Part shown: positions 1 to 64,000 of the stretch, one piece after another
How the letters are laid out: each line of letters opens with the position of its first letter
Position numbering within the stretch: position 1 is the first letter of the stretch
Assembly: GCA_963977015.1 (NCBI GenBank)
Contig: CAXBMO010000007.1
Span: 192,001 to 256,000 of the forward strand
Length of the DNA stretch: 64,000 bases
From: an uncultured bacterium
GTDB taxonomy: Bacteria; Verrucomicrobiota; Verrucomicrobiia; Verrucomicrobiales; DEV007
Reading direction: 5' to 3'
Notes under the pieces: model-generated
Databases searched by the model: none
Seen by the model: the letters and a program-made list of their open reading frames with translations, nothing else
What the model was told of the DNA's origin: nothing
Position numbers and translations under genes: made by a program

Positions 1-696
1 CGGATGGAACGTCCAGTGGTTTTCCTGCCGGTACACAAAAAAGAGTTCACCCTCCATGAAGTAGAAGGATTCGGAGAACCCGGAATGATCTCCGAGCGAG
101 CCATCGACCGTGATCAACTCGAGCGAACCTGATTTGGGATGGCGATGGTAGACGGCTTTCGCTTCAATTGGAACACTTTCATCCGCGAACTCAATGGCAG
201 AAATTCGGGCGTCGCGCAGGTTGATGTCGTTGAACCATTCGCGAATCTGCTTGGTTCGCGCGGTGGCGATTTCTTCACTGAGTTTCGCCTGAGCCTCCGA
301 TTCCTCGACGGGTTCCAGCCGTATTCCGGCGAGAACCTGGCGGATCTGGGCCGCATTGATCTCTGCGCCGCTTTCATCCAAAGCATTTCCTTCCGCATCG
401 AGGAACTGGATCTCAGCGTCGATCACAAGGTTGAAGGGATAACCATCGCCACTTCCCCTTGGCTTGGCAGAAAAAACATAGGGGGCTACCCGCTGACCGT
501 CCAGGTTCTCAAACTGCTTGCCCAATCGCGTGGCCGTTCCTGCCGGAACGACATCGAACGTCATCTCAACGAACGATTGCAGCTTTCGATTCTGACTGAG
601 CAAGGGAACCACATCGTCCCAGGAAACGCTGCCCCCCGCAGAGGTAATCTGTGGGAGCATCAATGCGGCAAAGATGAAGTTTCTGGCCCGGATCAT
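1..696 (-). CDS. Hypothetical exported protein, 3'-truncated by the window edge (absent from the ORF track)
   Basis: Manual translation from ATG at 696 gives MIRARNFIFAALMLPQITSAGGSVSWDDVVPLL...FFVYRQENHWTFHP, open to base 1. The N-terminus is signal-peptide-like and the gene is divergent from the decarboxylase. Confidence 0.75.
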   Translation of the reverse strand, partial: MIRARNFIFAALMLPQITSAGGSVSWDDVVPLLSQNRKLQSFVEMTFDVVPAGTATRLGKQFENLDGQRVAPYVFSAKPRGSGDGYPFNLVIDAEIQFLDAEGNALDESGAEINAAQIRQVLAGIRLEPVEESEAQAKLSEEIATARTKQIREWFNDINLRDARISAIEFADESVPIEAKAVYHRHPKSGSLELITVDGSLGDHSGFSESFYFMEGELFFVYRQENHWTFHP

Positions 697-747
697 GGTC
701 GAACAAAGTGTGCTATTATAGACTTAGCAACCCCACTTTCCTTCACA

Positions 748-1935
748 ATGGCCTTTCACTTGCCCCCAGAACAAGCGGCGAGGCTCGACGGCCTATTCGA
801 GCAACTCACCAACCGCCGAGAACATTATATCGGATATCCGTGCACTGCAGATCTCGACTTTCGCGAGCTCTATCGCTTTCTGGATTTCCCCATCAACAAC
901 GTCGGCGATCCGTTTAAGGACGGGACCTATGGGCTCCACACCCACGAGTTTGAACGGGAAGTGATCGAGTGGTTTGCGTCAATTTTTCATGCGCCCGAGG
1001 ATAGCTACTGGGGCTACGTCACCAATGGAGGGACGGAGGGCAACATGTATGGCCTTTACCTGGCTCGTGAGCTTCACCCCGGCGGGATGTGTTACTACAG
1101 TCAGGATACCCACTACAGCGTGGCCAAGATTTTGCGGGTGCTGAAGATGCCGCACATCATGATCAAGTCGCTCCCGAGCGGCCAGATCGATCTCGCGGAT
1201 TTGCGGGCCACCCTCAATATTCACCGTGACGTCCCGCCAATCATCTTTGCGAATATTGGCACGACGATGCGCGAGGGTGTTGATGACATTCCCCAGATTC
1301 GGGAAATTCTCGCCGACCTCGCAATTCCCGAGAGCTACATTCACTGCGACTGCGCCCTTTCCGGAATGACCCTCCCCTTTATGGAGGGCGCACCTGAATT
1401 TGATTTTCGGCAGCGGGTCGACAGCCTCTCCATCAGCGGCCACAAGTTCATTGGTTCGCCTATTCCCTGTGGCGTTGTCCTCGCGAATCGAAGTCACGTC
1501 CGGCACATTGCCCGTTCCATCGAATATGTCGGCTCCCTGGACACGACCATCTCCGGTTCGCGAAACGCGATGACACCGCTATTTTTGTGGTATGCCATTC
1601 ATAAATGGGGCAAAGACGGGTTCCGGCGAAGAGTCGCAAGCTGTCTTGAGAACACCGAATTCGCGATGCAGCGTTTTGCGGAAATCGGCGTAAAAGCCTG
1701 GCGCAATCCCCATGCCATCACGGTCGTTTTTCCCCGGCCCCCTGAAGAGATCCGCACGAAATGGCAAATCGCCGTTCATGATGAGATTGGCCATTTGGTG
1801 GTGATGCCGCACATTTCAAAAGAGCAGATTCGCGCGTTTATCGACGATTACGCCGCCGCCTTGCACGATCCCCAACAAACTCGCCAACGGATTCCACGGA
1901 GTGACCTTTGCGCGACCTTGGAACTCACGCCATGA
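748..1935 (+). CDS. hdc: PLP-dependent group II decarboxylase, histidine decarboxylase family
   Basis: Likely start ATG 748 (MAFHLPPEQ). Motifs IGYP, NNVGDPF, WGYVTNGGTEGN, THYSV, IHCDCA and the PLP-lysine SISGHKFIGSPIPCG. The first ~200 aa of the 139..1935 ORF are the antisense shadow of the minus-strand gene. Confidence 0.85.
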   Translation: MAFHLPPEQAARLDGLFEQLTNRREHYIGYPCTADLDFRELYRFLDFPINNVGDPFKDGTYGLHTHEFEREVIEWFASIFHAPEDSYWGYVTNGGTEGNMYGLYLARELHPGGMCYYSQDTHYSVAKILRVLKMPHIMIKSLPSGQIDLADLRATLNIHRDVPPIIFANIGTTMREGVDDIPQIREILADLAIPESYIHCDCALSGMTLPFMEGAPEFDFRQRVDSLSISGHKFIGSPIPCGVVLANRSHVRHIARSIEYVGSLDTTISGSRNAMTPLFLWYAIHKWGKDGFRRRVASCLENTEFAMQRFAEIGVKAWRNPHAITVVFPRPPEEIRTKWQIAVHDEIGHLVVMPHISKEQIRAFIDDYAAALHDPQQTRQRIPRSDLCATLELTP

Positions 1936-2342
1936 AACAGATCACCGTCGTTGCGAAAGAATGTGAGGACATCGCCACCTTAATCGCCGAGGCGCTGGCG
2001 TCGAAAGGCATCAACATCGAGAGCATTACGCTGGAGACGATCGATGAATCGAGCGTCGTGGGCCTTGTGGTCGATCAATACGACGACGCGTTGCTCGCTT
2101 TGCGCGACGCCGGTTTCGACGCAGTCAGCGAAGACGCCCTGCTCATTCGCGTTCCTGATGAACCGGGAAGTTTGGCGAAAATCGCGCGACGATTTCACGA
2201 TGCGGGGATCCACGTGCGGAGTTTGCGAATCATTCGCCGCCGCCAGGGAAGAGCAATCGTCGCGGTTTCGGTGGATCGCACCAAGCAAGCTTTTGAGTTG
2301 GTGAAGGACTCGATCATCAGCGAAGATCGACTTCGCAAATAA
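1932..2342 (+). CDS. Tandem ACT-domain protein
   Basis: ATGA overlap with the decarboxylase stop. Two ACT-like repeats (IAEALASKGINIESI; DEPGSLAKIARRFHDAGIHVRSL). Confidence 0.8.
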   Translation: MKQITVVAKECEDIATLIAEALASKGINIESITLETIDESSVVGLVVDQYDDALLALRDAGFDAVSEDALLIRVPDEPGSLAKIARRFHDAGIHVRSLRIIRRRQGRAIVAVSVDRTKQAFELVKDSIISEDRLRK

Positions 2343-2501
2343 GGCCATTTCGACACTAGCCGAAGCAGGAGAAGTCCGGTTAATCAACCAGGCTTAAATA
2401 TAATGTTCGTGAAATAATCGTTGATACCAAATCTAGCTTGGTTATGATGGCAATGTAAGAACAGAATATTTAGAATTCCCCTCATTTTTCAGAAGCCAGG
2501 C

Positions 2502-5219
2502 ATGAGCGACCAAAAATCACTCCCCACACTCGTCGATCCCCCTCAAATTGACCCTGTCCATAACCGGCGTCACTGGCAAGAAGCCGCCGCCCTTACATGC
2601 GCAGGACTGGCTGTTCTTTACGCCATCGCCCTTGCTACCTACACCCCTACCGATTTGCCTGGTTGGATTCCTTTTGCACAGACTGGTGCGAGTCCGTCAG
2701 CTGACGCAGAAGTGCAAAACTGGGTAGGCCCTGCCGGAGCCATCATGGCCGGGAGTGCCTTTTACCTGGTTGGAGCAGCGAGCTACCTCATCCCGCTGGT
2801 CATTCTGTGGGTGGGCGTCGCCATTTGGATCGAGCGAAAGCTCACGGTGGGCCGCACGCTGGCAGCCACTGGCGCCTTGCTTCTCTCCGCAGCCTGTCTG
2901 ATTGAATTTCAGCCCTTTGTTTTTGAATCACTGGTGGGAGCTTACAACCTCCCGGAAAGCAAAGGTGGACTGGGTGGACTTTGGGTCGGGCGCTTTGCCA
3001 CCAAAGGCACCATTGGCCATGCCGGAGGCGCCTCACTCATGGCCGTCGTTTTCCTGATTAGCGCCGTGTTCGTCGGCGGTAGCCACCCATTTCGCGTCAA
3101 ATCGCGCCTTCGCCAGAAAATGAGCGATCGCAGCCGCAAGAAGACGGAAAAGCGAGTTTCGCGCTACCATTACAACGATCCAACAGCCACTGAGGTGAAC
3201 GTTTATCCCGAAGCTGAGGCTGTGGTTGATTCGGGCATGGTTCAGAACGCTCACAAAGCGCCTGCAGAGCCGGTCTTCGTCACTCCGATTCACGACGAAC
3301 CTCTGGTCAGCGCCAATGCGGCGCCCCCGGTTTCACCCACCGCATCCCAACCTGGCTATACGGATCAGATGGTGGCATCCGATGACTCCGAGACGATTGA
3401 CGCCCCTCATCCAGCCGAGGTTCCCATGGAACGCGAGGAGCCTATACCCGTTGCGACGCCTCAGAACACGCAGCCCCAGCCAAGTCCAACGCCGGTTCCC
3501 TATCAGCCCAAGGTAAACGACACCAACCGTAGCCGTTCCTCGACAGTGGATTTCTCGGCCATGGCGGCAAGTTTCAGCCCAAAGGCAGGAAAGGAGCAGT
3601 TTGCGAATTACACGCTGCCGGCGCTGAACCTCCTGAATGACGAAGAAGAGGACGAAACTCCGCTAACCGATCAAGCCGAATTGATCGAGACCCAGGAGAC
3701 GATCATCAATACCTTGAAAACCTTTGGGCTTGGAGTTCAGGCGGGTGATATCACCCGGGGACCAACGGTCACTCGCTACGAGATTTATCCGAGTGAGGGA
3801 ATGCGCGTCAAACAAATCGCCGCGCTGGAGGCTGACATTGCTCGAGCGACTCGCGCGGAATGCATCAACATTTTGGCGCCAATCCCGGGCAAAGACACCG
3901 TCGGAATCGAGATCGCAAACACCCGCAAGGTCCTCGTTCCCCTTCGCAAATTGTTGGAGCAGCCCGAGTTCGTCGAAACCAAGATGAACATCCCCATCGC
4001 CTTGGGCAAAGACGTTTACGGCAAGACGATCGTGGCAGATTTGGCGGCGATGCCCCACCTTCTCGTTGCGGGAGCGACCGGAAGCGGAAAAAGCGTCTGC
4101 ATTAACTCGATCATCGCAAGTCTGCTGTTTCGCTTCACGCCGGATCAGCTCCGCATCATCATGATCGACCCCAAGGTGGTTGAGATGCAGGTTTACCACA
4201 CCCTTCCCCACCTGGCGGTCCCTGTGGTGACCGACCCCAAGAAAGTGCTTCTTGCCCTGCAATGGTCGATCAACGAAATGGAGCGACGCTACGAACTGTT
4301 TGCGCGCTACGGTTGCCGCAAACTGGAGGAGTATAACAAGTTGGCGTCACGCCCATTTGTCCCCGGCAAGTCCAAGCAGGACAACCCCGATCAAATGCAG
4401 TTTGACGACATGCTCCTATCCGATCCCAACTGGGAAGATGAGGCCCCCAGTCCCCGATACAATTCGAGCCGCCGCCAACCCAAGCAGCATCCTCTCGAGA
4501 ACGGGGATCCGGACTTTCTGCCATTTGTGGTCGTGATCATTGACGAGTTGGCCGACCTCATGCAAACCGCGCCGGCGAACGTGGAGACGTCCATTAACCG
4601 CCTTTGCCAAAAGGCGCGGGCTGCTGGGATCCATTTGATTGTCGCCACCCAGTCCCCCCGTGTTGACGTCGTCACCGGATTGATCAAGGCGAACATTCCG
4701 GCGCGCATCGCGTTCCAGGTTTCGTCCGCCACGGATAGCCGAGTGATTCTCGACAAGTCCGGCGCTGACAAACTCGTCGGGAAAGGTGATATGCTCTATC
4801 AGCCACCTGATTCACCGGTTTCGGTTCGCGCCCAGGGTGCGTTTTTGACCGATAGTGAAGTTCAGGACGTCTGCGATCATTGCAGTCACCAGGCAGAGCC
4901 CGTTTTCGAGCCCGGAGTTCAGCGAGCCTTGCAGGGTGATTCTGAGCCCGGCCCCGAAGATGTCTCCCTGGCAGACGAAGAAACCGTCGCCCGCTGTATC
5001 GATGTGATTTTGACCGATGGCAAGGCCTCGACCTCGTTCCTCCAACGACGTCTTCGTCTTGGATACAATCGGGCTGCTCGCATGATGGACCTTTTGGAAG
5101 AGCGCGGAATTGTTGGACCGGGAGATGGCGCCAAGCCACGTGAGATCCTCATTTCAGCGACCAACGAGGAAGACGAGCCGCAGGAAGCTTCCCAAGAAAG
5201 CTCTGAATCCCAATTCTAG
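2502..5219 (+). CDS. ftsK: DNA translocase FtsK/SpoIIIE
   Basis: N-terminal TM region, Pro/Gln-rich linker, Walker A GATGSGKS, MIDPK, Walker B VVIIDELADLM, LIVATQ and the gamma domain ASTSFLQRRLRLGYNRAARMMD. Confidence 0.97.
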   Translation: MSDQKSLPTLVDPPQIDPVHNRRHWQEAAALTCAGLAVLYAIALATYTPTDLPGWIPFAQTGASPSADAEVQNWVGPAGAIMAGSAFYLVGAASYLIPLVILWVGVAIWIERKLTVGRTLAATGALLLSAACLIEFQPFVFESLVGAYNLPESKGGLGGLWVGRFATKGTIGHAGGASLMAVVFLISAVFVGGSHPFRVKSRLRQKMSDRSRKKTEKRVSRYHYNDPTATEVNVYPEAEAVVDSGMVQNAHKAPAEPVFVTPIHDEPLVSANAAPPVSPTASQPGYTDQMVASDDSETIDAPHPAEVPMEREEPIPVATPQNTQPQPSPTPVPYQPKVNDTNRSRSSTVDFSAMAASFSPKAGKEQFANYTLPALNLLNDEEEDETPLTDQAELIETQETIINTLKTFGLGVQAGDITRGPTVTRYEIYPSEGMRVKQIAALEADIARATRAECINILAPIPGKDTVGIEIANTRKVLVPLRKLLEQPEFVETKMNIPIALGKDVYGKTIVADLAAMPHLLVAGATGSGKSVCINSIIASLLFRFTPDQLRIIMIDPKVVEMQVYHTLPHLAVPVVTDPKKVLLALQWSINEMERRYELFARYGCRKLEEYNKLASRPFVPGKSKQDNPDQMQFDDMLLSDPNWEDEAPSPRYNSSRRQPKQHPLENGDPDFLPFVVVIIDELADLMQTAPANVETSINRLCQKARAAGIHLIVATQSPRVDVVTGLIKANIPARIAFQVSSATDSRVILDKSGADKLVGKGDMLYQPPDSPVSVRAQGAFLTDSEVQDVCDHCSHQAEPVFEPGVQRALQGDSEPGPEDVSLADEETVARCIDVILTDGKASTSFLQRRLRLGYNRAARMMDLLEERGIVGPGDGAKPREILISATNEEDEPQEASQESSESQF

Positions 5220-6070
5220 ATTCGGATTGTCTGAATGGACGGTGCAGGAACCGGAAATTTCGTCCTTGTGAGGATTTGGCTCCGCATCAGAAGAATGGTA
5301 ACCCCCATCAGCAAAATTCCAGTAACGCCAAGTGTCCGGACACTGATTTTGAAGTCGCGTTTGGAATTGCGGTTCTTGAAATCCCAACGATTCCAGAGCA
5401 TTTCAACGTGACCGGTTCTTTCGAGAACCCGGAGACCAGCGTTGAAGTTGGCCAACCACTCCCGGTTTGATTCCGCCACCGCTACCGTGAGCATGCCTGA
5501 AGGCAGAGAATCCGATAGCTGACGAATTTGAGGATGAAGTCTGGCTTTAGCGAGTTCGATTTCGGTCTCCAGTTGATCGGAAACCAAAAGGTCGCACTGA
5601 TTTTTTAAGAGCAATTCAAAAGCGGCTTTGGAACTCTCCACCGGCACAACTTTCCAGCCCCGGGATTTGGCGTAATTGTGCGCGGTTGAGCCTTTTTTCA
5701 CGGCGACCGCCATCGTTGCGTTAACGTCTCTCATTCCGCGAAGCTTGGAATCCTTCAACGCAAAACCTCGGAGCTGCTCAACACGGTATCCGCTCGAAAA
5801 CACGATCGGCATGCCCGATGAAACAGCATTCAGTTGAATTCCGGCTGCGGCATCCACTTCGCCGGCCACCAACTTCTCGATACATTCCAAGTTGGAGGAA
5901 ACCGGCACGAAGCGGACGTCTCCGTTCCCGATTCTCGATGCGGCAAGGATAATTTCCCGATCAAAACCAATGGTTTCAGATTCGATTGCGACTTTCCATG
6001 TCTCGGCCGCCGCTATGGAACCAAAACAGGCAATAAACACCGGAACGAAATGAGCTGTAGACCACGCCAT
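5216..6070 (-). CDS. Family-3 (amino-acid type) substrate-binding domain protein with a C-terminal TM helix
   Basis: Signal peptide, GFDREI, LVAGEVDAA, VAVKKGST, FNAGLRVLERTG...RW, then hydrophobic LGVTGILLMGVTILLM. Confidence 0.7.
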   Translation of the reverse strand: MAWSTAHFVPVFIACFGSIAAAETWKVAIESETIGFDREIILAASRIGNGDVRFVPVSSNLECIEKLVAGEVDAAAGIQLNAVSSGMPIVFSSGYRVEQLRGFALKDSKLRGMRDVNATMAVAVKKGSTAHNYAKSRGWKVVPVESSKAAFELLLKNQCDLLVSDQLETEIELAKARLHPQIRQLSDSLPSGMLTVAVAESNREWLANFNAGLRVLERTGHVEMLWNRWDFKNRNSKRDFKISVRTLGVTGILLMGVTILLMRSQILTRTKFPVPAPSIQTIRI

Positions 6071-6270
6071 ATTATAGGATTTGTTGTACTTTTAATTTCT
6101 AGATTCAAATATTCAACAATTACCAACCGGATTTCATTGGTCATGGCCTCGGCAGACTGGGGCGAAAAGCCTCTATTCCCATTATTCTCGACTTTGCATC
6201 CAATGATTCTTAGGATTTCCCCGTCGAAGAAAAAAGCCCTTATCCAGCAATCAGTCCTTCACTTTAAAAA

Positions 6271-6705
6271 ATGCGCTCCACAGTACGACTAGCGGTTCTC
6301 CTGAGTCTTGTTTGCCTTACCAACAGCTGCATGACCGTGAATGAAGAAGGGGACCAAGGGAATGGAGGGAGTCTGGCGCCGAGCAACGGATCCACCGAAG
6401 GTAATGGAAGCAGTTCAGCAATCCGGGCCATTGAGTTGGTTCAGGTTTTGTGGCGCAAGGTCGATGACCATCCCGTTTCCTACGTTCCATCGGAATTGGA
6501 CCGAACTCACCCAACTGGCGCCAACGACGGGGAATGGATTATTGATCATCAAAGCGGAGCCAATTTCTTCGTCCCGTTTCAAGGCGTCGGCAAAGCCACC
6601 TACGACCATGTTTTGGCATCAATTCCGACCAACGGTCAACCTCCAGAGCTTGCTAAGAACCTGAACGTCGCAGGGGTTGACCTTCCTTCGGTTCCACCAA
6701 ACTAG
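6271..6705 (+). CDS. Hypothetical lipoprotein
   Basis: Signal peptide ending in lipobox-like LTNSC, then a Gly/Ser/Asn linker and a small globular domain. Confidence 0.6.
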   Translation: MRSTVRLAVLLSLVCLTNSCMTVNEEGDQGNGGSLAPSNGSTEGNGSSSAIRAIELVQVLWRKVDDHPVSYVPSELDRTHPTGANDGEWIIDHQSGANFFVPFQGVGKATYDHVLASIPTNGQPPELAKNLNVAGVDLPSVPPN

Positions 6706-6754
6706 GGTATCGGTTTGCAAATAGGTTTCAAGAGGGTGCATGAGAATGATTCTC

Positions 6755-6773
6755 AATGTGACAATGGTGTAAC
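6755..6773 (+). promoter_or_regulatory. Candidate Pho-box-like site upstream of phoU
   Basis: AATGTGACAAT-GGTG-TAAC, two half-sites at 11-bp spacing (TGTGACA/TGTAACG). The same motif lies upstream of the phosphate-porin-like gene at 63532-63550. Confidence 0.45.
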
Positions 6774-6809
6774 GTTGCAACTGATTGGAACATCAGCTAG
6801 TTTGTTCGA

Positions 6810-7499
6810 ATGAGCAGTCACGAAGGCCACACCCTTACGTCTTTTGACGACGATCTTCAGAACCTTAGGAGTTCTGTTTTGATGATGGCGAGTCTCTCCC
6901 AGCGAAACTTGGAAAACGTGCGGAGAGGACTTTTGGAACGGAATTCTGATCTTTGTAACGAGGCGGTTGGCAAAGATGATGAGGTTGATGAACTGGAACG
7001 CCAAGTGGACCGGGAAGGGATGGAGTTGATCCTGCGTTACGCCCCGGTCGCCTCGGACCTTCGCCAAGTGCTACGTTCGATGAAAGTCGCTACAGACCTG
7101 GAACGCGTATCCGACCAGGCTGTTGGTATCGCCAAGCGGGCAAGAAAGCTCAACAAACAGACGGAAGTCGCGGCCACCAAAACGATGGAGCCGGTTTTCG
7201 ATCTGGCTTGCCAGCTTCTTCGGGACAGTGTTCGAGCCTTTAGCGACGGCAATATCGAGTTGGCGCGAACGGTGATCGCGGGCGATGGCGAATTGGACAA
7301 CCTCCACAAAGAGGTGCTGAAGCAACTCACCAGTTTGATGGAGGAAGATCTGGATAATCTACGAATCTATCTGCACCTCACGTTTGTGGTCCGGTTTCTC
7401 GAGCGAGTCGGAGACCATGCCGTCAACATCGCCGAAGAATTGGTCTTTATTGAAGGAGGATCAGACATTCGCCACCTGAAGGCATCTCAGGCTGCGTAG
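6810..7499 (+). CDS. phoU: Phosphate signalling complex protein PhoU
   Basis: Two PhoU repeats: APVASDLR...DLERVSDQA and FLERVGDHAVNIAE. Confidence 0.95.
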   Translation: MSSHEGHTLTSFDDDLQNLRSSVLMMASLSQRNLENVRRGLLERNSDLCNEAVGKDDEVDELERQVDREGMELILRYAPVASDLRQVLRSMKVATDLERVSDQAVGIAKRARKLNKQTEVAATKTMEPVFDLACQLLRDSVRAFSDGNIELARTVIAGDGELDNLHKEVLKQLTSLMEEDLDNLRIYLHLTFVVRFLERVGDHAVNIAEELVFIEGGSDIRHLKASQAA

Positions 7500-7627
7500 G
7501 GAATTGGCTTCGCACGGGATTGTTGCGACGCTTTTCCCCTCAGGAATAGCTGTCGGGTTGTTGTTCGATAGTCCAGCGCTGGCCCAACCAACAATCCCGG
7601 TCGAGAAAATTACCCGTCGCTCCCTGA

Positions 7628-8296
7628 CTAAGTCAGATCGGGCCGATTCTCCTGAGTGCGCTCCCGTGCCTTCTCTTTGCGCCAGTTCTCAATTTTCTCG
7701 TGGTGACCAGAGAGAAGCACTTGGGGAACTTCCATCCCCCGAAAGTTTGCGGGGCGGGTATAGTGTGGCGCTTCCAACAAATCAGGCTCTGAAAAGGACT
7801 CCTGCTGCGACGAGCGCTCATCGCCGAGCACACCGGGAAGAAGCCTGACGATGGCATCGGTCAAAACCACGGCAGCGATCGCTCCGTTGGTAAGGATGTA
7901 GTCGCCAATCGAAATCTCTTCATCGACGAGAGCATCAACCACTCGATGATCGACGCCCTCATAATGGCCGCATAAAATGATGAGGTGTTGCTCTTTGGAT
8001 AGCGAAACGGCCATGGATTGCTGCAATTGCCGCCCCTGAGGAGTCATCAACAAGACACGGCTCTGTGGACTCTTTAGGTCCTTCATTGCGGCAAAGAAAG
8101 GCTCCGGCTTCATCACCATGCCGGGCCCGCCACCGTAGGGAATGTCATCGACCCGCCGATGCTTGTCCTCGGTCCAGTCTCGCAAATCGTGAATCTGAAT
8201 TTCAACCGAGCCTGCATCCTGCGCACGCTTCATGATGCTTTCCCCTAAAGGAACGCGACACATTTCCGGGAAGATGGTGACGATATCGATTTTCAT
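7628..8296 (-). CDS. trmD: tRNA (guanine37-N1)-methyltransferase
   Basis: Start [11 protein letters not shown] at 8296. Motifs VDDIPYGGGPGMVMKPEP, LCGHYEGVDHR, SIGDYILTNG, YTRP, VPQVLLSGHH. Confidence 0.97.
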   Translation of the reverse strand: MKIDIVTIFPEMCRVPLGESIMKRAQDAGSVEIQIHDLRDWTEDKHRRVDDIPYGGGPGMVMKPEPFFAAMKDLKSPQSRVLLMTPQGRQLQQSMAVSLSKEQHLIILCGHYEGVDHRVVDALVDEEISIGDYILTNGAIAAVVLTDAIVRLLPGVLGDERSSQQESFSEPDLLEAPHYTRPANFRGMEVPQVLLSGHHEKIENWRKEKARERTQENRPDLT

Positions 8297-9150
8297 CACA
8301 GACTGATGATGTAGCTCAGAGTAATAAGCGTACGATCGTGCCACTTTGCACGATCGCCATTGATTAGGGAATAGGAACTCGGTGCCGTGACCAACAGAAA
8401 ACGATTTCCATCAAGCCAGCGCCCTTTCGCCGCCGTTCCCTGGTAGCCGGCAAAGGCTTGTCTTCGCTCGGCATGGATGAATCCGGAAGCGAGCTTCCCC
8501 CCATTCGGCTCGACATAGTCGAACGAAAAGCCATGGGCACCTTCCCGAAGTTCGTCAGGAACCGCCGTCACCACAATGAAGTGATCGGACATTTTGCGCC
8601 AGTTCCAGGACGCCGTTTCAGAATCATATCGAGCAATCTGGGATCGCAATCCCAGAATCGGAAGCGTTTCCTGGATCAAGGAGAATCGAAGTTTGCGATG
8701 CGTATCACGGACGAATTCGACACTCGCAGTCCCTTGGTCCCGAACCCATTCCGTTCCCTGCAACTCAGGCAACCGGTTCTCTTCGGCACAATCCCGAAGG
8801 GCTGCCAGCAGATCTGAATGCGCAACGCCGCCCGCTTTGGTAAAACGCTTTTGGTGCTCAAAAATCAGAGACGGTTGATCAAAATATCGCCCAATGACAA
8901 ATCTCAGCTTCGCCACATCCCCGGCGCCTGTCAGCTTCTGATAGACCGTTCGATGAGATTCGGAGCCAAACTTCAAAGCATTCAACATCGCAGCAGGACC
9001 ACAGGCAGTGGCGGAGAAACTGGTTTGATCAACGGGTTCGGCGTTCTTCGCGATTTCCAAGCCCACAGTTTGAGCTCCAACGGTCAGTCTCAGGAGAAGA
9101 AAAACAGCCCCGAGCACGGAAGTCGTCTTAATCGAGATCGCCGTCATCAT
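8296..9150 (-). CDS. Exported protein with papain/C39-like cysteine-peptidase motifs
   Basis: Signal peptide ([15 protein letters not shown]). Q...[11 protein letters not shown] (Cys), DHFIVVT (His) and YVEPNGG (acidic residue) occur in papain-fold order. Overlaps both prfB and trmD. Confidence 0.55.
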
Positions 9151-10274
9151 CGTCGGCCGTCCGTCCCCGAAGCTTTGCCTCGATAAACCCGTCAAGATCG
9201 CCATCCATTACTGACTTCACGTCGCCAACGGTGTGGCCAGTGCGAATATCCTTCACCATTTGGTAGGGTTGAAACACGTAGGAACGAATTTGGCTCCCCC
9301 ACCCGATGTCCGATTTCTGGCCATATTCCTTCTCCATTTCGGCTCGCCGCTTGTCTTCTTCCAATTGGTAGAGCTTCGATTTCAGAACCCGCATCGCGGT
9401 TTGGCGATTCTTGAGCTGGCTGCGTTCCTCCGTGCATCGAATCTTGATCCCACTGGGAATGTGATGCAGATGGACCGCAGTCTCGACCTTGTTGACGTTT
9501 TGGCCACCTTTTCCACCGCTTCGCGCCGTGGTGATTTCCACATCGCTTTCGTCCACTTCAATGTCGATATCGTCATTGATCTCTGCCGTTACATCCACGC
9601 TGGCAAAAGACGTATGCCGTTTCTTCGCCGAATCGAACGGAGAAATCCGCACCAGGCGATGAACTCCGCGTTCGGCACTCAAATTCCCGAAAGCGTAGTC
9701 CCCTATCACCCGCATCATCGCAGACTTGGTTCCGGCTTCCTCCCCGGCTTGATGCTCAACAACCTCGACTTTGAAACCACGATTTTCAGCCCACCGCTGA
9801 TACATTCGCAGCAACATGTCCGCCCAATCGCAGGCTTCGGTTCCGCCTTGACCGGCGTTGATTGCGACAAAGCAGTTTTCCTTGTCATGCGGGCCGGCCA
9901 TCAGCAATTGAAGCTCATAAGCTGCGAGGTCGGCCTCCACCTTGGGAAATTCCTCCGCCAACTCTTTCGCGTAGTCAGCATCACCTTCATCCGCCATTTC
10001 TCGCAGAGCCATCAAATCTTCGATTCTCGACTCGAGATCGCGATAGGGTGTGACGCGCGATTTAATCGACGATACCTCATCGATCGTCTTCTGGGCTTTG
10101 TCTTTATCGTCCCAGAAGTCGGTTGCTCCCATCAGCTCTTCCAGCTCGGCAATTTTTTTGGTTTGAGCAGGGAGGTCAAAGATAGCGTCTGAGTTCGCCC
10201 AAACGTCCTTTCAACGCATCTGTATCCAGTGCGGAAAGGTCGCTTTTATTCTCAGACTGATTCTGGCTTGCCAT
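9128..10274 (-). CDS. prfB: Peptide chain release factor 2, with programmed +1 frameshift
   Basis: ORF1 [10 protein letters not shown]...LRRYL* ends at CTT TGA C. The +1 frame continues [22 protein letters not shown]... and carries SPF (RISPFDS) and GGQ ([10 protein letters not shown]). Confidence 0.96.
10175..10181 (-). other. prfB +1 ribosomal frameshift site CTTTGAC
   Basis: Minus strand reads ...AGA CGC TAT CTT TGA C CTC..., the canonical RF2 slippery/stop heptamer. Confidence 0.92.
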
Positions 10275-10353
10275 ATTGTTAGGATGAATAAGATTCTTGA
10301 GGGCGGCTACAATAATTCGCCTGGCGTTCCCGTCAAACACAGCACACCAGAAG

Positions 10354-10899
10354 GTGGAAAAAATCATGGCAACGCTCATTCGAACGGCACGTCTGACTGA
10401 AACCAGTCTGATTGTTCACTGGTGCAGTGAACAACGGGGACTCGTCAAGACTGTAGCAAAAGGCGCTCTGCGCCCCAAGAGCCCATTTTCCGGGAAGCTT
10501 GATCTGTTTTTCGAAGCCGAGCTCGTCTACATCCCAAGCAGAACCAGCGATCTCCACACGCTCAAAGAAGTTTCGGTGGTCAATCCGCGGAAACAAATCC
10601 GTCTCAGCTATGAATCCACCTTGGCTGCCGCCTGCTTTATCCGCTGGGTCGAGGTGGTTTCGGAACCTGAAGCACCGATTCCCGAAACGGCAGACCTTTT
10701 ACGGAGGGCTTTGAATTATCTGGATGAAAAAGGAGCGGACATGAAGGCCATCCTACACTTTGAAAAGCAGCTTGCGACATTCTCAGGCGTCTACAGTGGA
10801 AGGAAGACTGCGGCAGACGACCTCGGAGAAGCCTTTGGAACAAAACCTGTGCAACGCGAAGAATTGTTTCGCAAAATTCAAAGCAAGTTGCATAATTAA
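10354..10899 (+). CDS. recO: DNA repair protein RecO
   Basis: OB-fold N-terminus LTETSLIVHW...GLVKTVAKGALRPKSPFSGKLDLF...LHTLKEV. Likely start GTG 10354 or ATG 10366. Confidence 0.88.
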   Translation: MEKIMATLIRTARLTETSLIVHWCSEQRGLVKTVAKGALRPKSPFSGKLDLFFEAELVYIPSRTSDLHTLKEVSVVNPRKQIRLSYESTLAAACFIRWVEVVSEPEAPIPETADLLRRALNYLDEKGADMKAILHFEKQLATFSGVYSGRKTAADDLGEAFGTKPVQREELFRKIQSKLHN

Positions 10900-11009
10900 T
10901 GTTCAATTGTTCTCAAATTTGTGGAACAAGAACAGTCTAACTTTTTAGAAACTAACCGGACGCAGCCCATTTTTCAGTGAACCCTCAACTTGCCCAACGA
11001 CCTAAAGCC

Positions 11010-11921
11010 ATGTCGACCGGCCCTACGAATCTTCTTCAAGTCCTTCAAAAGCGTGTCGAAACTTTGCAGGGTGAGGGTAAACTTGAGGACGCATTGCGTG
11101 TGGCGCAAACGGCAGTGGACGCGGCGCGACGCAATGTTTCCAGCGACCCAGCCTGCGTTCCACAATTGGTCTCCACGCTCTTGATGCTGGCCGACCTGCG
11201 TCGCATGTGCAGCGACTTTGAAGGCGCCGAGAATGTGTATCTGGAAGGCCTTGGATTGGCTGCAGATGAAAACGTCGGAGTTTCCAATCTCGAGATTGCC
11301 CGTTTCCAGAGTGGTCTCGCATCGCTCTACGACTTTACGAGCCGCGAAACTCAAGCCATCCCACTTTACCAGGAAGCGATCAACCGTTTCGAGGGCAACA
11401 CTCCGCCAGAACTCGAAGAGTCCGCCTACCTCTGCAACAACCTGGCAATGATCTATAAGCAACTGGGTGACTTCCAGTCCGCCGAAACCTACTACCTCAA
11501 AGCACTCGGCGTTTTTGAATCCACTCGCGGGGCAAGTCACACATCTGTTGGAACCGTCTTGAACAATCTGGGTGGTCTCTATGGAGAGATGGATCAACCA
11601 GAGAAAGCTCGGGGAATGCACGAACGCGCGATGGCCATCAGGGAAAACGTCCATCCCAAAAACCATCCCGATCTCGGCCAGTCACTTTGCAATTTGGCCA
11701 CCGTCTATCACCAACTCGGAGACTTTAACAATGCAAAGAAGCATTACGATGCGGCAATGCGCTTGTTCGAAAAGAATCTTGAGGAAGCGGGAGAAGACTA
11801 CTCCATCTCCATGAGAAACTATGCCGAACTCCTTCGTGAGCATGGACATGAGGCCAAGGCTGAGGTGCTGGAACAAAAGCTACGCGGACTCGCTCAACAA
11901 ATGAGTGAAGGCCGTGTTTAG
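11010..11921 (+). CDS. Tetratricopeptide-repeat protein (TPR_10/TPR_12, kinesin-light-chain-like)
   Basis: Repeated ~42-aa units: LCNNLAMIYKQLGDF..AE.YY.KAL; VLNNLGGLY..M....KA; HPDLGQSLCNLATVYHQLGDF. Confidence 0.88.
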   Translation: MSTGPTNLLQVLQKRVETLQGEGKLEDALRVAQTAVDAARRNVSSDPACVPQLVSTLLMLADLRRMCSDFEGAENVYLEGLGLAADENVGVSNLEIARFQSGLASLYDFTSRETQAIPLYQEAINRFEGNTPPELEESAYLCNNLAMIYKQLGDFQSAETYYLKALGVFESTRGASHTSVGTVLNNLGGLYGEMDQPEKARGMHERAMAIRENVHPKNHPDLGQSLCNLATVYHQLGDFNNAKKHYDAAMRLFEKNLEEAGEDYSISMRNYAELLREHGHEAKAEVLEQKLRGLAQQMSEGRV

Positions 11922-12543
11922 GGCAACTGACGGACGTGCAGTTCAAGCTGGATCCGCTTCGGAGGATCCCATCGTTTTTTGATGGTCCCACCATTCTTGA
12001 GAGAGCGTTATAGGGCGAAATCTCTCCGTTCCTCGAAACTCGCCGGGGAAATGTTAATAACTCGTGAAAAACTCGAGCTAAAAGGAAAGTTGGATTTTTC
12101 GATGTTCCCTCCGAATGAGCATCATGTATGCCATTTTGCGAACTTTCCGCCACTTGGGAGTTGAATCTATTGGAAATCTTTCGTTTCCAGATTGCTGTAT
12201 TATCAGGATTCAGAACTCTTTAAGGTAACTTTTACAGTTACGTAACACGCTCACATTAACAGTGTTACACAGCATGATTCTTCACTTCTGATTTCCAAAG
12301 ATTTTCCCAAGTCAGTGACCGCCAATTCGTTTCCCTGAAAACACTTGGAAAATCCTGAGATTCTAGAATTGAACAGGAAAAGCTCAATTTCGCGCAAAAT
12401 ATACAAAAATCCGACTGTGAACAAGTCTCTGAAATTCTCCGAGAACGAATGCTTCCAAGCCAATTTCCCCGTTGAGGGATTCCCGTTTTTCTAGTTTTTA
12501 TAAATTAAATTGAGATTTCAGATCCAGATCGTATCCTTCCATT

Positions 12544-12690
12544 ACACCAGTCCCATGGAATTGAGCTGTTTGTTGCAAATAGCTCCTAGTTAAAGGCGAC
12601 GGGGGTTGTTAGCAGCCTCATCTCATCCAACGCCGATAGCTGAATTGAGGAGACAGGGATCATTGATCACTGTCTCCTCATTGCGTTCAG
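12544..12690 (+). ncRNA. Candidate structured small RNA, family not recognised
   Basis: Putative promoter TTGAGA(12510)-N16-TATCCT(12532) after an AT-rich tract. Hairpins GAGCTGTTTG/CAAATAGCTC (12563-12585), GGGGTTG/CAGCCTC inside GGCG/CGCC (12595-12634) and TGAGGAGACAG/CTGTCTCCTCA (12646-12680). Confidence 0.4.
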
Positions 12691-12733
12691 GGCTTGTTCT
12701 TGAGGTCGATCGCGTTTTGGGCGATTGTGTTAG

Positions 12734-13468
12734 ATGCGTTGCATTTGGCGGCTATTGATCCTCTCTCATTTTGCGATTTCGGGATTGTTGGCAGATCCTC
12801 CCAAAATGGAACCTCATCAACCGGAGGACGAACATCTTCAAACTCGCAGGCTTGAACTCCTGAAAACGCTGAGAAGTGAGCCCTACCTCATCGACTCGGA
12901 GCAGGTTCTTCAATCCATCGCGTCAGTCCCACGCGAAGAGTTCATGTTGAAGGCAAATCGCAAGCATGCCTATGAGAACATGCCCATGCCCATCCGGTTC
13001 GGCCAAACGATCAGCCAACCCTATATCGTAGCGTTCATGACCGAGAAACTCGCGCCAGAGCCGGATGACCGCGTCTTGGAAATCGGAACCGGTTCAGGAT
13101 ACCAGGCTGCGGTTCTCAGCCCTTTGGTGAAGCATGTTTACTCGATGGAGATTGTCCGTCCGTTGGCCGAGGAAGCAGCAAAGAAGCTCAAGAAACTTGG
13201 CTATCTCAATGTTTCCGTTCGAGCGGGAAATGGATATGAGGGTTGGCCCGAAGAGGCTCCTTTCGACTCTATCATTGTGACTTGCGCTCCGAACTCCATT
13301 CCGCAACCACTGATCGATCAACTTCGAGATGGTGGCCGGATGATCATCCCCGTGGGGGACTTTGGAAATCAACGTTTGGTTATTCTGGAGAAGAAGGATG
13401 GCAAGGTAACACGGACTGATACGCTTCGCGTTTTGTTTGTCCCGATGACGGAGGCCCCAAAGCCATGA
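12734..13468 (+). CDS. pcm: Protein-L-isoaspartate O-methyltransferase
   Basis: VPREEF, GQTISQPYIVAFMTE, VLEIGTGSGYQAAVL, GWPEEAPFDSIIVT, GGRMIIPVG, FVPM. Confidence 0.95.
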   Translation: MRCIWRLLILSHFAISGLLADPPKMEPHQPEDEHLQTRRLELLKTLRSEPYLIDSEQVLQSIASVPREEFMLKANRKHAYENMPMPIRFGQTISQPYIVAFMTEKLAPEPDDRVLEIGTGSGYQAAVLSPLVKHVYSMEIVRPLAEEAAKKLKKLGYLNVSVRAGNGYEGWPEEAPFDSIIVTCAPNSIPQPLIDQLRDGGRMIIPVGDFGNQRLVILEKKDGKVTRTDTLRVLFVPMTEAPKP

Positions 13469-13746
13469 ATGAAGATGGCGAGGTCTTTAAGGAAGACATG
13501 CGGCAGACTCTTGAAGAGATTGCGCGTTATTACATGCCATTCGGAAAGTATGGGCCGGAACATTTTCCTCCCAAAGGCAAACGTCTCTACGATTTGCCAT
13601 GGGAATACCTGCATTGGTTTAGCCAGCAAGGGTGGCCGAAAAGCCGCCTTGGCCAACTCATGGAGATTGTTTACCACATGAAGGGCGACGGCTCTGAGGA
13701 GATTTTTAACGTCTTTCGCCAAGCCGATAGAAAACGACGAACCTGA
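13465..13746 (+). CDS. DUF3820-family small protein
   Basis: MPFGKY...LYDLPWEYLHWF...G.P...LGQLM...Y..K..G signature. ATGA-coupled to pcm. Confidence 0.8.
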   Translation: MNEDGEVFKEDMRQTLEEIARYYMPFGKYGPEHFPPKGKRLYDLPWEYLHWFSQQGWPKSRLGQLMEIVYHMKGDGSEEIFNVFRQADRKRRT

Positions 13747-13756
13747 AAACGCGAAA

Positions 13757-13782
13757 GGCCGCCCTCTTGATGAAGGGCGGCC
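13757..13782. terminator. GC-rich hairpin between convergent genes, probable bidirectional terminator
   Basis: GGCCGCCCT-N8-AGGGCGGCC, a perfect 9-bp stem with A-tracts on the left flank. Confidence 0.65.
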
Positions 13783-13810
13783 AGTCGACAAAAATCGGGA
13801 AACGGTCAGG

Positions 13811-14278
13811 TTACTCAACCACCGTCATTACGCCTTTCATCAGCGCGAAATGACCTGGGAAGGTGCACAGGTAAGGGTAAAGACCGGCCTCGGCAGGGAC
13901 CTCCAGTTCAAGGACGTCGGTCCCACCAGGCTGGATCAACTTGGTATGTGCCAATACCACGTCCGCATTATCCGGGATGTAACCCTTCGTCAATCCCTCG
14001 GGATCTGCCATCAGAGCCATGGCGCCTTGAATCAAAGCGGCTTCCTGTCCAGGCTTTGCAATGACCAGATTGTGAGGCTGGGGAACCGCATCAGCAGGAA
14101 CTACCAAGGTGATTTTGACTGTCGTGCCAGCCTTGACGGTAAATTCCTTGACGTCGTAAAGGAAATTCATCTTGTCCGTGGTGATCGTGATTTCGGTAAC
14201 GGGATCGCCAGCAAATGCTTGACTGGAAAGTCCCAGGGCAACGATACCAAGGCCAATGTTTCGGAGGATATTCTTCAT
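13811..14278 (-). CDS. Azurin/auracyanin-like type-1 blue copper protein
   Basis: Signal peptide (SSQAFA). Copper ligands PHNLVI (His) and YLCTFPGHFALMKG (Cys, His, Met). Confidence 0.9.
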   Translation of the reverse strand: MKNILRNIGLGIVALGLSSQAFAGDPVTEITITTDKMNFLYDVKEFTVKAGTTVKITLVVPADAVPQPHNLVIAKPGQEAALIQGAMALMADPEGLTKGYIPDNADVVLAHTKLIQPGGTDVLELEVPAEAGLYPYLCTFPGHFALMKGVMTVVE

Positions 14279-14401
14279 ATAAGGTAGTCAGGTTCAAACA
14301 AGGTGAGCGGAGACCGCAAAGCCCTTAGACGGAGATAGCTTCGATCTGCTCGATGTTTTTTCGGTGGCGGAGGCTACACAGAAATGCCGAATTAGCAAGG
14401 C

Positions 14402-15355
14402 TCAGCCTCCATACTGATAAAAACGAAGCCCGAGCATGGGCAGTTGCAGCTTCTGAAACTTTTCCCAGTTCATCACCGCCCCAGCCGTGGCCAGAGCATC
14501 CGCCAATCCCGCATCGGGCGCCTCAACCGTCACGACACGATTGGCGTCGTGGCCAGCATCTCCGGTTGGGTTGAACAGATGGTGAAACTCCCCGGATTGG
14601 TCAAAACGATGGCCGTATCCGCCCGAACTCGCCAAGCCGCCATAGACAACGGAAATGGTGTCGTAGAACTCTCCCTCATCGATTGGAGACTCGACAGCGA
14701 TCTTCCACCCGTCATTCCCTCGTGGAGGCCCCAACGCGCAATACTCTCCCAAGTTGACCAATGCGTGGGTGATGCCCTGTCCGAGGATGAAACGAGCAAT
14801 CTTTTCCGAGACAAACCCCTGAGCCATTCCATTCAGGGTCAATCCCATTCCGGACTTCTTGAACCAAACCCGTTCATCGGAAAATCCGACATTTTCAAAG
14901 CCGACCTTCTCGAGAGCCGCGTCCAGAAGCTGTTGAGGTGGCTTGAAGCCGGAATCTGGATTCTGCCTGAAGTGAGCCTCATAGACTTCCCAGAGCGGTT
15001 GAACGGTCGGATCAAACGCACCATCCGTCATCTCATGCACCTCTTTGCAAAGCTTGAGCGCCTCCAGCAATTCATAGGGAGGATTTGGCAGGTGGCCAGC
15101 CCGATTCAACTGCCGAATGGTCGAGGCCTCGTCGTAGAGCGAGAATATGGCATCGAGCCGGGCGACTTCTCGATTCACCGCATTCATCACGGACCGCGCA
15201 TCTCTTTCGCTTTGGGCGTAAAAAAGGATCGAGCCACTGGTTCCAAGAACCGGCCCATACCATTTCCATAACCGATTTCGGCGGAAGTTCAGCCACCCCA
15301 GAGTCCCTACGGCTCCCAGAGCGCATCCCATTCCGATTGCGTAACGCCGATTCAT
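14402..15355 (-). CDS. FAD:protein FMN transferase, ApbE family (NosX-like)
   Basis: Start MNRRYAIG (Tat-like). FSLYDEAS...LN, TDGAFDPTVQPLW, LTLNGMAQGF, LVNLGE, ASSGGYG, HHLFNP, ADALATA. Confidence 0.85.
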   Translation of the reverse strand: MNRRYAIGMGCALGAVGTLGWLNFRRNRLWKWYGPVLGTSGSILFYAQSERDARSVMNAVNREVARLDAIFSLYDEASTIRQLNRAGHLPNPPYELLEALKLCKEVHEMTDGAFDPTVQPLWEVYEAHFRQNPDSGFKPPQQLLDAALEKVGFENVGFSDERVWFKKSGMGLTLNGMAQGFVSEKIARFILGQGITHALVNLGEYCALGPPRGNDGWKIAVESPIDEGEFYDTISVVYGGLASSGGYGHRFDQSGEFHHLFNPTGDAGHDANRVVTVEAPDAGLADALATAGAVMNWEKFQKLQLPMLGLRFYQYGG

Positions 15356-15470
15356 CGTTCCAGCCGGTTCAGATGGTGAGAATTTTCGCCATGAGCGCAT
15401 GATAGGACGACAAATGAGAAGCGTCTTCTCAAAATGGCATTTGAAAACCGTTTTCCGGCTTAGTCAGAAC

Positions 15471-15522
15471 TTGACAAGCCCCGGCAAATAAGCCATGGCT
15501 AAAAAGTATAGCCAAGACTATA
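15471..15522 (+). promoter_or_regulatory. Promoter of the metal ABC operon with two palindromic candidate operators
   Basis: TTGACA at 15471, palindrome AGCCATGGCT (15491-15500) and related TATAG-CCAAGA-CTATA (15507-15522), just before ATG 15527. Confidence 0.5.
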
Positions 15523-15526
15523 TCTT

Positions 15527-16450
15527 ATGAAATTCGCTCGAATCCTCCTCCTTGTCATCCCGTGGTTTTTTTCTGCGTGCACTCCTAACGAGGGAGGAAA
15601 AGTTCAAGTTGTTGCTACGACCACCATGGTCGCCGACATGGCTCGCGCGCTCCTCTCTGAGGTCGAAAATGTTGAATTGACGACCTTGATGGCTCCTGGC
15701 GTGGATCCTCACACCTACAATTTGCCGGCCCGTTCCATCGCCAAGCTAGATGGCGCGGACATCATTCTCTATTCAGGCCTGAAGCTCGAAGGACGCACTG
15801 AGGAACTTTACCAAAGCCGGGCAGGAAACGCCGTCGTTCTTGAAGTGGCGAGTTCCGTCCCCAGCGGCGATTTGATTGTTTCCGAAGGATTCGAGGGGCA
15901 TCCGGACCCCCACGTTTGGGGAGACCCTCGAATCTGGCTGAAATGCATTGATGCCGTCGTCGCGGCCCTTAGCGAAAAATTCCCCAACGATCGCGGAACG
16001 ATCGAGCAGAACGCCGATGCCTATCGCCAGGAACTGGTCGAGCTCCATCATTGGGCGACCCTGCGAACCAGCCAAATCCCGGAAGCCAATCGCATCCTGA
16101 TTACGAGCCACGACGCGTTCAACTACTTTGGCAAAGCGTATGGACTTGAGGTTATCGGGATCCAAGGAATATCCACGGAAAGCGAAGCCAGCGGAGCTGA
16201 TATGTCGAAAGCGGCTGAACTCATCCAGGAGCGAGCCATCAAAGCGGTTTTTGTCGAATCGAGTGTGAATGGAGCGACCATCGAGCGCCTGGCACAAGAC
16301 ACCGGCGCAACCATTGGCGGTGAACTTTTCTCTGATTCGCTCGGTCCCGCTGGCGAGGAAGAAACCTTCGATGGACAGACCTACGACGTGGGAACCTACG
16401 TCGGAATGCTCAAGCACAACGTCAACACCATCGTGGAAGCGCTGCAATGA
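15527..16450 (+). CDS. Mn/Zn/Fe ABC transporter substrate-binding lipoprotein (TroA/MntA-like)
   Basis: Lipobox FSAC, VVATTTM, PGVDPHTY, DPHVWGDP, LITSHDAFNYFG, VFVESSV, LFSDSLG. Confidence 0.93.
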   Translation: MKFARILLLVIPWFFSACTPNEGGKVQVVATTTMVADMARALLSEVENVELTTLMAPGVDPHTYNLPARSIAKLDGADIILYSGLKLEGRTEELYQSRAGNAVVLEVASSVPSGDLIVSEGFEGHPDPHVWGDPRIWLKCIDAVVAALSEKFPNDRGTIEQNADAYRQELVELHHWATLRTSQIPEANRILITSHDAFNYFGKAYGLEVIGIQGISTESEASGADMSKAAELIQERAIKAVFVESSVNGATIERLAQDTGATIGGELFSDSLGPAGEEETFDGQTYDVGTYVGMLKHNVNTIVEALQ

Positions 16451-17226
16451 CACCTGCCCTGGAAGTCCACGACCTCACGGTTGCGTATCGCAAAAAGCCG
16501 GTTCTCTGGGGAATCGACCTCGAAGTTCCCAGCGGCTGCCTTGTGGGGATTGTGGGCCCAAATGGAGCCGGCAAGTCGACGCTGATCAAAGCCTGCATGG
16601 GGCTTCTTCCCCTCAGCAGTGGATGGGTCGAGGTCTTCGGGAAGCCTCTTTCCGCAAACATCCGCCGCGTGGGCTACGTTCCGCAGCGCGAGGACATTGA
16701 TTGGGACTTTCCCGTCACCGTCCGCGATGTCGTATTGATGGGGAGATACGGCCATTTGGGATTGTTTCGACGCCCGCGAAAGCGAGACCAGGAAATCGCA
16801 GACGAGTGCCTGGAGCACGTCGGGATGGCCGACTACAGCTCCCGGCAAATCTCCCATCTCTCCGGCGGGCAACAGCAGCGGGTGTTTCTCGCCCGGGCGC
16901 TCGCCCAGGAAAGTGACATCTACTTCATGGATGAACCGTTTGTCGGCGTCGACGCAGCCACGGAGTCGAGCATCATCAACCTCCTGCGCGAATTGCGGGA
17001 TCGCGGCAAGACCCTGTTCGTCGTTCATCATGATCTTTCGACCGCGAGTGACTACTTCGACAAACTGGTGCTGTTGAACCAACGGCTGGTCGCGTTTGGC
17101 GACACGGAAGATGTCTTCACCACAAAACTCATCCACAAGACGTATGGCGGAAGGTTGACCATCATGGCGGACGTGGCGGAGGCACTGAATCGCGACGAGG
17201 GTTTGGCTGGCGTCGATCGACACTGA
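16447..17226 (+). CDS. Metal ABC transporter ATP-binding protein (TroB/MntB-like)
   Basis: GPNGAGKST, YVPQR, LSGGQQQRVFLARAL, MDEPF, VVHHDL. Confidence 0.95.
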   Translation: MTPALEVHDLTVAYRKKPVLWGIDLEVPSGCLVGIVGPNGAGKSTLIKACMGLLPLSSGWVEVFGKPLSANIRRVGYVPQREDIDWDFPVTVRDVVLMGRYGHLGLFRRPRKRDQEIADECLEHVGMADYSSRQISHLSGGQQQRVFLARALAQESDIYFMDEPFVGVDAATESSIINLLRELRDRGKTLFVVHHDLSTASDYFDKLVLLNQRLVAFGDTEDVFTTKLIHKTYGGRLTIMADVAEALNRDEGLAGVDRH

Positions 17227-18659
17227 TGACACGCGCTACCTACAGGCTGCTGAAGCATTTTCCCGCTTCCTGGTTCGCCTGGCTTTGCCTGGCGGGCATT
17301 CTGATGCTGCCCAACTTCGCTCAGGCCGCCAGGATCGGCGACGTCACCCAAGTCGATGCGTGGGAGCAAGCCCGACTCTTCTTCAATTGGGGAAACAGCT
17401 ACGTCCGTTCCCAGTGGATCGGCTGCCTTCTCATTGGCGCCTGCTGTGGACTTTTGGGGAGTTTTATCGTCGTTCGCCGCATGGCACTCATGGGCGACAT
17501 GCTGAGTCATGCGGTTCTTCCGGGAATCGTCCTCGGGTTTCTCTGGAACCTCAAAAAGGATCCGATCCTGTTGCTGGTTGGGGCGATTATTGCGGGACTT
17601 GTTGCCGTTGGATTCGTGACCGCGCTCAAGCGAACCACCCGGCTAAAACAGGATGCCAGCCTAGGCATCGTTTTGGGCGGGTTTTACGCCATTGGGATCT
17701 GCCTGCTTTCCATGGTTCAACGCATGCAAACGGGAGACAAAAGCGGTCTTTCCAATATCCTCATCGGCTCCGCTGCTGCCATTTCCGATTCCGACCTTTG
17801 GCTGATTGGCATCGTCACTGCCATTTCCGCGATCCTGATCTTCATCTTTTTCAAAGAACTGGTCGTGAGCAGCTTCGATCCCGCATTCGCCAAATCAATC
17901 GGGGTTCCGGAACGCGGCCTCCATTACCTGTTGATGGCGCTGCTGAGTTTTGCCGTGGTGATCTCCATCCAGGCCGTGGGAGTCGTGCTCGTTTCGGCGC
18001 TTCTCATCATCCCGGCGGCGACGGCCACCCTTCTGACCCATCGCTTCTGGCTCGTCGTTGTCCTGGCCGTCGAATTTGGGATGATTTCCGCGGTTGGAGG
18101 CGCCTTCACCTCGTTCCTGCGCTCCTCGCTCCCGACCGGTCCCCTCATGATTCTCGTCGCGGCGACTGGGTTCGGCCTCGCCTTTCTTTGTGCTCCCGAA
18201 AGCGGGCTGATTCCCCGCTTTGTGCGCCGCCGTGCCCAGTCTGCCCGCATTCGCCGCGAAAACTCACTCAAGGCGATTTTCCATCAGCTCGAATCCGAGA
18301 ACTTCTCTGCGGAGCGTGTCGACATTGCCGATCTGGTGAACCGCCGCCAACGAGAGGAGGAGGACGTCCTCCGTGAAATCCAGCAACTCGCCAAGCACGG
18401 TTTTGTTGAGCTGACGGGAGAATCGCTTCGGTTGACCGACACGGGCTGGCGCAAGGCCCGGCAAGTCGTCCGCAATCACCGCCTTTGGGAACTCTACCTC
18501 ACCCATGCCGCCGACATTGCGCCGGATCACGTTCACGATGATGCCGAGAAGATCGAGCACGTTTTGGGCGAAGAAGTGGTGCGAACGCTCGAAGCGCGAT
18601 TTGGAGAGGAAGCCATCGATCCGCACGGGCGAGAAGTGCCCGTCGCCAGCCAATCATAA
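17226..18659 (+). CDS. Metal ABC permease fused to a C-terminal DtxR/MntR-family repressor (TroC-TroR, YtgCR-like)
   Basis: ABC-3 permease (GDMLSHAVLPG, SFDPAFA) followed by ENSLKAIF...LTDTGWRKARQVVRNHRLWELYL...HDDAEKIEHVL...DPHGREVP. Confidence 0.92.
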   Translation: MTRATYRLLKHFPASWFAWLCLAGILMLPNFAQAARIGDVTQVDAWEQARLFFNWGNSYVRSQWIGCLLIGACCGLLGSFIVVRRMALMGDMLSHAVLPGIVLGFLWNLKKDPILLLVGAIIAGLVAVGFVTALKRTTRLKQDASLGIVLGGFYAIGICLLSMVQRMQTGDKSGLSNILIGSAAAISDSDLWLIGIVTAISAILIFIFFKELVVSSFDPAFAKSIGVPERGLHYLLMALLSFAVVISIQAVGVVLVSALLIIPAATATLLTHRFWLVVVLAVEFGMISAVGGAFTSFLRSSLPTGPLMILVAATGFGLAFLCAPESGLIPRFVRRRAQSARIRRENSLKAIFHQLESENFSAERVDIADLVNRRQREEEDVLREIQQLAKHGFVELTGESLRLTDTGWRKARQVVRNHRLWELYLTHAADIAPDHVHDDAEKIEHVLGEEVVRTLEARFGEEAIDPHGREVPVASQS

Positions 18660-18661
18660 CC

Positions 18662-19585
18662 ATGAACGAGCTGTTTCCACCTTTTGACGCCTACGCGATT
18701 TTTGTCGAACCCTGGAGTTGGGGCGCCTGGAAGATCCGGCTCCTCGCGATGTTCGTCTTCATTTCCTGCGGCCTGGCCGGCAACTACCTCATTCTTCGCC
18801 GCATGGCGCTGGTAGGCGACGCCATGAGTCACAGCGTCCTCCCCGGGATCGTCATTGCATTCATCATTGCACGGGGCAACCACTTCTGGGTGGTGGTCGG
18901 TGCAATTCTCGCCGGTTTGGCAACGTCAGCCCTGATCGAGTGGCTGAACAAGAACTCCCGCGTCAAACAGGACGTCGCCATTGGCGTTACCTTCACGACG
19001 CTCTTTGCGCTCGGTGTCGTTCTCATCAACGTGTTTGCGGGGCGGGTTCACTTGGACGCGGATTGCGTGCTTTACGGAGATGTCGAGCAAGCGCCAGTCG
19101 CCAAGTTGATTCAGGCCGGGGTCATTGCGGTCGTCACCATTCTCCTCGTCCTCGCCTTCTTCAAGGAACTCCTCGTCACCTCTTTCGATCCGACCCTGGC
19201 CAGTTCCATGGGAATTCCGGCCAAATGGGTCCACTACGGGCTGATGGGGTGGCTTTCCGTTGTCGTGGTGAGCGCTTTTGAGGCGGTTGGAAGCATCATG
19301 GTCGTGGGGATGCTCATCCTCCCCGGAGCCACCGGACTCCTCCTCAGTGAGCGGCTTTCCCGCGTCATGATCGCGAGCGTCATTCATGCGGTTTTGAGCT
19401 CCTTTCTCGGTTACCATGTCGGCCTGTGGCTGGACTGCAAAATCGCAGCAGCCATGGTCAGCACAGGCTTCCTTCTCTTCATTCTTGCCTGGCTCTTCAG
19501 CCCAACCCAGGGGCTGGTTTCCCAATGGATTACCCGGTCCCAGCTTCGCAACCATGTTCGCGAAGCAGCGCTTGCCGAACCCTGA
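18662..19585 (+). CDS. Metal ABC transporter permease (TroD-like)
   Basis: GDAMSHSVLPG, VHLDADCVLYG, FFKELLVTSFDP, AFEAVGSIMVV. Confidence 0.92.
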   Translation: MNELFPPFDAYAIFVEPWSWGAWKIRLLAMFVFISCGLAGNYLILRRMALVGDAMSHSVLPGIVIAFIIARGNHFWVVVGAILAGLATSALIEWLNKNSRVKQDVAIGVTFTTLFALGVVLINVFAGRVHLDADCVLYGDVEQAPVAKLIQAGVIAVVTILLVLAFFKELLVTSFDPTLASSMGIPAKWVHYGLMGWLSVVVVSAFEAVGSIMVVGMLILPGATGLLLSERLSRVMIASVIHAVLSSFLGYHVGLWLDCKIAAAMVSTGFLLFILAWLFSPTQGLVSQWITRSQLRNHVREAALAEP

Positions 19586-19605
19586 ATTCACGGTTTTGTT
19601 AGAAC

Positions 19606-19968
19606 GTGTCCCAAATCATCTTTAATGAAATCAGCGCTGCGGAAATCTCCGCAATGCCAACGATGCAGCAGCTTGATCTTCTCGCCGAATTCAAAGTCTC
19701 TCCGGATGACCTCGAGAACCTCGACGAGCATCGTTTCGGCAAGCTGGAACGTGAGGGAAAGACGCTCTATCGCTATCGCGCCAACGAGATGCGGATCTAC
19801 TTTGAGCTCGAAGACCAAAGTGTCATCGTTCACCGCGTTCTCCACAAAAACACCTTCCAGGACTTTCTCTACCGCGCGAGCCTGCCCATCTCCGAAGACG
19901 AAGAGCTCTCCAAGGCCGGTGGTTTCTGGGAATTGATCGAAGAAGGCGAGCGCGCACGACGGGTTTGA
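19606..19968 (+). CDS. Small protein with a RelE/ParE-like fold signature, no adjacent antitoxin
   Basis: QIIFNEISAAEI...LYRYRANEMRIYFE...VIVHRVLHK resembles the RelE pattern YRxRxGxxRIxY...VxxV. Confidence 0.5.
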   Translation: MSQIIFNEISAAEISAMPTMQQLDLLAEFKVSPDDLENLDEHRFGKLEREGKTLYRYRANEMRIYFELEDQSVIVHRVLHKNTFQDFLYRASLPISEDEELSKAGGFWELIEEGERARRV

Positions 19969-19969
19969 G

Positions 19970-21139
19970 ATGAAGATCACTTCTCTCGATCAACTGTCCG
20001 ACGAACCCACGCGTCTTGCCGCGTTTCCCGTCGCCCAAAAGAAGATTTTTCTCGGCCACGCCGGCGTCACCGCCCTCCCGCGATGCGTCGCCAATGCAGT
20101 TATCGACTACACCAATGCCTCGTCCGAAAACGACCAGGAGTTTGGTGACGTTTTGCGGCGCGTCGGCGATACCCGCCGCGTTTGCGCCAACATGATCGGC
20201 GCCAAGCCGAACGAGATCGCTCTGCTCGGCCCGACCAGCCTCGGGCTCAGCCTCTTTGCCAACGGCCTGCCGTGGGAACCCGGCGATGAAATCATCTGCT
20301 ACCTCGATGATTATCCGGCAAACGTGTATCCGTGGAAGAATCTGGAACGCCTCGGAGTCCGGCTCGTTTACCTCAAGCCGGAGCACCCGGGCGAAATCAC
20401 GCCACAATTGGTCGAGCAGGCGCTCACTCACAAGACCAAACTCGTCGCCCTCGCCAGCTGCCACTTTTTGACCGGCTATCGCATCGATATCAACGCGATC
20501 GGCCAGCTCGCCCACGATCACGGCGCCCTCTTTTCGCTCGACGCCATTCAAACCATCGGCGCCTTCCCCACCACCGTCGAGCACGTCGACTTCCTGAGCG
20601 CCGATGCCCACAAATGGATGCTCGGCCCCCTCGCCACCGGCATCGTCATGGTGAAGGAAAAGCACTTCGACCTCCTGCGCCCCACCCTGCTTGGCGCCTG
20701 GAACATCCAGTCCCCCAACTTCATCACCCAGGACTCCATCGAATTTGAAGCCGGTGCCCGTCGATACGAACCCGGCGTCCTCAACTGCGCCGGAATCTTC
20801 GGGATGCAAGCAGCATTGCAAATGATGCAAGCCGTTGGGCTCGGGAACATCAGCAACCGGTTGTTGGAATTGAAGGCGACGATCGTCGCGCAGCTCAAGG
20901 AGCGCGGCTTCACCATTCACGGCAAGGAGACCGGCCCCAACGCCAGCTCCATCACCACCTTCACTCACCCGGCCAAAGATCTGGAAGCCCTCTTCAATCA
21001 CCTGACCGAGGCAGGAATCACCGCCAGCTTCCGGCACGACCGCTCGGGCCAGCCCTTCCTCCGCTTCAGTCCCCACTTCTACAACACCGAAGCCGAACTG
21101 GATCGTGTTTTCCAAGCCATCGACACCCTGCCCGAATAG
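19970..21139 (+). CDS. Class V PLP-dependent aminotransferase (cysteine desulfurase/lyase-like)
   Basis: IFLGHAG, DYPANVYPW, SLDAIQTIG, PLP-lysine SADAHKWMLGP, RYEPG, LRFSPHFYN. Confidence 0.88.
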   Translation: MKITSLDQLSDEPTRLAAFPVAQKKIFLGHAGVTALPRCVANAVIDYTNASSENDQEFGDVLRRVGDTRRVCANMIGAKPNEIALLGPTSLGLSLFANGLPWEPGDEIICYLDDYPANVYPWKNLERLGVRLVYLKPEHPGEITPQLVEQALTHKTKLVALASCHFLTGYRIDINAIGQLAHDHGALFSLDAIQTIGAFPTTVEHVDFLSADAHKWMLGPLATGIVMVKEKHFDLLRPTLLGAWNIQSPNFITQDSIEFEAGARRYEPGVLNCAGIFGMQAALQMMQAVGLGNISNRLLELKATIVAQLKERGFTIHGKETGPNASSITTFTHPAKDLEALFNHLTEAGITASFRHDRSGQPFLRFSPHFYNTEAELDRVFQAIDTLPE

Positions 21140-21147
21140 CCGCCCTA

Positions 21148-21603
21148 TCAGGCGATCTGCTTTGCCATCACGACATTGCAACGCGCATACACGGGATGCT
21201 CGCCCTCCGCGACCGGCTCAAAGCCCAGCGAGCGATACAACGCAATCGCCGCTTCCAGGCGCGTGTTGGAGAGCAGTTCCACCCGGCTCGCTCCCACCTC
21301 CCGCAGCTTCTCCAACGCGTGGAGAGCCAGTTTCCGGCCAATGCCCTGTCCCTGAAAATCGGGATCGACCGCCATCCTGGCCAACTCATACACGCCGCGC
21401 GTTTTGTTGAACAACGCGCAGCTTCCTACCACGCGCTCATCGACCGTCGCAGTAAAAATCCAACCACCTTCGCGCCAAATTCTCGCCGGATCCGCCGCCA
21501 GCGCCCGGTCGCTTTCCTCAATCGCAAAGAATTCCGCGATCCAGCGCTCATTCAGCGCAAGAAACGCCTCCAGATGATCCGGCTGATTTTCGTGGATCTT
21601 CAT
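21148..21603 (-). CDS. GNAT family N-acetyltransferase
   Basis: YELARMAVDPDFQGQGIGRKL and AAIALYRSLGF. Confidence 0.9.
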   Translation of the reverse strand: MKIHENQPDHLEAFLALNERWIAEFFAIEESDRALAADPARIWREGGWIFTATVDERVVGSCALFNKTRGVYELARMAVDPDFQGQGIGRKLALHALEKLREVGASRVELLSNTRLEAAIALYRSLGFEPVAEGEHPVYARCNVVMAKQIA

Positions 21604-22118
21604 TCATCAGCCTCCGCTTCCACCAAAATGACGCGCCCCCGTGACGTAAAGGAAATGCCCTGCTGCCCCTGGGTGCCGATCATAATCGACTCCGCGATCG
21701 GCGGATTTGCCAACTCCTCCGATCGCCATTCCACAATGAAGTTCGCGCCCGAACCTCCCTCCTTATGGGTCTCCGGCACCACATAGCGAATCGACTCCAT
21801 CGGCGCCAGGGTGATTGGCTCATCGACATACTTCTTCAGCAACTTGCCCTGTGTCTCGTAATAATCCGCCACGACAATCGAAATTGAGCGCTTGGGATCC
21901 ACGTTTCGAATACTCAACGTCACCGTCAGGAAAAACGGGCTCTCCCGGTCCCCGCGATAGATGTGGGAATACGCCGGCACATAAAGGTGCTGCCCTTTGG
22001 ACAACTTTACATTCTCATCACCTGCTTCAACAGTCCCCAATATCGAGAGGCTGATCACCAAACCAAGAACCAACTGCGCTATCGCGGACTTCGGAGTTAG
22101 GAACAATCGCCGGTTCAT
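21600..22118 (-). CDS. DUF3124-family exported protein
   Basis: LYVPAYSHIY, LTVTLSIRNVD, YYETQGKL, GGSGANFIVEW, PIAESIMI, GISFTSRG. Likely start MNRRLF at 22118. Confidence 0.8.
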   Translation of the reverse strand: MNRRLFLTPKSAIAQLVLGLVISLSILGTVEAGDENVKLSKGQHLYVPAYSHIYRGDRESPFFLTVTLSIRNVDPKRSISIVVADYYETQGKLLKKYVDEPITLAPMESIRYVVPETHKEGGSGANFIVEWRSEELANPPIAESIMIGTQGQQGISFTSRGRVILVEAEADE

Positions 22119-22367
22119 GATGTTGGCGAAGATCGCTCCGTGACTCATCCTGTCAATTTCCGAACTGAGGATCGTCCAATCCGAGCGACTTTCACCTCTT
22201 ACCGCATTCCTCGTCGGTTCTGCCTGAAGTCCCTGATCACCGGTTCCAATCAATGCGCTGAAGCTCTACGATTTGGCCGAATTCGCTTGGTGAATCGAGC
22301 AATTCTTCGCAGTTTGTGTCTGTAGACCTGGATTTGGTCCGTGTATTCTATGTTTTGGATTCCAATC

Positions 22368-24785
22368 ATGCGCTTTCGACTCTTTACCGCTCTTTTGATC
22401 GGCCTCGGCTCTGCTTCGGCCTTGGCGCAATCTTTTGATGAGCCCTTGATCCCGTTTCTGGAGACCCACTGTTACGATTGCCACGACGACAGTCTGAAGA
22501 AGGGCGGTCTGGACCTGTTTGAGCTGGGTGTGGATTTGAGCGACGAAGCCGTTCAAGCGAAGTGGGTTCGCATTTATGATCGTGTGATGCGCGGCGAGAT
22601 GCCGCCGGAGGATAAGAAGCAACCTACAGAGGAAGAACGTCGCGCCTTCAGCCGGCATTTGGCGATGCCCATCGCGAAGGCTCACGAGGAATCCAAGGGC
22701 ACGGTTTTGCGGCGCCTGAACCGTGAAGAGTATGAAAATACGATGAACGACCTGTTCGGCACGAAGCTGGAATTGGCGAAGATTTTGCCCGAAGACGCCC
22801 GCTCCCACGAGTTCTCGAATGTGGGTGAGTCGCTCAGCATCTCCATGGTGCAGATGGAGCGTTATCTTCAGGCCGTCGACCTGGTGTGGGAGGATTTTAT
22901 CGTCGACGACATCAAAGGCCTGGAATCCAACGTGATCCGGGTCAGCTATGCGGAAACCCGGGAGGCCGAGAAGTTCATCGGCACGAGCTGGCATCAGGCA
23001 AAAGATGGGGCGGTGGTCTTTTTTCGGCGAGTGGGATACCCGACCGGAATGCTTCGTGGGTCGGGAGTTCGCGAACCCGGTCGCTACAAGATCCGCGTCA
23101 CCGGGTATGCCTATCAATCGGAGAACCCCATCACCTTCTTCCTCGGCGGAACGACGTTTGCCCGAGGCGTTGAGAAGCCGACTTACGGCTACTATCAATT
23201 GAAGCCGGGCAAGCCGCAGACGATCGAAATTGAGACCACGATTCCTCACAATTACATGGTTCAGATTGAGCCGGAAGGGATTTCGGTTTCCACTCCCGAA
23301 CTGAAGAAGATCGGCATCGAAAACTACAAGGGGCCGGGCCTCGCCATCAACCATGTCGAGATTGAAGGCCCGCTGGTGGAGGAGTTTCCGAAACGCGGAT
23401 ACCGTCTCATTTTCGACGGCATTGATCGCCATGAAGTGATGCCGAACAATCCCAAGGATCGGGAACGAAGCTATTATCGGCCGAAGTTTGACGTTACCTC
23501 GGAAGATCCAAGCCGCGACGCTGCGCAGTCGTTCAAACGCCTCGCGACCGCGGCCTTTCGACGCCCGGTCCAGAACGCTGAACTAACGCCTTACCTTGAC
23601 CTCTTCAATGCTGAAATGGAAAGTGGTTCCACTTTCGAAGAATCACTTCGGACGGGTGTAAAAGCCATTCTCTGTTCGCCCAATTTTCTCTTTCTGCGCG
23701 AGAAACCCGGCAAACTGGATGATTACGCGCTGGCGTCCCGGCTCTCCTACTTTCTCAATCGCACGAGCCCGGATGCGGAGTTGTTGGCCGACGCCGATGC
23801 CCGCCTGTTGGCCGGCGATCCCAAACGGTTGCTGAAGCATGCCGACCGATTGCTGGCGAAGCCTCATTCCGAGCGTTTCGTCATCGACTTTACCGATGCG
23901 TGGCTGGATTTGCGAAACATCGAGTTTACCGCGCCCGATCGAACTCTGTTTCCTGAGTTCGATCCGTTTCTGCAGTTTTCGATGCTGGCCGAATCCCGCG
24001 CGTTTTTCGAAGAATTGTTGGAGCAGAACCTGAGCGTTTCCAATCTCGTCAAATCCGACTTTGCCATGTTGAACAACCGGTTGGGTAGGCACTACGGAAT
24101 TGAGGGAGTGAAGAGCCCATCGATTCAACGCGTGAGCTTGCCCGCCGACAGTCCTCGTGGCGGCTTTCTCAGTCAGGGAAGCGTGCTGAAGGTTTCCGCC
24201 AATGGGACCAACACATCGCCTGTTGTTCGTGGAGTTTGGGTGATGGAACGCATTCTGGGGAAGACGCCACCTCCTCCGCCACCGGGAATCCCGGGAGTGG
24301 AACCCGATATTCGGGGAGCCGAGACCTTGCGGGATTTGCTCGACAAGCACCGAAATTCGGAAACCTGCCGGAGTTGTCACCAGATGATCGATCCGCCGGG
24401 TTTCGCGCTGGAAAGCTTCAATCCGATCGGTGGTTGGCGCGAGCAGTTTCGCAGCCTCAACAACAAGGACAAACGTCCTGAGATCATCGTCAACGGACAG
24501 AATGTTCGTTACCGCATCGGACCCGAAGTCGACTCAAGTGGTCAGCTTGCCGATGGAAGTGAGTTTGCCGGTTTCAATGAGTTCCGGACCTTGCTGGCTC
24601 AAGATCAATCCACCCTGGCCCGCGCCCTCGTAACCAAGTTCCTTATCTTTGCCACGGGCCGCGAAATGGGATTTTCGGACCGTCCTGAAATCAACCGGAT
24701 CGTGAAGACCGCCGCCAAGCAGGGATACGGGGTCCGTGATCTCTTGCATCTCGCGATTTCCAGCGACATTTTTCAAAACAAATAG
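22368..24785 (+). CDS. PVC-type cytochrome-c/DUF1587-1595-1592-1588-1585 domain protein
   Basis: Signal peptide, CYDCH, GEMPP, LRRLNREEYENT, AFRRP, LASRLSYFL, RGGFLSQG, TSPVVRGVW, CRSCH..IDPPGFALE, FATGR. Confidence 0.9.
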   Translation: MRFRLFTALLIGLGSASALAQSFDEPLIPFLETHCYDCHDDSLKKGGLDLFELGVDLSDEAVQAKWVRIYDRVMRGEMPPEDKKQPTEEERRAFSRHLAMPIAKAHEESKGTVLRRLNREEYENTMNDLFGTKLELAKILPEDARSHEFSNVGESLSISMVQMERYLQAVDLVWEDFIVDDIKGLESNVIRVSYAETREAEKFIGTSWHQAKDGAVVFFRRVGYPTGMLRGSGVREPGRYKIRVTGYAYQSENPITFFLGGTTFARGVEKPTYGYYQLKPGKPQTIEIETTIPHNYMVQIEPEGISVSTPELKKIGIENYKGPGLAINHVEIEGPLVEEFPKRGYRLIFDGIDRHEVMPNNPKDRERSYYRPKFDVTSEDPSRDAAQSFKRLATAAFRRPVQNAELTPYLDLFNAEMESGSTFEESLRTGVKAILCSPNFLFLREKPGKLDDYALASRLSYFLNRTSPDAELLADADARLLAGDPKRLLKHADRLLAKPHSERFVIDFTDAWLDLRNIEFTAPDRTLFPEFDPFLQFSMLAESRAFFEELLEQNLSVSNLVKSDFAMLNNRLGRHYGIEGVKSPSIQRVSLPADSPRGGFLSQGSVLKVSANGTNTSPVVRGVWVMERILGKTPPPPPPGIPGVEPDIRGAETLRDLLDKHRNSETCRSCHQMIDPPGFALESFNPIGGWREQFRSLNNKDKRPEIIVNGQNVRYRIGPEVDSSGQLADGSEFAGFNEFRTLLAQDQSTLARALVTKFLIFATGREMGFSDRPEINRIVKTAAKQGYGVRDLLHLAISSDIFQNK

Positions 24786-24812
24786 CCCCTTCCACTCCGT
24801 CCACCTTTCGCC

Positions 24813-26111
24813 ATGAACAGCCCTCACCTCGCTACCGGTTCCCACCTGAGCCGACGCCACTTTCTCCGCGGAACCGGCGCAGCCGCCTTGAGCCTTCCGA
24901 TTCTGGACGCCATGACTCCGGCGTTTGCCGCAACGGCCCCGGCAAAGTCGCCACCCCGATTTGTCGCGATGTGCGCCGGCCTCGGATTCCATACGCCTTA
25001 CCTGTTTCCTGAGAAACCCGGCAAAGACTATCAGGACACCCCCTACCTGAGCCGCTTGAAGGCGCATCGCAATCAGATGACGATCTTGTCGGGATTTTCA
25101 CATCCCGAACAACAGGGAAACAATGGACACGCATCCAGCCTGACGTGGTTGACCTCGGCAAAACGACCGGGGTTGGCAGGCTTCAAGAACAGCATCTCCC
25201 TTGATCAGCTGATTGCCAGCCAGATCGGGATTGAAACGCGATATCCCTACCTCACGCTTTCTTCTGGGGGCAGTTCGCTTTCCTGGACCTCCAACGGGGT
25301 CGAGATTCCAGCCCAGAATTCTCCCGCCAATATTTTCAAGGCGCTTTTTATCGATGGGACGGAAGCAGAGATTGCCGCTGAGATGCGAAGCTTCCAACGG
25401 GGACGAAGCATTATGGATACCGTATTGGGAGAAGCGAAGAAGCTGCACAATGAGCTGGGGCATCGCGACCAGGAGAAGCTTGACGAGTATCTGACTTCGG
25501 TTCGTGAGCTCGAACAACGCCTCCAGCAATCCGAGAACTGGTCCCAACAGCCCAAGCCCAAAATTGACGCCGAACCGCCTACCGACATTAGTGATCGGAA
25601 TGACATCATTGGGAAGCAACGGCTTCTGAATGACATGATCGTTCTGGCGCTGCAAACGGATTCGACAAGAACCGTGACGTTCCAATTGGGCAGTCTCAAC
25701 TCACCGCCCAGCAATATCGAGGGAGTGAACACCGATTGGCACAACCTCTCACACCACGGCAAGGACGAAGCCAAGATCGAAGAATTGAAACTGATTGAGG
25801 AAGCGGAGTTTGATGTCTTCAACGAGTTCCTCACCAAGCTCTCCAGCATCAACGAGAACGGCCAGACGCTCCTGGACCGCACATCGGTTCTGTATGGTTC
25901 GAATCTGGGGAATGCGAGCAGCCACAACTGGCGCAACCTTCCCTTGATCCTCGCCGGTGGCGGATTCAACCACGGTTCCTACATCGCGCATGATCCTGAC
26001 AACAATACGCCATTCGCCAACCTCCTGGTTCCGTTGGCGCAGCGCATGGGAGTCGAGATCGACCAGTTCGGGAGCAGCACCTCAGCGGGAATCGCGGAGT
26101 TGAGCGTGTGA
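24813..26111 (+). CDS. DUF1552 (HXXSHH) protein, Tat-exported
   Basis: Tat motif SRRHFLRG, LPILDAM, ISLDQ, SIMD, WHNLSHH, TLLD. Usual partner of DUF1592 proteins. Confidence 0.9.
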   Translation: MNSPHLATGSHLSRRHFLRGTGAAALSLPILDAMTPAFAATAPAKSPPRFVAMCAGLGFHTPYLFPEKPGKDYQDTPYLSRLKAHRNQMTILSGFSHPEQQGNNGHASSLTWLTSAKRPGLAGFKNSISLDQLIASQIGIETRYPYLTLSSGGSSLSWTSNGVEIPAQNSPANIFKALFIDGTEAEIAAEMRSFQRGRSIMDTVLGEAKKLHNELGHRDQEKLDEYLTSVRELEQRLQQSENWSQQPKPKIDAEPPTDISDRNDIIGKQRLLNDMIVLALQTDSTRTVTFQLGSLNSPPSNIEGVNTDWHNLSHHGKDEAKIEELKLIEEAEFDVFNEFLTKLSSINENGQTLLDRTSVLYGSNLGNASSHNWRNLPLILAGGGFNHGSYIAHDPDNNTPFANLLVPLAQRMGVEIDQFGSSTSAGIAELSV

Positions 26112-27214
26112 TCTACGACGTCATTGTTCTGGGAACGGGGGGAGTCGGCAGTGCCGCGCTTCACCATCTGGCACAGCGCGGAGTCCGGGTTCTCGGCCTT
26201 GATCAGTTTCCCGGCGGTCACAGCTTGGGGAGTTCGCACGGGGCGACGCGCATCATCCGCAAGGCCTACTTCGAACATCCCAATTACGTTCCCCTGCTGA
26301 ACCGTGCTTATGACCTGTGGAAAGCGCTCGAAGCGGAAACCCGGAAGCCGCTCTATGCCGAAACGGGCCTGGTTGAAGTTGGTCCACCCGATGGGGCGAT
26401 CGTTCCCGGCGTTCTCAAAGCCGCTGCGGAACACGGACTACCGGTCGAAACCATTGCCGAACGGGATTTCCGCGATCGTTTTCCCGCTCTGCGACTTCCC
26501 GAAGGGGCTGTTGCGTTGTTTGAACAGGAAGCGGGTTTCCTTCGGGTTGAAGACTGCGTTCTCGCGCATCTCCAGTCTGCGAGCGAACACGGTGCCAGTT
26601 GGAAACAGGAGAGCGTGATCGGCTGGGAAGCGGACGGTTCTGGAGTTGTGGTCGAGACATCTGAACAACGCTATCAGGCCCAGTCGCTTGCCATCGCCGC
26701 GGGCGCGTGGTCGGGCCCCATGCTTCGGGACATTGGGCATCCCCTGCGCATTTTGCTGCAACATCTACTTTGGTATGAAAGCGGCGAAGCTACGACGTTG
26801 GAATCCGGATTTCCCTGCTTTTTCTACGAAACCGGCGAGGGCTACTTCTATGGTTTTCCGAAACTCGACGCGCAGGGCTTGAAGGTGGCCGAGCATGGAG
26901 GAGGCGTCGAGATTCCAGTCCCCCAAAAGGCGGCAGAGGTTAATCCAAAGGTGGAGGGACGAATTGAAACGTTTCTTCGCGAAAACATCCCCAGTGTGTC
27001 CAACACAAGGACGCGCCATGAGTCGTGTTACTACACGATGTCCCGGGACGAACACTTCATCGTGGACCGTCACCCGATTCATGAGCAGGTCAGCTTTATC
27101 GCCGGGCTCTCCGGCCACGGATTCAAGTTCGCATCAGTTCTGGGTGAGGCATTGGCCGATTTGGCGACCGGGAAAAACCTTTCGAGCGAGTTTGATTTCC
27201 TGAGGCTTCGATAG
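26108..27214 (+). CDS. solA: N-methyl-L-tryptophan/sarcosine oxidase family flavoprotein
   Basis: GTGGVGS, GSSHGATRIIRKAYFE, CYYTMSRDEHFIVD (covalent-FAD Cys), GLSGHGFKFAS. Confidence 0.85.
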   Translation: MIYDVIVLGTGGVGSAALHHLAQRGVRVLGLDQFPGGHSLGSSHGATRIIRKAYFEHPNYVPLLNRAYDLWKALEAETRKPLYAETGLVEVGPPDGAIVPGVLKAAAEHGLPVETIAERDFRDRFPALRLPEGAVALFEQEAGFLRVEDCVLAHLQSASEHGASWKQESVIGWEADGSGVVVETSEQRYQAQSLAIAAGAWSGPMLRDIGHPLRILLQHLLWYESGEATTLESGFPCFFYETGEGYFYGFPKLDAQGLKVAEHGGGVEIPVPQKAAEVNPKVEGRIETFLRENIPSVSNTRTRHESCYYTMSRDEHFIVDRHPIHEQVSFIAGLSGHGFKFASVLGEALADLATGKNLSSEFDFLRLR

Positions 27215-27221
27215 ATTGGAT

Positions 27222-30200
27222 CTAACGAACCTCCAGCAGCACCGGTTGGGTTTCCCCACGAACTTCGGGCTCATAGTATTGATACGCGACGCTGGCTGGG
27301 GCCTGCACCTTGACCGGGAACTTTGCCCGCAACTGATAGCGGAACTGCAATGGCTTTCCATCTCCCGGAATCGCATTAAAATAGAGTGTGACTTGGCGTC
27401 CCTTTGGCTCGAATCGTTGGATGGTGCCCTTCTTCAACAACGCCTGAAAGGAGGCTGCCTCGATTTCAAAACCTGGTGGGATTCCGAGGTCAACCAGCGT
27501 CATGGGTGCAAAACCCGGGCGGTTGTAACGCAGGGTCACGTCAACGTTGAGAAGATCGCGGCTCGCCAATTCCGTCGTTTCGTAATCGGTTTCGATCTCC
27601 AGGATTTGCTCGGTTTCGCCTTCCTCGTCCGCATGAGGTTCGTAGTGCACCGCAACCAGCTGGTAGGCAAGGTTCGCCTCGCGATTGATGTTGAGAACGA
27701 CTTCGTTGTCCCCGGCTTTCACGAACTCGGTCAGACTGACCAGGTGGAAAACATCTGCGTTTTCCTTCGTAATTTCGAGCGGATTGGTCACGTCTCCATT
27801 TGCCGAGATCTGAACCGTCACGGCGCCTTTGATCTTACCTGCTGAGCCGGCCCCCATCAGCAAGGCGCGCATCGCCTGGACCGTCGCCTGAGTTGAATGC
27901 CAGGTTCCGCCGCTGTCACGCTGGGAGATCAGCCAGGCCAGGGCTTTGTGCGCCGTTGAAATAGAAGCATTCGCGCGCATCATCGCCTGGGCAATCAAGG
28001 CCGTGGTTTCAATGTCGAAAGAGCCACCCCGGCCATAGGTCAATCCCTCCCCTTCCGCTTTCCAAAACACAACGCCGTCCTGCTCCTGCTTCATCGAATC
28101 CAACTGGCGAATCACCTCACGCGCCTCCGCATCTCTTCCCGCCGTGACAAACGCGTTTGCGACCAACGCCAACGTGTAGGCGTCATTGACGCCGTCACTC
28201 TTCGCGGCCAGAAAGTCAAAGCTTGCATCCAGTTCCTTCCCGCCACCAGCTTCGGCAACGGCCCAGGCGATGTAAGCGGTGGAACGCAACGCCGCGTCTT
28301 CACGCGAGTTCTTGAAATTGTTGATCGCACCTTCAGCGATTCCACCCGTGGGAGGATCCCAGCTTCCATTATTCTGGCGCTGTTGCATGAGCCAGCTCCG
28401 CGTGCGCTCGATCACAGCTTGGTCGACTTCATAGACTTTGGCCATGTCCACGAACTCCATCAGGCCATACGCGGTCAGGATCGTGTGGGCCGGAGGATTT
28501 CCAAACCAATCAAATCCTCCTCCATTCACTTCGTAGGACAACAGTCGCTGATATCCCTGGGCAATAAAGTCCAAGGCCTTCATCTCCAATTCCGGCTTAG
28601 CCTGTTTCGTATCGCGAAGATAGTTCAACACCAGCACATTCGGATAGGTGGTCGATGAGGTTTGCTCGAAACAACCGTAGGGCATTCGGAAGATGGAGTC
28701 CATGCCCTCCACGACCTGGCTAAACGCTCCGGGATAGATCTTCACAAAGAGGTCACTGCCACCGGAAATCGCATTTGCCGGGATCTGGATGCTCTCCTGC
28801 GTTTCTGTTGTGAGCCTCCCATTCTTTACAAGCTCCATTCTCTCACCATTCGGAACCACCCGAACCGTGCGTTCAACGGCATCGGCCAACTTTGATCCCT
28901 GCGCAAAGACCGTGAGGGAGTGACGTCCCGCTTCCAGCGCGCGAATGCGATAGCTCGACTGCATCACTCCACCTCCCGAAGCTTCGAGTGTTTTTTCCGG
29001 GACGTCAGATACCAACTCATACCAGTCTTCGGCTTGGGCCTTGAGCTGAATCGATTGCGGCTCTGAGAGATAATTGAAAATGGCGATCGGAATCGTAATT
29101 TCGTCGCCCTGGGTCAGTTCAGTCGGGAAATCGATATCGATGAAGAAATCCTGGAATACACGAATTCCACGCTCAAACGAGCCGAGTGATCCGTCTCGCG
29201 ACACCGCACTTCCTGACAATCGCCAGGTCGTGATCGAGTCGGCGAGCGCCAACTCCAACGAAGCCTTCCCATCAGCACCGGTTAGAAGCTGCGGTTGCCA
29301 CAAGAGGGTCTCTGGGAAATGGCGGCGAATCCGGGGAGGTTCGGCTTCACTGCCATCGTGACCATTTGGACCAAGTGAGCCAGCTTCGGACCTTCCAAAA
29401 GCGGCCTCGGCCACCATCATGTCACCATCAAATCGTTCCGCCTTTTCGATGAAGACGTCCAATGCATTCTGGGTCCTCCCGCCGTCCGCAAACGCCCCCA
29501 ACTTGGAGAAGACCGCCAGAAGAATTACCGGGATCAGGGTGAAGGCGGTATTTGCCACGAGGATTCCCAGCCTTTGCGGAAGGGTTTGCCAACCGCTCAA
29601 GGACTTTCGCAGGAATCCAATCAGCCCCGCCAGCAAAAAGAGAATCACAAACGAAGCCAGGGTCAACCGCAGGAACGTCGATTCATGGATTGCAGAACGA
29701 TTCGACTCATTGGCGACGACGAACCCCGTTACCATGAGCCCGGAAAGGCCATAGACAATCGGGATCAACACGACCATCTGGCGGAACAGCGAGAGGTGCC
29801 TGCTAGAATGCTTCAGCCTGCGGAGCTCCGCAGATTTGATTCCGAGCCACACGGTTCCCGTGATCATCAACACTACCCAAATAACGAACGCCATGGGAGC
29901 GGATAGATAGCCGATCGCCCGGCCGATCAGCATCATCAGAATTGGAGGCGCCAGCGTCGCGGTCAGGATGATCCAGAAAAATTGGCGCATGCGTCGTTGA
30001 AATTCGATGAGGTGAAGTTCTTCGGACTCGCCCGGGCGGAAGCGCAAACGCGACAGTCCGTAGCCCGCAAAGACCAGCGAACAAACGATCAACAAGCCAA
30101 AAGGAAAGGTTACCAACAACCGGAACAACTCATCAGCATTCTGGCGCTTGCGTTCCTGCAGTTTATTGCGGCGCTCTGCCTGGGAACTGCTCTCCGCAGA

Positions 30201-32300
30201 GATCGGTCCGCCGGGATCGGCAGCCGCGGCGAAGGCAATGACATTCGCTTCTTCGAGCTCAGGCGTCGGCGCCCCGGGATCCGGTATTGCCGTGAAGTCT
30301 GACGGAGGTTGAGCGACAAACTGCGCTCTCGGTTTGAGGATTTCTTCCTGGATCAGGAAATACATTTCTTCCAGTCCGGGGCGAGAGTCGTTCAGTGCAA
30401 AAACGGCCTCATCAACTGCGGCAAGACTCAGGGCGGCCTCGACAGGTGATCCGTCCTTCGACGTGACCAGGAACTCGATCATTGCCTTCTCCGCGGGTCG
30501 ATACGTTTCGGCGTCGAGCTTGGCCTGAACCTGGAGTTGGTCCGCGCGATGCACCTGGATCAGCTTGGAATCCCGGGCGATGTCTCCGTTATCCAGAATT
30601 GCGTAGGCCTGCAGTTGAAGCGTCCCGGCAAGGTCGAGCGGGATATCGTAGGCATATTCTCCCATTCCGCGTTTCAACTCGATCGAGGACGTCGCCAAGG
30701 ATCGACCATTTTTCACAACATCGAGGAACACACGTTTCGCTTTTGACGCAGAAAGCACCTTCAAGTTGGCAGTCTGCCCCTGTCGGTAAATCGCCCCATC
30801 AGTCCTAAGCAGGATCCCATCGACCTGCACGCCAACCGCAAGCTCCTTGGTCACCTTCACCTCGGCACCCCGATCCGAGCGGGCTGAAAGCGACAGCTTC
30901 AAGTTCGGTTTGTCAGGAGTCAGCTTCACCTTGCCAATTCCCAACTCATTGGTTTCCACGCGAGACCCTCCTCCGGTGTAGATAACTGCTTTGGCAGGCG
31001 TCCCGTCCGGATAGGCCGCCACGATGTAGAGCGTATTCTCCACGTTTTGAACCAGTTCACCGCTTTCCGGGAAGACCTCGACGCGCAACGGCTGATTCGT
31101 CACCTTGACCTGAAGAGGATGTCTGCGGGTCTCACCGGTTGCATCGGTCACTTCGGCCGTGAACCGAACAAACGCGTCTCCCTGATTCAAGGACTGTCCA
31201 ACGAAGGCATCTTTGAGAGCAATCTCCGTTTCGAATGATCCCTGATCATTCGTCGTTCCTGTGACGGTTTGGAAGGTTCGAAACCGCTCGATAAACTCGT
31301 CTGAAACGATGCGGATCTTGCCTCCCGCAACCGGCTTTCCAAAGGTGTAGTCGGCATTCAACTCAAGCCGGACCTTGTCGCCCGGGGCATAGTAGCCGCG
31401 ATCCGCCCGAAGACTGACCTTGAACTTGGGAAGCACATAGCGCTCGACCTTCACCTCGCGCTCAGAGGTCGTGTCATCAATCGTGACCGCGATCGTATAG
31501 CTTCCTTCGTTGACCTGGTTCGCCAACTTGAAGTCCGCTGACGCGATGCCAAATTCGCTCGTGGCGATGAGCTTGCGGAACACCTTGTTCCCCTTTGCGT
31601 CCCTGACTTCAAAAGCCACCTCACGCGATGAGGCAGGTTTCAGGGAATCGGCCTCCATCGAAAGCGCCCGCATGTGAATGATCTGGCCGGGCTGATAGAG
31701 CGGCTTGTCCGTGCTTAGCATGGTTCGAAAGGATCGCCGAACCGTGATTGACTCCTCGGTGTTCGCCTTGCCGGATTTCCCGCGAACCTCGGCCACCAAC
31801 TTATAAGCCCCTTCCTCGACCGTATTTCTGACTTCGGCGGAGAGATCCGCAATCCCGTTCTCATCGGTTCGCGCAGAGCCGAGACGCCGCGATGATCCAT
31901 CATCCCCAATCATCATCACTCGGACCTTGGCATTCTCAACCGGCCGACGAGTTTCCTCACTTCGCACGAAAACTCGCACCGGCGTGATTTGCCCGGGTTC
32001 AACTCTTGGCTGCGTCACCATCACCACCTGCGTTGGATCGGGTTGTGCCGTTTCCACGACCCAGGTCTTGCCACCAAGTCCGATTGCGAAGAGAAAGGCG
32101 ATCAACGCCGCGACCTTCCAGAACCCGCCACTAAAGAGCCAGGGCCAAGCATTTTCGCTTTCACCGTCCTGCCCCCCGATTCGCCGCTTGACGGCAGCGA
32201 TGAAGCCTTCGTCATCTCCCGGTCCGCCCTTGCGACCGTATTCCTTCATCATGCCGTCCATTGCGGCATCTTTACTGTTTTCGTTAGGTTCTTCAGGCAT
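27222..32300 (-). CDS. Membrane-anchored thioester-containing alpha-2-macroglobulin-family protein with an anti-sigma-like N-terminus and a 6-TM insertion
   Basis: Start MPEEPNEN at 32300 overlaps the sigma stop. MG domains (STDKPLYQPGQ, RYVLPKF), AAVDEAVFAL, RRHFPETLLW, LADSITTW, thioester MPYGCFEQ, GTWHSTQATVQA, C-terminal MTLVDLGIPPGF...YQYYEPE. Confidence 0.9.
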   Translation of the reverse strand: MPEEPNENSKDAAMDGMMKEYGRKGGPGDDEGFIAAVKRRIGGQDGESENAWPWLFSGGFWKVAALIAFLFAIGLGGKTWVVETAQPDPTQVVMVTQPRVEPGQITPVRVFVRSEETRRPVENAKVRVMMIGDDGSSRRLGSARTDENGIADLSAEVRNTVEEGAYKLVAEVRGKSGKANTEESITVRRSFRTMLSTDKPLYQPGQIIHMRALSMEADSLKPASSREVAFEVRDAKGNKVFRKLIATSEFGIASADFKLANQVNEGSYTIAVTIDDTTSEREVKVERYVLPKFKVSLRADRGYYAPGDKVRLELNADYTFGKPVAGGKIRIVSDEFIERFRTFQTVTGTTNDQGSFETEIALKDAFVGQSLNQGDAFVRFTAEVTDATGETRRHPLQVKVTNQPLRVEVFPESGELVQNVENTLYIVAAYPDGTPAKAVIYTGGGSRVETNELGIGKVKLTPDKPNLKLSLSARSDRGAEVKVTKELAVGVQVDGILLRTDGAIYRQGQTANLKVLSASKAKRVFLDVVKNGRSLATSSIELKRGMGEYAYDIPLDLAGTLQLQAYAILDNGDIARDSKLIQVHRADQLQVQAKLDAETYRPAEKAMIEFLVTSKDGSPVEAALSLAAVDEAVFALNDSRPGLEEMYFLIQEEILKPRAQFVAQPPSDFTAIPDPGAPTPELEEANVIAFAAAADPGGPISAESSSQAERRNKLQERKRQNADELFRLLVTFPFGLLIVCSLVFAGYGLSRLRFRPGESEELHLIEFQRRMRQFFWIILTATLAPPILMMLIGRAIGYLSAPMAFVIWVVLMITGTVWLGIKSAELRRLKHSSRHLSLFRQMVVLIPIVYGLSGLMVTGFVVANESNRSAIHESTFLRLTLASFVILFLLAGLIGFLRKSLSGWQTLPQRLGILVANTAFTLIPVILLAVFSKLGAFADGGRTQNALDVFIEKAERFDGDMMVAEAAFGRSEAGSLGPNGHDGSEAEPPRIRRHFPETLLWQPQLLTGADGKASLELALADSITTWRLSGSAVSRDGSLGSFERGIRVFQDFFIDIDFPTELTQGDEITIPIAIFNYLSEPQSIQLKAQAEDWYELVSDVPEKTLEASGGGVMQSSYRIRALEAGRHSLTVFAQGSKLADAVERTVRVVPNGERMELVKNGRLTTETQESIQIPANAISGGSDLFVKIYPGAFSQVVEGMDSIFRMPYGCFEQTSSTTYPNVLVLNYLRDTKQAKPELEMKALDFIAQGYQRLLSYEVNGGGFDWFGNPPAHTILTAYGLMEFVDMAKVYEVDQAVIERTRSWLMQQRQNNGSWDPPTGGIAEGAINNFKNSREDAALRSTAYIAWAVAEAGGGKELDASFDFLAAKSDGVNDAYTLALVANAFVTAGRDAEAREVIRQLDSMKQEQDGVVFWKAEGEGLTYGRGGSFDIETTALIAQAMMRANASISTAHKALAWLISQRDSGGTWHSTQATVQAMRALLMGAGSAGKIKGAVTVQISANGDVTNPLEITKENADVFHLVSLTEFVKAGDNEVVLNINREANLAYQLVAVHYEPHADEEGETEQILEIETDYETTELASRDLLNVDVTLRYNRPGFAPMTLVDLGIPPGFEIEAASFQALLKKGTIQRFEPKGRQVTLYFNAIPGDGKPLQFRYQLRAKFPVKVQAPASVAYQYYEPEVRGETQPVLLEVR

Positions 32301-32817
32301 GATTTTCCGATTGTTGGGTGATGCATTTGCCCAATTGGGCGCGAGCGCGTTGCAGTCGTTTCCGAATGGCGGCCTCGTCGGCATCCAGCCGTTTGGCCAC
32401 CTCTACGCCACTCAGTTTTTGAAGATAAAATAGATCGACAGCCTTCCCCATTAATTCCGGCAACTTGCGAATGCAGCGATGCAAAACGGCGAACAGATCC
32501 GTGCCGGTTTCCGACTCTTGTTGATCCCAGGAACGATGCTGAGCTTCGATCGCCTCCAGCATTTCCTCATCCATGCCGACCAGTTTCTGGGCGCGGGCCC
32601 ATTCGCGAACTTTGTTCCGGACAATTCCTCGCATCCAACTGCCGAAATCCCGGGTGACATCGAATTTTTCCAGGTTGGTCCAGGCAATGACAAAGGCGTC
32701 TTGAACCAGATCGCGCGCGGCATCGTTCCCACCGGTAATCGAGAAAGCGTAAGCCAAAAGCCGGCGATGATGCTGCCGAACGAGAATTTCAAAGGCTTTG
32801 GAGGGGTCTTGCGTCAC
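32293..32817 (-). CDS. ECF-type RNA polymerase sigma-70 factor
   Basis: Region 2 (AFEILVRQH...ARDLVQDAF...DFGSWMRGIVRN) and region 4 (LHRCIRKLP...EVAKRL...AIRKRLQRARAQL). Confidence 0.93.
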   Translation of the reverse strand: MTQDPSKAFEILVRQHHRRLLAYAFSITGGNDAARDLVQDAFVIAWTNLEKFDVTRDFGSWMRGIVRNKVREWARAQKLVGMDEEMLEAIEAQHRSWDQQESETGTDLFAVLHRCIRKLPELMGKAVDLFYLQKLSGVEVAKRLDADEAAIRKRLQRARAQLGKCITQQSENHA

Positions 32818-32954
32818 GAATTCTGGACTTGAGTTGAGAGTAGTTGAAAAAGAAACGGGATTTGTGACATGGAATCTGAGAAAATGACACGATCCAATCC
32901 ATTCGGTGATTCTCTTGACTTAAGAGCCGACGATGAGACCGAACGAAACCTAAT

Positions 32955-33608
32955 ATGACGAAACGCGTCCTGACCCAAGAAATCCTCGATCAACTTGAGC
33001 ATGATCACCCGGATGCCTTGCGGAGCCGGGCGGACTTGATTCGGATCAATGGAATTTTGGGGAACTTTCGTTGGCTGCGCAAAGCCCTGGAAGAACAAGG
33101 GGCTGCTGATGGATCCGCACACGTCGTAGAGATTGGCGCTGGTGACGGCCACTTTATCAGGAAGTTCGCCGCCGCTCACCCCAAGGTGAACTACACCGCG
33201 ATCGACCTGGCTCCGAAGCCTCCGGAATGGCCCTCGAATTTGAATTGGAAGCAGGGCGATGCGTTGGATTGCCTTCCCGAAGTTGGAGGCGACATCTTGA
33301 TCGCAAATCTCTTTCTTCACCATCTGACCGACGCGCAATTGGCAAAACTCGGCGAAGGTTTGAGCGGCTATCGCGCCGTCATCTGCAATGAACCGGCTCG
33401 CTTCCGAGCCTTTCATGTTTTGGGAAAAGGCGTGCAACTGATCGGGGTCAATTACGTAACCCGTTTTGACATGCATGCGAGCATCAACGCCGGCTTCCGG
33501 CACACCGAACTGCCAACGGCTCTCGGACTGGAGCAAGCCGGTTGGCACATCGAAGCGTTTCATTCCATTTTTGGGATTTACCGAATGCTGGCCACTCAGG
33601 AGCGATGA
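32955..33608 (+). CDS. SAM-dependent methyltransferase
   Basis: EILD...DLIRINGILG, VVEIGAGDG, ANLFLHHL, VTRFD...SINAGF. Confidence 0.82.
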   Translation: MTKRVLTQEILDQLEHDHPDALRSRADLIRINGILGNFRWLRKALEEQGAADGSAHVVEIGAGDGHFIRKFAAAHPKVNYTAIDLAPKPPEWPSNLNWKQGDALDCLPEVGGDILIANLFLHHLTDAQLAKLGEGLSGYRAVICNEPARFRAFHVLGKGVQLIGVNYVTRFDMHASINAGFRHTELPTALGLEQAGWHIEAFHSIFGIYRMLATQER

Positions 33609-34786
33609 ATCGGTTTTTTGACGTTGTGATTGTGGGGGCCGGTCCCGCGGGGCTGGCCGCAGCCGCCTGCCTGGGCCGCCACGGCTTGAAAATCGCAATT
33701 CTCGATCGCCGCAGCCTCCCGATCGACAAACCTTGCGGCGAAGGGGTCATGCCTCCCGGGGTGGCCATTTTGAAGAAATTGGGGGCAACCCCGTTTCTCA
33801 ACCAATCCGATTTTCACCCGTTTCACGGGATCCGGTATCTCACCCCGACCGGCAGGGTGGCGAAAGCTGACTTTGCCGAAGGCCCGGGACTCGGCATTCG
33901 CCGAACAAACCTCTCGCAGGCTCTCACGCATCTTCTGGATTCAATGCCAACCGTTGAGATCCACGAGAACACTCGCGTTCAAGGCATTGAGCAACACGAA
34001 AGCGGGGTTTCCATTCAATCGAACCGTGGCGATTTCGAGACACGCCTTTTGCTGGGAGCCGACGGGCTGCATTCCCGGGTTCGGAAATGGGCTGGGCTCG
34101 AAGGGAAAGCATCGCGGCATCGGCGACTCGGAATTCGCCGCCATTTCGAAGTTGAGCCCTGGAGCCGGTTTGTCGATGTCCACTCCGGTCCCGGCGTTGA
34201 GGCTTATGTGACGCCCTGTGGCCCGAATCAAGTCGGCATTGCCTGTCTATGGGAGCGTGACACCTATCCGGACGCCGAGCCGGGAAAAGACTTGCTGGAC
34301 TCGCTTCTGAAAGAGTTTCCTGACATTCAAAGAAAACTTGAGGGAGCCAAGCCCCTTTCGGAAACGCTTACAACGGGGCCACTGGAACAGAAGACTCGAC
34401 GGCGCGTTTCCGACTCCATCATCCTCATCGGAGACGCCGCCGGTTACCTGGATGCCTGCACCGGAGAAGGAATTACTTTGGCACTGAAGCAAGCGCAGCT
34501 TCTGGAATCCCACCTCGTTCCGCTTCTCGCCGGTTCGAGGGGGTTGATCCGGTCGAACCAGCTTCGCAACTATGAGGCGGCTTGTCGCAGGGTGTTGGCG
34601 TCCTACTATCTGGGAACACATTTCCTGTTGCTCCTGAATCGGCAGCCGCGGTTCATGGAGATCTTTGTTCGCGTATTGAGCCAACGCCCGGCGCTCTTGC
34701 AGCATCTTCTCTCCTTCAACATGGGGACGGTTCCACTGTGGCCAAGTCGGGCCTCTCTTCATCGCATTCTCGAATCCCATGCCTAA
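33605..34786 (+). CDS. NAD(P)/FAD-dependent oxidoreductase (geranylgeranyl-reductase/monooxygenase-like)
   Basis: GAGPAG, DKPCGEG, GADGLHS, IGDAAGYLDACTGEG. ATGA-coupled to the methyltransferase. Confidence 0.85.
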   Translation: MNRFFDVVIVGAGPAGLAAAACLGRHGLKIAILDRRSLPIDKPCGEGVMPPGVAILKKLGATPFLNQSDFHPFHGIRYLTPTGRVAKADFAEGPGLGIRRTNLSQALTHLLDSMPTVEIHENTRVQGIEQHESGVSIQSNRGDFETRLLLGADGLHSRVRKWAGLEGKASRHRRLGIRRHFEVEPWSRFVDVHSGPGVEAYVTPCGPNQVGIACLWERDTYPDAEPGKDLLDSLLKEFPDIQRKLEGAKPLSETLTTGPLEQKTRRRVSDSIILIGDAAGYLDACTGEGITLALKQAQLLESHLVPLLAGSRGLIRSNQLRNYEAACRRVLASYYLGTHFLLLLNRQPRFMEIFVRVLSQRPALLQHLLSFNMGTVPLWPSRASLHRILESHA

Positions 34787-34851
34787 CCTTTCCAAAATCG
34801 TTGCAGATGTTGATTTTGGCGGAATTGGAGCTGACCCAACAGAACGTTTCA

Positions 34852-35304
34852 GTGACGCCTGAAGTCCACATTTTCGAGATTCAATACCGCTCTGCCGATT
34901 ATGACCGGGCGTTGGAATTGCGGGAACGCGTTCTTCGCGCGCCCCTGGGACTCACATTCTCTAAGAAGCAATTAAAGGCAGAATCCGAAGAATGCCATGT
35001 CGTCGCCCAATCAGCCGGTGGCGAGATTCTTGCGAGTGCCAGTATTGTCTGGAAAGCCCCAACAACCGCCAAGCTCCGCCAGGTTGTGGTCGCCCCGGAC
35101 TTCCAATCGCAAGGACTAGGAACACGGATCGTTCAATTTGCCGAATCCATCGCCCAGCAAAAGGAAAGAACGCTTATTTACTGCCACGCTCGCAAGCCGG
35201 TGACCGCGTTTTACACGAAGCTCGGATTTCAGATTGTCGGCTCTCAATTTGAGGAAATTGGGATTGACCATTTCCGGATGGAAAAGGGCATCCCTCCACG
35301 CTGA
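34852..35304 (+). CDS. GNAT family N-acetyltransferase (ElaA-like)
   Basis: LRERVLRAPLG, LRQVVVAPDFQSQGLG, YCHAR, FYTKLGF, FEEIGIDH. Start uncertain (ATG 34807 or GTG 34852). Confidence 0.85.
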   Translation: MTPEVHIFEIQYRSADYDRALELRERVLRAPLGLTFSKKQLKAESEECHVVAQSAGGEILASASIVWKAPTTAKLRQVVVAPDFQSQGLGTRIVQFAESIAQQKERTLIYCHARKPVTAFYTKLGFQIVGSQFEEIGIDHFRMEKGIPPR

Positions 35305-35305
35305 A

Positions 35306-35797
35306 TCAGTTCCCGTCCTGTTCCGCCGCATACTTCCGAATCGATTTCTCGATTGCGGCGACCTTTGCCTGATCCTTATCGAGAAGATAGGTGCAGCGCT
35401 TCAGTTCCATTTCAGCCCACTTCCAAAGACGCTCCTGAGTGGCATCTTCAAAACCGCCTTCCACTGGACCGTATTTCTTGTCGAACTGCTCCCAGCGACG
35501 TTTGGCGCTTCGCAAACGTTGACTCTTGGCGGCGGCGTAGAAATCCTGAAAAACCGGGGACTGCGAACCTCCGTTATCCCTGGGGATCAGAGTTGACGGA
35601 TACAACTCGGCCCACATGGATTTGTAGGCGATTGGAGGAAGCCGAAAATTGCCCAGATCGTCCTGTGCCTTCACCGAAGTCAGGCAAAACGCCAAGGCAA
35701 GAAACAGGAAACCGCTTAATCGGACGATTGGGAACAGGGGAGCTTTGACTGGGGGCGCGTTCATAAATGGACAGGGGGTTGTGTCGTCATTGGACAT
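35306..35797 (-). CDS. Hypothetical exported protein, paralog of 35849..36340
   Basis: Signal peptide (FLALAFCLTSVKA). Shares AYxSxWAExxP, DFYAAA, RWxxFxxKY, ED.T and EL.RC with its neighbour. Confidence 0.7.
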   Translation of the reverse strand: MSNDDTTPCPFMNAPPVKAPLFPIVRLSGFLFLALAFCLTSVKAQDDLGNFRLPPIAYKSMWAELYPSTLIPRDNGGSQSPVFQDFYAAAKSQRLRSAKRRWEQFDKKYGPVEGGFEDATQERLWKWAEMELKRCTYLLDKDQAKVAAIEKSIRKYAAEQDGN

Positions 35798-35848
35798 CCG
35801 GACCGCTCGAAAACTTCAGATCAAGACAGCCCCGGTCCAACCAGAAGC

Positions 35849-36340
35849 CTACTTGGCTCCCAGCTTTTTGGCGATGGCTTGGATCTTCCGCTCGATACTG
35901 GATAGATTCCGTCCCTGTCCCTCGGAAAGCGACTGGCAGCGCTCCAGCTCGGCCTGACTCCAGCTGCAAAGTTGGGCAGCCGTCCCATCCTCATATTCGC
36001 CTCCCGGAAGAACGTATTTCCGCAGGAAACCTTTCCATCGCAACTCCGCGAGCTGGAGATTCGAGCTTTCAGCGGCGGCATAGAAGTCGGACAAAATGCG
36101 ACTCTGCGAACGCATCCCAATCAGACTGTTTGCCCGGGGAGAGTTCTTGGCGAGCGTTTCCGGAAACATTTCAGCCCAAGCCGATTGATAAGCATTTCCC
36201 GTTTGAATTCGAACTGAGGAGGTTTCCCCGTCACGAACACTAACCGTTGTTTTAGGATCGGATGCTTGCGCCAGGTTGCTGCCTGCAATCAAGCAACCAA
36301 CCAAGCCGATTCCGATACACGAAAGGCGAAGATATTTCAT
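35849..36340 (-). CDS. Hypothetical exported protein, paralog of 35306..35797
   Basis: Start MKYLRL at 36340, 4 bp after the amidase stop. Signal peptide ending LAQA and the same shared motifs. Confidence 0.7.
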   Translation of the reverse strand: MKYLRLSCIGIGLVGCLIAGSNLAQASDPKTTVSVRDGETSSVRIQTGNAYQSAWAEMFPETLAKNSPRANSLIGMRSQSRILSDFYAAAESSNLQLAELRWKGFLRKYVLPGGEYEDGTAAQLCSWSQAELERCQSLSEGQGRNLSSIERKIQAIAKKLGAK

Positions 36341-36344
36341 AGGA

Positions 36345-37130
36345 CTAAGAATTGGCATCGATATCCGCGATGATTCCCTCAGCAATTGCTTCGGCAACGT
36401 CGCGCTTCACTTGGGCGGGATTGGGAGCGATGTTTAAAACCCGGTCTACGGTTTGAACATCAATGAATTCGATTTCAAGCAGGCAGGCCCGGTTTCTGGA
36501 TTGGCTCGCTGAATTTCCAAGTGAAAGATCGTTGAGAACGGCGAGACGAGTCTCCTTCAATCCACGATCCTTCGCATTTGCGTCATGACTCTTCAGTGCA
36601 CTGAAGACGCGACTCTGAATTCGCTGCGCGAGTCCCCGATCCTTGGTCAAGTTCACATTACCGCCATCACCGCCGGGACGAACATGAGTTTCAACCCCGC
36701 GGGCGGAGGCGTTGAACGCATTGAAATGGAGACTGACAAAAACCACGGCTCCGGTATCGCGAGCTCGGTTGGCGCGAGCGGACAGCCCCACGTTGACGTC
36801 GGAAGTCCGTGTCATCACCACATTCAGGTCGGGCGATAAAGCATTCAACTTGTCCCTCACCAGTTGCCCAAGTTCCAAGGTGAGGTGCTTTTCCAGTTTG
36901 CCGGAGTAACTCGTCGCATTATTGGGCGAGGAACCGCCGACTCTCGTGCTTCCGCCATGCCCGGGATCAATGACAACCGTCACCCCGGACGAAGTTGGTG
37001 GATCTGGCGTCGGCGTAGAGGGCGGAGTGGGAGTGGTTGGAGGCGTTACCGTTTCGCATCCGGTCCAGAGGGCCAGCAAGGCGAACACAACGAGAAGGCA
37101 GCAACGTCGAATCCCGGCTTTAGACATCAT
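36345..37130 (-). CDS. N-acetylmuramoyl-L-alanine amidase (Amidase_3), lipoprotein
   Basis: Lipobox WTGC, Pro/Thr linker, VVIDPGHGG, EKHLTL, LSARANRA, FVSLHFNA, CLLEIEF (Zn ligands and catalytic Glu). Confidence 0.9.
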   Translation of the reverse strand: MMSKAGIRRCCLLVVFALLALWTGCETVTPPTTPTPPSTPTPDPPTSSGVTVVIDPGHGGSTRVGGSSPNNATSYSGKLEKHLTLELGQLVRDKLNALSPDLNVVMTRTSDVNVGLSARANRARDTGAVVFVSLHFNAFNASARGVETHVRPGGDGGNVNLTKDRGLAQRIQSRVFSALKSHDANAKDRGLKETRLAVLNDLSLGNSASQSRNRACLLEIEFIDVQTVDRVLNIAPNPAQVKRDVAEAIAEGIIADIDANS

Positions 37131-37273
37131 AATTGGAATCACTTCAACGGAAGAGCTTGGTCAGGTCAACTCAAAAAAAGCCGCATTCCTGTCTTAGCCA
37201 GAAACGCAAGAATTGTGGGTTGGAAGGGGATTTTGGGCTTGTCTCTCGCCTCGCATTGCGTTGGATGGAGTCC

Positions 37274-38713
37274 ATGAAGATCCCATTCCCTGTTTTTTGG
37301 TTCGCAGCGCTTGCGAGCCTTACCTGTGCCACGGCGCAGGAACGCCCTCCCAACATTGTCGTCATGTTCACGGACGATCAGGGCTATGGAGACGTGGGAT
37401 GCTACGGAGCCAAGGACTTCAAAACGCCGCATCTCGACCAAATGGCGGCGGAGGGAGTTCGCTTTACCGACTTCTATGTTTCCAGCCCGGTTTGCTCAGC
37501 TTCCAGAGCCGCCCTCCTGACGGGATGCTATCACGAACGGGTCGGAATTTCAGGGGCCCTTGGGCCGGCAAGCAAAACCGGGCTTGCACCGGAGGAAGAG
37601 ACGCTTGCCGAGATCTGCAAACAGCGCGGATACGCCACTGCGGCGATTGGGAAGTGGCACCTGGGACGCCCGTCCCAGTTTCTGCCAACCAACCAGGGAT
37701 TCGACGAGTATTTCGGTCTTCCCTACTCCAACGACATGTGGCCCTTTCATCCGAACGTTCTCCACCTGCCGATGAAGGAACGCATCAAGCGATGGCCCCA
37801 TCTTCCGTTGATTGAAGGAACTGAGGTCATTGTGGACGAAGTTACGCCGGAAACACAACGCTCGCTATCCACCTGGTATGCTGACAAGGCCGTCAATTTT
37901 ATCGAAAGGAACAAGAAGAAGCCCTTTTTCCTCTATGTGGCCCACTCTCAGCCGCACGTTCCTCTTTATGTTTCCGACCAATTCGAGGGCAGCAGCGAGA
38001 ATGGCCTGTTCGGGGATGTCATCCAGGAAATCGATGACACCATGGGCCGGATTCTGGCGAAATTGGAAGAAATTGGACAAGCTGAGAACACCCTCGTGAT
38101 TTTCACTTGTGACAACGGTCCCTGGTTGAGTTACGGCACGCATTGCGGTACGGCAGGTCCGCTTCGAGAAGGCAAGGGCACGTGCTGGGATGGCGGGATT
38201 CGCGTCCCCTTTATTGCACGCTGGCCCGGCAGGATTCCAGCTGGAAACACCTGTTCCGAACCAGCTGCCACCATTGACATTTTGCCAACAGTTGCAAATC
38301 TCATTGGTGCAAAGCAGCCCAAACGGCCGATCGACGGAAAAGACATTTGGCCCCTTCTCTCCTCCGCGGAAGGGGCGAAATCACCGCACGACGCACTGTT
38401 TTTTTACTACAAAAGGACCGAACTCCAGGCGGTTCGAAGCGGAAAATGGAAGCTGATACTGCCGCACAAATACCGGTCCCTGAATGGCCGCAAAGGCCGA
38501 AATGACGGCATTCCCGTTCCCTACGACAACAACGATGCGGAACTGGGCCTCTATGACCTCTCGAACGACATTGGCGAACAGAAGAATCTGGCAGCCCAAA
38601 ATCCTGAAGTCGTTGCCGAACTGATGAAAAAAGTAGAGTCCATGCGCAACGATTTGGGTGATACGCTAACCAAAACCCAAGGCAATGGACGGAGAAAACC
38701 CGGTACAAGCTGA
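37274..38713 (+). CDS. Sulfatase (formylglycine-dependent, arylsulfatase A-like)
   Basis: Signal peptide, PNIVVMFTDDQGYGD, CSASRAALLTG, GKWHLG, PHVP, DNG, GGIRVP. Confidence 0.95.
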   Translation: MKIPFPVFWFAALASLTCATAQERPPNIVVMFTDDQGYGDVGCYGAKDFKTPHLDQMAAEGVRFTDFYVSSPVCSASRAALLTGCYHERVGISGALGPASKTGLAPEEETLAEICKQRGYATAAIGKWHLGRPSQFLPTNQGFDEYFGLPYSNDMWPFHPNVLHLPMKERIKRWPHLPLIEGTEVIVDEVTPETQRSLSTWYADKAVNFIERNKKKPFFLYVAHSQPHVPLYVSDQFEGSSENGLFGDVIQEIDDTMGRILAKLEEIGQAENTLVIFTCDNGPWLSYGTHCGTAGPLREGKGTCWDGGIRVPFIARWPGRIPAGNTCSEPAATIDILPTVANLIGAKQPKRPIDGKDIWPLLSSAEGAKSPHDALFFYYKRTELQAVRSGKWKLILPHKYRSLNGRKGRNDGIPVPYDNNDAELGLYDLSNDIGEQKNLAAQNPEVVAELMKKVESMRNDLGDTLTKTQGNGRRKPGTS

Positions 38714-38790
38714 GTTTTCTTGCTCTTATCCTTTATTTTGCCACTTGGATCGTGTTGCATTTCGGTCCTGCTGAGAGCACTTTCAACGTT

Positions 38791-39261
38791 ATGTGGGAAA
38801 TCACCGACCAACAACTCTCCGATCACTCGGAATGGCTTAAGTCCAACGGACAAAGCGGAAGCAGAATGGACAAAACGGGACGCGACCTTTCGAATTCGGC
38901 ACACCCCGGAGCGAAAATGGATCAAGGGAAATTTATCGGAGCTCGGTTTAACAACGCCAACCTGGAAGGGGCTTCCTTCGCCGAGGCCGATTTCAGTGGA
39001 GCTCGCCTGGAGAAAGCAAACCTCAAGGGAGTCAACTTTCGCGGAGCCGATCTCGGCGGGGTAACTTTGGATGGGGCGGATTTAACCGGTGCCGATTTGA
39101 CCAATGCGGATTGCTCCGGCGCGACGTTTCGGAATGCCAATATGACCAATACCATTTGCACCAACATCGATTTTGTCGCAGCAGACCTGACCGGTGCCAA
39201 GCAGGATGGCATGAAGATTTCCGGAGAAGCCCGCCTACGGGACGCGCAGGGATTGAAGTAA
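38791..39261 (+). CDS. Pentapeptide-repeat protein
   Basis: HSEWL...G N-cap followed by A(D/N)LxG repeats (ANLEGASFAEADFSGARLEKANLKG...). Confidence 0.9.
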   Translation: MWEITDQQLSDHSEWLKSNGQSGSRMDKTGRDLSNSAHPGAKMDQGKFIGARFNNANLEGASFAEADFSGARLEKANLKGVNFRGADLGGVTLDGADLTGADLTNADCSGATFRNANMTNTICTNIDFVAADLTGAKQDGMKISGEARLRDAQGLK

Positions 39262-39274
39262 ATCGGGCTACCGG

Positions 39275-40246
39275 TTATTGCTCAAGCACGTATTGGAAAA
39301 TGAGGGGAGCCACGATAGTGGCATCGGACTCAATCATGTAGCTTGGCGTATCGCCAGACAGCTTATCCCAAGTGATTTTCTCGTTGGGAACGGCCCCCGA
39401 ATAGGAGCCGTAGCTGGTTGTAGAATCGCTGATCTGGCAAAAATAGGCCCAATGGGGAACCTCGGTTTTTTCCAGGTCCACCCGCAACATCGGCACCACA
39501 CAGATGGGGAAATCCCCCGCAATGCCCCCGGCAATCTGGAAAAATCCCACGCTTGAAGTGCTGGTCGTGTCCTCATACCAGGCAGCCAACTCCGTCATGT
39601 ATTCGATGCCCATTCGCATTCCCACCGGACTAAGGTGATTCCGCATACAATGGGAAGCATACATGTTGCCAAGGGTGCAATCTTCCCACCCTGGAACAAA
39701 CATGGGAAGGTTCTTCTCCGCGGCGGCAACCATCCAGCTGTCTTTCGGATCAATCTGAGAATGAGGTTCAAGTTTTCCTGACCGAATCAGCTCAAAGAGA
39801 TGTTGATGAGGGAAAAGGCGGTCGCCCCGTTTCTCGGTCTGCGTCCACTGCTCGAGCACCAGGTCATGAAGAACGGCCATTGCCTGTTCTTCCGGGATGC
39901 AGGTGTCAGTCACGCGGCAAAGCTTGGCCTCATGAATTGCCACCTCGTCGTCAGTCGTGAGATAGCGGTAGTTCGGCACTCGTCGATAATGATCGTGGGC
40001 AATGAGATTGTAGACATCCTCCTCGAGATTGGCTCCGGTGCAGCAAATCGCATGCACCTTGTCTTGCCGGATCATTTCTGCCAAAGAAAGCCCCAGTTCG
40101 GCCGTACTCATGGCGCCCCCCATCGTAAAAAACATTTTCCCTCCATCATCCAACAATTTCACATAGCCTTCAGCGGCATCCTTCAACGAGGCACTATTGA
40201 AATGGCGATAATGATGGCGAATGAAAGTTGAAATGGGTTGGGACAT
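39275..40246 (-). CDS. Deoxyhypusine-synthase-like protein (probable polyamine/homospermidine biosynthesis)
   Basis: HFNS, GAMSTAELG, CTGANLEED, RVTDTCIPEE, PGWED, GGIAGDFPIC, SYSGAVPNEKITW, IESDATI. Confidence 0.9.
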   Translation of the reverse strand: MSQPISTFIRHHYRHFNSASLKDAAEGYVKLLDDGGKMFFTMGGAMSTAELGLSLAEMIRQDKVHAICCTGANLEEDVYNLIAHDHYRRVPNYRYLTTDDEVAIHEAKLCRVTDTCIPEEQAMAVLHDLVLEQWTQTEKRGDRLFPHQHLFELIRSGKLEPHSQIDPKDSWMVAAAEKNLPMFVPGWEDCTLGNMYASHCMRNHLSPVGMRMGIEYMTELAAWYEDTTSTSSVGFFQIAGGIAGDFPICVVPMLRVDLEKTEVPHWAYFCQISDSTTSYGSYSGAVPNEKITWDKLSGDTPSYMIESDATIVAPLIFQYVLEQ

Positions 40247-40381
40247 AACTTGGGCTGAATTGGACTTTTATTAACCGGATTCAATGCTTTAGGGTCGCGA
40301 AAATGCAACGTTTTCAGCACCCTAACTTGGTGGCTACAATCCAACCGTGGCAATAGCTTTTCCCGACAAATTCATTCATCC

Positions 40382-41164
40382 ATGCCAAAATCCAGCGACG
40401 CAATCCGCAAGGCGAACCTAGACGGAAACTTGGGTTTGATCATTTACTCCATTCCAAATTTTCCGGACCCGGAAACCTATCTGGCAGTGCTCAACGAATT
40501 GGAATCCAATTCGTTCGTCAGCGTCTTGGAAACCACGTTTCCGGTCGCCGACCGATATTCCGAGTACGCGAATGAGACCATTCAGAATGCTCACCATACC
40601 GCCATCCAATATGAATCCGGTTTGGGTTCGATTGACCATCTCCAGACGATTTCAAAGCCCAAGATTTGTGTGCTCTACCGCGCAACTTATGAGGACGAAG
40701 GATTCACCAAAATTCTGGACTATTCCCAAGGAAACCTCGATGGAATCCTGTTCGAATGGGAGGTTGAAAGCGACTCGGATTTCGTCAGCCTGGGCCAACA
40801 GCGCAATATCGAGGTAATCCATTGTGCCGGAAGTTATCTGACCGAAGCCGAAGTGGATGATCTGGCCAAAAAACTGCCCCAGAACCCGCTTATTTACTTT
40901 GAAGCCGCCTCGATGACCGGAGCTGAATTGTCTGATATCGACGAAATGAAACAGTTTGCCAAACTCCTAAAATCAAAGCGTCCTGACTTCTGCCTCGCCG
41001 CTGGTTTTGGCGTAAAAACTCCAGAAGACGTCGCCCTGTTGGCAGGTATTGAGGAGATGGACGCCGTCATTGTAGGAACCGCGTTTCTCCAGGCGATCGA
41101 GAAGGGAACTGCTTCAGCGATCGATTACGTGGATAGCATCACCCGCTCTTTGACACGCTCATGA
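40382..41164 (+). CDS. Divergent tryptophan-synthase-alpha-like (TrpA-like) TIM-barrel protein
   Basis: FPD, LE..FP...TIQNAH, DGIL, IY....MTG, AAGFGVKTPEDV, DAVIVGTAF. The canonical PFSDPxADG loop is not conserved. Confidence 0.7.
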   Translation: MPKSSDAIRKANLDGNLGLIIYSIPNFPDPETYLAVLNELESNSFVSVLETTFPVADRYSEYANETIQNAHHTAIQYESGLGSIDHLQTISKPKICVLYRATYEDEGFTKILDYSQGNLDGILFEWEVESDSDFVSLGQQRNIEVIHCAGSYLTEAEVDDLAKKLPQNPLIYFEAASMTGAELSDIDEMKQFAKLLKSKRPDFCLAAGFGVKTPEDVALLAGIEEMDAVIVGTAFLQAIEKGTASAIDYVDSITRSLTRS

Positions 41165-41880
41165 ATCCATACGCCGATCTTCACTGGGACTGCGAAAAGC
41201 CGCAGACTCGAATCAAGCTCTGCGAATTCGAGAACCTGGACTCTGCTTACGAGGCATCGTTTCTCGGCTGCGAATTTCTCGGATTTCACCTGTTCAGCGA
41301 CCAGGACATTCCGGTCAAAACTGCCAAATTTGAGGAAATTTTCGAGGAACTCCCCCCTTACGTCGAGAAAACGCTGCTAACGGATCTCGAAATCGGCAAG
41401 CTCCTCCCGATCCTGAAAAGGCTGAAACCGGAAGCGGTTCAGTACTACGACGATACACCGACCGAACATCTGGAGGCGATTCGAGACCAATTTCCAGCGA
41501 TCCGGATCCTCAAGGTCATGTCCGACAAATCGGAGGAAAATGATCCTTCGGATGACGACGCGTTTCTTGAGCGGTATCTGCCGTGGTGCGATGCCATCCT
41601 CCTGGACAGCATCCGGGATGGTGGAAGCGGAAAGACCGGCGATTGGGCGCACTGTGCAGAAATCGTCAAAAAGTCCCCCAAACCAGTGTTCCTCGCCGGG
41701 GGACTCAATCCCTACAATGTGAAGGAAGCGATCCAACAGGTCAGGCCATTCGGAGTTGATGTCGAAAACGGAGTCAGCAACCGAATCCCATCGGGAATCA
41801 GGCTCAAGAACCTCCAGAAATGCCGCCTCTTTATCGAAGCCGTTCGGGAAGCAGATTGGCGCCTCGGTCGCGTCCTATGA
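41161..41880 (+). CDS. Phosphoribosylanthranilate-isomerase-like (TrpF-like) protein
   Basis: IKLC, FLGF, AVQ, ILLDS...GGSGKTGDW, FLAGGLNPYNV, RPFGVDVENGV. ATGA-coupled to the TrpA-like gene. Confidence 0.8.
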   Translation: MNPYADLHWDCEKPQTRIKLCEFENLDSAYEASFLGCEFLGFHLFSDQDIPVKTAKFEEIFEELPPYVEKTLLTDLEIGKLLPILKRLKPEAVQYYDDTPTEHLEAIRDQFPAIRILKVMSDKSEENDPSDDDAFLERYLPWCDAILLDSIRDGGSGKTGDWAHCAEIVKKSPKPVFLAGGLNPYNVKEAIQQVRPFGVDVENGVSNRIPSGIRLKNLQKCRLFIEAVREADWRLGRVL

Positions 41881-42984
41881 GATTTTCCCTTCCACCAGTT
41901 GACGGAACGTCGCGATCTCATAGTGGGCCAATGCCAAGGTCCGATTATCCATCGTCTCCCTAACCCTGGAAGGAACTGTTTTCGGGCAATCCAAATCCAA
42001 TTGGAAGAGCCAATTGTGAGAGACGATCGTTTCAACATCCCGCAGAAACTCGTATCCTCGATAGGCCAAGCCGTCATACAACTCGTATAGCCAAGGAACA
42101 GTGTTATAGAGGAGCATTCCCCCTTCATCCTTAAAGTAGGATAACAACCATAGAGGAAACGTTCCATTGACTCCGCTCTCAACGAATACAGGAGGCTTTT
42201 CCAGCCCCAACTGATCGAGTTGAGCCTTGGTGTCGTCAATGAAGTCCTGCGGCAACACTCCAGGAGAGAATGCACACTCTCGATACTCCTTCCGCAGCTG
42301 ATCCAATGGGAGCAATTCCCTGCTGCTCATCAAACTCTTGTAGAGCGCTTCGTAAATGAGAATCTCGTAAATCTCTTCGAACCCGGCATACGCATTGGTA
42401 AACGTTCGATTAAAGATTAGCGCCTTGGGAGAGTAGCGATTCTTCCAGACCAATCCCAAGCAAATGAGAAGCGTATCTCGCAAGAGCATGACCGGCTGCG
42501 TGTCGTCGCGAATCAAGACATCTTCAATCCATTGCAAATAGGAAGCCATTTCCTCCAACACCCGTCGAGTTTGCCCTTCCCATTTCGTCATCGCGTCCCT
42601 ACTTGGAAAGTGCATGCGAATGTCTGGAACTTCGTCGATTTCCGCCAACCGAAGGACATATTCGGGCAGCTCCCAAGACTTCCCCGCCATAAAAAGCAAC
42701 CCGAGTTGGCCTCCATCCATTGCCGAACTGGGCTCCGTCATCAAGCCGGGCCCTTTTTCGAGCAATCTCCCCAGCCGGACTCCGGCATCTTCCGGTTCCA
42801 ATGCCGCCTTTACATAGTCCGCATAACCTTCGGCTTCATAGTCATTCAGGACCTGCCGAACCGTCGCGGCATCTCCAAGAGCTTTCTCCAAATCAACGCC
42901 TTGCGCCTGTTCCCAGGACAACAGTCGAGATTTTAAAAATCGAGAAATAAATAACGCTTCGTAATCCTCTACCATTTCAAACAC
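41875..42984 (-). CDS. Hypothetical protein
   Basis: 369-aa ORF starting 9 bp after the MATE stop. Contains PVMLLRD and VFVESGVNGT, weakly reminiscent of PRTase-like folds. Confidence 0.65.
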   Translation of the reverse strand: MFEMVEDYEALFISRFLKSRLLSWEQAQGVDLEKALGDAATVRQVLNDYEAEGYADYVKAALEPEDAGVRLGRLLEKGPGLMTEPSSAMDGGQLGLLFMAGKSWELPEYVLRLAEIDEVPDIRMHFPSRDAMTKWEGQTRRVLEEMASYLQWIEDVLIRDDTQPVMLLRDTLLICLGLVWKNRYSPKALIFNRTFTNAYAGFEEIYEILIYEALYKSLMSSRELLPLDQLRKEYRECAFSPGVLPQDFIDDTKAQLDQLGLEKPPVFVESGVNGTFPLWLLSYFKDEGGMLLYNTVPWLYELYDGLAYRGYEFLRDVETIVSHNWLFQLDLDCPKTVPSRVRETMDNRTLALAHYEIATFRQLVEGKIS

Positions 42985-42993
42985 GTATTCCCT

Positions 42994-44364
42994 TCATTCT
43001 TCGGTTACCGGATTGTTGAATCGCCAACCACCGGACTTCCACCGTAGGGCGAGAACCAGCGCAACAACCGCGCGGTTCGCGGCGATGACAAGCCAAATCC
43101 CATACGATCCCAAATCAGGAAAGTAGTGGCTCATCAACCATCCTCCGGCAAGGATCACTAGGGAATTCGCCAAAAAAGTTGCTTTCAGCGTCCAGGCGGC
43201 ATCTCCGGCACCATTCAAGGCATTGTCCACCGCGTAAAGGCACGCATCAAACGCGAGAATGACGGGGAGCAGAACCATGCATTTGACACCGATTCCGATC
43301 GCTTCGCCTGAGTTGGTAAAGCTGGCAAAAATTTCCGTTCCAAAGTGCCAGCATAGAACTCCCGCACCACCCATGAACACCAGGTTCAGGAGGAGGGTTG
43401 AACGAAGATCCCGGTTCGCCTCCTTCTCGTCACCAGCGGCCAAGTGATGCCCAATCAAAGTCGTTAACGCAACGCCTACCCCATCGCCGGGCACACTTAT
43501 CAACATCAACACACTGTAAACAATGGCTGCAGCGGCAAGATGTTCCGTTCCAAAACCGCCGATAAAAAAGATCAACGCAACATTCCAGAAAAGCGTGTCC
43601 GCCACATCAATAAATCCATTCGGCAATCCTATTTTCAAAAGGTCCCACCCCTTTCGGAAACTGATTCTTGGAATCCACGTACGGTAGACGCGAAGAGCTG
43701 GATGGAAGAAAAACATTCCCAATAGCAAAACGGCCCAAACCACAGATGCGACAACCGTTCCCCATGCCGCTCCCGCGATTCCCATTGGCGCCACCAAACC
43801 CGGAACACCGAACATCAGAATATAGTTCAATATAATATTCAGAACTACATGCACAATACCACCCCACATCGGCAGAAGCGGCAACCGGGCTGCAAAGAAA
43901 AAATTTGCCAGAGCAGCAGCCAGCACTTGAGCTGGAAAAGCCCAAACTGAAATCTCAAAATAGGTAACCTCCGAGAGATAAACTGGGTAATCATGGTTGA
44001 GCGGACGAAAAATCGATTCCGCGACAAAATGAAGTGACGCTCCCAAGGCGCCGACCAACAGAGCAATGAAGATGGCTTGCCATGCATAGGCGGAACATGA
44101 TTCCGGGCCAAACCTTCGGGCTGCATGCGAACCACAGGTATTCAGTGCAGTCATGAGGCCCACTGCAAAACCGAGCAAAACGTAGAGTACCTGCTGTGCA
44201 GGCATCAACGCAGCCAGGAATTCTTCACCCAATTGTCCCACCATCCAGGTATCCGTGAATTGCCGGGCCGCGAACGCAAAATAGGTCACCACGGTAGGCC
44301 ATGCCAACACCAGAACCGACTCCAACCGTCTCCCGTTTGCAATAGTATCCACCTCGCTCTCCAT
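42994..44364 (-). CDS. MATE family efflux transporter
   Basis: LAWP, DTWMVGQLG...LAA, NIILNYILMFG...MGIAGAAWGT, KIGLP, GAGDA, G.YGIW; multiple TM segments. Confidence 0.92.
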   Translation of the reverse strand: MESEVDTIANGRRLESVLVLAWPTVVTYFAFAARQFTDTWMVGQLGEEFLAALMPAQQVLYVLLGFAVGLMTALNTCGSHAARRFGPESCSAYAWQAIFIALLVGALGASLHFVAESIFRPLNHDYPVYLSEVTYFEISVWAFPAQVLAAALANFFFAARLPLLPMWGGIVHVVLNIILNYILMFGVPGLVAPMGIAGAAWGTVVASVVWAVLLLGMFFFHPALRVYRTWIPRISFRKGWDLLKIGLPNGFIDVADTLFWNVALIFFIGGFGTEHLAAAAIVYSVLMLISVPGDGVGVALTTLIGHHLAAGDEKEANRDLRSTLLLNLVFMGGAGVLCWHFGTEIFASFTNSGEAIGIGVKCMVLLPVILAFDACLYAVDNALNGAGDAAWTLKATFLANSLVILAGGWLMSHYFPDLGSYGIWLVIAANRAVVALVLALRWKSGGWRFNNPVTEE

Positions 44365-44442
44365 AGACTGAATTTTAAGACATGCTAATTTCTATGCGAC
44401 ACTTATAGTTTTTACGGTTATTGTAAAGTCGATACCAAAACC

Positions 44443-45609
44443 ATGAAAATCCGAACATTCTCACTCCTTCTTTGCTTTGCATTCACCAGCGCAGCACTTT
44501 TATCCGTAAGCTGCAAAAAAGAACCAGACAAGCCTTCATCTGCAGGGACCGCAAAAGACACCACGCCATTGGTAATTTGCGCCTGGGCAGGAGAAGAATA
44601 TGTAGCGGCAGAGGCTCTCGAACTCTTCACCCAGGAAACTGGACGGGAAATTCGAGTCGATGCCTATGAGAACGCGGATGAATTGAGAGCACTTCTTGAA
44701 TCGAATCCAGGCGTGTATGACATCGTCATCACCGATGAGGCGGCGCGTCGTGAGTTGCAAGAGCTTCAGCTACTGGCTCAACTGGATTTTGAAAGCCTCC
44801 CAAATACCAAACACCTGGGCAAACGCTTCTGGAACACGGACAAAGCAGCTTCGACCCCGAATGCAATTCCATACCTTTGGGGTTCAACCGTCGTTGCCTA
44901 TCGCACTGACAAACTGGATCTGACCGAAGAAGAATTTAGTTGGGACCTCTTTTGGGATCCGGCAGTGAAAGGAAGATGCGCTCTGATCAACGAGAAGGTC
45001 GACATCTTCGCCATCGGCCTGATTAAAAATGGATTCTCGGCCAATTCAAACAATCCAACAGAACTTGATCTGGCCCAAAAGAGTCTGGAAGAGGTAGCAA
45101 GTGCCAATGCGCTTCAGTTTGACGGAGGCTGGGAGAATATGGAACGCCTCGCGAGTGGAGAACTTTGGGTGGCCCATTGCTATAGCGGTGATGCGGCATA
45201 CTTTGCGTTTGAAGACGAAAATATTGGTTACTTCATGCCGAAGGAAGGAGCCCAACTTTGGATGGACGAGTTCGTTATTCCCAGAGACAGCAATAACACC
45301 ACAGGGGCACACGAATTCATTAACTTTATGCTGCGTCCAGACGCAGCCGCGATCAGTGCGAATACCTTGTGGTATCTGACTCCAAACGAGACCGCACTTC
45401 CGATGCTTGATGAAGAGCTTCTTGCCGACACGGTCCTGAATCCTTCCGAAGAAATGTTGGAAAAGTGTGAGTTCATTGATCCCCTTACAGGTTTGCGCGA
45501 GCGGACCATGCAACTGGGAATGCGCTCGATCAGGTCCGTATCCGAGAAAGCCCTGACGCAGGTGGACGATGCCACTAGTCCAGAGACGGCAATGAACCCA
45601 ACTCACTAG
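44443..45609 (+). CDS. PotD/PotF-type polyamine-binding lipoprotein
   Basis: Lipobox SVSC, FTQETG, YDIV, PYLWG, SWDLFWD, G.S.NS, YSGDA, PKEG...[13 protein letters not shown]. Confidence 0.85.
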
Positions 45610-45684
45610 AGTCGGATTCACGCGAAGTGATATCAGTCTTCACTCTATTTGACCTCAAATAGCCGTTCCCCCAAGCTCAAGTCG

Positions 45685-48471
45685 ATGCCCATTCTCGGTG
45701 CTAATGTAGAAAGCAGCCCTCGCCTCAAAAAGGTGTTGGGCCGCTTTCTACTGACATCGACGAACAGTATACGTTTCCACCTGTTTGTTGCCCTCTTCCT
45801 TGTCGCGTTTCTCCCGATCCTACTTCTCTCGTTAGCGCTTAGCTCCAACCTCAAGAAATCAGCGCTAGCCGATGCCAGAAAACACGTTGAAGTCGTCGGT
45901 GATGAATTGGGGGAACGGGTCGGAGAGTTGATGCATTCGATCGAACGGCATCTTCAATCCCTTCAGTCAAATCCCAGGATTCGCAGCAAGAGTGACTCGA
46001 CTGCCGATCGGCATCGAGAAATGGAACGCCTGTTGTCCATCTATGATGACTTTGATGATATCAGCCTCTATCGGCCCGACGGATCCATCATCGCGTCAAC
46101 CAATGAAGACGGCCCTGATCCGGCTCCCTATCATGAGCACACTGCCTGGTTCAAGGAATCCGTAAAATCTGGAGAACGAGTCGTATCACGCCCCAATCGA
46201 CGTATTGGTCAGAGCGGGATGTTCTTGGTGGTCTATTTGCCGATTCGGGAGCTGTCTGGAGAAGTATACAGTGTGATGCGGGCAAGTCTTCGCTTCGATC
46301 GCATTCAGAACATTCTTGAGAGTGTTGAGCTTTCAAAAACGGGCCAGTTCATGTTGGTTGACGAGTTGAGTCTTGTGCTTCACGACCAGCAAGGTCAACC
46401 TCTCCCACGCAAGCTTGACACCGGCTTCGACTGGTCAGGGTGGCTGTCCAATCCTCGCGGAATCACTCATTTGCAGGGGGTTGAGTCGGTCTATGCCACC
46501 AAGTTGATGCATCCCACCGAAACCCGAGTCGGCTGTCATTGGCTGCTCATTGGGCATCTCCCGACCAAGCAGGCGCTCGCTACGGTTGATACGGCGCTCA
46601 AGACGATCTGGGGGTTTCTCCTATTCTCAGTGTTTGGCATTATCGTTGTGACGCCCTACGTCAGCAACCGCCTTGTGGACCGGCTCAGTCCGTTGATCAA
46701 GGCCGCACGATATGTCGCGGAGCGGGATTGGGATAAAGTAGACCTCCCGGAAGGTGGTCCATCAGAAATTTCCGCCCTGGCACAGTCTTTTGGAGGGATG
46801 GTCCAAGAGATCAGGCTGCACCAAGATGAGCTTGAAAAGAGAGTTGAGGATCGAACGCAGGAATTGGCTGAAAACCGCCGCCAACTCGAACAAGCCAATG
46901 CCCAATTGGAAGCGTCATTCCAGTCCACGCTGGAAGGAGTTCTCGTGATTGGGAACAATGGCAACATCCTTTCCATCAATCGTCAGTTTCTCCGTTTCTT
47001 CAACTTATCGAAGGACGTTACCGAACTGCTCACGGTGGAGCAACTCAACGCACGGGTTGAAGAATTGATTGAGGATCACCGAGGGTTCCAAGGCTTCGGC
47101 CAACCGTTGCTGCATACCCCGAAAGACAACAAGATCCGGCAACGCCACGAGGCGGAGTGGCACATCGAAGGAATCCACGAACGTTACCTTAAGGTTTATT
47201 CGGTCGATGTTCGCACCAAACAAGGCGACGACTTGGCGAAGATGTGGGTTCTTAGAGACTATACCGAATCTCGAGTCCTCGAAACCAACCTTCAGCAAGC
47301 ACAAAAGATGGAAGCTGTTGGCAGATTGGCAGGGGGTATTGCCCACGACTTCAACAACCTGCTCACCGGCATCATCGGGAACCTGGCGCTCGTCCACTTT
47401 GAGATGCCAAGGAACTCACCCATTCTGGAAGATCTCGAATCCGCAGAGAAGGCCGCGCAAAGGGCTGCGGAATTGGTCAAGCAATTGCTTGGGTATTCCC
47501 GTCAAAGCTTTCTCAATCTCGACGTTTGCAACCCTAACTTCCTCATCGAAGAGGTTACCACATTCCTGGGAAGAAGTTTTGATCCTGGGATCAAGATTGA
47601 TACCGATCTCTGTGATCGGATCTGGGATGTGGAGGTCGATGGTACCCAGATCAATCAGGTACTTATGAACCTTTGTGTGAATGCCAGGGATGCCATGGAG
47701 GAACATGGCAACAAAGGCGAGTTGGTGTTGAGCACTCAGAACCTGGATCTCCGTTCGAAAGACCTTCGAACCTATAGTCACGAAGCAGCGACTCCGGGAA
47801 AATACGTCTGCATCTCGGTTAGAGACAACGGTAACGGAATTCCCGACCACATTGTGGAGCACATTTTTGATCCGTTTTTCACCACCAAGGGCCAAGGCAA
47901 GGGGACGGGACTGGGCTTGGCAACGTCTCTTGGAATTGTCGAACAGCATGGCGGATGGATGACTTGTGAGACAAAGATCGGAGAAGGAACCACGTTTTTG
48001 GTTCACCTCCCAAAGGCGATCGCGGCCCGCCCGAAGAAGAAGAACATTCAAGCAAATACCCTACCCGCCCCCTTGGGAGGAAAAGAAACCCTTCTCCTGG
48101 TCGATGACGAGATGGTGGTGCGTGGCGTTTCCGAAAAATTTCTGCAAAAGAAGGGCTATAACGTGCTGACGGCCTGTGACGGAGAGGTCGGGTTGGAGGT
48201 TCACCAACAACATTCGAGGGAAATTGACCTGGTCATGCTCGACTTGACCATGCCCAAACTTTCGGGGGCCGACACTTTCAGGGAATTGCGGAACCGAAAT
48301 CCCAATCTGCCCATCATTATTTACAGCGGCTACATTGTTGATGACAAAGAATTTGAAGCTGAGAACGGCTCCAAACCCGACGCAATTCTTTGCAAGCCGT
48401 TCGATTTGCAGGACCTTGCCAAAGTGATTCGAAATATTCTCGACGAAGCCAAAGTCGAGATCGCCGCCTGA
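45685..48471 (+). CDS. Hybrid sensor histidine kinase (Cache-HAMP-PAS-HisKA-HATPase-REC)
   Basis: Two TMs flank a periplasmic domain. HAMP (EISALAQSF), H-box GGIAHDFNNLL, NLCVNARDAM, DNGNG, FFTTK..GKGTGLGL, receiver LLVDDE...MLDLTMP...KPF. Start may be 45649. Confidence 0.93.
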   Translation: MPILGANVESSPRLKKVLGRFLLTSTNSIRFHLFVALFLVAFLPILLLSLALSSNLKKSALADARKHVEVVGDELGERVGELMHSIERHLQSLQSNPRIRSKSDSTADRHREMERLLSIYDDFDDISLYRPDGSIIASTNEDGPDPAPYHEHTAWFKESVKSGERVVSRPNRRIGQSGMFLVVYLPIRELSGEVYSVMRASLRFDRIQNILESVELSKTGQFMLVDELSLVLHDQQGQPLPRKLDTGFDWSGWLSNPRGITHLQGVESVYATKLMHPTETRVGCHWLLIGHLPTKQALATVDTALKTIWGFLLFSVFGIIVVTPYVSNRLVDRLSPLIKAARYVAERDWDKVDLPEGGPSEISALAQSFGGMVQEIRLHQDELEKRVEDRTQELAENRRQLEQANAQLEASFQSTLEGVLVIGNNGNILSINRQFLRFFNLSKDVTELLTVEQLNARVEELIEDHRGFQGFGQPLLHTPKDNKIRQRHEAEWHIEGIHERYLKVYSVDVRTKQGDDLAKMWVLRDYTESRVLETNLQQAQKMEAVGRLAGGIAHDFNNLLTGIIGNLALVHFEMPRNSPILEDLESAEKAAQRAAELVKQLLGYSRQSFLNLDVCNPNFLIEEVTTFLGRSFDPGIKIDTDLCDRIWDVEVDGTQINQVLMNLCVNARDAMEEHGNKGELVLSTQNLDLRSKDLRTYSHEAATPGKYVCISVRDNGNGIPDHIVEHIFDPFFTTKGQGKGTGLGLATSLGIVEQHGGWMTCETKIGEGTTFLVHLPKAIAARPKKKNIQANTLPAPLGGKETLLLVDDEMVVRGVSEKFLQKKGYNVLTACDGEVGLEVHQQHSREIDLVMLDLTMPKLSGADTFRELRNRNPNLPIIIYSGYIVDDKEFEAENGSKPDAILCKPFDLQDLAKVIRNILDEAKVEIAA

Positions 48472-48546
48472 TGACCGACTTCGAGACCGAGCATCGAAGC
48501 TTGGATTTTCCGAGATAAATGCTACCACAAGGGCTCGCGCCTTGTA

Positions 48547-49080
48547 ATGCCTCCCGAGGAACCACAACCTTCGATTGACCAGCAACTTAGTCGGCTCCAG
48601 CCTGAATTGCGCAGGTTTGTGGGTTCACTCCTCGCCAATCCCTCCGATGTCGATGACGTTCTTCAAGAAGTAAACCTCACGGTTTGGGCCAAACGTGACG
48701 AGTTTGAGGAAGGAACCAACTTTCGAGCCTGGGCCTTTAAAATCGCTCGATTCAAAGCCCTCGCTTCCCATCGGGATACCATTCGTAGCCGGCTTAGCTT
48801 GTTCGGCGATGACCTTGGAAACAGGATCGAAAGTTTGATGATCTCGGACCCTGGTTTCACGGATGAACGCACGGAAGCTCTTCAAGCCTGCCTCAGCCAA
48901 TTGACGAGCAATCAGGTTGAGCTCTTGGAAGCCCGTTACGCCCGCGAGTCAACCCTGGTTCAACTCGCCCAAAAGAAGGGGATTAGCGCCGACTCCGCCC
49001 ATAAGGCAATCTCCCGGCTTCGCATTCAATTGCGTCAATGTGTCGAAAAACGACTGCAATCAGATCGATCTACCCCCTGA
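48547..49080 (+). CDS. ECF sigma-70 factor, Rhodopirellula/Verrucomicrobium type
   Basis: DVDDVLQEVNLTVWAKRDEFEEGTNFRAWAFKIARF; ALQACLSQL...RY...AISRLRIQLRQCVE. Confidence 0.92.
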   Translation: MPPEEPQPSIDQQLSRLQPELRRFVGSLLANPSDVDDVLQEVNLTVWAKRDEFEEGTNFRAWAFKIARFKALASHRDTIRSRLSLFGDDLGNRIESLMISDPGFTDERTEALQACLSQLTSNQVELLEARYARESTLVQLAQKKGISADSAHKAISRLRIQLRQCVEKRLQSDRSTP

Positions 49081-49138
49081 AAAATCATCGCGTCAGGAAA
49101 CTCCTTCACTTGGAATTTCCTTTTAGCCCCCTTAATCC

Positions 49139-50518
49139 ATGTCAAATCACTCCAGAGATTTCACCGATTCTTTTCAACAGTTGGTTGATCGGTGGATTGA
49201 TGGCAACATCTCACCGGATGAACTGGCGGAGTTGGAGGCTGAACTATCGACCAGCCCGGAAAAACAGCGCTACGCCGCAGAATCGTTGCTGTTTTCAGAG
49301 CAACTGGCGCTCGAAATGGAAACGCCTCAAGTTCGGAAGCCCGCACCACGGGAGCTCATCAAACGCCGAACCCTCGTTTTGGCAGCAATTGGAGCAACTT
49401 TCTGTTTCTTGATCTTGTTGGTGAATCTGGGGAATCACGCAGAACCGCCAGGCGGGTCCCCAGATTTTGCATTCATTGATCGGCTCGAAAATGCGGAGTG
49501 GCTTACCACTGAGCAAACGCCGACTTTTGACTCGGAAGTCATCCGCGGAGAATCGCTCAAACTCGCAAAAGGGTTCGTAGGAGTAACCTTCACCAACGGA
49601 ACCCGGCTCCTGATTGAAGGGCCCAGTTCCTTGACCATTCACGATACGCATTCGGTCACGCTGGAGAACGGAAAACTCGTGCTCAGCTTACCAGCAGGTT
49701 CGGACTCCTTCTCCATCGAAAGCGCCGGATACCAAATCCAGGTCGCCTCAAATAGCAGAGAATCACACGAAGGAAACCTCTATGGTTTGTTGTATGATCG
49801 CCCCAAAAATCTTCTTCAAACCAGCGTCTACTCCGGCGACGTCGAAATTCAGCCTTTGGCGGATGGAAAACAGGCTACAATTGGCGCAATGCCCGTGTTC
49901 AACGAGGTTCCCATCGCGGAATCGTTCTCTCTCGCCCTCGAGCGGACCGAGGCTTCTGCGGCAGCCCATCGACTTGAGATTCAGCTGAAGAACGAAGAGA
50001 CCGGTGACGGATTTTTCCAACTGATTGAATCTTCGACTTCTCGGGAAAGCTCCCCACCAAGCGAGTGTTGGCTGAAATTGTTTACCGAAGCCCAAAGTCA
50101 AAGCGACGATTTTCTCGTTCAAGGAAGCACGGGAAGAATCGCCAAAAAATCCGATTCGTTTGGATGTTTTGCGTTTCCGCCGGACGCGATGCGAATCAGA
50201 CTTTCCCACGATCACCCAATGCAGGGAGAAGCGTTTCTGTTCGCGAAAAACCCCTCATTTCACCGGAGTGATTTTCTGGGACGATGGACAATCTCGACTC
50301 ATTCAGCAGCAAAGGCCTCGGCTAAACTTCTCAGGCTTCGCTCTGACGGAAGCATCGTTTCAGAGAGTCAGCACCGCCCCAAAACCAATTGGTATTTCCG
50401 GGCTGGCCTCGTTTATCTCATCGACTCGAACGGCAACATCAAAGATCGATGGCTTCCGATGGACTCCGATCACTTGATTTCCGAAGCCGATCATTCCGTC
50501 TTGATCGAGCGATATTGA
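49139..50518 (+). CDS. FecR-like anti-sigma factor
   Basis: N-terminal LVDRWIDGNISPDELAELE, a single TM, then LKLAKG.V.VTF.NGTRLLIEGPS...LENGKL (FecR-like). Directly follows the ECF sigma. Confidence 0.75.
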   Translation: MSNHSRDFTDSFQQLVDRWIDGNISPDELAELEAELSTSPEKQRYAAESLLFSEQLALEMETPQVRKPAPRELIKRRTLVLAAIGATFCFLILLVNLGNHAEPPGGSPDFAFIDRLENAEWLTTEQTPTFDSEVIRGESLKLAKGFVGVTFTNGTRLLIEGPSSLTIHDTHSVTLENGKLVLSLPAGSDSFSIESAGYQIQVASNSRESHEGNLYGLLYDRPKNLLQTSVYSGDVEIQPLADGKQATIGAMPVFNEVPIAESFSLALERTEASAAAHRLEIQLKNEETGDGFFQLIESSTSRESSPPSECWLKLFTEAQSQSDDFLVQGSTGRIAKKSDSFGCFAFPPDAMRIRLSHDHPMQGEAFLFAKNPSFHRSDFLGRWTISTHSAAKASAKLLRLRSDGSIVSESQHRPKTNWYFRAGLVYLIDSNGNIKDRWLPMDSDHLISEADHSVLIERY

Positions 50519-50531
50519 TCGCCAGCCAACG

Positions 50532-51536
50532 TTATTGGTCGCGAAGGAAAAGGGGCAACTCCTCACTCACGTTACCGGAAGAAATATCTTTGCGCAGGCT
50601 CGGGTTCACCCCCTTGAAGTACTGAAACAAATCACTGTCAGTCGAAAGAATCACCGTCGTGTCCTTCCCGATGATCTGCTTATAAACTTCCATGGTCCGG
50701 GTGAACTCGTAAAAGTTCACCGCATCTTCACTTTGGTTGAAAGCATCGGCATAAATCTGGGTCGCTTGTGCATCGGCGCGTCCCTGAATCTCTTGAACCC
50801 GCTTATACCCGTCAGATTCGATCTCCTTGAGTTCCCGATCCATTTTCCCGAGAATGAGAGAAGCCTCTTCGTCGCCCTCAGAACGGATTTGCTCAGCAAT
50901 CTGTTCCCGTTCACTCGCCATTCTGCGGTGGATCTCCATAATGACATTCTGATCCTTGTAGTTAACCCGCTTGAATCGCAAATCGAGAAGCTTGATGCCC
51001 AGATCCTCCAGTTCCTTATCAGCTTGAGCCCGGATTTGCTCTTCGATTTTATTTCGCCCGATCTCAATTGCCTTCAATTCGGTACTGATCTCCAAACCTT
51101 CGTCAGGTTCGCGATTGGATGAACGAACGACCTCAACCAACTCATGCCGAGCGATCGCCTTCAACGTCTCGCCCGCCAAGATATCATCGAGCCGCGATTC
51201 CGCGCTGCGCTCGTCTCGCAAACGGAGGAAGAACTGGAGAGGATCGACAATCTGCCATCGTCCGTAGGTATCCACCTGAATGAACAGCTTATCTTTCGTC
51301 TGCATCGGGGTGGAAACCCCATCCCATTCCAATACCCGGCGATCGAGAACATTCACTTCCTGAACAAAGGGAAGCTTGAAGTGAAGCCCTTCTTTCTGAA
51401 CCGGCTTGCCAACCGGCTTGCCGAATTGCGTAAGAATAACCTGCTCGGTCGGATCAATAACATAGACCGACATCCAAACGACCAAGGCCGCAATTACCAG
51501 CAATAGACTGCTGGCCATAATTCCAAATTGTTTCAT
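50532..51536 (-). CDS. hflC: FtsH modulator HflC
   Basis: N-terminal TM, EQVILTQFGKP, GLHFKLPF, TKDK, RMASER, FYEFTRTM..Y, LSTDSDLF.YF. Confidence 0.93.
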   Translation of the reverse strand: MKQFGIMASSLLLVIAALVVWMSVYVIDPTEQVILTQFGKPVGKPVQKEGLHFKLPFVQEVNVLDRRVLEWDGVSTPMQTKDKLFIQVDTYGRWQIVDPLQFFLRLRDERSAESRLDDILAGETLKAIARHELVEVVRSSNREPDEGLEISTELKAIEIGRNKIEEQIRAQADKELEDLGIKLLDLRFKRVNYKDQNVIMEIHRRMASEREQIAEQIRSEGDEEASLILGKMDRELKEIESDGYKRVQEIQGRADAQATQIYADAFNQSEDAVNFYEFTRTMEVYKQIIGKDTTVILSTDSDLFQYFKGVNPSLRKDISSGNVSEELPLFLRDQ

Positions 51537-52507
51537 TTCTGACCTCCCAGATTAAGTAGTGGAAGCAGTTGCTTCGTTTCCTCGTCAATAATGACTTTGC
51601 TCCCAAGTTGAGGAACGACCTCCTGAAGGGTTTCAAGATAGATTCGGCGCTTGGTCACTTCCGGCGCTTTCTCATATTCCTCAAACAAAGCCATAAATTT
51701 CGCCGCGTCGCCCTCCGCTCGATTCACTCGTTCGGTCGCATAACCTTCTGCTTCGGCAACCAAACGTTCAGCTTTACCACGAGCCTGCGGAATTGTGCTG
51801 AGATATTCCCGATTCGCCTGATTGATCTTGGTGATCTTTTCCTGCTCAGCCTTGTTCACGTCCTGAAACGCGTCATCCAGAGCTTGAGGCGGGTTCACGT
51901 CTTTTAATTGGATCTGGGTAATATCGATCCCCATTCCATATTGACTTACCAGTTCTCGAAGTGCTTCGAATGCCTGCTGCTCAATCCCCGCACGGCCAAC
52001 CGTCAATACTTCATCAACGGTGCGATCTCCGACCACTTCACGCATCACCGATTCCGTGGCGTCTCGCAGGGTGGGTTCCGGATTTCTTACGTTAAACAAA
52101 TACTTTTCCGGCTCGGTAATCCGGTATTGAACCACCCACGTCACATTCACCGCATTCAAATCACCGGTGACCATGTCTTTCTCAAGTTCACGTTCCCCAC
52201 GATCCGGCGAGAACTGCCAGCGATTCGTAGCGCCCTGACTCATGATGCCAAATTCCAGTTTCTTCTGCCGCTTGACCTCTACCTTGCGGATCTGGTCAAT
52301 TCCCCATGGCAACCTCCAATGAAGGCCCGGCCCTTTCACCGGAAGGGGTTTCCCCAAACGGAGAACAACCACTTCGGAGTCTGCGGGAACCTGATAAAAA
52401 AGGGTTCCAGCAGTTCCAAGCAAGAGGATCAGAAATACAGCTGTGACCAACTTCCCGAAGGAAAGGTTGAACTTGGGAAGCTGCGGATTGGGAGGTGGTG
52501 CAGGCAT
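51533..52507 (-). CDS. hflK: FtsH modulator HflK
   Basis: GPGLHW, MVTGDLN, ESVMREVVG, VNPP..L..AF.DV, IPQARG.A, AEGDA, YEKAPEVTKRRIYLET. Confidence 0.93.
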   Translation of the reverse strand: MPAPPPNPQLPKFNLSFGKLVTAVFLILLLGTAGTLFYQVPADSEVVVLRLGKPLPVKGPGLHWRLPWGIDQIRKVEVKRQKKLEFGIMSQGATNRWQFSPDRGERELEKDMVTGDLNAVNVTWVVQYRITEPEKYLFNVRNPEPTLRDATESVMREVVGDRTVDEVLTVGRAGIEQQAFEALRELVSQYGMGIDITQIQLKDVNPPQALDDAFQDVNKAEQEKITKINQANREYLSTIPQARGKAERLVAEAEGYATERVNRAEGDAAKFMALFEEYEKAPEVTKRRIYLETLQEVVPQLGSKVIIDEETKQLLPLLNLGGQK

Positions 52508-52533
52508 GGGCTAAGGGTAATAGTTTAACGCAA

Positions 52534-53481
52534 CTACTTCACCCACGCGGAGTGAAGCGCTTCGCAGTTTTCAAGGCTAACTTCTCCCTTCTGAATCACC
52601 AAACGGTATTTCACCTCAAGTGGCTTATCGGGAGTCACATCAGCGACAAAGTAAGATCCAAACCGGCCATAATCGCGCTCGCTATAGGTCGCAGGTTTGG
52701 GATTCTCTGGATGATCAAGATACACCGTGGTATAGCGCTCTCCGCCCACAACAAAACTCATCGCCTTCCAAGGCAAATTGGTAATATTCGCGGCACCGCG
52801 ATTCTCCTTCCCAAGATTGATGGTTTTGCCCATCTCTGCTTTGCCACTCTCTGGTCGAATATAGTAGGTCTGTCCTTTCGTGGATTCAGCCACCTCATTG
52901 GATGCTCGAAACTGAAATCCAGCATGCTGCGGATCCCCATCCAAATGAACCTTGGGCACTTCGGTCGACAATGTTGAAGTGAAATCGACCACGAGTTGAT
53001 CTCCTTCTCCCATTCGAAACACCAGATCTCTTTCTTCCGTGATGAACGTCGTTCCATCGTCCTTTTTCCAAGCAATTTGAACCCGCTGATGCGCCTGCTC
53101 TTTAGTCGCTTCAGAAATCAATACCGATTCGTGCAGCTGAAACGCCTTCCGGCAATGCCAAGTGTCGACCGTGCCGGAAGTTCCATCAATCCCGCACTTG
53201 GAAAAGCCGAAGTAAATCCCTCGATGATGGGTAAATTTTCCTCCGGGCCCCTTGGTGATGAAATTTTCTCCCTGGGAATCGTAGACTTGGTGAAACGGTT
53301 TGTAAGTTTCCTCCCGGCGCTCCGGATCCATGGCCTCGGAAACGTAGCGGACGATGTTCCGGCCGTTGTACGACAAATCGGAGTGTTTTCCTGCCGTTTC
53401 CTGCCACGCGAAACCGGAGTCATCCGCGCACAAGTTTCCGACGACCAAGAGTCCAAGAAAGGTCAAAAAAGGGGCTTTCAT
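52534..53481 (-). CDS. Exported beta-rich protein (DUF6807/'PmoA-family'-like)
   Basis: Signal peptide, YKPFH, HHRGIYFG, DGDPQHAGFQFRA, DHPENP, ERDYGRFG. Confidence 0.6.
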   Translation of the reverse strand: MKAPFLTFLGLLVVGNLCADDSGFAWQETAGKHSDLSYNGRNIVRYVSEAMDPERREETYKPFHQVYDSQGENFITKGPGGKFTHHRGIYFGFSKCGIDGTSGTVDTWHCRKAFQLHESVLISEATKEQAHQRVQIAWKKDDGTTFITEERDLVFRMGEGDQLVVDFTSTLSTEVPKVHLDGDPQHAGFQFRASNEVAESTKGQTYYIRPESGKAEMGKTINLGKENRGAANITNLPWKAMSFVVGGERYTTVYLDHPENPKPATYSERDYGRFGSYFVADVTPDKPLEVKYRLVIQKGEVSLENCEALHSAWVK

Positions 53482-53492
53482 ACGACGCCTCC

Positions 53493-54350
53493 TTAGTGCG
53501 GCTTCCCGTATTTCGCAATCAGTTCCTTGATCCTTGCGGCCCGGTTTCCGGGGTTGGGATGAGTACTCATGAATTCGGGCTGCCGGGCGCCTCCCGAGGC
53601 TTGCTCCAGAACCTTCATCACGCCGATCAACCCCTCGGGATTATATCCCGCCGCAATCATGATCTGAACCCCAAGCGAATCCGCCTGATACTCGTCTTCC
53701 CTTCCGTAGCGAGTCGTCAGCATCTGATTGACCATCCCGGCAACCGCCGCATTCTGGCCATTTTCCGACACCAGAACGCCGGCAGCCTGACCAATTCCCG
53801 CATTTCTCATCCGCACCGCAATTTGTTCGGCAGAATGCCGCCCGATAACGTGGCCAATTTCATGACCAATCACCCCAGCCACTTCATCCTCACCCGGCAA
53901 CATCTTGTAAAGGCCGTACGTCATGAACACCTGTCCACCAGGCAGCGCAAAGGCATTGATGGTATCCGGGTCCCGGAGCAGGTGAAACTCAAATTTATAC
54001 GGAGTTTCGCCAACCGACGCGAGCAGCCTCGCTCCAATCTGATCAATTTGCCGCTGGAGCCCTTGATCCGGGTGATCGCCACCATGCTGTTGTTTCATGG
54101 GATCGACCGCCTGCAATCCCATCGCGATCTCCATTTCCGGAGTCATCTCTTTCGGGATCCGTTGCTCTTCGCCCGTATACTCGTTTAGCTCGGTTTTGGT
54201 TGAGCCGTAGTAGCTTATAAACGCAACCGCAAGCATGATTAGGGCCAGGAAAATGCGCCCTGAACAACCGCCTTTTCCGGGACGACCGGGCCGCCCTCCG
54301 GCGGATCTCCGCATTCCGCCAAACATCATTCGAGCAGGTATGTCACTCAT
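53493..54350 (-). CDS. M48 family zinc metallopeptidase
   Basis: NAFALPGG, GHEIGHV (HExxH), EYQAD..G, AGYNP, FMSTHP. Confidence 0.93.
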   Translation of the reverse strand: MSDIPARMMFGGMRRSAGGRPGRPGKGGCSGRIFLALIMLAVAFISYYGSTKTELNEYTGEEQRIPKEMTPEMEIAMGLQAVDPMKQQHGGDHPDQGLQRQIDQIGARLLASVGETPYKFEFHLLRDPDTINAFALPGGQVFMTYGLYKMLPGEDEVAGVIGHEIGHVIGRHSAEQIAVRMRNAGIGQAAGVLVSENGQNAAVAGMVNQMLTTRYGREDEYQADSLGVQIMIAAGYNPEGLIGVMKVLEQASGGARQPEFMSTHPNPGNRAARIKELIAKYGKPH

Positions 54351-54797
54351 CTTGGTGAAATGTTAGACAGGCAATGAACTCCTGTCCAAGCAAAACCATG
54401 AGAGGAATCCGCGTGAGATCGATGCCACGGATCGCATTCCTGCGGGTCAGACCTCAATCCATCCGACCTCAAACTGAACCACTGGGCTAGCTCGAACCAC
54501 TTTCCCCCTCAGAATTCGCACTCTCGGATTGATGCTTGCTGCCACAATTTCCGGCACCCTTGCCGTGAAGATCGCAGGTCTGGCAACAGCACGGCTTTTT
54601 CGCAATCGGAGGATCGCTCCGTTCCTGGGTGGAATCGTAGTCGTTTTCACCCAGGGAATCGATTTCGGTATGAATTTGCACGCCAGCATTCTGCAGGACA
54701 TTCCTCGACCTGGCTTAGCCATAATTGTGTTGGCTTGTGCAGATTTTGCGGGCAAGATTATCAACGTAGCCCCCGTGTTTTCGCCAACCCAAATGCA

Positions 54798-57044
54798 ATG
54801 AAATCTTCGATTTCTCTCGTTCTAATCCTCTCCCTGTTTTTGCCGCTCATCCTTCAGGCGGCACCGGCAGAGAAGCGCATCACGGCGAGCGAGAGGCTCG
54901 ACCAATTGGTGTTGGAAAACCTCAAAACTCAGGGCCTGGAGCCAACCCCACCTGCGACCGACGAGATCTTCCTTCGACGGATCTATATGGACGTGATCGG
55001 ACGGGCTCCAACCAAGGCAGAAGCCGTCTCGTTTCTCGAGAATGCGGCCAAAAACAAGCGGGCGGTCCTGATTCGGGATTTGTTGAACTCAGAGGGCTAC
55101 ATCAGCCATAGTTACAACTACTTCGCCGATCTCCTTCGCGCCAAGACCCAGATTTCCGGCGTGGGCAGCAGCAGGACAGCTGGTTACGCTTATGAACGCT
55201 GGATCAAAGACAACCTCCGCGAAAACAAGCCCTACGACGAATTGGTTTACGAGTTGCTGACGGCAAGCGGCCAAAGCTGGAAAAATGGCGCGGTCGGTTA
55301 CTATCTGAGGGACTACGGGATGCCTCTCGACAATCTGGCGATTACCACTCAGGTCTTTTTGGGCAGCCAAATCGTTTGTGCGCAGTGCCACAACCACCCG
55401 TTCGATTCGTGGACCCAAATGGATTACTATCACCTGAGCGCCTTCACGTTCGGGATGATGACGACCAATCAGGCTGAGAATTCGCGAGCGGCACAAGCAC
55501 TCTTCAACCGGCAGGGAAAACCGGACGCGGATGAGCGTCGCGCCTTCAGTCGCGCCATGAGCGAAGTTCTCAAGCCGCTTCGGTTCAACAACGTTTGGGA
55601 GCAGGATCGAAAACTCCGGTTGCCTCACGACTACCAGTACAGCGACGCAGCGCCAAAAGCAGTGGTGCAGCCCGCAGTTCCTTACGGTGAACAGCCAAAG
55701 GTCGAAAAAGGCGAGGTTCCGATTCATCAATTTGCGCAGTGGATGACGTCCCCCGAGAATCCGCGGTTCACGAAGGTGATCGCGAACCGCTTGTGGAAGC
55801 GGGCCATGGGCCTTGGCTTGATAGAGCCGGTGGATGACATGCGCGAGGACACGAACGCGTCCAATCCGGCCCTGATGACCTTTCTCGAACGACGCATGGT
55901 CAATCTCGACTACGACATGAAGCGTTTCCTGCAGATGATTTATCTGAGTGACGCCTATCAGCGGGAATCATCTCCAGCCGAGGTCTCCCTGGGGCAAGCC
56001 TACCATTTTCCGGGTCCCGTTCTGCGTCGATTGAGTGCGGAACAAATTTGGGATTCGCTGGTCGCCATGGTCGTTGAGGATGTCGATAGACCGAGCCAAC
56101 GCGCAGAATTGGTAAGGGAACAGCTGATCACGCGGACGGAGTGGGTCGCCAACGGAGTTTATGATCTGTCGAGCGAGGATTTGATGGAACTGGGCATCGA
56201 AATTGCCGCCAAACAGCAGGAACTGGCCGATCGACTTCAGTCAACTCAGGAGAAAGTGGCACAAGCCAGGGAAGACGAAGACGCCGAGAAGATTCGGGCG
56301 GCGCTCAACGAGGCGGCACTGGTGCGCGGAGAACTCGCCGAAATGATCAGCAACTCGGTCTACCGGAAGGGCCTGCAACAGAAAGCGGAGCTGGTCATGA
56401 ACGACAGCGTCAGCAGTGATGAGTTTTTGGCGGAACTGGCTACCGTCATCACAGACGAAGGACTGATGGAGCCACAATTGCGCGGTGAGAGCCGGAGCAA
56501 CGGTTTTGATGGCGGGCAATACGTCAACGGCTTGGTGGATGCGGTTCTCGCGCCCCAAATCCAAGCGCTGGAACAAGCGGAAGCGGAACAAAGAGATCGA
56601 GAGATGGAGGAATGGGCCGTGGATACAGCCAAGAAGCGGACAGTTTACAAAACGTTCGTCAAAACTCGCCGTTCCTTTGTGCGGGCAAGCGATATCCGCT
56701 CTCCCGCGCCCAACGGGCATTTCCTGCGTGAATTCGGTCAGAGTGATCGTGAATTGGTCGAAAACGCGAATGACCAAGCCTCCATCACCCAGGCTTTGGC
56801 TCTGATGAACGGAACCATTTCAAACGGAATCATGAGCTCGTTCTCCGTCATCACGAGAGATTTGCGGGACGACGCCAACCCAACGGAAAGGCTCGATACC
56901 ATTTACCTGACGATGCTGAGCCGGTTGCCAACCGCGGAAGAGCGAAAGATGCTGTTGCCAATCCTCCGCGCCGAGGGGATTCAAGGTAGCCAACAAGTCA
57001 TCTGGACACTGCTCAACACGCGGCAGTTTCTCTTCCTGCAATAA
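54798..57044 (+). CDS. DUF1549/DUF1553 (PSCyt2/PSD1) protein
   Basis: Signal peptide, FLRRIYMD.IGR.PT, NKPYD, CAQCHNHPFD, NPRF...ANRLW, RRLSAEQ.WDS, FG..DR, QAL.LMNG, LLNTRQF. Confidence 0.9.
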   Translation: MKSSISLVLILSLFLPLILQAAPAEKRITASERLDQLVLENLKTQGLEPTPPATDEIFLRRIYMDVIGRAPTKAEAVSFLENAAKNKRAVLIRDLLNSEGYISHSYNYFADLLRAKTQISGVGSSRTAGYAYERWIKDNLRENKPYDELVYELLTASGQSWKNGAVGYYLRDYGMPLDNLAITTQVFLGSQIVCAQCHNHPFDSWTQMDYYHLSAFTFGMMTTNQAENSRAAQALFNRQGKPDADERRAFSRAMSEVLKPLRFNNVWEQDRKLRLPHDYQYSDAAPKAVVQPAVPYGEQPKVEKGEVPIHQFAQWMTSPENPRFTKVIANRLWKRAMGLGLIEPVDDMREDTNASNPALMTFLERRMVNLDYDMKRFLQMIYLSDAYQRESSPAEVSLGQAYHFPGPVLRRLSAEQIWDSLVAMVVEDVDRPSQRAELVREQLITRTEWVANGVYDLSSEDLMELGIEIAAKQQELADRLQSTQEKVAQAREDEDAEKIRAALNEAALVRGELAEMISNSVYRKGLQQKAELVMNDSVSSDEFLAELATVITDEGLMEPQLRGESRSNGFDGGQYVNGLVDAVLAPQIQALEQAEAEQRDREMEEWAVDTAKKRTVYKTFVKTRRSFVRASDIRSPAPNGHFLREFGQSDRELVENANDQASITQALALMNGTISNGIMSSFSVITRDLRDDANPTERLDTIYLTMLSRLPTAEERKMLLPILRAEGIQGSQQVIWTLLNTRQFLFLQ

Positions 57045-57050
57045 ACCGGC

Positions 57051-57680
57051 TTAAACCGTCAGCGCAGCCGCCGTCGACTCCAGGAAATTCCCGAGAATCT
57101 GGAGCCCAAGTTTCTGGCTTTTTTCGGGGTGGAATTGGGTTGCGACCACGTTTCCTTTGCGAATGCTTGAGGCAAACTGGAGCCCGTAATCCGCCGTCGA
57201 GGCCACAATTTCGGATTCATCCGGTTTCGGATAAAACGAGTGCACAAAATAAACGTGCGGATGAGGGGGAAGCCCCTTCCAGAGCGGATCGGCAGGATCC
57301 ACCGGCTGAATCTCGTTCCAGCCCATGTGCGGCACCTTTAAATCCGACTTCGGGAAGCGGACGACGCTCCCGCCAAGCACGCCAAGCCCATCAACGCCGG
57401 GTGACTCCTCGCTCGATTCGAACAAAATTTGATATCCCAGGCAAATTCCAAGGTAGGGCTTCCCTTCCTTTACCCACGCCCGAATCGGTTCCCACAGTTC
57501 CTGTTTTTGAAGGTTTTCGACACAATCGCCGAAGGCGCCGACACCAGGCAATATCAGCGTATCAACCGCCTCCAACTCGGATGGTTGATGGACGATTTGA
57601 GCCGCGAAGTTAAGGGTCTCGACAGCTTTGTGAACGCTGCGCAAGTTTCCAGCTCCGTAATCAATGATGCCTGTTTTCAC
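57051..57680 (-). CDS. hisH: Imidazole glycerol phosphate synthase, glutamine amidotransferase subunit
   Basis: IIDYGAGNL, ILPGVGAF, LGICLGYQ, VPHMGWN, YFVHSF, QFHPEKS. Confidence 0.97.
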   Translation of the reverse strand: MKTGIIDYGAGNLRSVHKAVETLNFAAQIVHQPSELEAVDTLILPGVGAFGDCVENLQKQELWEPIRAWVKEGKPYLGICLGYQILFESSEESPGVDGLGVLGGSVVRFPKSDLKVPHMGWNEIQPVDPADPLWKGLPPHPHVYFVHSFYPKPDESEIVASTADYGLQFASSIRKGNVVATQFHPEKSQKLGLQILGNFLESTAAALTV

Positions 57681-57687
57681 GAGGCGC

Positions 57688-59148
57688 CTAGCTTATCACC
57701 TCTTGCCAACCCTTCACGAAAAACTTTTCTTCGAGCGAGTCCCACAATTCCCCGATCTGCTCGCGGGAGCTACTCACCCGAATTTCGCGCTGAAGCGGAA
57801 CTTTGCGATTGGGACTGTAATCAGTCAGATGAACCACATAGGCTGGAAACGGCGAATTTTCGCCCTCCTTATTGGTCTTCCACATCAAGAGCTTGCGAAC
57901 CATGGTGGCCCCTTTGAGCGTTTTCGTGGCCACCTTTCGGCGAAGCAGATCACTGGACGGCAGTTCCAATTCCCTGGCACTTTTGTCGGCCAACGAAATC
58001 TCCACCAGATCGGTCAGTTGCTTGATCGCGATGTCGTTGGGATGAATCTTCTTGTCGTCCCGAAATCGGATGAACTGCGGTGAGATCACGCTGACCAATG
58101 GCAAGCGGCGCACCGTTTCCCAAGTCTTTTTCTCCGCGTTCCAATTCAAAACCATCCGGTCAATCGTTCCTCCTCGAGTCGTTTGTGATACGAGATCGAG
58201 ACAGGAAATCTCCGCGACCATCGTTGGCTCAACCATCTGGTAGGCCACGCGATCGGAATTCACTTCGGCATACTCGCTGGAAACCACCAGGTCGCTGAGA
58301 TCGGAGAGAAAATCACTTCTTTCCTGGTCCGCAAACCCGCCTCCCACCCGGCCCAAAATCTGAAATGAGCCATCGCCACGCATGATCGCCAGAAGGAGGT
58401 CGTGAATCATCCCCGATCGATCGCCGGTTCCTTCCGCAAATCCGATCACTGCGACATCCAACGTATGGCGCGGCTTGATCTTAAAGAAACCCGCATTGTC
58501 ACTTCGCACGACAACCCCTTCCCCACCCTCCTTTTCAACCCACTGCTCAAACTGCTTCCGAACCGATTTTTCACTCCCCTGAACCGTTTCGACCGGATGA
58601 ATCTTGCGGCCCGTTCCAAACACCGCCTCGATCTTTTCCCACTTCTCAGCATAGGAACCTGCGACCGCCTCGTCGCCCAATTCGATAATGTCGAAGACGG
58701 CAAACTGGAGGGAATCGACTTCCTGTTGATTCCCTGGTTTTCGAGCCACCTTCACGACATCGTGAACTCGAGGGCGCTGATCGTCACTACGATTGACATA
58801 AAGCTCCCCGGCAATCATCGCGCTCTCGATCCCGGCGTTCTGTAGAAGGTTGGTGGCCTCTTCCAGGAAGGGCGCTCCATGGCGAATGGTGCCACCGGGA
58901 TTTAAGGCGATCGCATCTCCGTCCTTCAGAATCACCACGGAAAACTCCCCATCGATTTTGCGGCTGATATGATAGTGATTCGCGATGACATGCTTGGAAA
59001 TGCCTGTCTTATCCAGCGCCATCATCTGAGCACCGATCTGCCGGCGGAATGCCTGAACCCGAGTCAGCATTGCCGATTGATGGAGTGCCGTTCCCGGAGC
59101 GACGCCATACTTGCCGAACTTTATATTGAGACGAGCCTGCTCAAACAT
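57688..59148 (-). CDS. ATP-dependent DNA ligase with a C-terminal WGR-like domain
   Basis: Ligase motifs I SRKIDGE, III AGELY, IIIa FAVFDI, IV EGVVVR, V FKIKP..TLDVAVIG, OB-fold RVGGGF and VAEI, VI PQFIRFRDDK. The C-terminal ~75 aa end in ...IRVSSSREQIGELWDSLEEKFFVKGW. Confidence 0.85.
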   Translation of the reverse strand: MFEQARLNIKFGKYGVAPGTALHQSAMLTRVQAFRRQIGAQMMALDKTGISKHVIANHYHISRKIDGEFSVVILKDGDAIALNPGGTIRHGAPFLEEATNLLQNAGIESAMIAGELYVNRSDDQRPRVHDVVKVARKPGNQQEVDSLQFAVFDIIELGDEAVAGSYAEKWEKIEAVFGTGRKIHPVETVQGSEKSVRKQFEQWVEKEGGEGVVVRSDNAGFFKIKPRHTLDVAVIGFAEGTGDRSGMIHDLLLAIMRGDGSFQILGRVGGGFADQERSDFLSDLSDLVVSSEYAEVNSDRVAYQMVEPTMVAEISCLDLVSQTTRGGTIDRMVLNWNAEKKTWETVRRLPLVSVISPQFIRFRDDKKIHPNDIAIKQLTDLVEISLADKSARELELPSSDLLRRKVATKTLKGATMVRKLLMWKTNKEGENSPFPAYVVHLTDYSPNRKVPLQREIRVSSSREQIGELWDSLEEKFFVKGWQEVIS

Positions 59149-59150
59149 CT

Positions 59151-60017
59151 CTATTTCCCTCCCTTCACATTCTTCTTCGCCGACTTCTTCTTGGAAGTCT
59201 TCTTTGTCGTCTTCTTCGCCAGAGCCTTTTTCTTGGCAGCCGCCGTCTTCTTGCTTGCAACCTTCTCGACCGGTTCAGCTTTAGCTTCTTCCTCTTTTGG
59301 CTCGCCTTTCTCAGCAGGTTCAGGCCGCTTCAGTTCCATATTCGTCAGGTGAAGAATCAGCGCATATTTCTTACCATCCGTTCGTCCCTCGAGAAACCCG
59401 AAGTATTCCACCCCACCCCGGCGAAACAAGAGTTTGTCAACGCCCTTGGCCCCTCCCCCAACCCGCATCAGGCATTCCTCGTCTTCCAACTCTTTGGCCA
59501 TGTCATAGAGGAAGTCATAGGTCAGACCGTTAACGTGGATGATCTGCACCTTTGATCCAAAAATGAATTGGTTATAGATCTGCGATTTCTTGAACTTTTT
59601 GCCGGTCCATTTGATCGGCGTTTCTGTCGCGACATTGGGCTCAACAACCGTTTTCTCCCTGCGTCCTTTGACATTCCCCTCCGGATCATAGACAACCTCC
59701 TCAAGGGTTACCTTATGTACAATGTTGGAATCGGGATCGATATACACACGAGAGGTATCTTCCAGAAACTGTCCGAACATCTCAAGATCCACTTCCGGAT
59801 CGCCATCCTGAAAGGCTTGCGCGATTTCTTCCGGATCATCTCCATACTTCTGCTCGAGCGCTCCCAGATCATGAGGGACGGTTGATCGCAGAATCTTGAA
59901 CGAACCGGCTTGCGCCCCGGCGTCATCAACCCAGCGCACGTGAAAAGAGGTTGCCACGCTCTCCGCCGCAACCAATGCGTCCCGTCCTTTGCTGTCTGAT
60001 AGATTGATTTCCGCCAT
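59151..60017 (-). CDS. Hypothetical protein, putative divergent Ku-like subunit with a basic Lys/Ala-rich tail
   Basis: FIFGSKVQI...YDFLYDMAKEL...LLFRRGG..YFGFL...YALILHL..MELK follows the order of the Ku core C-terminal half. Tail KKTAAAKKKALAKKTTKK. Confidence 0.55.
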   Translation of the reverse strand: MAEINLSDSKGRDALVAAESVATSFHVRWVDDAGAQAGSFKILRSTVPHDLGALEQKYGDDPEEIAQAFQDGDPEVDLEMFGQFLEDTSRVYIDPDSNIVHKVTLEEVVYDPEGNVKGRREKTVVEPNVATETPIKWTGKKFKKSQIYNQFIFGSKVQIIHVNGLTYDFLYDMAKELEDEECLMRVGGGAKGVDKLLFRRGGVEYFGFLEGRTDGKKYALILHLTNMELKRPEPAEKGEPKEEEAKAEPVEKVASKKTAAAKKKALAKKTTKKTSKKKSAKKNVKGGK

Positions 60018-60023
60018 TTCTCG

Positions 60024-60647
60024 TTAGAATCCAAAATCCATGTCTTCTCCGTCAGCCTCATCACCCTCTTCGTCTTCTGAAATCAGCCCACGAGTTTCCT
60101 CCTGCCCGACAAAATGAATTTCGGCCTTTTTTCCGACCGTCATCCATACCACTTCATCAGCGCCCATCAGCATGAATCCGGAATCTGGATCCAATCCCCC
60201 GCGATAGCTGAACGGAAACTTGTAAATAACACCGCTTTTCAGTTCCCCCAGTAGTTCCGAAGGAAATTCGTTTTCCCCAGCGAGGCTCAACTCATAGATC
60301 AGACGAATGTTGTGCGATAGATACTCTTCAAACGATGCTTTTTCGGAGAGTTGCGTTGAGAGCTTAAACGTGGAGGAAACTGGCGTAATTTCTTCCCCGT
60401 CCAAATCTACAGCTCTGAGCGCTCCTTTGTCTCTCCATTCTCCATCGGGCGATAGATAGGCCAGGGCGGTTCCTCCCATGGGAATCAACGTCTTGCCATC
60501 ACCGGCAAGGCTGCCTAACTCGCAAGGCCGGCCGGATTCGTCCACAGCCTCAACTTTGACCGTTCCATAGAGCTTGGTTCGGTCTACTTTTGACACCGAA
60601 CAGGAAAACTCTTTGGATCCAAATTGAAACTGCAATGCCTGGGCCAT
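60024..60647 (-). CDS. Hypothetical protein, putative divergent Ku-like subunit with an acidic tail
   Basis: LQFQFG..FSCSV.K, D.SGRP...DG...I...ALAY.SPDGEW, IYEL...LLGELK...FSYRGG...GFML...VWM follow the Ku core order. Tail EDEEGDEADGEDMDFGF. Confidence 0.55.
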   Translation of the reverse strand: MAQALQFQFGSKEFSCSVSKVDRTKLYGTVKVEAVDESGRPCELGSLAGDGKTLIPMGGTALAYLSPDGEWRDKGALRAVDLDGEEITPVSSTFKLSTQLSEKASFEEYLSHNIRLIYELSLAGENEFPSELLGELKSGVIYKFPFSYRGGLDPDSGFMLMGADEVVWMTVGKKAEIHFVGQEETRGLISEDEEGDEADGEDMDFGF

Positions 60648-60728
60648 TGTAATCTACGATATAGTACGCTTTCTATACCGCCTTCTCTTTTTATGGTCTT
60701 TACAAATTCAACGAGACGATGAGAAGAC

Positions 60729-62132
60729 CTATTGATGAAGTTCATCCATCATCTCGATGAGATTTCGAACAACGATTTCGGCAGAATCTTTCTCAACCTT
60801 GTTCGTCGCGAGCCAGGTTTCATAGCCGCCAAAGGCATGTTGAAGACGGGAAGGTAGATAGCCAAAACCGCCGTTGGCGAGTTCGATGACAAACGTGTTT
60901 TCAAATGGGCTGCTTGACTTTAATTCCAAACCAATCTCAACCAGCACTTCAAAGGGAATCGCGCAGATTGCCAAATCTCCAATCCGGACCGCTTGAAGCA
61001 GGATCTTGGTTTCCTCGCCCAGTTCCGCCTGAGCCAAAACCCGCTCTGCATAGATTTTGGCTAACCGTGGAACCGATTTCTCATCCACCTTCGACCTTTC
61101 GAGATAACCCTTCGACCTCTCAATCTCTTCCCTGGTCGGAACTCGCAGATTTAACGTGACCTCCCGCTCCAGCATTCCAAGCTTTCGCGGAGCCTGGTCC
61201 GTTCTCCGATCCGCCGCATACGCTGAATCGGCAACCTTGTTCGCCACCACCCGAATCTGCTCGAAAGGCTCGCGGGAAGGACGTGGATTGCGAAAATTGA
61301 TGTTGTTGATATCACCGCTGGTTCCATTGGAAAGCATGCCGACGAATTTCGATTCCGGCCTTTGTCGAAGTCGAACACCAATCAACCGAGCAAACTCGCC
61401 AAAGTAGTCCGCCGAAACCATCCCGCCAGTGTTTCCAACATAATGAAGCGGATAATTGGCCAACAATCCGATGGGCTTCCCCTTGGCATCTCGCAGCGAA
61501 AGAATTGAGACGTCCGGATCGATCGGTCCCGCCGGATGTAGGAGATTCGGGCCTCTGCCTGGATTCATCTTCGCCAAATCGGTGGTCTCTCCAAACGGAT
61601 TCTCCGGCATCGTTCCAGCTTTCAAAAACCATCGCCGATTGAAGACCTCGTCAGGAAGCTCTTCCACGGAATAACCAGCGGTAGCGGGCTCCAACCTGGA
61701 ATTTGCCTGAATGATCGCATCCGCGATCCCTTGAATGAGCAGCTTTTGGTAGGCCAGTTCCTGATCGGTTCCGTTGCTTGCATTGGCAAACGGCGCCGAG
61801 TGCGTATGCGTCGAAGCGACCAGCATGTGGCTCGCGGGAATCCCGGTTTTCGCCGACGCAATCTCCTTCGCCTGATCCAACTCAGGACGATGGACCATGC
61901 AACTGTCGACGATTGCAATGGCGACGGTGATTTCTGATCGCATCACCAATGCCCGAACCGTCAGTGGATCATGCGCTTCCTCGGCCAACTTGGGAGAAAA
62001 GCTTCCCCGAAGATGGAGCGGCCATTCCTTGGGCGTGATATCGACCAACGAAGATCCCGCCTCAAACTCTGGTTCCGCCCAAAGGGGCAGGACACCCATC
62101 CAAATCCAAACACTGCGCAGTAGCCATTTCAT
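60729..62132 (-). CDS. Neutral/alkaline ceramidase N-terminal-domain family protein (PVC-expanded hydrolase)
   Basis: VDITP, HDPL..RALV, ASTHTHSAP, NRRW, GPIDP, NYPLHY, SADYFG, NGTSGDIN, PFEV..E.G, LANG..GYLP, GGYE. Confidence 0.8.
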   Translation of the reverse strand: MKWLLRSVWIWMGVLPLWAEPEFEAGSSLVDITPKEWPLHLRGSFSPKLAEEAHDPLTVRALVMRSEITVAIAIVDSCMVHRPELDQAKEIASAKTGIPASHMLVASTHTHSAPFANASNGTDQELAYQKLLIQGIADAIIQANSRLEPATAGYSVEELPDEVFNRRWFLKAGTMPENPFGETTDLAKMNPGRGPNLLHPAGPIDPDVSILSLRDAKGKPIGLLANYPLHYVGNTGGMVSADYFGEFARLIGVRLRQRPESKFVGMLSNGTSGDINNINFRNPRPSREPFEQIRVVANKVADSAYAADRRTDQAPRKLGMLEREVTLNLRVPTREEIERSKGYLERSKVDEKSVPRLAKIYAERVLAQAELGEETKILLQAVRIGDLAICAIPFEVLVEIGLELKSSSPFENTFVIELANGGFGYLPSRLQHAFGGYETWLATNKVEKDSAEIVVRNLIEMMDELHQ

Positions 62133-62211
62133 GAAGGAAGCCTGACAAATCCGCGGATCTTTGTCAGTCCCGAAAACCCAATTTGCCCAAAATCCCCCCC
62201 CTTGAACAGAG

Positions 62212-62243
62212 AAAGGCGGAGCGAAATGAATCGCCCCGCCTTT
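62212..62243 (-). terminator. Rho-independent terminator of the porin gene
   Basis: Minus strand AAAGGCGGGGCGA-ttcatt-TCGCTCCGCCTTT, then CTCTGTT, 30 bp after the porin stop. Confidence 0.7.
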
Positions 62244-62272
62244 GCTAACTAAACTAACAGAAATGGATTCGC

Positions 62273-63409
62273 TTAGAAATACATGCGGATACCAGTCATG
62301 TAGCTCCAGTAATCGTTGTCATCCTGTCCCTCGAGGGAGGACCATTCGATACCGTTCATGAGCTTCAGCTTGTCACCACAGATGTAGTAGTTAAGACCAA
62401 GGTAGAGAGCATGATACTCGTCACCTTCAAGGCTGCCGGCAGCAGCGCGCTCATAGCGGCTTTGCACATTCAAACCATCGGCGTCATCAGCTGAGGAGAA
62501 TGTGTAGCGAAAGACGGCTTCCAAACGATCGGAGAGATCATAGTATGGCATGAGCACCAATCCCCAGACGTCGCCATCCTCAGAAGGAAGTGCATCGCCA
62601 TAGATGAGGTCAGTCACCAGATGAAAACGATCCCAATCACTCTTGGTGTTCAAAGAGAACAGGTTTTCGTAATTTGCGAAGGCGTTGTTTCCTGCTTCCC
62701 CGTCGTTGTAGAGGTAATCGAACCGAACTTCGGTCGCTTCCGTGATGTCGCGGCCGATGCGGGCATAAACAGCGCCACCAGCATCAAAATCAGGCAATGC
62801 CCAATCGTCGGTCGTTGCTCCGGCAAACCCACCGATATCGATGGTGAATCCAGCGAGATCGTTCAGGGTCAGCACGACACCACCAGCTTTGTCGGGGGTG
62901 GTTTGGTTCACGAGCTGTGAACGCTCGATCGTTTTGATTCGCTTCGAGGAAGTCGAATATTCACGAGTGATTCCTGGCTTTTGCTTACCAACAGTGAGCG
63001 AGAACGCATCGTTTGGCTCCCAAGTAATGAAGAGCGTGTCAACATCCTCAAAAAGACGACCCGACTCATCAAAGTCACGCTTGAGGTTGAACTGACCTTC
63101 GAATTCAAAGTTGTTGAGGAACTCAGCAGCAACCCCGAAACGGAAACGACGGTTTTCCCAATCGCTATCATCACCAAGATCAGACTCGGTGTCGTGGTAT
63201 TGACCTTGGTAGCGGCCAATCAGGGCAATTTCCTGGAAGAACCCGCCTTCGCCCTCATAGAGCGTGGCCAGATCTAGAACATCGTAGTAGTGATCGCAGA
63301 ACGTTTTGGGATCCTCGATGAGGACCTCTTTTCCAGGCCCGGCAAGAACCGAAGCTGAAAAAGCAAAACTCACTGCCGCCACTAGAGCGAGTGAATAAGT
63401 GGATTTCAT
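62273..63409 (-). CDS. Outer-membrane porin, OprO/OprP phosphate-selective family-like
   Basis: Signal peptide from MKSTYSLA, WENRRFRFG, VGKQKP, SSKRIKTIERS, amphipathic beta strands, YLGLNYY, terminal Phe (IRMYF). Confidence 0.8.
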   Translation of the reverse strand: MKSTYSLALVAAVSFAFSASVLAGPGKEVLIEDPKTFCDHYYDVLDLATLYEGEGGFFQEIALIGRYQGQYHDTESDLGDDSDWENRRFRFGVAAEFLNNFEFEGQFNLKRDFDESGRLFEDVDTLFITWEPNDAFSLTVGKQKPGITREYSTSSKRIKTIERSQLVNQTTPDKAGGVVLTLNDLAGFTIDIGGFAGATTDDWALPDFDAGGAVYARIGRDITEATEVRFDYLYNDGEAGNNAFANYENLFSLNTKSDWDRFHLVTDLIYGDALPSEDGDVWGLVLMPYYDLSDRLEAVFRYTFSSADDADGLNVQSRYERAAAGSLEGDEYHALYLGLNYYICGDKLKLMNGIEWSSLEGQDDNDYWSYMTGIRMYF

Positions 63410-63531
63410 TTGTATATGCGTAGTGTTTGAACTGTGTTGTCGATATTCCTCCAAAATTGATATTTTGGAAAAAGTATCAATACGGATTACCTAAATATCA
63501 GTTCAACAAAAATAAAGCTCTTTTTACCCCT

Positions 63532-63550
63532 GTTAGTAAATTGTCACATT
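63532..63550 (-). promoter_or_regulatory. Candidate Pho-box-like site upstream of the porin
   Basis: Minus strand AATGTGACAAT-TTAC-TAAC, identical at 15 of 19 positions to the site upstream of phoU. Confidence 0.45.
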
Positions 63551-63596
63551 CGAACCGGGATACTTCGCCCGGACACCTCCAATCCGACTTCCCCAG

Positions 63597-64000
63597 TCAG
63601 GCTCGCAGGCTCACAATTCTCCCTTTGTCGCAAATGCCATCTTCAGGCTCAAAGGTCTCGGTTTCCCAATCCCGGCTACCAACGACGCGACCCGCAGTCG
63701 GTCGACTGAACCCCAACCTGGTGGCGGCGAGATGTCGCGCGTAGTTGACGGGGCGTGGCGCATTGATCGGGACGATACAATGAAACAGTGATGGGACTGC
63801 GGTTCCCCGAAAATCCAGATTCCACCCCTTTTTCTGTCCACTTTCTGCAAAGACGCGGTCATCAGGAGTTTCTCCGCGATTCCAACTTTCCCGCAAGAAA
63901 CTCGCATAGGCCTCCCGCGTTTCGTCCGTGGGGTGGAAAGCCTCTACGTGGTAGGTGACTTCCAACGACAAGCGATCCATCTTTCCGAATGAGATTCGGG
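63597..64000 (-). CDS. C-terminal part of a hypothetical protein (5' end outside the window)
   Basis: The frame of ORF 63597..63980 stays open to the window edge (RISFGKMDRLSLEV...). No family recognised. Confidence 0.45.
   Translation of the reverse strand, partial: RISFGKMDRLSLEVTYHVEAFHPTDETREAYASFLRESWNRGETPDDRVFAESGQKKGWNLDFRGTAVPSLFHCIVPINAPRPVNYARHLAATRLGFSRPTAGRVVGSRDWETETFEPEDGICDKGRIVSLRA

What the first reader, a model, noticed from the sequence alone, without database searches (positions are those of the whole stretch)
27222..32817. ECF sigma factor paired with an alpha-2-macroglobulin built like an anti-sigma factor
Seen: the A2M start (32300) overlaps the ECF sigma stop (32293-32295), the usual anti-sigma position. 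Instead of a lipoprotein signal, the A2M begins with ~55 soluble residues (DAAMDGMMKEYGR...DDEGFIAAVKRRI) and then one TM helix (FWKVAALIAFLFAIGLGG). It retains a Cys-Gln thioester motif (GCFEQ, 28662-28673), and no pbpC gene is adjacent. Known: typical bacterial A2Ms (YfhM) are lipoproteins co-encoded with PBP1C that trap proteases after bait cleavage. ECF anti-sigmas have a small cytoplasmic domain, one TM and an extracytoplasmic sensor. Inference: a protease trap wired to transcription, in which cleavage by a predator, host or competitor protease triggers the A2M conformational change and releases the sigma factor.
Basis: partly seen in the sequence, partly recalled or inferred. Interest (0 to 1): 0.88.

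Follow-up and report, generated by a model that had tools for sequence, protein, structure and literature searches.

The report
Thioester macroglobulin serving as anti-sigma factor
A marine Verrucomicrobia-type bacterium joins a complement-like, thioester-bearing "protease trap" protein to a short sigma-factor-binding tail, so the trap probably controls its own gene switch, a pairing I did not find in the papers I could search.

Summary
A 174-aa ECF sigma gene (32293-32817, minus) overlaps by 8 nt (ATGCCTGA) the start of a 1692-aa A2M/thioester protein (27222-32300, minus) that carries GCFEQ.

Four lines support an anti-sigma reading:
- A complex model places A2M residues 5-42 between sigma regions 2 and 4 (ipSAE 0.90; best control 0.00).
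- Homologues carry textbook anti-sigma N-termini (zf-HC2, FecR-like). In a Planctomycetota sample, 12 of 12 with such an N-terminus have a sigma gene just upstream, against 0 of 10 signal-peptide forms.
- A same-genus relative lost both the N-terminal motif and the sigma.
- A conserved promoter (TGTCACAWWTC-N11/12-TCAA) occurs once in this 6.9-Mb genome, in front of this operon.

Not shown: what triggers sigma release, and whether the thioester is active. My best guess is that damage or cleavage of the ectodomain releases the sigma, which then drives more trap synthesis.

Side find: some Planctomycetota homologues have an in-frame TGA, likely selenocysteine, at the thioester cysteine position.

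Rating: new variant of a known kind; high interest.

The parts
32844..32869 (-). ECF-type promoter candidate TGTCACAAATC-N11-TCAA (-35 TGTCAC at 32869-32864; -10 TCAA at 32847-32844), about 27 nt upstream of the sigma GTG
   Evidence: The motif is conserved upstream of the sigma in 6 of 6 orthologous loci aligned. The strict pattern occurs once in the 6.9-Mb genome, at this place.
32293..32817 (-). ECF sigma factor, 174 aa (regions 2 and 4 only)
   Evidence: Pfam Sigma70_r2 and Sigma70_r4_2. NCBIfam TIGR02937 scores 88.4 bits, above its 42.9 cut-off; TIGR02989 scores 114.8 bits, below its 124.55 cut-off. The nearest solved relatives are SigW, SigH, SigE and CnrH.
32175..32288 (-). Cytoplasmic sigma-binding module of the A2M (residues 5-42). 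It has two short helices (12-23 and 30-42) and the conserved motif A-x-DG-x-x-(R/K)E-Y-x-R-x-G-x-x-DDE-x-F-I-x-x-V-x-x-x-I.
   Evidence: Conservation. Helices in the AF2 model. Predicted interface with sigma regions 2 and 4, ipSAE 0.90 against 0.00 for the best control.
32061..32129 (-). TM helix 1 (residues about 58-80), preceded by the conserved juxtamembrane W-P-W-L-F
   Evidence: Hydropathy, AF2 helix 58-84 and the family alignment.
30411..32033 (-). Periplasmic MG1-MG6 ring (residues about 90-630), including MG2, MG3 and the A2M_BRD domain
   Evidence: Pfam. AF2 beta-sandwich domains at pLDDT 80-94. Foldseek matches to CD109, C3b, C4b and A2M at E about 1e-28.
30183..30401 (-). Linker 1 (residues 634-706): a sequence-variable stretch, partly disordered (pLDDT below 50 at 634-676), and a candidate bait
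   Evidence: AF2 pLDDT and variable alignment columns.
29487..30182 (-). Six-helix membrane bundle (residues 707-938) inserted at the bait/ANA position. The cytoplasmic loop between inserted helices 3 and 4 carries the conserved RRL...PLFR(K/R).
   Evidence: Hydropathy. AF2 model of the insert alone: pLDDT 90.0, pTM 0.83. Alternating K+R counts in 76 family members. No relatives outside this family, and only generic helical-bundle fold matches.
29325..29486 (-). Linker 2 (residues 939-992): a disordered, variable stretch ending in PPRIRRHFPETLLW, and a second candidate bait
   Evidence: pLDDT 30-38. The alignment is variable up to the conserved R-x-R-R-x-FPETL motif.
27222..29324 (-). Periplasmic C-terminal half: A2M/MG7 domain, CUB-like region, thioester domain (TED, residues 1193-1480) and receptor-binding-type domain (1600-1683), plus the stop codon
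   Evidence: Pfam. PDB sequence matches: CD109 7.2e-77, human A2M about 3e-68, TEP1 5.8e-50.
28662..28673 (-). Thioester motif C-F-E-Q (Cys1210 and Gln1213, within GCFEQTSS)
   Evidence: GCFEQ is present in 112 of the 120 listed homologues; the 8 without it are truncated records.

Best explanation
The two genes form an autoregulated ECF sigma/anti-sigma operon, in which the anti-sigma factor is itself a full-length, membrane-embedded, thioester-containing alpha-2-macroglobulin (TEP).

Supported by computation:
- The first ~45 residues of the A2M form two short cytoplasmic helices. They are predicted to wedge between sigma regions 2 and 4, as short CnrY-type class II anti-sigma domains do, and so keep the sigma off RNA polymerase.
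- Predicted topology is N-terminus in the cytoplasm. TM1 leads to a periplasmic MG1-MG6 ring, six TM helices dip through the inner membrane at the bait position, and the MG7-CUB-TED-RBD half is again periplasmic.
- The sigma's conserved promoter is found only in front of its own operon in this genome. The main output of the switch therefore appears to be more sigma and more A2M.

Inferred, not shown:
- Attack on the ectodomain destabilises or truncates the protein. This could be cleavage in the disordered linkers that flank the membrane bundle, or consumption of the thioester.
- TM1 with its cytoplasmic tail is then removed by regulated proteolysis (a site-2 protease and cytoplasmic proteases, as for RseA or RsiW).
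- The sigma is freed and the cell replaces and amplifies the trap.

My odds: about 0.85 that the N-terminus binds and inhibits this sigma; about 0.45 that proteolytic attack on the ectodomain is the natural trigger.
For: 1. Gene overlap. ATGCCTGA is shared by the sigma stop and the A2M start. The same abutting arrangement is seen in G403, G410, G301 and metagenome locus L119.

2. Complex model of the sigma (alignment of 51 rows) with A2M residues 1-57 (31 rows). ipSAE was 0.90 in each of three runs, and the best of three controls scored 0.00. The runs agree in at least 86% of their contacts, and partner pLDDT was 67-71. That mark was reached by 58 of 80 solved complexes and by 2 of 110 mismatched pairs. 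The interface joins A2M residues 5-23 and 30-42 with sigma residues 6-46 (region 2) and 127-163 (region 4).

3. Modular N-termini in the family.
- 19 of the 120 listed homologues carry HxxxCxxC at about residue 29.
- zf-HC2 scores above the Pfam cut-off in P0047 (29.0 bits against 22.2).
- One source names P0054 'anti-sigma factor RsiW'.
- Other members carry the '..LLDGEL..E..EL..' N-terminus that also follows most of the 36 ECF sigma hits found in this genome.

4. Synteny.
- Of 22 Planctomycetota homologues whose 5' regions I fetched, 12 of 12 with a cytoplasmic anti-sigma-like N-terminus have an ECF sigma on the same strand just upstream. Of those with a signal-peptide-like N-terminus, 0 of 10 do.
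- Among 80 genome-contig loci, only L002, L004 and L013 have an adjacent same-strand sigma, and all three have N-terminal extensions.
- L071 has a truncated sigma end at the contig start, then a 180-aa ORF, then the A2M.

5. Loss together. G402 (same genus, 68% identity) lacks the motif and has no sigma orthologue; its best match is 30% identical. G427 lost the first half of the motif, and its best sigma match is 35% identical.

6. Co-residence.

7. Promoter.
- TGTCACAWWTC-N11/12-TCAA lies upstream of the sigma in 6 of 6 loci.
- It occurs once in G000.
- It lies directly upstream of the motif-bearing gene in L120/L121, where no sigma is adjacent.
- A near-match, GGTCACAAATC-N11-GCAA, lies about 50 nt upstream of the unlinked A2M in G401.

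8. Topology. Mean K+R counts per loop in 76 family members alternate 5.9 / 1.1 / 4.8 / 1.0 / 3.2 / 1.5.

9. Thioester. GCFEQ and the surrounding TED residues are invariant across the aligned family members.
Against: - No experiment, and no RNA data for this organism.
- The complex score is a model's own confidence, and sigma/anti-sigma complexes are well represented among solved structures. The pass may therefore partly reflect learned likeness.
- The N-terminus has no Pfam or NCBIfam anti-sigma hit and no Zn motif. An HMM of the motif finds it nowhere else in this genome.
- Adjacency is not universal. G401 keeps an intact motif while its sigma orthologue (76% identity) is on another contig. 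L120/L121 have the motif with no sigma in the 595-1187 nt available upstream.
- Nothing here shows that the thioester is formed, that any protease cleaves the linkers, or that cleavage is coupled to sigma release.
- Family members with the same six-TM insert but no anti-sigma N-terminus exist (for example P0084-P0086, P0115 and P0119). The insert therefore has a role independent of signalling.
- The pre-TM2 segment is K/R-rich (mean 3.6 in 15 residues), which fits the predicted 'outside' location poorly.
Confidence: 0.6

Rival explanations
1. It is an anti-sigma factor, but the cue is not proteolysis. The membrane bundle or the thioester would sense something else, such as membrane perturbation, a nucleophile-bearing surface, or envelope or cell-contact stress. 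The signal would pass by a conformational change through TM1 and the bundle, as in CnrYX or FecR-type systems, without the protein acting as a bait-cleaved trap.
For: - The canonical bait is replaced by a confidently folded six-helix membrane domain (pLDDT 90).
- That domain has a conserved cytoplasmic loop motif, RRL...PLFR, which suggests a function at the membrane or cytoplasmic face.
- The insert also occurs in members without an anti-sigma tail.
- The sigma-binding module resembles the short class II type, whose founding member, as I recall, signals without proteolysis.
Against: - Two long, disordered, hypervariable linkers flank the bundle (pLDDT below 50), as bait regions do.
- All other A2M/TEP machinery, including the invariant thioester, is retained.
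- No ligand-binding domain is evident.
Confidence: 0.22
2. It is a homeostatic feedback loop only. The tail simply titrates the sigma, so that A2M production is self-limiting and a fixed copy number is set. There would be no dedicated external signal; induction would happen only through dilution or turnover of the A2M.
For: The promoter is found only at this operon, so the circuit's only evident output is its own two genes. Sigma and anti-sigma are translationally coupled.
Against: A costly 1692-aa thioester protein with a conserved sensor-like architecture is kept under selection across PVC phyla with three different anti-sigma modules. Such convergence is more easily explained by signal-dependent regulation. 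Turnover of a suicide trap is in any case itself signal-dependent.
Confidence: 0.1
3. The N-terminus is merely an uncleaved signal-anchor, and the gene overlap reflects co-expression only. The sigma would be controlled by something else.
For: No profile hit for an anti-sigma domain in residues 1-57. The two genes are unlinked in G401.
Against: - The cytoplasmic motif is strongly conserved.
- The complex model scores 0.90 against 0.00 for the best control.
- Sigma adjacency tracks the N-terminal extension, 12 of 12 against 0 of 10.
- The motif and the sigma are lost together.
- Homologues carry zf-HC2.
Confidence: 0.06

Closest known systems
CnrH-CnrY (class II anti-sigma domain; solved complex 4cxf)
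   Same: A short cytoplasmic peptide of under 50 residues, followed by one TM helix, is predicted to lie between sigma regions 2 and 4. CnrH is among the solved relatives of this sigma (3e-08).
   Different: CnrY is, as I recall, a protein of about 95 aa whose sensing is done by a separate protein, CnrX. Here the tail is fused to a 1600-aa thioester protein. No sequence similarity to CnrY was tested or claimed.
Zinc-binding class I anti-sigma factors (RsiW, RslA, ChrR; Pfam zf-HC2) controlled by regulated intramembrane proteolysis
   Same: Same operon logic: the sigma gene is followed by a single-pass anti-sigma with an extracytoplasmic domain. Homologues of this A2M carry exactly this domain.
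   Different: The window's protein has no His/Cys motif and only two short helices. Its extracytoplasmic part is an A2M, and the protein re-enters the membrane six more times.
Eukaryote-type thioester proteins: CD109, alpha-2-macroglobulin, A2ML1, insect TEP1, complement C3/C4/C5
   Same: Same domain order (MG1-6, bait/ANA position, MG7, CUB, TED with GCxEQ, MG8/RBD). These are also the best sequence and fold matches.
   Different: Those proteins are soluble or GPI-anchored and have a bait region or anaphylatoxin domain. This one has a cytoplasmic tail, seven TM helices and a membrane bundle at the bait position.
Bacterial A2Ms: E. coli YfhM/ECAM and Salmonella A2M (thioester type, with pbpC), and MagD/YfaS (no thioester)
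   Same: Envelope-located bacterial A2M family proteins. The thioester is retained, as in ECAM.
   Different: There is no lipobox and no adjacent pbpC. Sequence similarity to YfhM is weak (1.2e-12, against 7.2e-77 for CD109). Anchoring is by TM helices, and the gene is coupled to a sigma factor.

Membership tests
ECF (group 4) sigma-70 factors | Only regions 2 and 4 are present; size is about 170-200 aa | tested here: met
   Sigma70_r2 at residues 12-78 and Sigma70_r4_2 at 112-162, in a 174-aa protein. TIGR02937 scores 88.4 bits against a 42.9 cut-off.
TIGR02989 (Rhodopirellula/Verrucomicrobium ECF subfamily) | Score above the curated cut-off of 124.55 bits | tested here: not met
   This is the best NCBIfam hit, but at 114.8 bits it is below the cut-off. 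The sigma is related to the subfamily and is not filed as a member.
ECF sigma factors | Autoregulated promoter upstream of its own operon | tested here: inconclusive
   A conserved TGTCACAWWTC-N11/12-TCAA lies upstream of 6 of 6 orthologues and is unique in the genome. No transcription data are available.
Class I anti-sigma domain (ZAS, Pfam zf-HC2) | HxxxCxxC zinc motif within a bundle of about 80-90 aa with three to four helices | tested here: not met
   No His or Cys in residues 1-57, and no Pfam hit. The feature is met in 19 of the 120 listed homologues and in P0047.
Class II anti-sigma domain (CnrY-like) | Short cytoplasmic peptide that contacts both sigma region 2 and region 4, followed by one TM helix | tested here: inconclusive
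   The predicted interface fits, but this is a model. No homology test against CnrY was made.
A2M / thioester-containing protein (TEP) superfamily | MG domains, bait-region domain, A2M domain, TED and C-terminal RBD, in that order | tested here: met
   All six Pfam families score above their cut-offs. PDB sequence and fold matches agree.
A2M / TEP superfamily | Thioester motif CxEQ in the TED | tested here: met
   GCFEQ at residues 1209-1213. Formation and reactivity of the bond cannot be tested with these tools.
A2M / TEP superfamily | Exposed protease-sensitive bait region (or ANA domain) between the two halves of MG6 | tested here: inconclusive
   The position holds a six-TM bundle flanked by two disordered, variable linkers. 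Whether these linkers act as bait is unknown.
Bacterial type-1 A2M (YfhM/ECAM) | Lipoprotein signal peptide with a lipobox cysteine | tested here: not met
   No Cys in residues 1-110, and 57 polar residues precede the first hydrophobic helix.
Bacterial type-1 A2M (YfhM/ECAM) | Co-located pbpC (PBP1C) | tested here: not met
   The neighbours are a DAO oxidoreductase and a methyltransferase-like gene. The rest of the genome was not searched for pbpC.

The most novel reading that the evidence does not exclude
This is the founding example of a PVC-wide class of 'transmembrane thioester sentinels'. In these complement-like TEPs the bait would be a six-helix membrane bundle with two flanking tethers, so that attack on the envelope by a predator, phage or competitor enzyme fires the thioester at the inner membrane. 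Through interchangeable cytoplasmic anti-sigma modules, the same event would directly release a dedicated ECF sigma. Sensor, effector and transcriptional switch would then be one polypeptide. In some Planctomycetota the reactive cysteine would be replaced by selenocysteine (a selenoester), tuning reactivity.
Probability: 0.25. Interest if true: 0.92.

Novelty: new variant of a known kind. Interest (0 to 1): 0.82.

Why it matters
ECF sigma/anti-sigma pairs are a major bacterial route for sensing the envelope, but for most groups the signal is unknown. Here the sensor domain is a protein family whose chemistry is understood in animals: bait cleavage, thioester firing and a large conformational change. 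That gives a concrete, testable hypothesis for the input.

For A2M/complement biology, the finding shows three things:
- a eukaryote-like TEP that is threaded seven times through a membrane;
- a folded membrane domain at the bait/anaphylatoxin position;
- direct wiring of that protein to transcription.

The promoter data add a further point. The trap appears to be the main product of its own alarm, which makes this a self-amplifying defence module. The family is large (1532 homologues at E <= 0.001), so the arrangement is a widespread design and not a one-off. The TGA-at-thioester variants, if confirmed, would be a new selenoprotein class.

Tried and rejected
- The search for related loci with the 13-row N-terminal alignment failed because no stretch was conserved enough. 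A closer 5-row alignment gave only 3 metagenome loci.
- The genome-contig scan used general TED patterns. It returned mostly signal-peptide A2Ms from other phyla, which were useful as a contrast set but held few members of the window's clade.
- A word-based search for shorter proteins sharing residues 1-85 found only one fragment of the same family.
- An HMM of the motif found nothing else in G000. I cannot show that the motif is reused in this genome. The only other carrier seen was the gene after a paralogous sigma in G427 (L110).
- phmmer of the six-TM insert (residues 700-960) against 1.84 billion representatives gave 8 hits at E <= 0.001. Two are family members already listed, and the other six I judged to be fragments of the same family from where they align. 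No stand-alone family emerged.
- A VIA-align search of the insert model gave only generic helical bundles (best Z 10.6, below the ~13 the tool advises for helical bundles). No fold assignment follows.
- Regulon search: looser promoter patterns gave 10-13 genomic hits with no convincing downstream genes.
- No RNA holder was listed for this stretch.
- Model coordinates are not exposed, so I could not check whether TM1 packs against the six-helix bundle.
It was redone through handles.
- The ORF at 32814-33698 (-) was rejected as spurious. It has no Pfam hit, and the opposite strand holds a methyltransferase-like gene whose 5' end also lies upstream of the sigma in G401 and G403.
- Literature. Seven searches combined anti-sigma, ECF or sigma factor with macroglobulin, A2M or thioester, or with PVC ECF classification and the ECF Hub. 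One more combined selenocysteine with macroglobulin. None returned a paper describing an A2M anti-sigma factor or a selenocysteine A2M.
- I read passages only of PMC7826278 (0 occurrences of 'macroglobulin' or 'MG2' in the main text) and PMC12839542 (irrelevant). The other papers were seen as search listings only.
- Supplements are closed. The ECF Hub group tables in the supplements of PMC7826278 could list this genomic context.
Full report
**1. What is in the sequence**

On the minus strand, a 174-aa ORF (32293-32817, GTG start) is followed by a 1692-aa ORF that starts at ATG 32300 and ends at 27222. The sigma stop codon TGA (32293-32295) and the downstream ATG share the octamer ATGCCTGA.

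The upstream protein has Sigma70_r2 and Sigma70_r4_2 and nothing else.
- It passes the general ECF model TIGR02937.
- Its best subfamily hit is TIGR02989, the Rhodopirellula/Verrucomicrobium family, at 114.8 bits. That is under the 124.55 cut-off.

The downstream protein carries MG2, MG3, A2M_BRD, A2M, TED_complement and A2M_recep in the canonical order. GCFEQ is at residues 1209-1213, and CFEQ corresponds to nt 28662-28673.

The neighbouring genes are:
- a convergent DAO-type oxidoreductase;
- a divergent methyltransferase-like gene and a FAD monooxygenase-like gene;
- further away, a PSD/PSCyt (DUF1592 etc.) plus DUF1552 pair typical of the PVC superphylum.

No pbpC is adjacent. Kinship in the genome search indicates a 6.9-Mb genome of the order that also holds many 2-3-Mb genomes. 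The closest named locus is from an uncultured Verrucomicrobiales MAG (L001). DNA holders of this stretch are marine metagenomes.

**2.

Hydropathy shows seven hydrophobic helices, not one. TM1 is at residues about 58-80, and six more lie at about 707-938. That is exactly between the bait-region domain (498-636) and the conserved R-x-R-R-x-FPETL motif that opens the A2M/MG7 domain.

An AF2 model of residues 1-1100 (47-row alignment; mean pLDDT 77.7, pTM 0.57) shows:
- two short N-terminal helices (12-23 and 30-42);
- a long TM1 (58-84);
- beta-sandwich MG domains at pLDDT 80-94;
- six long helices at pLDDT 83-92;
- two stretches below pLDDT 50 (634-676 and 939-992) on either side of the helical bundle.

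Folded alone, the insert reaches pLDDT 90.0 and pTM 0.83.

Across 76 family members with seven predicted TMs, the mean K+R count per loop alternates 5.9 / 1.1 / 4.8 / 1.0 / 3.2 / 1.5. This fits an N-in topology with both A2M halves outside.

The insert evolves fast:
- phmmer against 1.84 billion representatives finds 8 proteins at E <= 0.001. Two are family members already listed, and the rest look like fragments of the same family.
- Its fold matches only generic helical bundles, best Z 10.6.
- One cytoplasmic loop motif, RRL...PLFR(K/R), is conserved.

By sequence and fold, the rest of the protein is closest to eukaryote-type TEPs:
- CD109 7.2e-77;
- human A2M about 3e-68;
- TEP1 5.8e-50;
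- E. coli YfhM only 1.2e-12;
- Foldseek match to CD109 and C3b at about 1e-28.

**3. Is it an anti-sigma factor?**

Several independent lines say yes.

(a) Family anatomy. The 120 best of 1532 homologues nearly all keep GCFEQ: 112 of 120, and the 8 without it are truncated. Most also keep the six-TM insert: 107 of 120 by my hydropathy scan, while 13 have only a signal-like N-terminus. The N-termini in front of a conserved juxtamembrane segment are interchangeable:
- a zinc-finger anti-sigma domain, with HxxxCxxC in 19 of 120; zf-HC2 is above the Pfam cut-off in P0047;
- two helical types resembling the N-termini of the FecR-like proteins that follow most of the 36 ECF sigma hits found in this genome;
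- the window clade's short motif, A-x-DG-x-x-(R/K)EY-x-R-x-G-x-x-DDE-x-FI-x-x-V-x-x-x-I;
- or nothing.

(b) Synteny.
- I fetched 22 5' regions from a 401-genome Planctomycetota sample. All 12 with a cytoplasmic anti-sigma-like N-terminus have an ECF sigma on the same strand just upstream. Eleven abut or lie within about 150 nt, and one is about 550 nt away. None of the 10 with signal-peptide-like N-termini has a sigma within 3 kb.
- Among the 80 genome-contig loci, only L002, L004 and L013 have an adjacent same-strand sigma, and all three have N-terminal extensions.
- L071 has the end of a sigma at the contig edge, then a 180-aa ORF, then the A2M.
- These groups are defined by the N-terminus and counted by the neighbour. 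Related genomes are not independent, so I give no statistic.

(c) The window's own clade.
- The sigma abuts the A2M in G403, G410, G301 and L119.
- In G401 (same genus) the motif is intact, but the sigma orthologue (76% identical) sits on another contig with its promoter and its upstream neighbours.
- In G402 (same genus, 68% identical A2M) the motif is gone and no sigma orthologue was found; the best match is 30% identical.
- In G427 the first half of the motif is gone, and the best sigma match is 35% identical. That paralogous sigma is followed by a different membrane protein whose N-terminus carries a similar motif, LMDSLLREFADRG..DDAFL (L110).
- Ten of the closest sigma homologues have exactly the same longest-contig length as A2M homologues or loci. 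This suggests co-residence, but adjacency could not be inspected.

(d) Complex model.
- Chains: the sigma (51-row alignment) and A2M residues 1-57 (31 rows).
- ipSAE was 0.90 in each of three runs; the best of three controls scored 0.00.
- The runs agree in at least 86% of their contacts; partner pLDDT was 67-71.
- The tool's calibration: 58 of 80 solved complexes and 2 of 110 mismatched pairs reached this mark.
- The interface joins A2M residues 5-23 and 30-42 with sigma residues 6-46, 86-97, 108-116 and 127-163. A short peptide clamped between regions 2 and 4 is what, from memory, the CnrY class II anti-sigma domain does.
- The pass may owe something to the many solved sigma/anti-sigma complexes. 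It supports binding but does not show it.

**4. The circuit**

Aligning the 260 nt upstream of six orthologous sigma genes reveals TGTCACA(A/T)(A/T)TC-N11/12-TCAA. In the window, TGTCAC is at 32869-32864 and TCAA at 32847-32844, which is 27 nt before the GTG.
- The strict pattern occurs once in the 6.9-Mb genome, here. My back-of-envelope expectation is about 0.1 chance matches.
- Looser patterns gave no convincing further targets.
- The same motif sits directly upstream of the motif-bearing gene in L120/L121, where no sigma is adjacent.
- A two-mismatch version lies about 50 nt upstream of the unlinked A2M in G401.

So the sigma probably drives little besides itself and the A2M. The alarm's product is the sensor.

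**5. Mechanism**

Shown by computation:
- a sigma/anti-sigma-like pair;
- the topology;
- an intact thioester motif;
- disordered, variable linkers at the bait position;
- a private promoter.

Inferred: damage to the periplasmic part leads to removal of TM1 and the tail by regulated proteolysis, which frees the sigma to resupply the trap. The damage is most simply cleavage of the linkers by a foreign or mislocalised protease, with firing of the thioester.

Alternatives:
- conformational signalling from the membrane bundle without cleavage;
- a purely homeostatic feedback loop;
- mere co-expression, which is now unlikely.

Members with the insert but no anti-sigma tail show that the membrane-embedded A2M is the older or more general invention. 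The sigma coupling is an add-on, seen with several different N-terminal modules.

**6. Novelty**

Automated annotation has noticed pieces of this: one source calls a homologue 'anti-sigma factor RsiW', and others 'MG2 domain-containing protein'. I found no paper that describes an A2M/TEP as an anti-sigma factor, or an A2M with a membrane bundle at the bait site.
- Seven searches on the anti-sigma/A2M link returned nothing relevant.
- The ECF re-classification paper PMC7826278 has no 'macroglobulin' or 'MG2' in its main text. Its supplements were closed and could list this context.

I file this as a new variant of a known kind: an ECF sigma with a membrane anti-sigma, where the sensor/effector domain and the A2M topology are unprecedented.

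**7. Side observation**

In the Planctomycetota sample, many homologues have exactly one in-frame TGA, and it falls at the thioester cysteine.
- 12 of 30 loci read MP-x-G-[TGA]-FEQT, 14 read GCFEQ, and 4 were not matched by my pattern.
- The 60 nt after the TGA fold more stably than the same region of the Cys forms. Mean MFE is about -18.5 against -11.4 kcal/mol, with different stems at the same place.
- selB above the curated cut-off was found in 5 of 6 TGA-bearing genomes checked. It was found in 1 of 4 genomes where I saw only Cys forms (G559 counted as TGA-bearing).
- This looks like selenocysteine at the thioester position.
- One search found no paper on it.
- It does not concern the window's own gene, which encodes Cys.

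Noticed in passing
L133-L137, L141-L144, L146, L148, L151 (Planctomycetota genomes G599, G816, G580, G668, G745, G652, G469, G648, G631, G463, G684, G760): A single in-frame TGA sits exactly at the thioester cysteine position (MP-x-G-TGA-FEQT) in 12 of 30 A2M/TEP loci. A more stable hairpin follows the TGA than in the Cys forms, and selB is present in 5 of 6 such genomes checked. This is a candidate selenocysteine ('selenoester') TEP. At least one (L134, with its 5' region L153, in G816) is also of the ZAS-anti-sigma type with an adjacent sigma.
   Followed up: partly
L099 and L108 (G401, same genus): The sigma and the A2M lie on different contigs. The sigma keeps its promoter and upstream neighbours, with nothing anti-sigma-like downstream. 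The A2M has a near-consensus copy of the promoter about 50 nt upstream. This is either a rearrangement exactly at the gene junction or an assembly or binning artefact (the genome is 87% complete with 4% contamination).
   Followed up: partly
L120 1188-1531 and L121 596-1006 (metagenome contigs): A 136-aa ORF consists of the same cytoplasmic motif, TM1 and a short tail, preceded directly by the TGTCACAAATC...TCAA promoter, with no sigma in the available upstream sequence. It is either a truncated remnant or a minimal stand-alone anti-sigma.
   Followed up: no
L110 1387-3490 (G427:C20): A paralogous ECF sigma (35% identical) is followed by a membrane protein whose N-terminus carries a related motif (LMDSLLREFADRG..DDAFL) and whose different, long ectodomain ends in a vWA-like N-terminal segment. 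This hints that the short motif is a reusable anti-sigma module.
   Followed up: no
L004 4746-10944 (Sedimentisphaerales MAG): This variant has a sigma overlapping the A2M start by 8 nt, but the A2M N-terminus has about five extra TM helices before MG1 in place of a recognisable anti-sigma domain.
   Followed up: no
window 22341-26111 (+): A PSD/PSCyt multi-domain protein (DUF1592, DUF1588, DUF1587, DUF1585, DUF1595 and Planctomycete cytochrome c) is followed by a DUF1552 protein with a TAT signal. This is the common PVC gene pair of unknown function.
   Followed up: no
window 29700-29790 (-), residues about 822-842 of the A2M: The cytoplasmic loop between inserted helices 3 and 4 carries the only well-conserved motif of the membrane bundle, RRL-x6-PLFR(K/R). 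It is a possible contact site for the tail, the sigma or a protease.
   Followed up: no
window 32814-33698 (-): This long ORF upstream of the sigma is probably spurious. It has no family hit, and the opposite strand holds a methyltransferase-like gene (32955-33608 +).
   Followed up: yes

Follow-up and report, generated by a model that had tools for sequence, protein, structure and literature searches.

A Verrucomicrobiota thioester macroglobulin with a six-helix membrane bundle at its bait position and a gene translationally coupled to that of an ECF sigma factor

The window analysed here, i.e., the whole stretch of 64,000 nucleotides from a marine verrucomicrobium, encodes what its sequence indicates to be an animal-type thioester protein of the alpha-2-macroglobulin (A2M) family with an N-terminal membrane anchor. 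In this protein, a conserved membrane bundle takes up most of the bait space that separates the MG6 halves, and on either side of it lies a linker predicted to be disordered. Because the gene is translationally coupled to an upstream ECF sigma factor gene, it occupies the slot normally held by an anti-sigma factor, and its product may turn a protease attack on the envelope into a change in gene expression. Our preferred reading, which we consider on balance probable, combines two roles in one protein: a thioester protease trap of the A2M/complement family, anchored in the inner membrane, and the anti-sigma factor for the upstream ECF sigma factor. The coordinates of the features are collected in Table 1.

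Table 1. Features of the sigma/A2M operon, in positions of the window; residue numbers refer to the 1720-aa reading frame of the A2M protein
Feature	Position	Strand	Basis and remarks
A2M/TEP-like gene	27222..32300	(-)	1692 aa counted from Met29; ATG overlaps the sigma stop codon (ATGCCTGA)
C-terminal half, predicted periplasmic: A2M (MG7), CUB/TED, receptor-binding-type domain	27225..29339	(-)	Pfam
Thioester motif C1238-F-E-Q1241	28662..28673	(-)	Alignment
Linker 2, residues 967-1015, best bait candidate	29340..29486	(-)	Disordered, hypervariable in sequence and length
Six-helix membrane bundle with periplasmic pre-helix, residues 735-966	29487..30182	(-)	Hydropathy, homologues, pLDDT, loop charge
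Linker 1, residues 665-734, first bait candidate	30183..30392	(-)	Conserved 665-690, then a disordered, moderately variable stretch
MG1-MG6 half, predicted periplasmic, residues 110-664	30393..32057	(-)	Pfam MG2 222-309, MG3 315-391, A2M_BRD 526-664
TM0, N-terminal signal-anchor helix, residues 83-107	32064..32138	(-)	Hydropathy peak 1.93
N-terminal tail, predicted cytoplasmic, residues 29-82	32139..32300	(-)	Conserved AMDGxxxEY...GDDExFIA motif in alignment
ECF sigma factor gene, 174 aa	32293..32817	(-)	Pfam Sigma70_r2 6.4e-16, Sigma70_r4_2 5.9e-10
Promoter-like motif TGTCACA-N16-CAA, candidate autoregulated ECF promoter upstream of the sigma gene	32844..32869	(-)	Motif search

The reading frame of the A2M protein stays open up to position 32384, and translation of 27222..32384 (minus strand) gives 1720 aa, from which all residue numbers are counted. 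The real start is probably this Met29 at position 32300; it is invariant among the 21 homologues in the alignment, and the database copy of the protein (P0002) has 1692 aa. All Pfam matches lie above their cut-offs, i.e., MG2 (2e-30), MG3 (5.5e-09), A2M_BRD (3.4e-11), A2M (1.8e-21, residues 1026-1115), TED_complement (3.5e-48, residues 1221-1508) and A2M_recep (4.6e-12, residues 1628-1711). The thioester sequence GCFEQ (G1237, C1238, F1239, E1240, Q1241) is invariant in 21/21 homologues, and the TM0 anchor was found in 20 of them. By a wide margin, the best solved-structure relatives by sequence are CD109 (7.5e-77) and human A2M (3.4e-68).

A Kyte–Doolittle scan of the whole protein with a 19-residue window gave six peaks of 2.13–2.61 at residues 756-774, 802-820, 831-849, 871-889, 907-925 and 941-959, the sole further peak being that of the N-terminal anchor (83-101). 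These six helices sit between AAVDEAVFAL and RRHFPETLLW and so occupy the bait/ANA position, with one MG6 half on either side as placed by Pfam A2M_BRD and A2M. The first-pass annotation had placed six hydrophobic segments at 29505-30119 (residues 756-960), inside the bundle, and all six segments that it quoted are present; Pfam placement, hydropathy, homologues and AlphaFold2 agree with both the position of the insert and its helix number. The AlphaFold2 model of residues 735-970 is an all-helical bundle with a mean pLDDT of 91 and a pTM of 0.84. Among the 21 aligned full-length homologues, all of which keep the insert, a threshold of 1.55 recovers six peaks in 17 and five in 4, and the lengths of the helices and loops are nearly fixed.

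The mean net charges over the 21 sequences are +4.3, +4.1 and +2.8 for loops 1, 3 and 5, as against 0.0 and −2.5 for loops 2 and 4, +0.1 before TM1 and −3.2 after TM6. Since the loop charges follow the positive-inside rule, they support an out-in-out topology with an even number of spans and a periplasmic location of both A2M halves, the thioester-bearing half being periplasmic because the bundle dips through the membrane and returns. The earlier proposal, which put the Arg/Lys-rich loops 1, 3 and 5 in the cytoplasm and both halves in the periplasm, is thus supported by the loop charges and the bundle model. As a caveat to the positive-inside pattern, the window protein, taken by itself, is rich in Lys and Arg ahead of TM1 (735-755).

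Bait-like properties, as judged from predicted disorder and variability, belong to the periplasmic linkers 691-734 and especially about 964-1015, not to the loops of the bundle. In linker 1, pLDDT is below 50 across residues 661-735, and the conservation among the 21 homologues is 0.90 for 665-690 and 0.58 for 691-734. In linker 2, pLDDT is below 50 across residues 967-1027, the conservation is 0.26 for about 964-1015, and the length varies from 29 to 73 aa. The first-pass annotation had suggested that the cytoplasmic loops might be exposed as bait. This candidate was rejected, since within the insert these loops are better conserved than the periplasmic ones (mean top-residue frequency 0.51–0.55 vs. 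0.24–0.37) and nearly fixed in length, whereas disorder and variability sit in the periplasmic linkers.

The sigma factor encoded upstream scores 88.4 bits against NCBIfam sigma70-ECF (cut-off 42.9); its best subfamily is TIGR02989, the Rhodopirellula/Verrucomicrobium family, at 114.8 bits, just below the cut-off of 124.55. Its stop codon and the A2M start codon overlap, i.e., the two genes are translationally coupled, and they are presumably co-transcribed as an operon of two genes, with no further ORF between them in the window or in related loci. This coupling is new, having gone unseen in the first-pass annotation. Fourteen neighbouring ORFs were scanned, and those matched by Pfam include the ECF sigma factor, a methyltransferase, a DAO oxidoreductase and DUF1552/PSD proteins.

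The promoter-like motif upstream of the sigma gene, which is conserved and resembles a -35/-10 pair, is the single match to TGTCACA-N16-CAA in the window, where 0.13 would be expected by chance. The motif also occurs once, on the gene strand and upstream of sigma, in related loci (L012, L013, L015, L020, L022, L024, L025, L027, L035, L036, L039, L041 and L077-L079), and one copy each was found in L017 and L026, the genes of which are unannotated; it is absent from 61 other loci. Counting the window, 13 of the 16 sigma-linked loci examined have it once upstream of sigma. A genome search with TGTCACA-N16-CAAY returned five sites vs. none for the reversed control. One of these belongs to the sigma/A2M operon, another is located ahead of the gene for a paralogous ECF sigma factor, and the remaining three are followed by genes for a solute-binding protein and a metallophosphoesterase/LamG protein and by ORFs without an assigned family. 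No informative regulon emerged from this search, and the sites may belong to the paralogous sigma factor.

The family spans Verrucomicrobiota, Planctomycetota, Lentisphaerota, Kiritimatiellota, Acidobacteriota, Chloroflexota and others; the window protein is placed in a PVC-centred subclade in which the sigma pairing occurs. Besides the window, 15 of the 33 assessable loci of the six-TM type have an ECF sigma gene immediately upstream in the same orientation, vs. 0/14 relatives without TM helices. In a tree of MG1-6 only, all sigma-linked rows fall in one subclade of 21 rows (16 with sigma, 4 without, 1 not assessable), so that the pairing is found in 16/20 assessable members of this subclade. 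The identity of the sigma factors to that of the window mirrors the same tree, being 49–58% in the near clades and 27–33% in the L022-type clade. By comparison, 11 Chloroflexota loci have six hydrophobic segments at the bait position, but in this clade the cytoplasmic loops and the N-terminus are short and no sigma gene is adjacent; an adjacent sigma gene is also lacking in Acidobacteriota members that carry the six-helix insert. Because the insert occurs without adjacent sigma in these two phyla, the role of the bundle cannot be solely or originally the control of sigma.

Within the genus, the arrangement of sigma upstream of A2M is also seen in G003 and G010. The adjacency is missing in two of the three closest relatives, namely G001, which carries its sigma orthologue on a separate contig, and G002, which has none (best match 30% identity). 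G002 is the sole relative in the genus without a sigma orthologue, and in its A2M protein the conserved AMDG..EY motif of the N-terminal tail is deleted, whereas G001, G003 and G010 keep both the orthologue and the motif. At most 12-50 residues precede TM0 in clades without sigma (Chloroflexota), and the tail is longer in sigma-linked members. We propose this tail as the sigma-binding part. In three family members, namely P0027 (38.7 bits), L021 (36.0 bits) and L074 (30.4 bits), the very N-terminus matches zf-HC2 above the cut-off and contains HxxxCxxC. For the window tail (~54 aa), no Pfam match to anti-sigma families was obtained at E<=0.1, and hhalign against the zf-HC2-type N-termini gave a probability of 0.08%. 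The Arg-rich motif of loop 3 is kept in the sigma-less members L019, L037 and L040 as well. A predicted complex of sigma with A2M residues 29-112 and 735-970 scored about the same as a control in which the TM-insert chain was replaced, which by the rule of the tool speaks neither for nor against binding. The anti-sigma role is inferred.

A mechanism consistent with these observations would run as follows. The N-in signal anchor TM0 would put MG1-MG6 in the periplasm, and the bundle would return the chain so that the TED half is periplasmic as well. In the resting state, the cytoplasmic N-terminal tail would hold sigma, possibly helped by the Arg-rich cytoplasmic loops. A foreign protease reaching the periplasm would cut a linker, and the large rearrangement typical of A2M would trap it on the thioester; the same rearrangement would also shift the bundle relative to TM0, or expose the protein to intramembrane proteolysis. 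The released sigma factor would then drive its own operon, and hence more trap, together with a regulon of further genes. In clades without sigma (Chloroflexota, Acidobacteriota), the bundle would be an anchor only, keeping trigger and fragments at the membrane. A bolder version, which we advance tentatively, takes the A2M/complement switch as a transmembrane receptor: the cut linker lets the macroglobulin rearrange, the bundle carries the movement across the membrane, and the ECF sigma factor is released, so that the attacker would be trapped and reported in one event. However, there is no evident route from bait cleavage to sigma release, as a cut in either linker leaves MG1-6 on TM0, unlike the site-1 cleavage of RseA. 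The first-pass annotation had suggested a coupling of trap firing to a membrane event, to which the ECF sigma coupling would give a concrete form, and a tethering of the thioester half after cleavage, which is possible, with an outcome that depends on which linker is cut.

Gene adjacency could perhaps mean only that sigma drives expression of the trap. In that case the bundle and TM0 would merely staple the trap, its trigger, the fragments and the trapped protease to the membrane, much as the lipid anchor does for E. coli ECAM and the GPI anchor for CD109, and sigma would transcribe the gene while being controlled by something else. The occurrence of the insert without adjacent sigma in the 11 Chloroflexota rows, the Acidobacteriota members, G001 and G002 fits this reading, as do the lack of an anti-sigma domain detectable by Pfam or hhalign in the N-terminus of the window protein, the resemblance of the bundle to generic helical bundles only, and the conservation pattern of the insert, in which Pro761 is the sole invariant residue among the 21 homologues and no polar, charged or catalytic residue inside the helices is invariant. 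Yet a single anchor would suffice for tethering, whereas loop lengths and Arg-rich cytoplasmic motifs are conserved. The zf-HC2 domains fused to three family members, the overlapping codons in an operon that holds no other candidate anti-sigma ORF, and the joint loss of the AMDG..EY motif and the sigma orthologue in G002 also count against it, and we regard an exclusively anchoring role as rather unlikely.

Two further readings concern the bundle itself. It might have an activity of its own, e.g., as a channel, transporter, intramembrane enzyme or lipid-handling domain, gated or localised by the A2M scaffold, given that it folds confidently as an independent compact unit and that its helix and loop lengths are nearly fixed. 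This appears very improbable in view of the searches and of the helices, which lack an invariant charged or catalytic residue. A Pfam search of the insert alone gave no family (best T2SSF, E 0.25), an ESM Atlas search with residues 735-970 gave no usable match, and Foldseek on the bundle gave nothing at E<=0.001. The known six- and seven-helix membrane families (rhomboid, APH-1, cytochrome b561 and others) were not matched by Pfam, the best Foldseek E-value being 0.1 and the best VIA-align Z being 11.2, to designed helical bundles, in a range that the tool calls generic for helical proteins; a fold search with a 601-residue model returned MG-domain matches only. Exhaustive phmmer with residues 740-975 against 1.84 billion representative proteins yielded 8 matches, none of them clearly an independent, stand-alone bundle family: the long ones (624-1725 aa) belong to the same A2M family, and the short ones (206-382 aa) are fragment-like, with P0035 starting with the linker-1 sequence of the family. 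The other reading, in which mis-assembly or a frameshift would have fused two half-genes across a fragment of an unrelated membrane protein, could be entertained since the window comes from a metagenome-type assembly. It is, however, already refuted and retains next to no probability. At least 5-6 hydrophobic segments occur at the bait position in a continuous ORF in 40 of the 58 assessable related loci from several phyla, and the insert is not an assembly error because it is conserved in these independent assemblies. Moreover, the insert region alone retrieves 26 database proteins, the GC content is flat across the boundaries (0.55–0.58), and metagenome contigs from two studies cross both boundaries without joints or loose ends, although this read evidence is thin (depth 2-7, Logan contigs only). 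A mis-assembly, against which the first-pass annotation had advised a check, is thereby excluded.

The window protein shares with the animal A2M/TEP proteins (CD109, human alpha-2-macroglobulin, A2ML1 and insect TEP1) the order MG1-6, bait position, MG7, CUB/TED with CxEQ and C-terminal receptor-binding-type domain. However, the animal proteins have a soluble, disordered bait in place of the six-helix bundle and two linkers, and the N-terminal TM anchor, the cytoplasmic tail and the operon coupling to an ECF sigma factor set the window protein apart from them. In complement C3, a helical ANA domain lies between the MG6 halves and is followed by the cleavage site that triggers TED exposure. The order of a helical domain between MG6 halves and then a protease-sensitive site, common to C3/C4/C5, recurs here as bundle and then hypervariable linker 2. 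The anaphylatoxin is a soluble four-helix domain, whereas the bundle is an integral-membrane six-helix one, and Pfam, Foldseek and VIA-align found no sequence or fold similarity between them.

Type I bacterial A2M proteins, i.e., E. coli YfhM/ECAM and Salmonella Sa-A2M, combine CXEQ with a bait-triggered conformational change, and their gene adjoins pbpC (PBP1c), according to PMC5764988. Like the window protein, they are thioester-bearing periplasmic traps at the inner membrane, but no PBP1c or PBP-type domain was found among the 14 neighbouring ORFs scanned here. The similarity to YfhM is distant (E 1.3e-12 over residues 1033-1345, about 310 residues, vs. 7.5e-77 for CD109), and the bMG3 match of 23.1 bits lies under the cut-off of 34.9. 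In addition, no lipoprotein-type N-terminus was seen in the window protein, although a lipobox was not explicitly searched for; a 54-aa tail and then a TM helix stand in its place, and the insert holds six TM helices. Type II A2M proteins (MagD/YfaS) lack CxEQ and belong to a six-gene mag operon, whereas the window protein has CxEQ and a two-gene operon. The CAGE complex, as described in 10.1101/2025.09.22.677704, concerns a different protein and was set aside.

With ECF anti-sigma factors of the RseA/RsiW/ChrR type (zf-HC2/class I), the window A2M shares the position of its gene, directly downstream of and translationally coupled to that of sigma, and a layout of cytoplasmic N-terminus, one TM helix (here TM0) and a large extracytoplasmic part (here the periplasmic MG domains), to which the zf-HC2 domains of three family members may be added. 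Unlike these factors, its tail matches no anti-sigma family, and outside the cytoplasm it has a thioester A2M of 1600 aa, which crosses the membrane six more times.

In textbooks, A2M and complement proteins are traps that are soluble or tethered peripherally. None of the members described in the literature searched was found to have a polytopic membrane domain at the trigger point; the architecture, which the first-pass annotation had called unfamiliar, likewise has no counterpart in the full texts covered, where no six-helix A2M is described. Since the family occurs in several phyla, it is relevant to how many environmental bacteria defend their envelope and to the evolution of thioester proteins. 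The operon is also a clean test system, as it comprises a single sigma factor, promoter motif and sensor. Should the sigma coupling prove functional, these bacteria would sense proteolytic attack on the envelope directly, linking trapping to transcription through a molecule of the innate-immunity type. The protein would then be a bacterial "protease-activated receptor" and the first member of the A2M family with a direct signalling output to transcription.

The A2M-like protein belongs, on its sequence, to the animal-type alpha-2-macroglobulin/thioester proteins. Its thioester motif GCFEQ (residues 1237-1241) is invariant in 21 homologues, and the nearest sequences with solved structures are human CD109 (7.5e-77) and human A2M (3.4e-68), followed by A2ML1, insect TEP1 and complement C4/C5/C3, whereas the match to E. 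coli YfhM/ECAM in the same search is much weaker (1.3e-12). The gene most likely starts at window position 32300, since Met29 is invariant in the 21 homologues, the database copy of the protein has 1692 aa, and the ESM Atlas copy also begins at residue 29.

Features of the sigma/A2M locus (residues counted from the ORF start; frequency, mean top-residue frequency)
Feature	Position	Strand or source	Frequency	Length
ECF sigma factor gene	32293-32817	minus, immediately upstream of the A2M-like gene; Pfam		174 aa
A2M-like ORF	27222..32384	minus		1720 residues translated
MG2	residues 222-309	Pfam
MG3	residues 315-391	Pfam
A2M_BRD	residues 526-664	Pfam
Segment just after MG6	residues 665-690 (window 30315-30392)		0.90	constant
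Linker 1	residues 691-734		0.58	40-45 aa
Six-helix insert	residues 756-960 (window 29505-30119)
Insert helices			0.38-0.59	nearly constant
Cytoplasmic loops of insert			0.51-0.55	nearly constant
Periplasmic loops of insert			0.24-0.37	nearly constant
Linker 2	residues 964-1015		0.26	29-73 aa
A2M	residues 1026-1115	Pfam
TED_complement	residues 1221-1508	Pfam, E 3.5e-48
A2M_recep	residues 1628-1711	Pfam

The Pfam domains leave a gap at residues 665-1025, the bait/anaphylatoxin position between both MG6 halves. Six Kyte-Doolittle peaks (2.13-2.61) lie inside this gap and coincide exactly with the hydrophobic segments quoted in the first-pass annotation; the only other peak in the protein, at residues 83-101, is an N-terminal anchor (TM0). 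Among full-length homologues (n=21, threshold 1.55), six peaks are seen in 17 and five in 4, and 20 possess the anchor. In an AlphaFold2 model of residues 520-1120 the helices reach pLDDT 75-95, against values under 50 in the two flanks (661-735 and 967-1027), while the bundle modelled alone (735-970) is confident, with a mean pLDDT of 91 and a pTM of 0.84. Across the 21 sequences, the mean net charge is +4.3, +4.1 and +2.8 for loops 1, 3 and 5, 0.0 and −2.5 for loops 2 and 4, and −3.2 for the stretch after TM6. Given an N-in TM0, we infer that both A2M halves are periplasmic, as had been claimed at first pass and in agreement with the positive loops and the six-helix count.

An assembly artefact finds no footing here: GC content stays level through the insert, and metagenome contigs from two studies span both of its boundaries without joints. 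The main argument against a chimera comes from sequence comparison, namely the conservation of the insert across relatives. As a query, the insert region alone retrieved 26 proteins, which are 1045-1734 aa long and without exception carry A2M domain sets, the named sources being Verrucomicrobiota, Planctomycetales and Phycisphaerae. A pattern scan that took a single genome from each species gave 569 relatives of the region, and in the best 67 of these 569 both boundary motifs could be located in 58 loci, the remaining nine being cut by contig ends. Between the motifs, 38 of the 58 loci have six hydrophobic peaks and 14 have none; five and four peaks occur in two loci each, and eight and 11 in one each. 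Six-helix forms occur in Verrucomicrobiota, Planctomycetota, Lentisphaerota, Kiritimatiellota, Acidobacteriota, Myxococcota-labelled MAGs and Chloroflexota. The six-helix architecture is confirmed as real and widespread.

In a quick maximum-likelihood tree of MG1-6 (insert excluded, 53 rows, rows with <480 residues before the motif omitted, L015 and L019 labelled six-helix despite five peaks), the six-helix rows group in two clades, one of 11 Chloroflexota rows (SH-aLRT 100) and one of 25 rows (99), with an unresolved backbone between these two and a helix-free Gemmatales clade. The six-helix label requires two changes on this tree versus a shuffled mean of 14.7. The eight-peak locus is L044:4633-8271; the 11-peak one, L032:2-5335 (Lentisphaeria), has a 665-aa insert that could be a duplicated bundle. 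At L040, L044, L045, L047, L048, L061, L069 and L073 (several Chloroflexota loci, Ca. Uabimicrobium amorphum and one Myxococcota-labelled MAG), the open frame runs only to ~1140-1215 aa, ~200 aa past the FPET motif, and therefore the TED half is either missing or on a separate ORF. The window's own genome carries two other A2M-family genes (C1:24812-28369 and C3:78151-79188, with open frames that span 2010 and 1842 aa), which match only outside residues 665-1025 and are therefore ordinary paralogues without the insert.

Searches with the insert matched no Pfam family and nothing in the ESM Atlas; among 1.84 billion representative proteins they gave only 8 matches, none of which clearly stands for a family of its own. 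Foldseek returned nothing for the bundle at E<=0.001, and its best VIA-align Z, 11.2 to designed helical bundles, is a value that the tool rates as generic for helical proteins. These Pfam, protein, ESM Atlas and fold searches gave no sign of enzyme or transporter character. Pro761 is the sole invariant residue of the insert (21 homologues); arginines at the cytoplasmic ends of helices and intrahelical prolines are near-invariant. The most conserved part of the bait-position region is the segment right after MG6, NDSRPGLEEMYFLIQEEILKPR, a recognisable version of which is kept in Chloroflexota members.

The first-pass annotation had suggested, among other ideas, that the cytoplasmic loops serve as bait, and had asked whether the insert varies among homologues. 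Its topology holds. However, the cytoplasmic loops are conserved and nearly fixed in length, which speaks against such loops as bait; the earlier interpretation was thus partly right, and the periplasmic linkers are the better candidates. Linker 2 appears to have the properties of a classical bait, as it is periplasmic, predicted to be disordered, and hypervariable in both sequence and length. A membrane-anchored trap with periplasmic bait linkers is very probable.

A new element beyond the first-pass annotation is the coupling to an ECF sigma factor (Sigma70_r2 6.4e-16, r4_2 5.9e-10; NCBIfam sigma70-ECF 88.4 bits, cut-off 42.9), whose best subfamily, TIGR02989 (Rhodopirellula/Verrucomicrobium family), scores 114.8 bits, below its cut-off of 124.55. 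The sigma gene ends in a TGA that overlaps the start codon of the A2M gene (ATGCCTGA), and since DAO, the next real gene downstream, is convergent, only the sigma and A2M genes make up the unit. Upstream ORFs were surveyed by Pfam, up to four per locus; the survey covered 150 of 179 candidates, as small ORFs on the minus strand were dropped. An ECF sigma gene lies directly upstream on the same strand in 15 of 33 assessable six-helix-type loci, upstream of one of the two four-helix loci, and upstream of none of the 14 helix-free relatives. All sigma-linked tree rows belong to a single subclade of 21 rows, of which 16 have sigma (the window counted), 4 lack it and 1 lies at a contig end. The A2M-linked sigma factors are mutually related, share 25-58% identity with that of the window, and have a similarity pattern that tracks the A2M tree; the 16 hardly vary at cysteines C115 and C165.

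One copy of a promoter-like motif, TGTCACA-N16-CAA, precedes the window's sigma gene on the gene strand (0.13 expected). The motif is likewise present upstream of sigma at 12 other sigma-linked loci and at the loci of the related genomes G003, G001 and G010, and is absent from the 61 other loci examined. A 294-aa minus-strand ORF upstream of sigma (32814-33698, no Pfam family) overlaps a plus-strand methyltransferase ORF with Pfam matches (32955-33608). It is probably not a real gene, and 32818-32954 would then be a divergent promoter region. Elsewhere in this genome, a paralogous ECF sigma gene (C1:89141-89694, L082:3403-3995; 30% identity, TIGR02989 141 bits) is preceded by TGTCACA-N16-CAAT and followed by a 332-aa ORF without a Pfam family. 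The sigma/A2M pair of one Verrucomicrobiota subclade is closely preceded, on its own strand, by a gene for a reprolysin-like M12B metallopeptidase (L022:32-664, L024:2007-3668, L035:1951-3660), a protease whose function may be linked to that of the trap. Window 22341-26111 holds a PSD/PSCyt gene (DUF1592/1588/1587/1585/1595, planctomycete cytochrome c) and then a DUF1552 (HXXSHH) gene, a pair typical of PVC genomes.

The trap may be the anti-sigma factor of its partner or just a member of the sigma regulon. Gene adjacency alone fits the regulon reading too, but the A2M gene occupies the anti-sigma slot with no further ORF in the operon, and its product, with a tail in the cytoplasm (29-82) followed by one TM helix and an extracytoplasmic part, has the layout of a membrane anti-sigma factor. 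The window tail matches no anti-sigma family at E<=0.1 and has no profile similarity to zf-HC2 tails, which speaks against an anti-sigma role; in favour of one, the anti-sigma zinc finger zf-HC2 scores above cut-off, with HxxxCxxC, at the extreme N-terminus of three family members, the database protein P0027 and loci L021 and L074, the latter two also preceded by a sigma gene.

The insert also occurs in clades without a sigma link, and the Arg-rich loop-3 motif persists in sigma-less members, both of which argue against an anti-sigma role. In its favour, within the window's genus, G002 (92% complete) has no sigma orthologue (best 30%) and its A2M no longer has the AMDG..EY motif, whereas G003 keeps both adjacency and tail motif, and G001 has an intact tail motif and a 76% sigma orthologue on another contig. 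Also in its favour, sigma-less Chloroflexota have at most 12-50 residues ahead of TM0. Taken together, the sequence evidence tilts slightly towards the A2M protein as the anti-sigma factor. The G001 orthologue (L078:1449-2043, G001:C47) stands alone with its promoter-like motif, and the DNA downstream has no convincing ORF.

In complement C3-C5, an ANA/alpha'NT layout is found at MG6, which the order of MG6 half, helical domain, putatively cleavable linker and MG6 half in the window protein parallels. Two types of bacterial A2M are distinguished in PMC5764988: Type I, thioester-bearing and often encoded beside pbpC, and Type II (MagD), without a thioester and in a six-gene operon. As described there, neither type fits the window protein, which shares the thioester of Type I but has no pbpC neighbour, and which differs from both in its animal-type domain profiles, TM anchor and cytoplasmic tail, six-helix insert and paired sigma factor. 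The full-text literature within reach (subscription papers and supplements, including those of ECF classification papers, lay outside it) held nothing relevant on membrane-helix or sigma-paired A2Ms.

In the mechanism we propose, the tail of the resting protein would hold the sigma factor, possibly with help from the basic loops. A protease reaching the periplasm would cut linker 2 or linker 1, and an A2M-type rearrangement would expose the thioester and capture the protease. Since the trigger point has the bundle built into it, the bundle would shift relative to TM0, or the protein would become a substrate for intramembrane proteolysis. Sigma would thereby be freed to read its own TGTCACA-N16-CAA promoter, yielding more trap, as well as a wider regulon. 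After a cut in linker 1 both fragments would remain membrane-anchored, whereas a cut in linker 2 would leave the thioester half held by MG-ring contacts only. The sigma coupling renders a signalling role of this trap directly testable.
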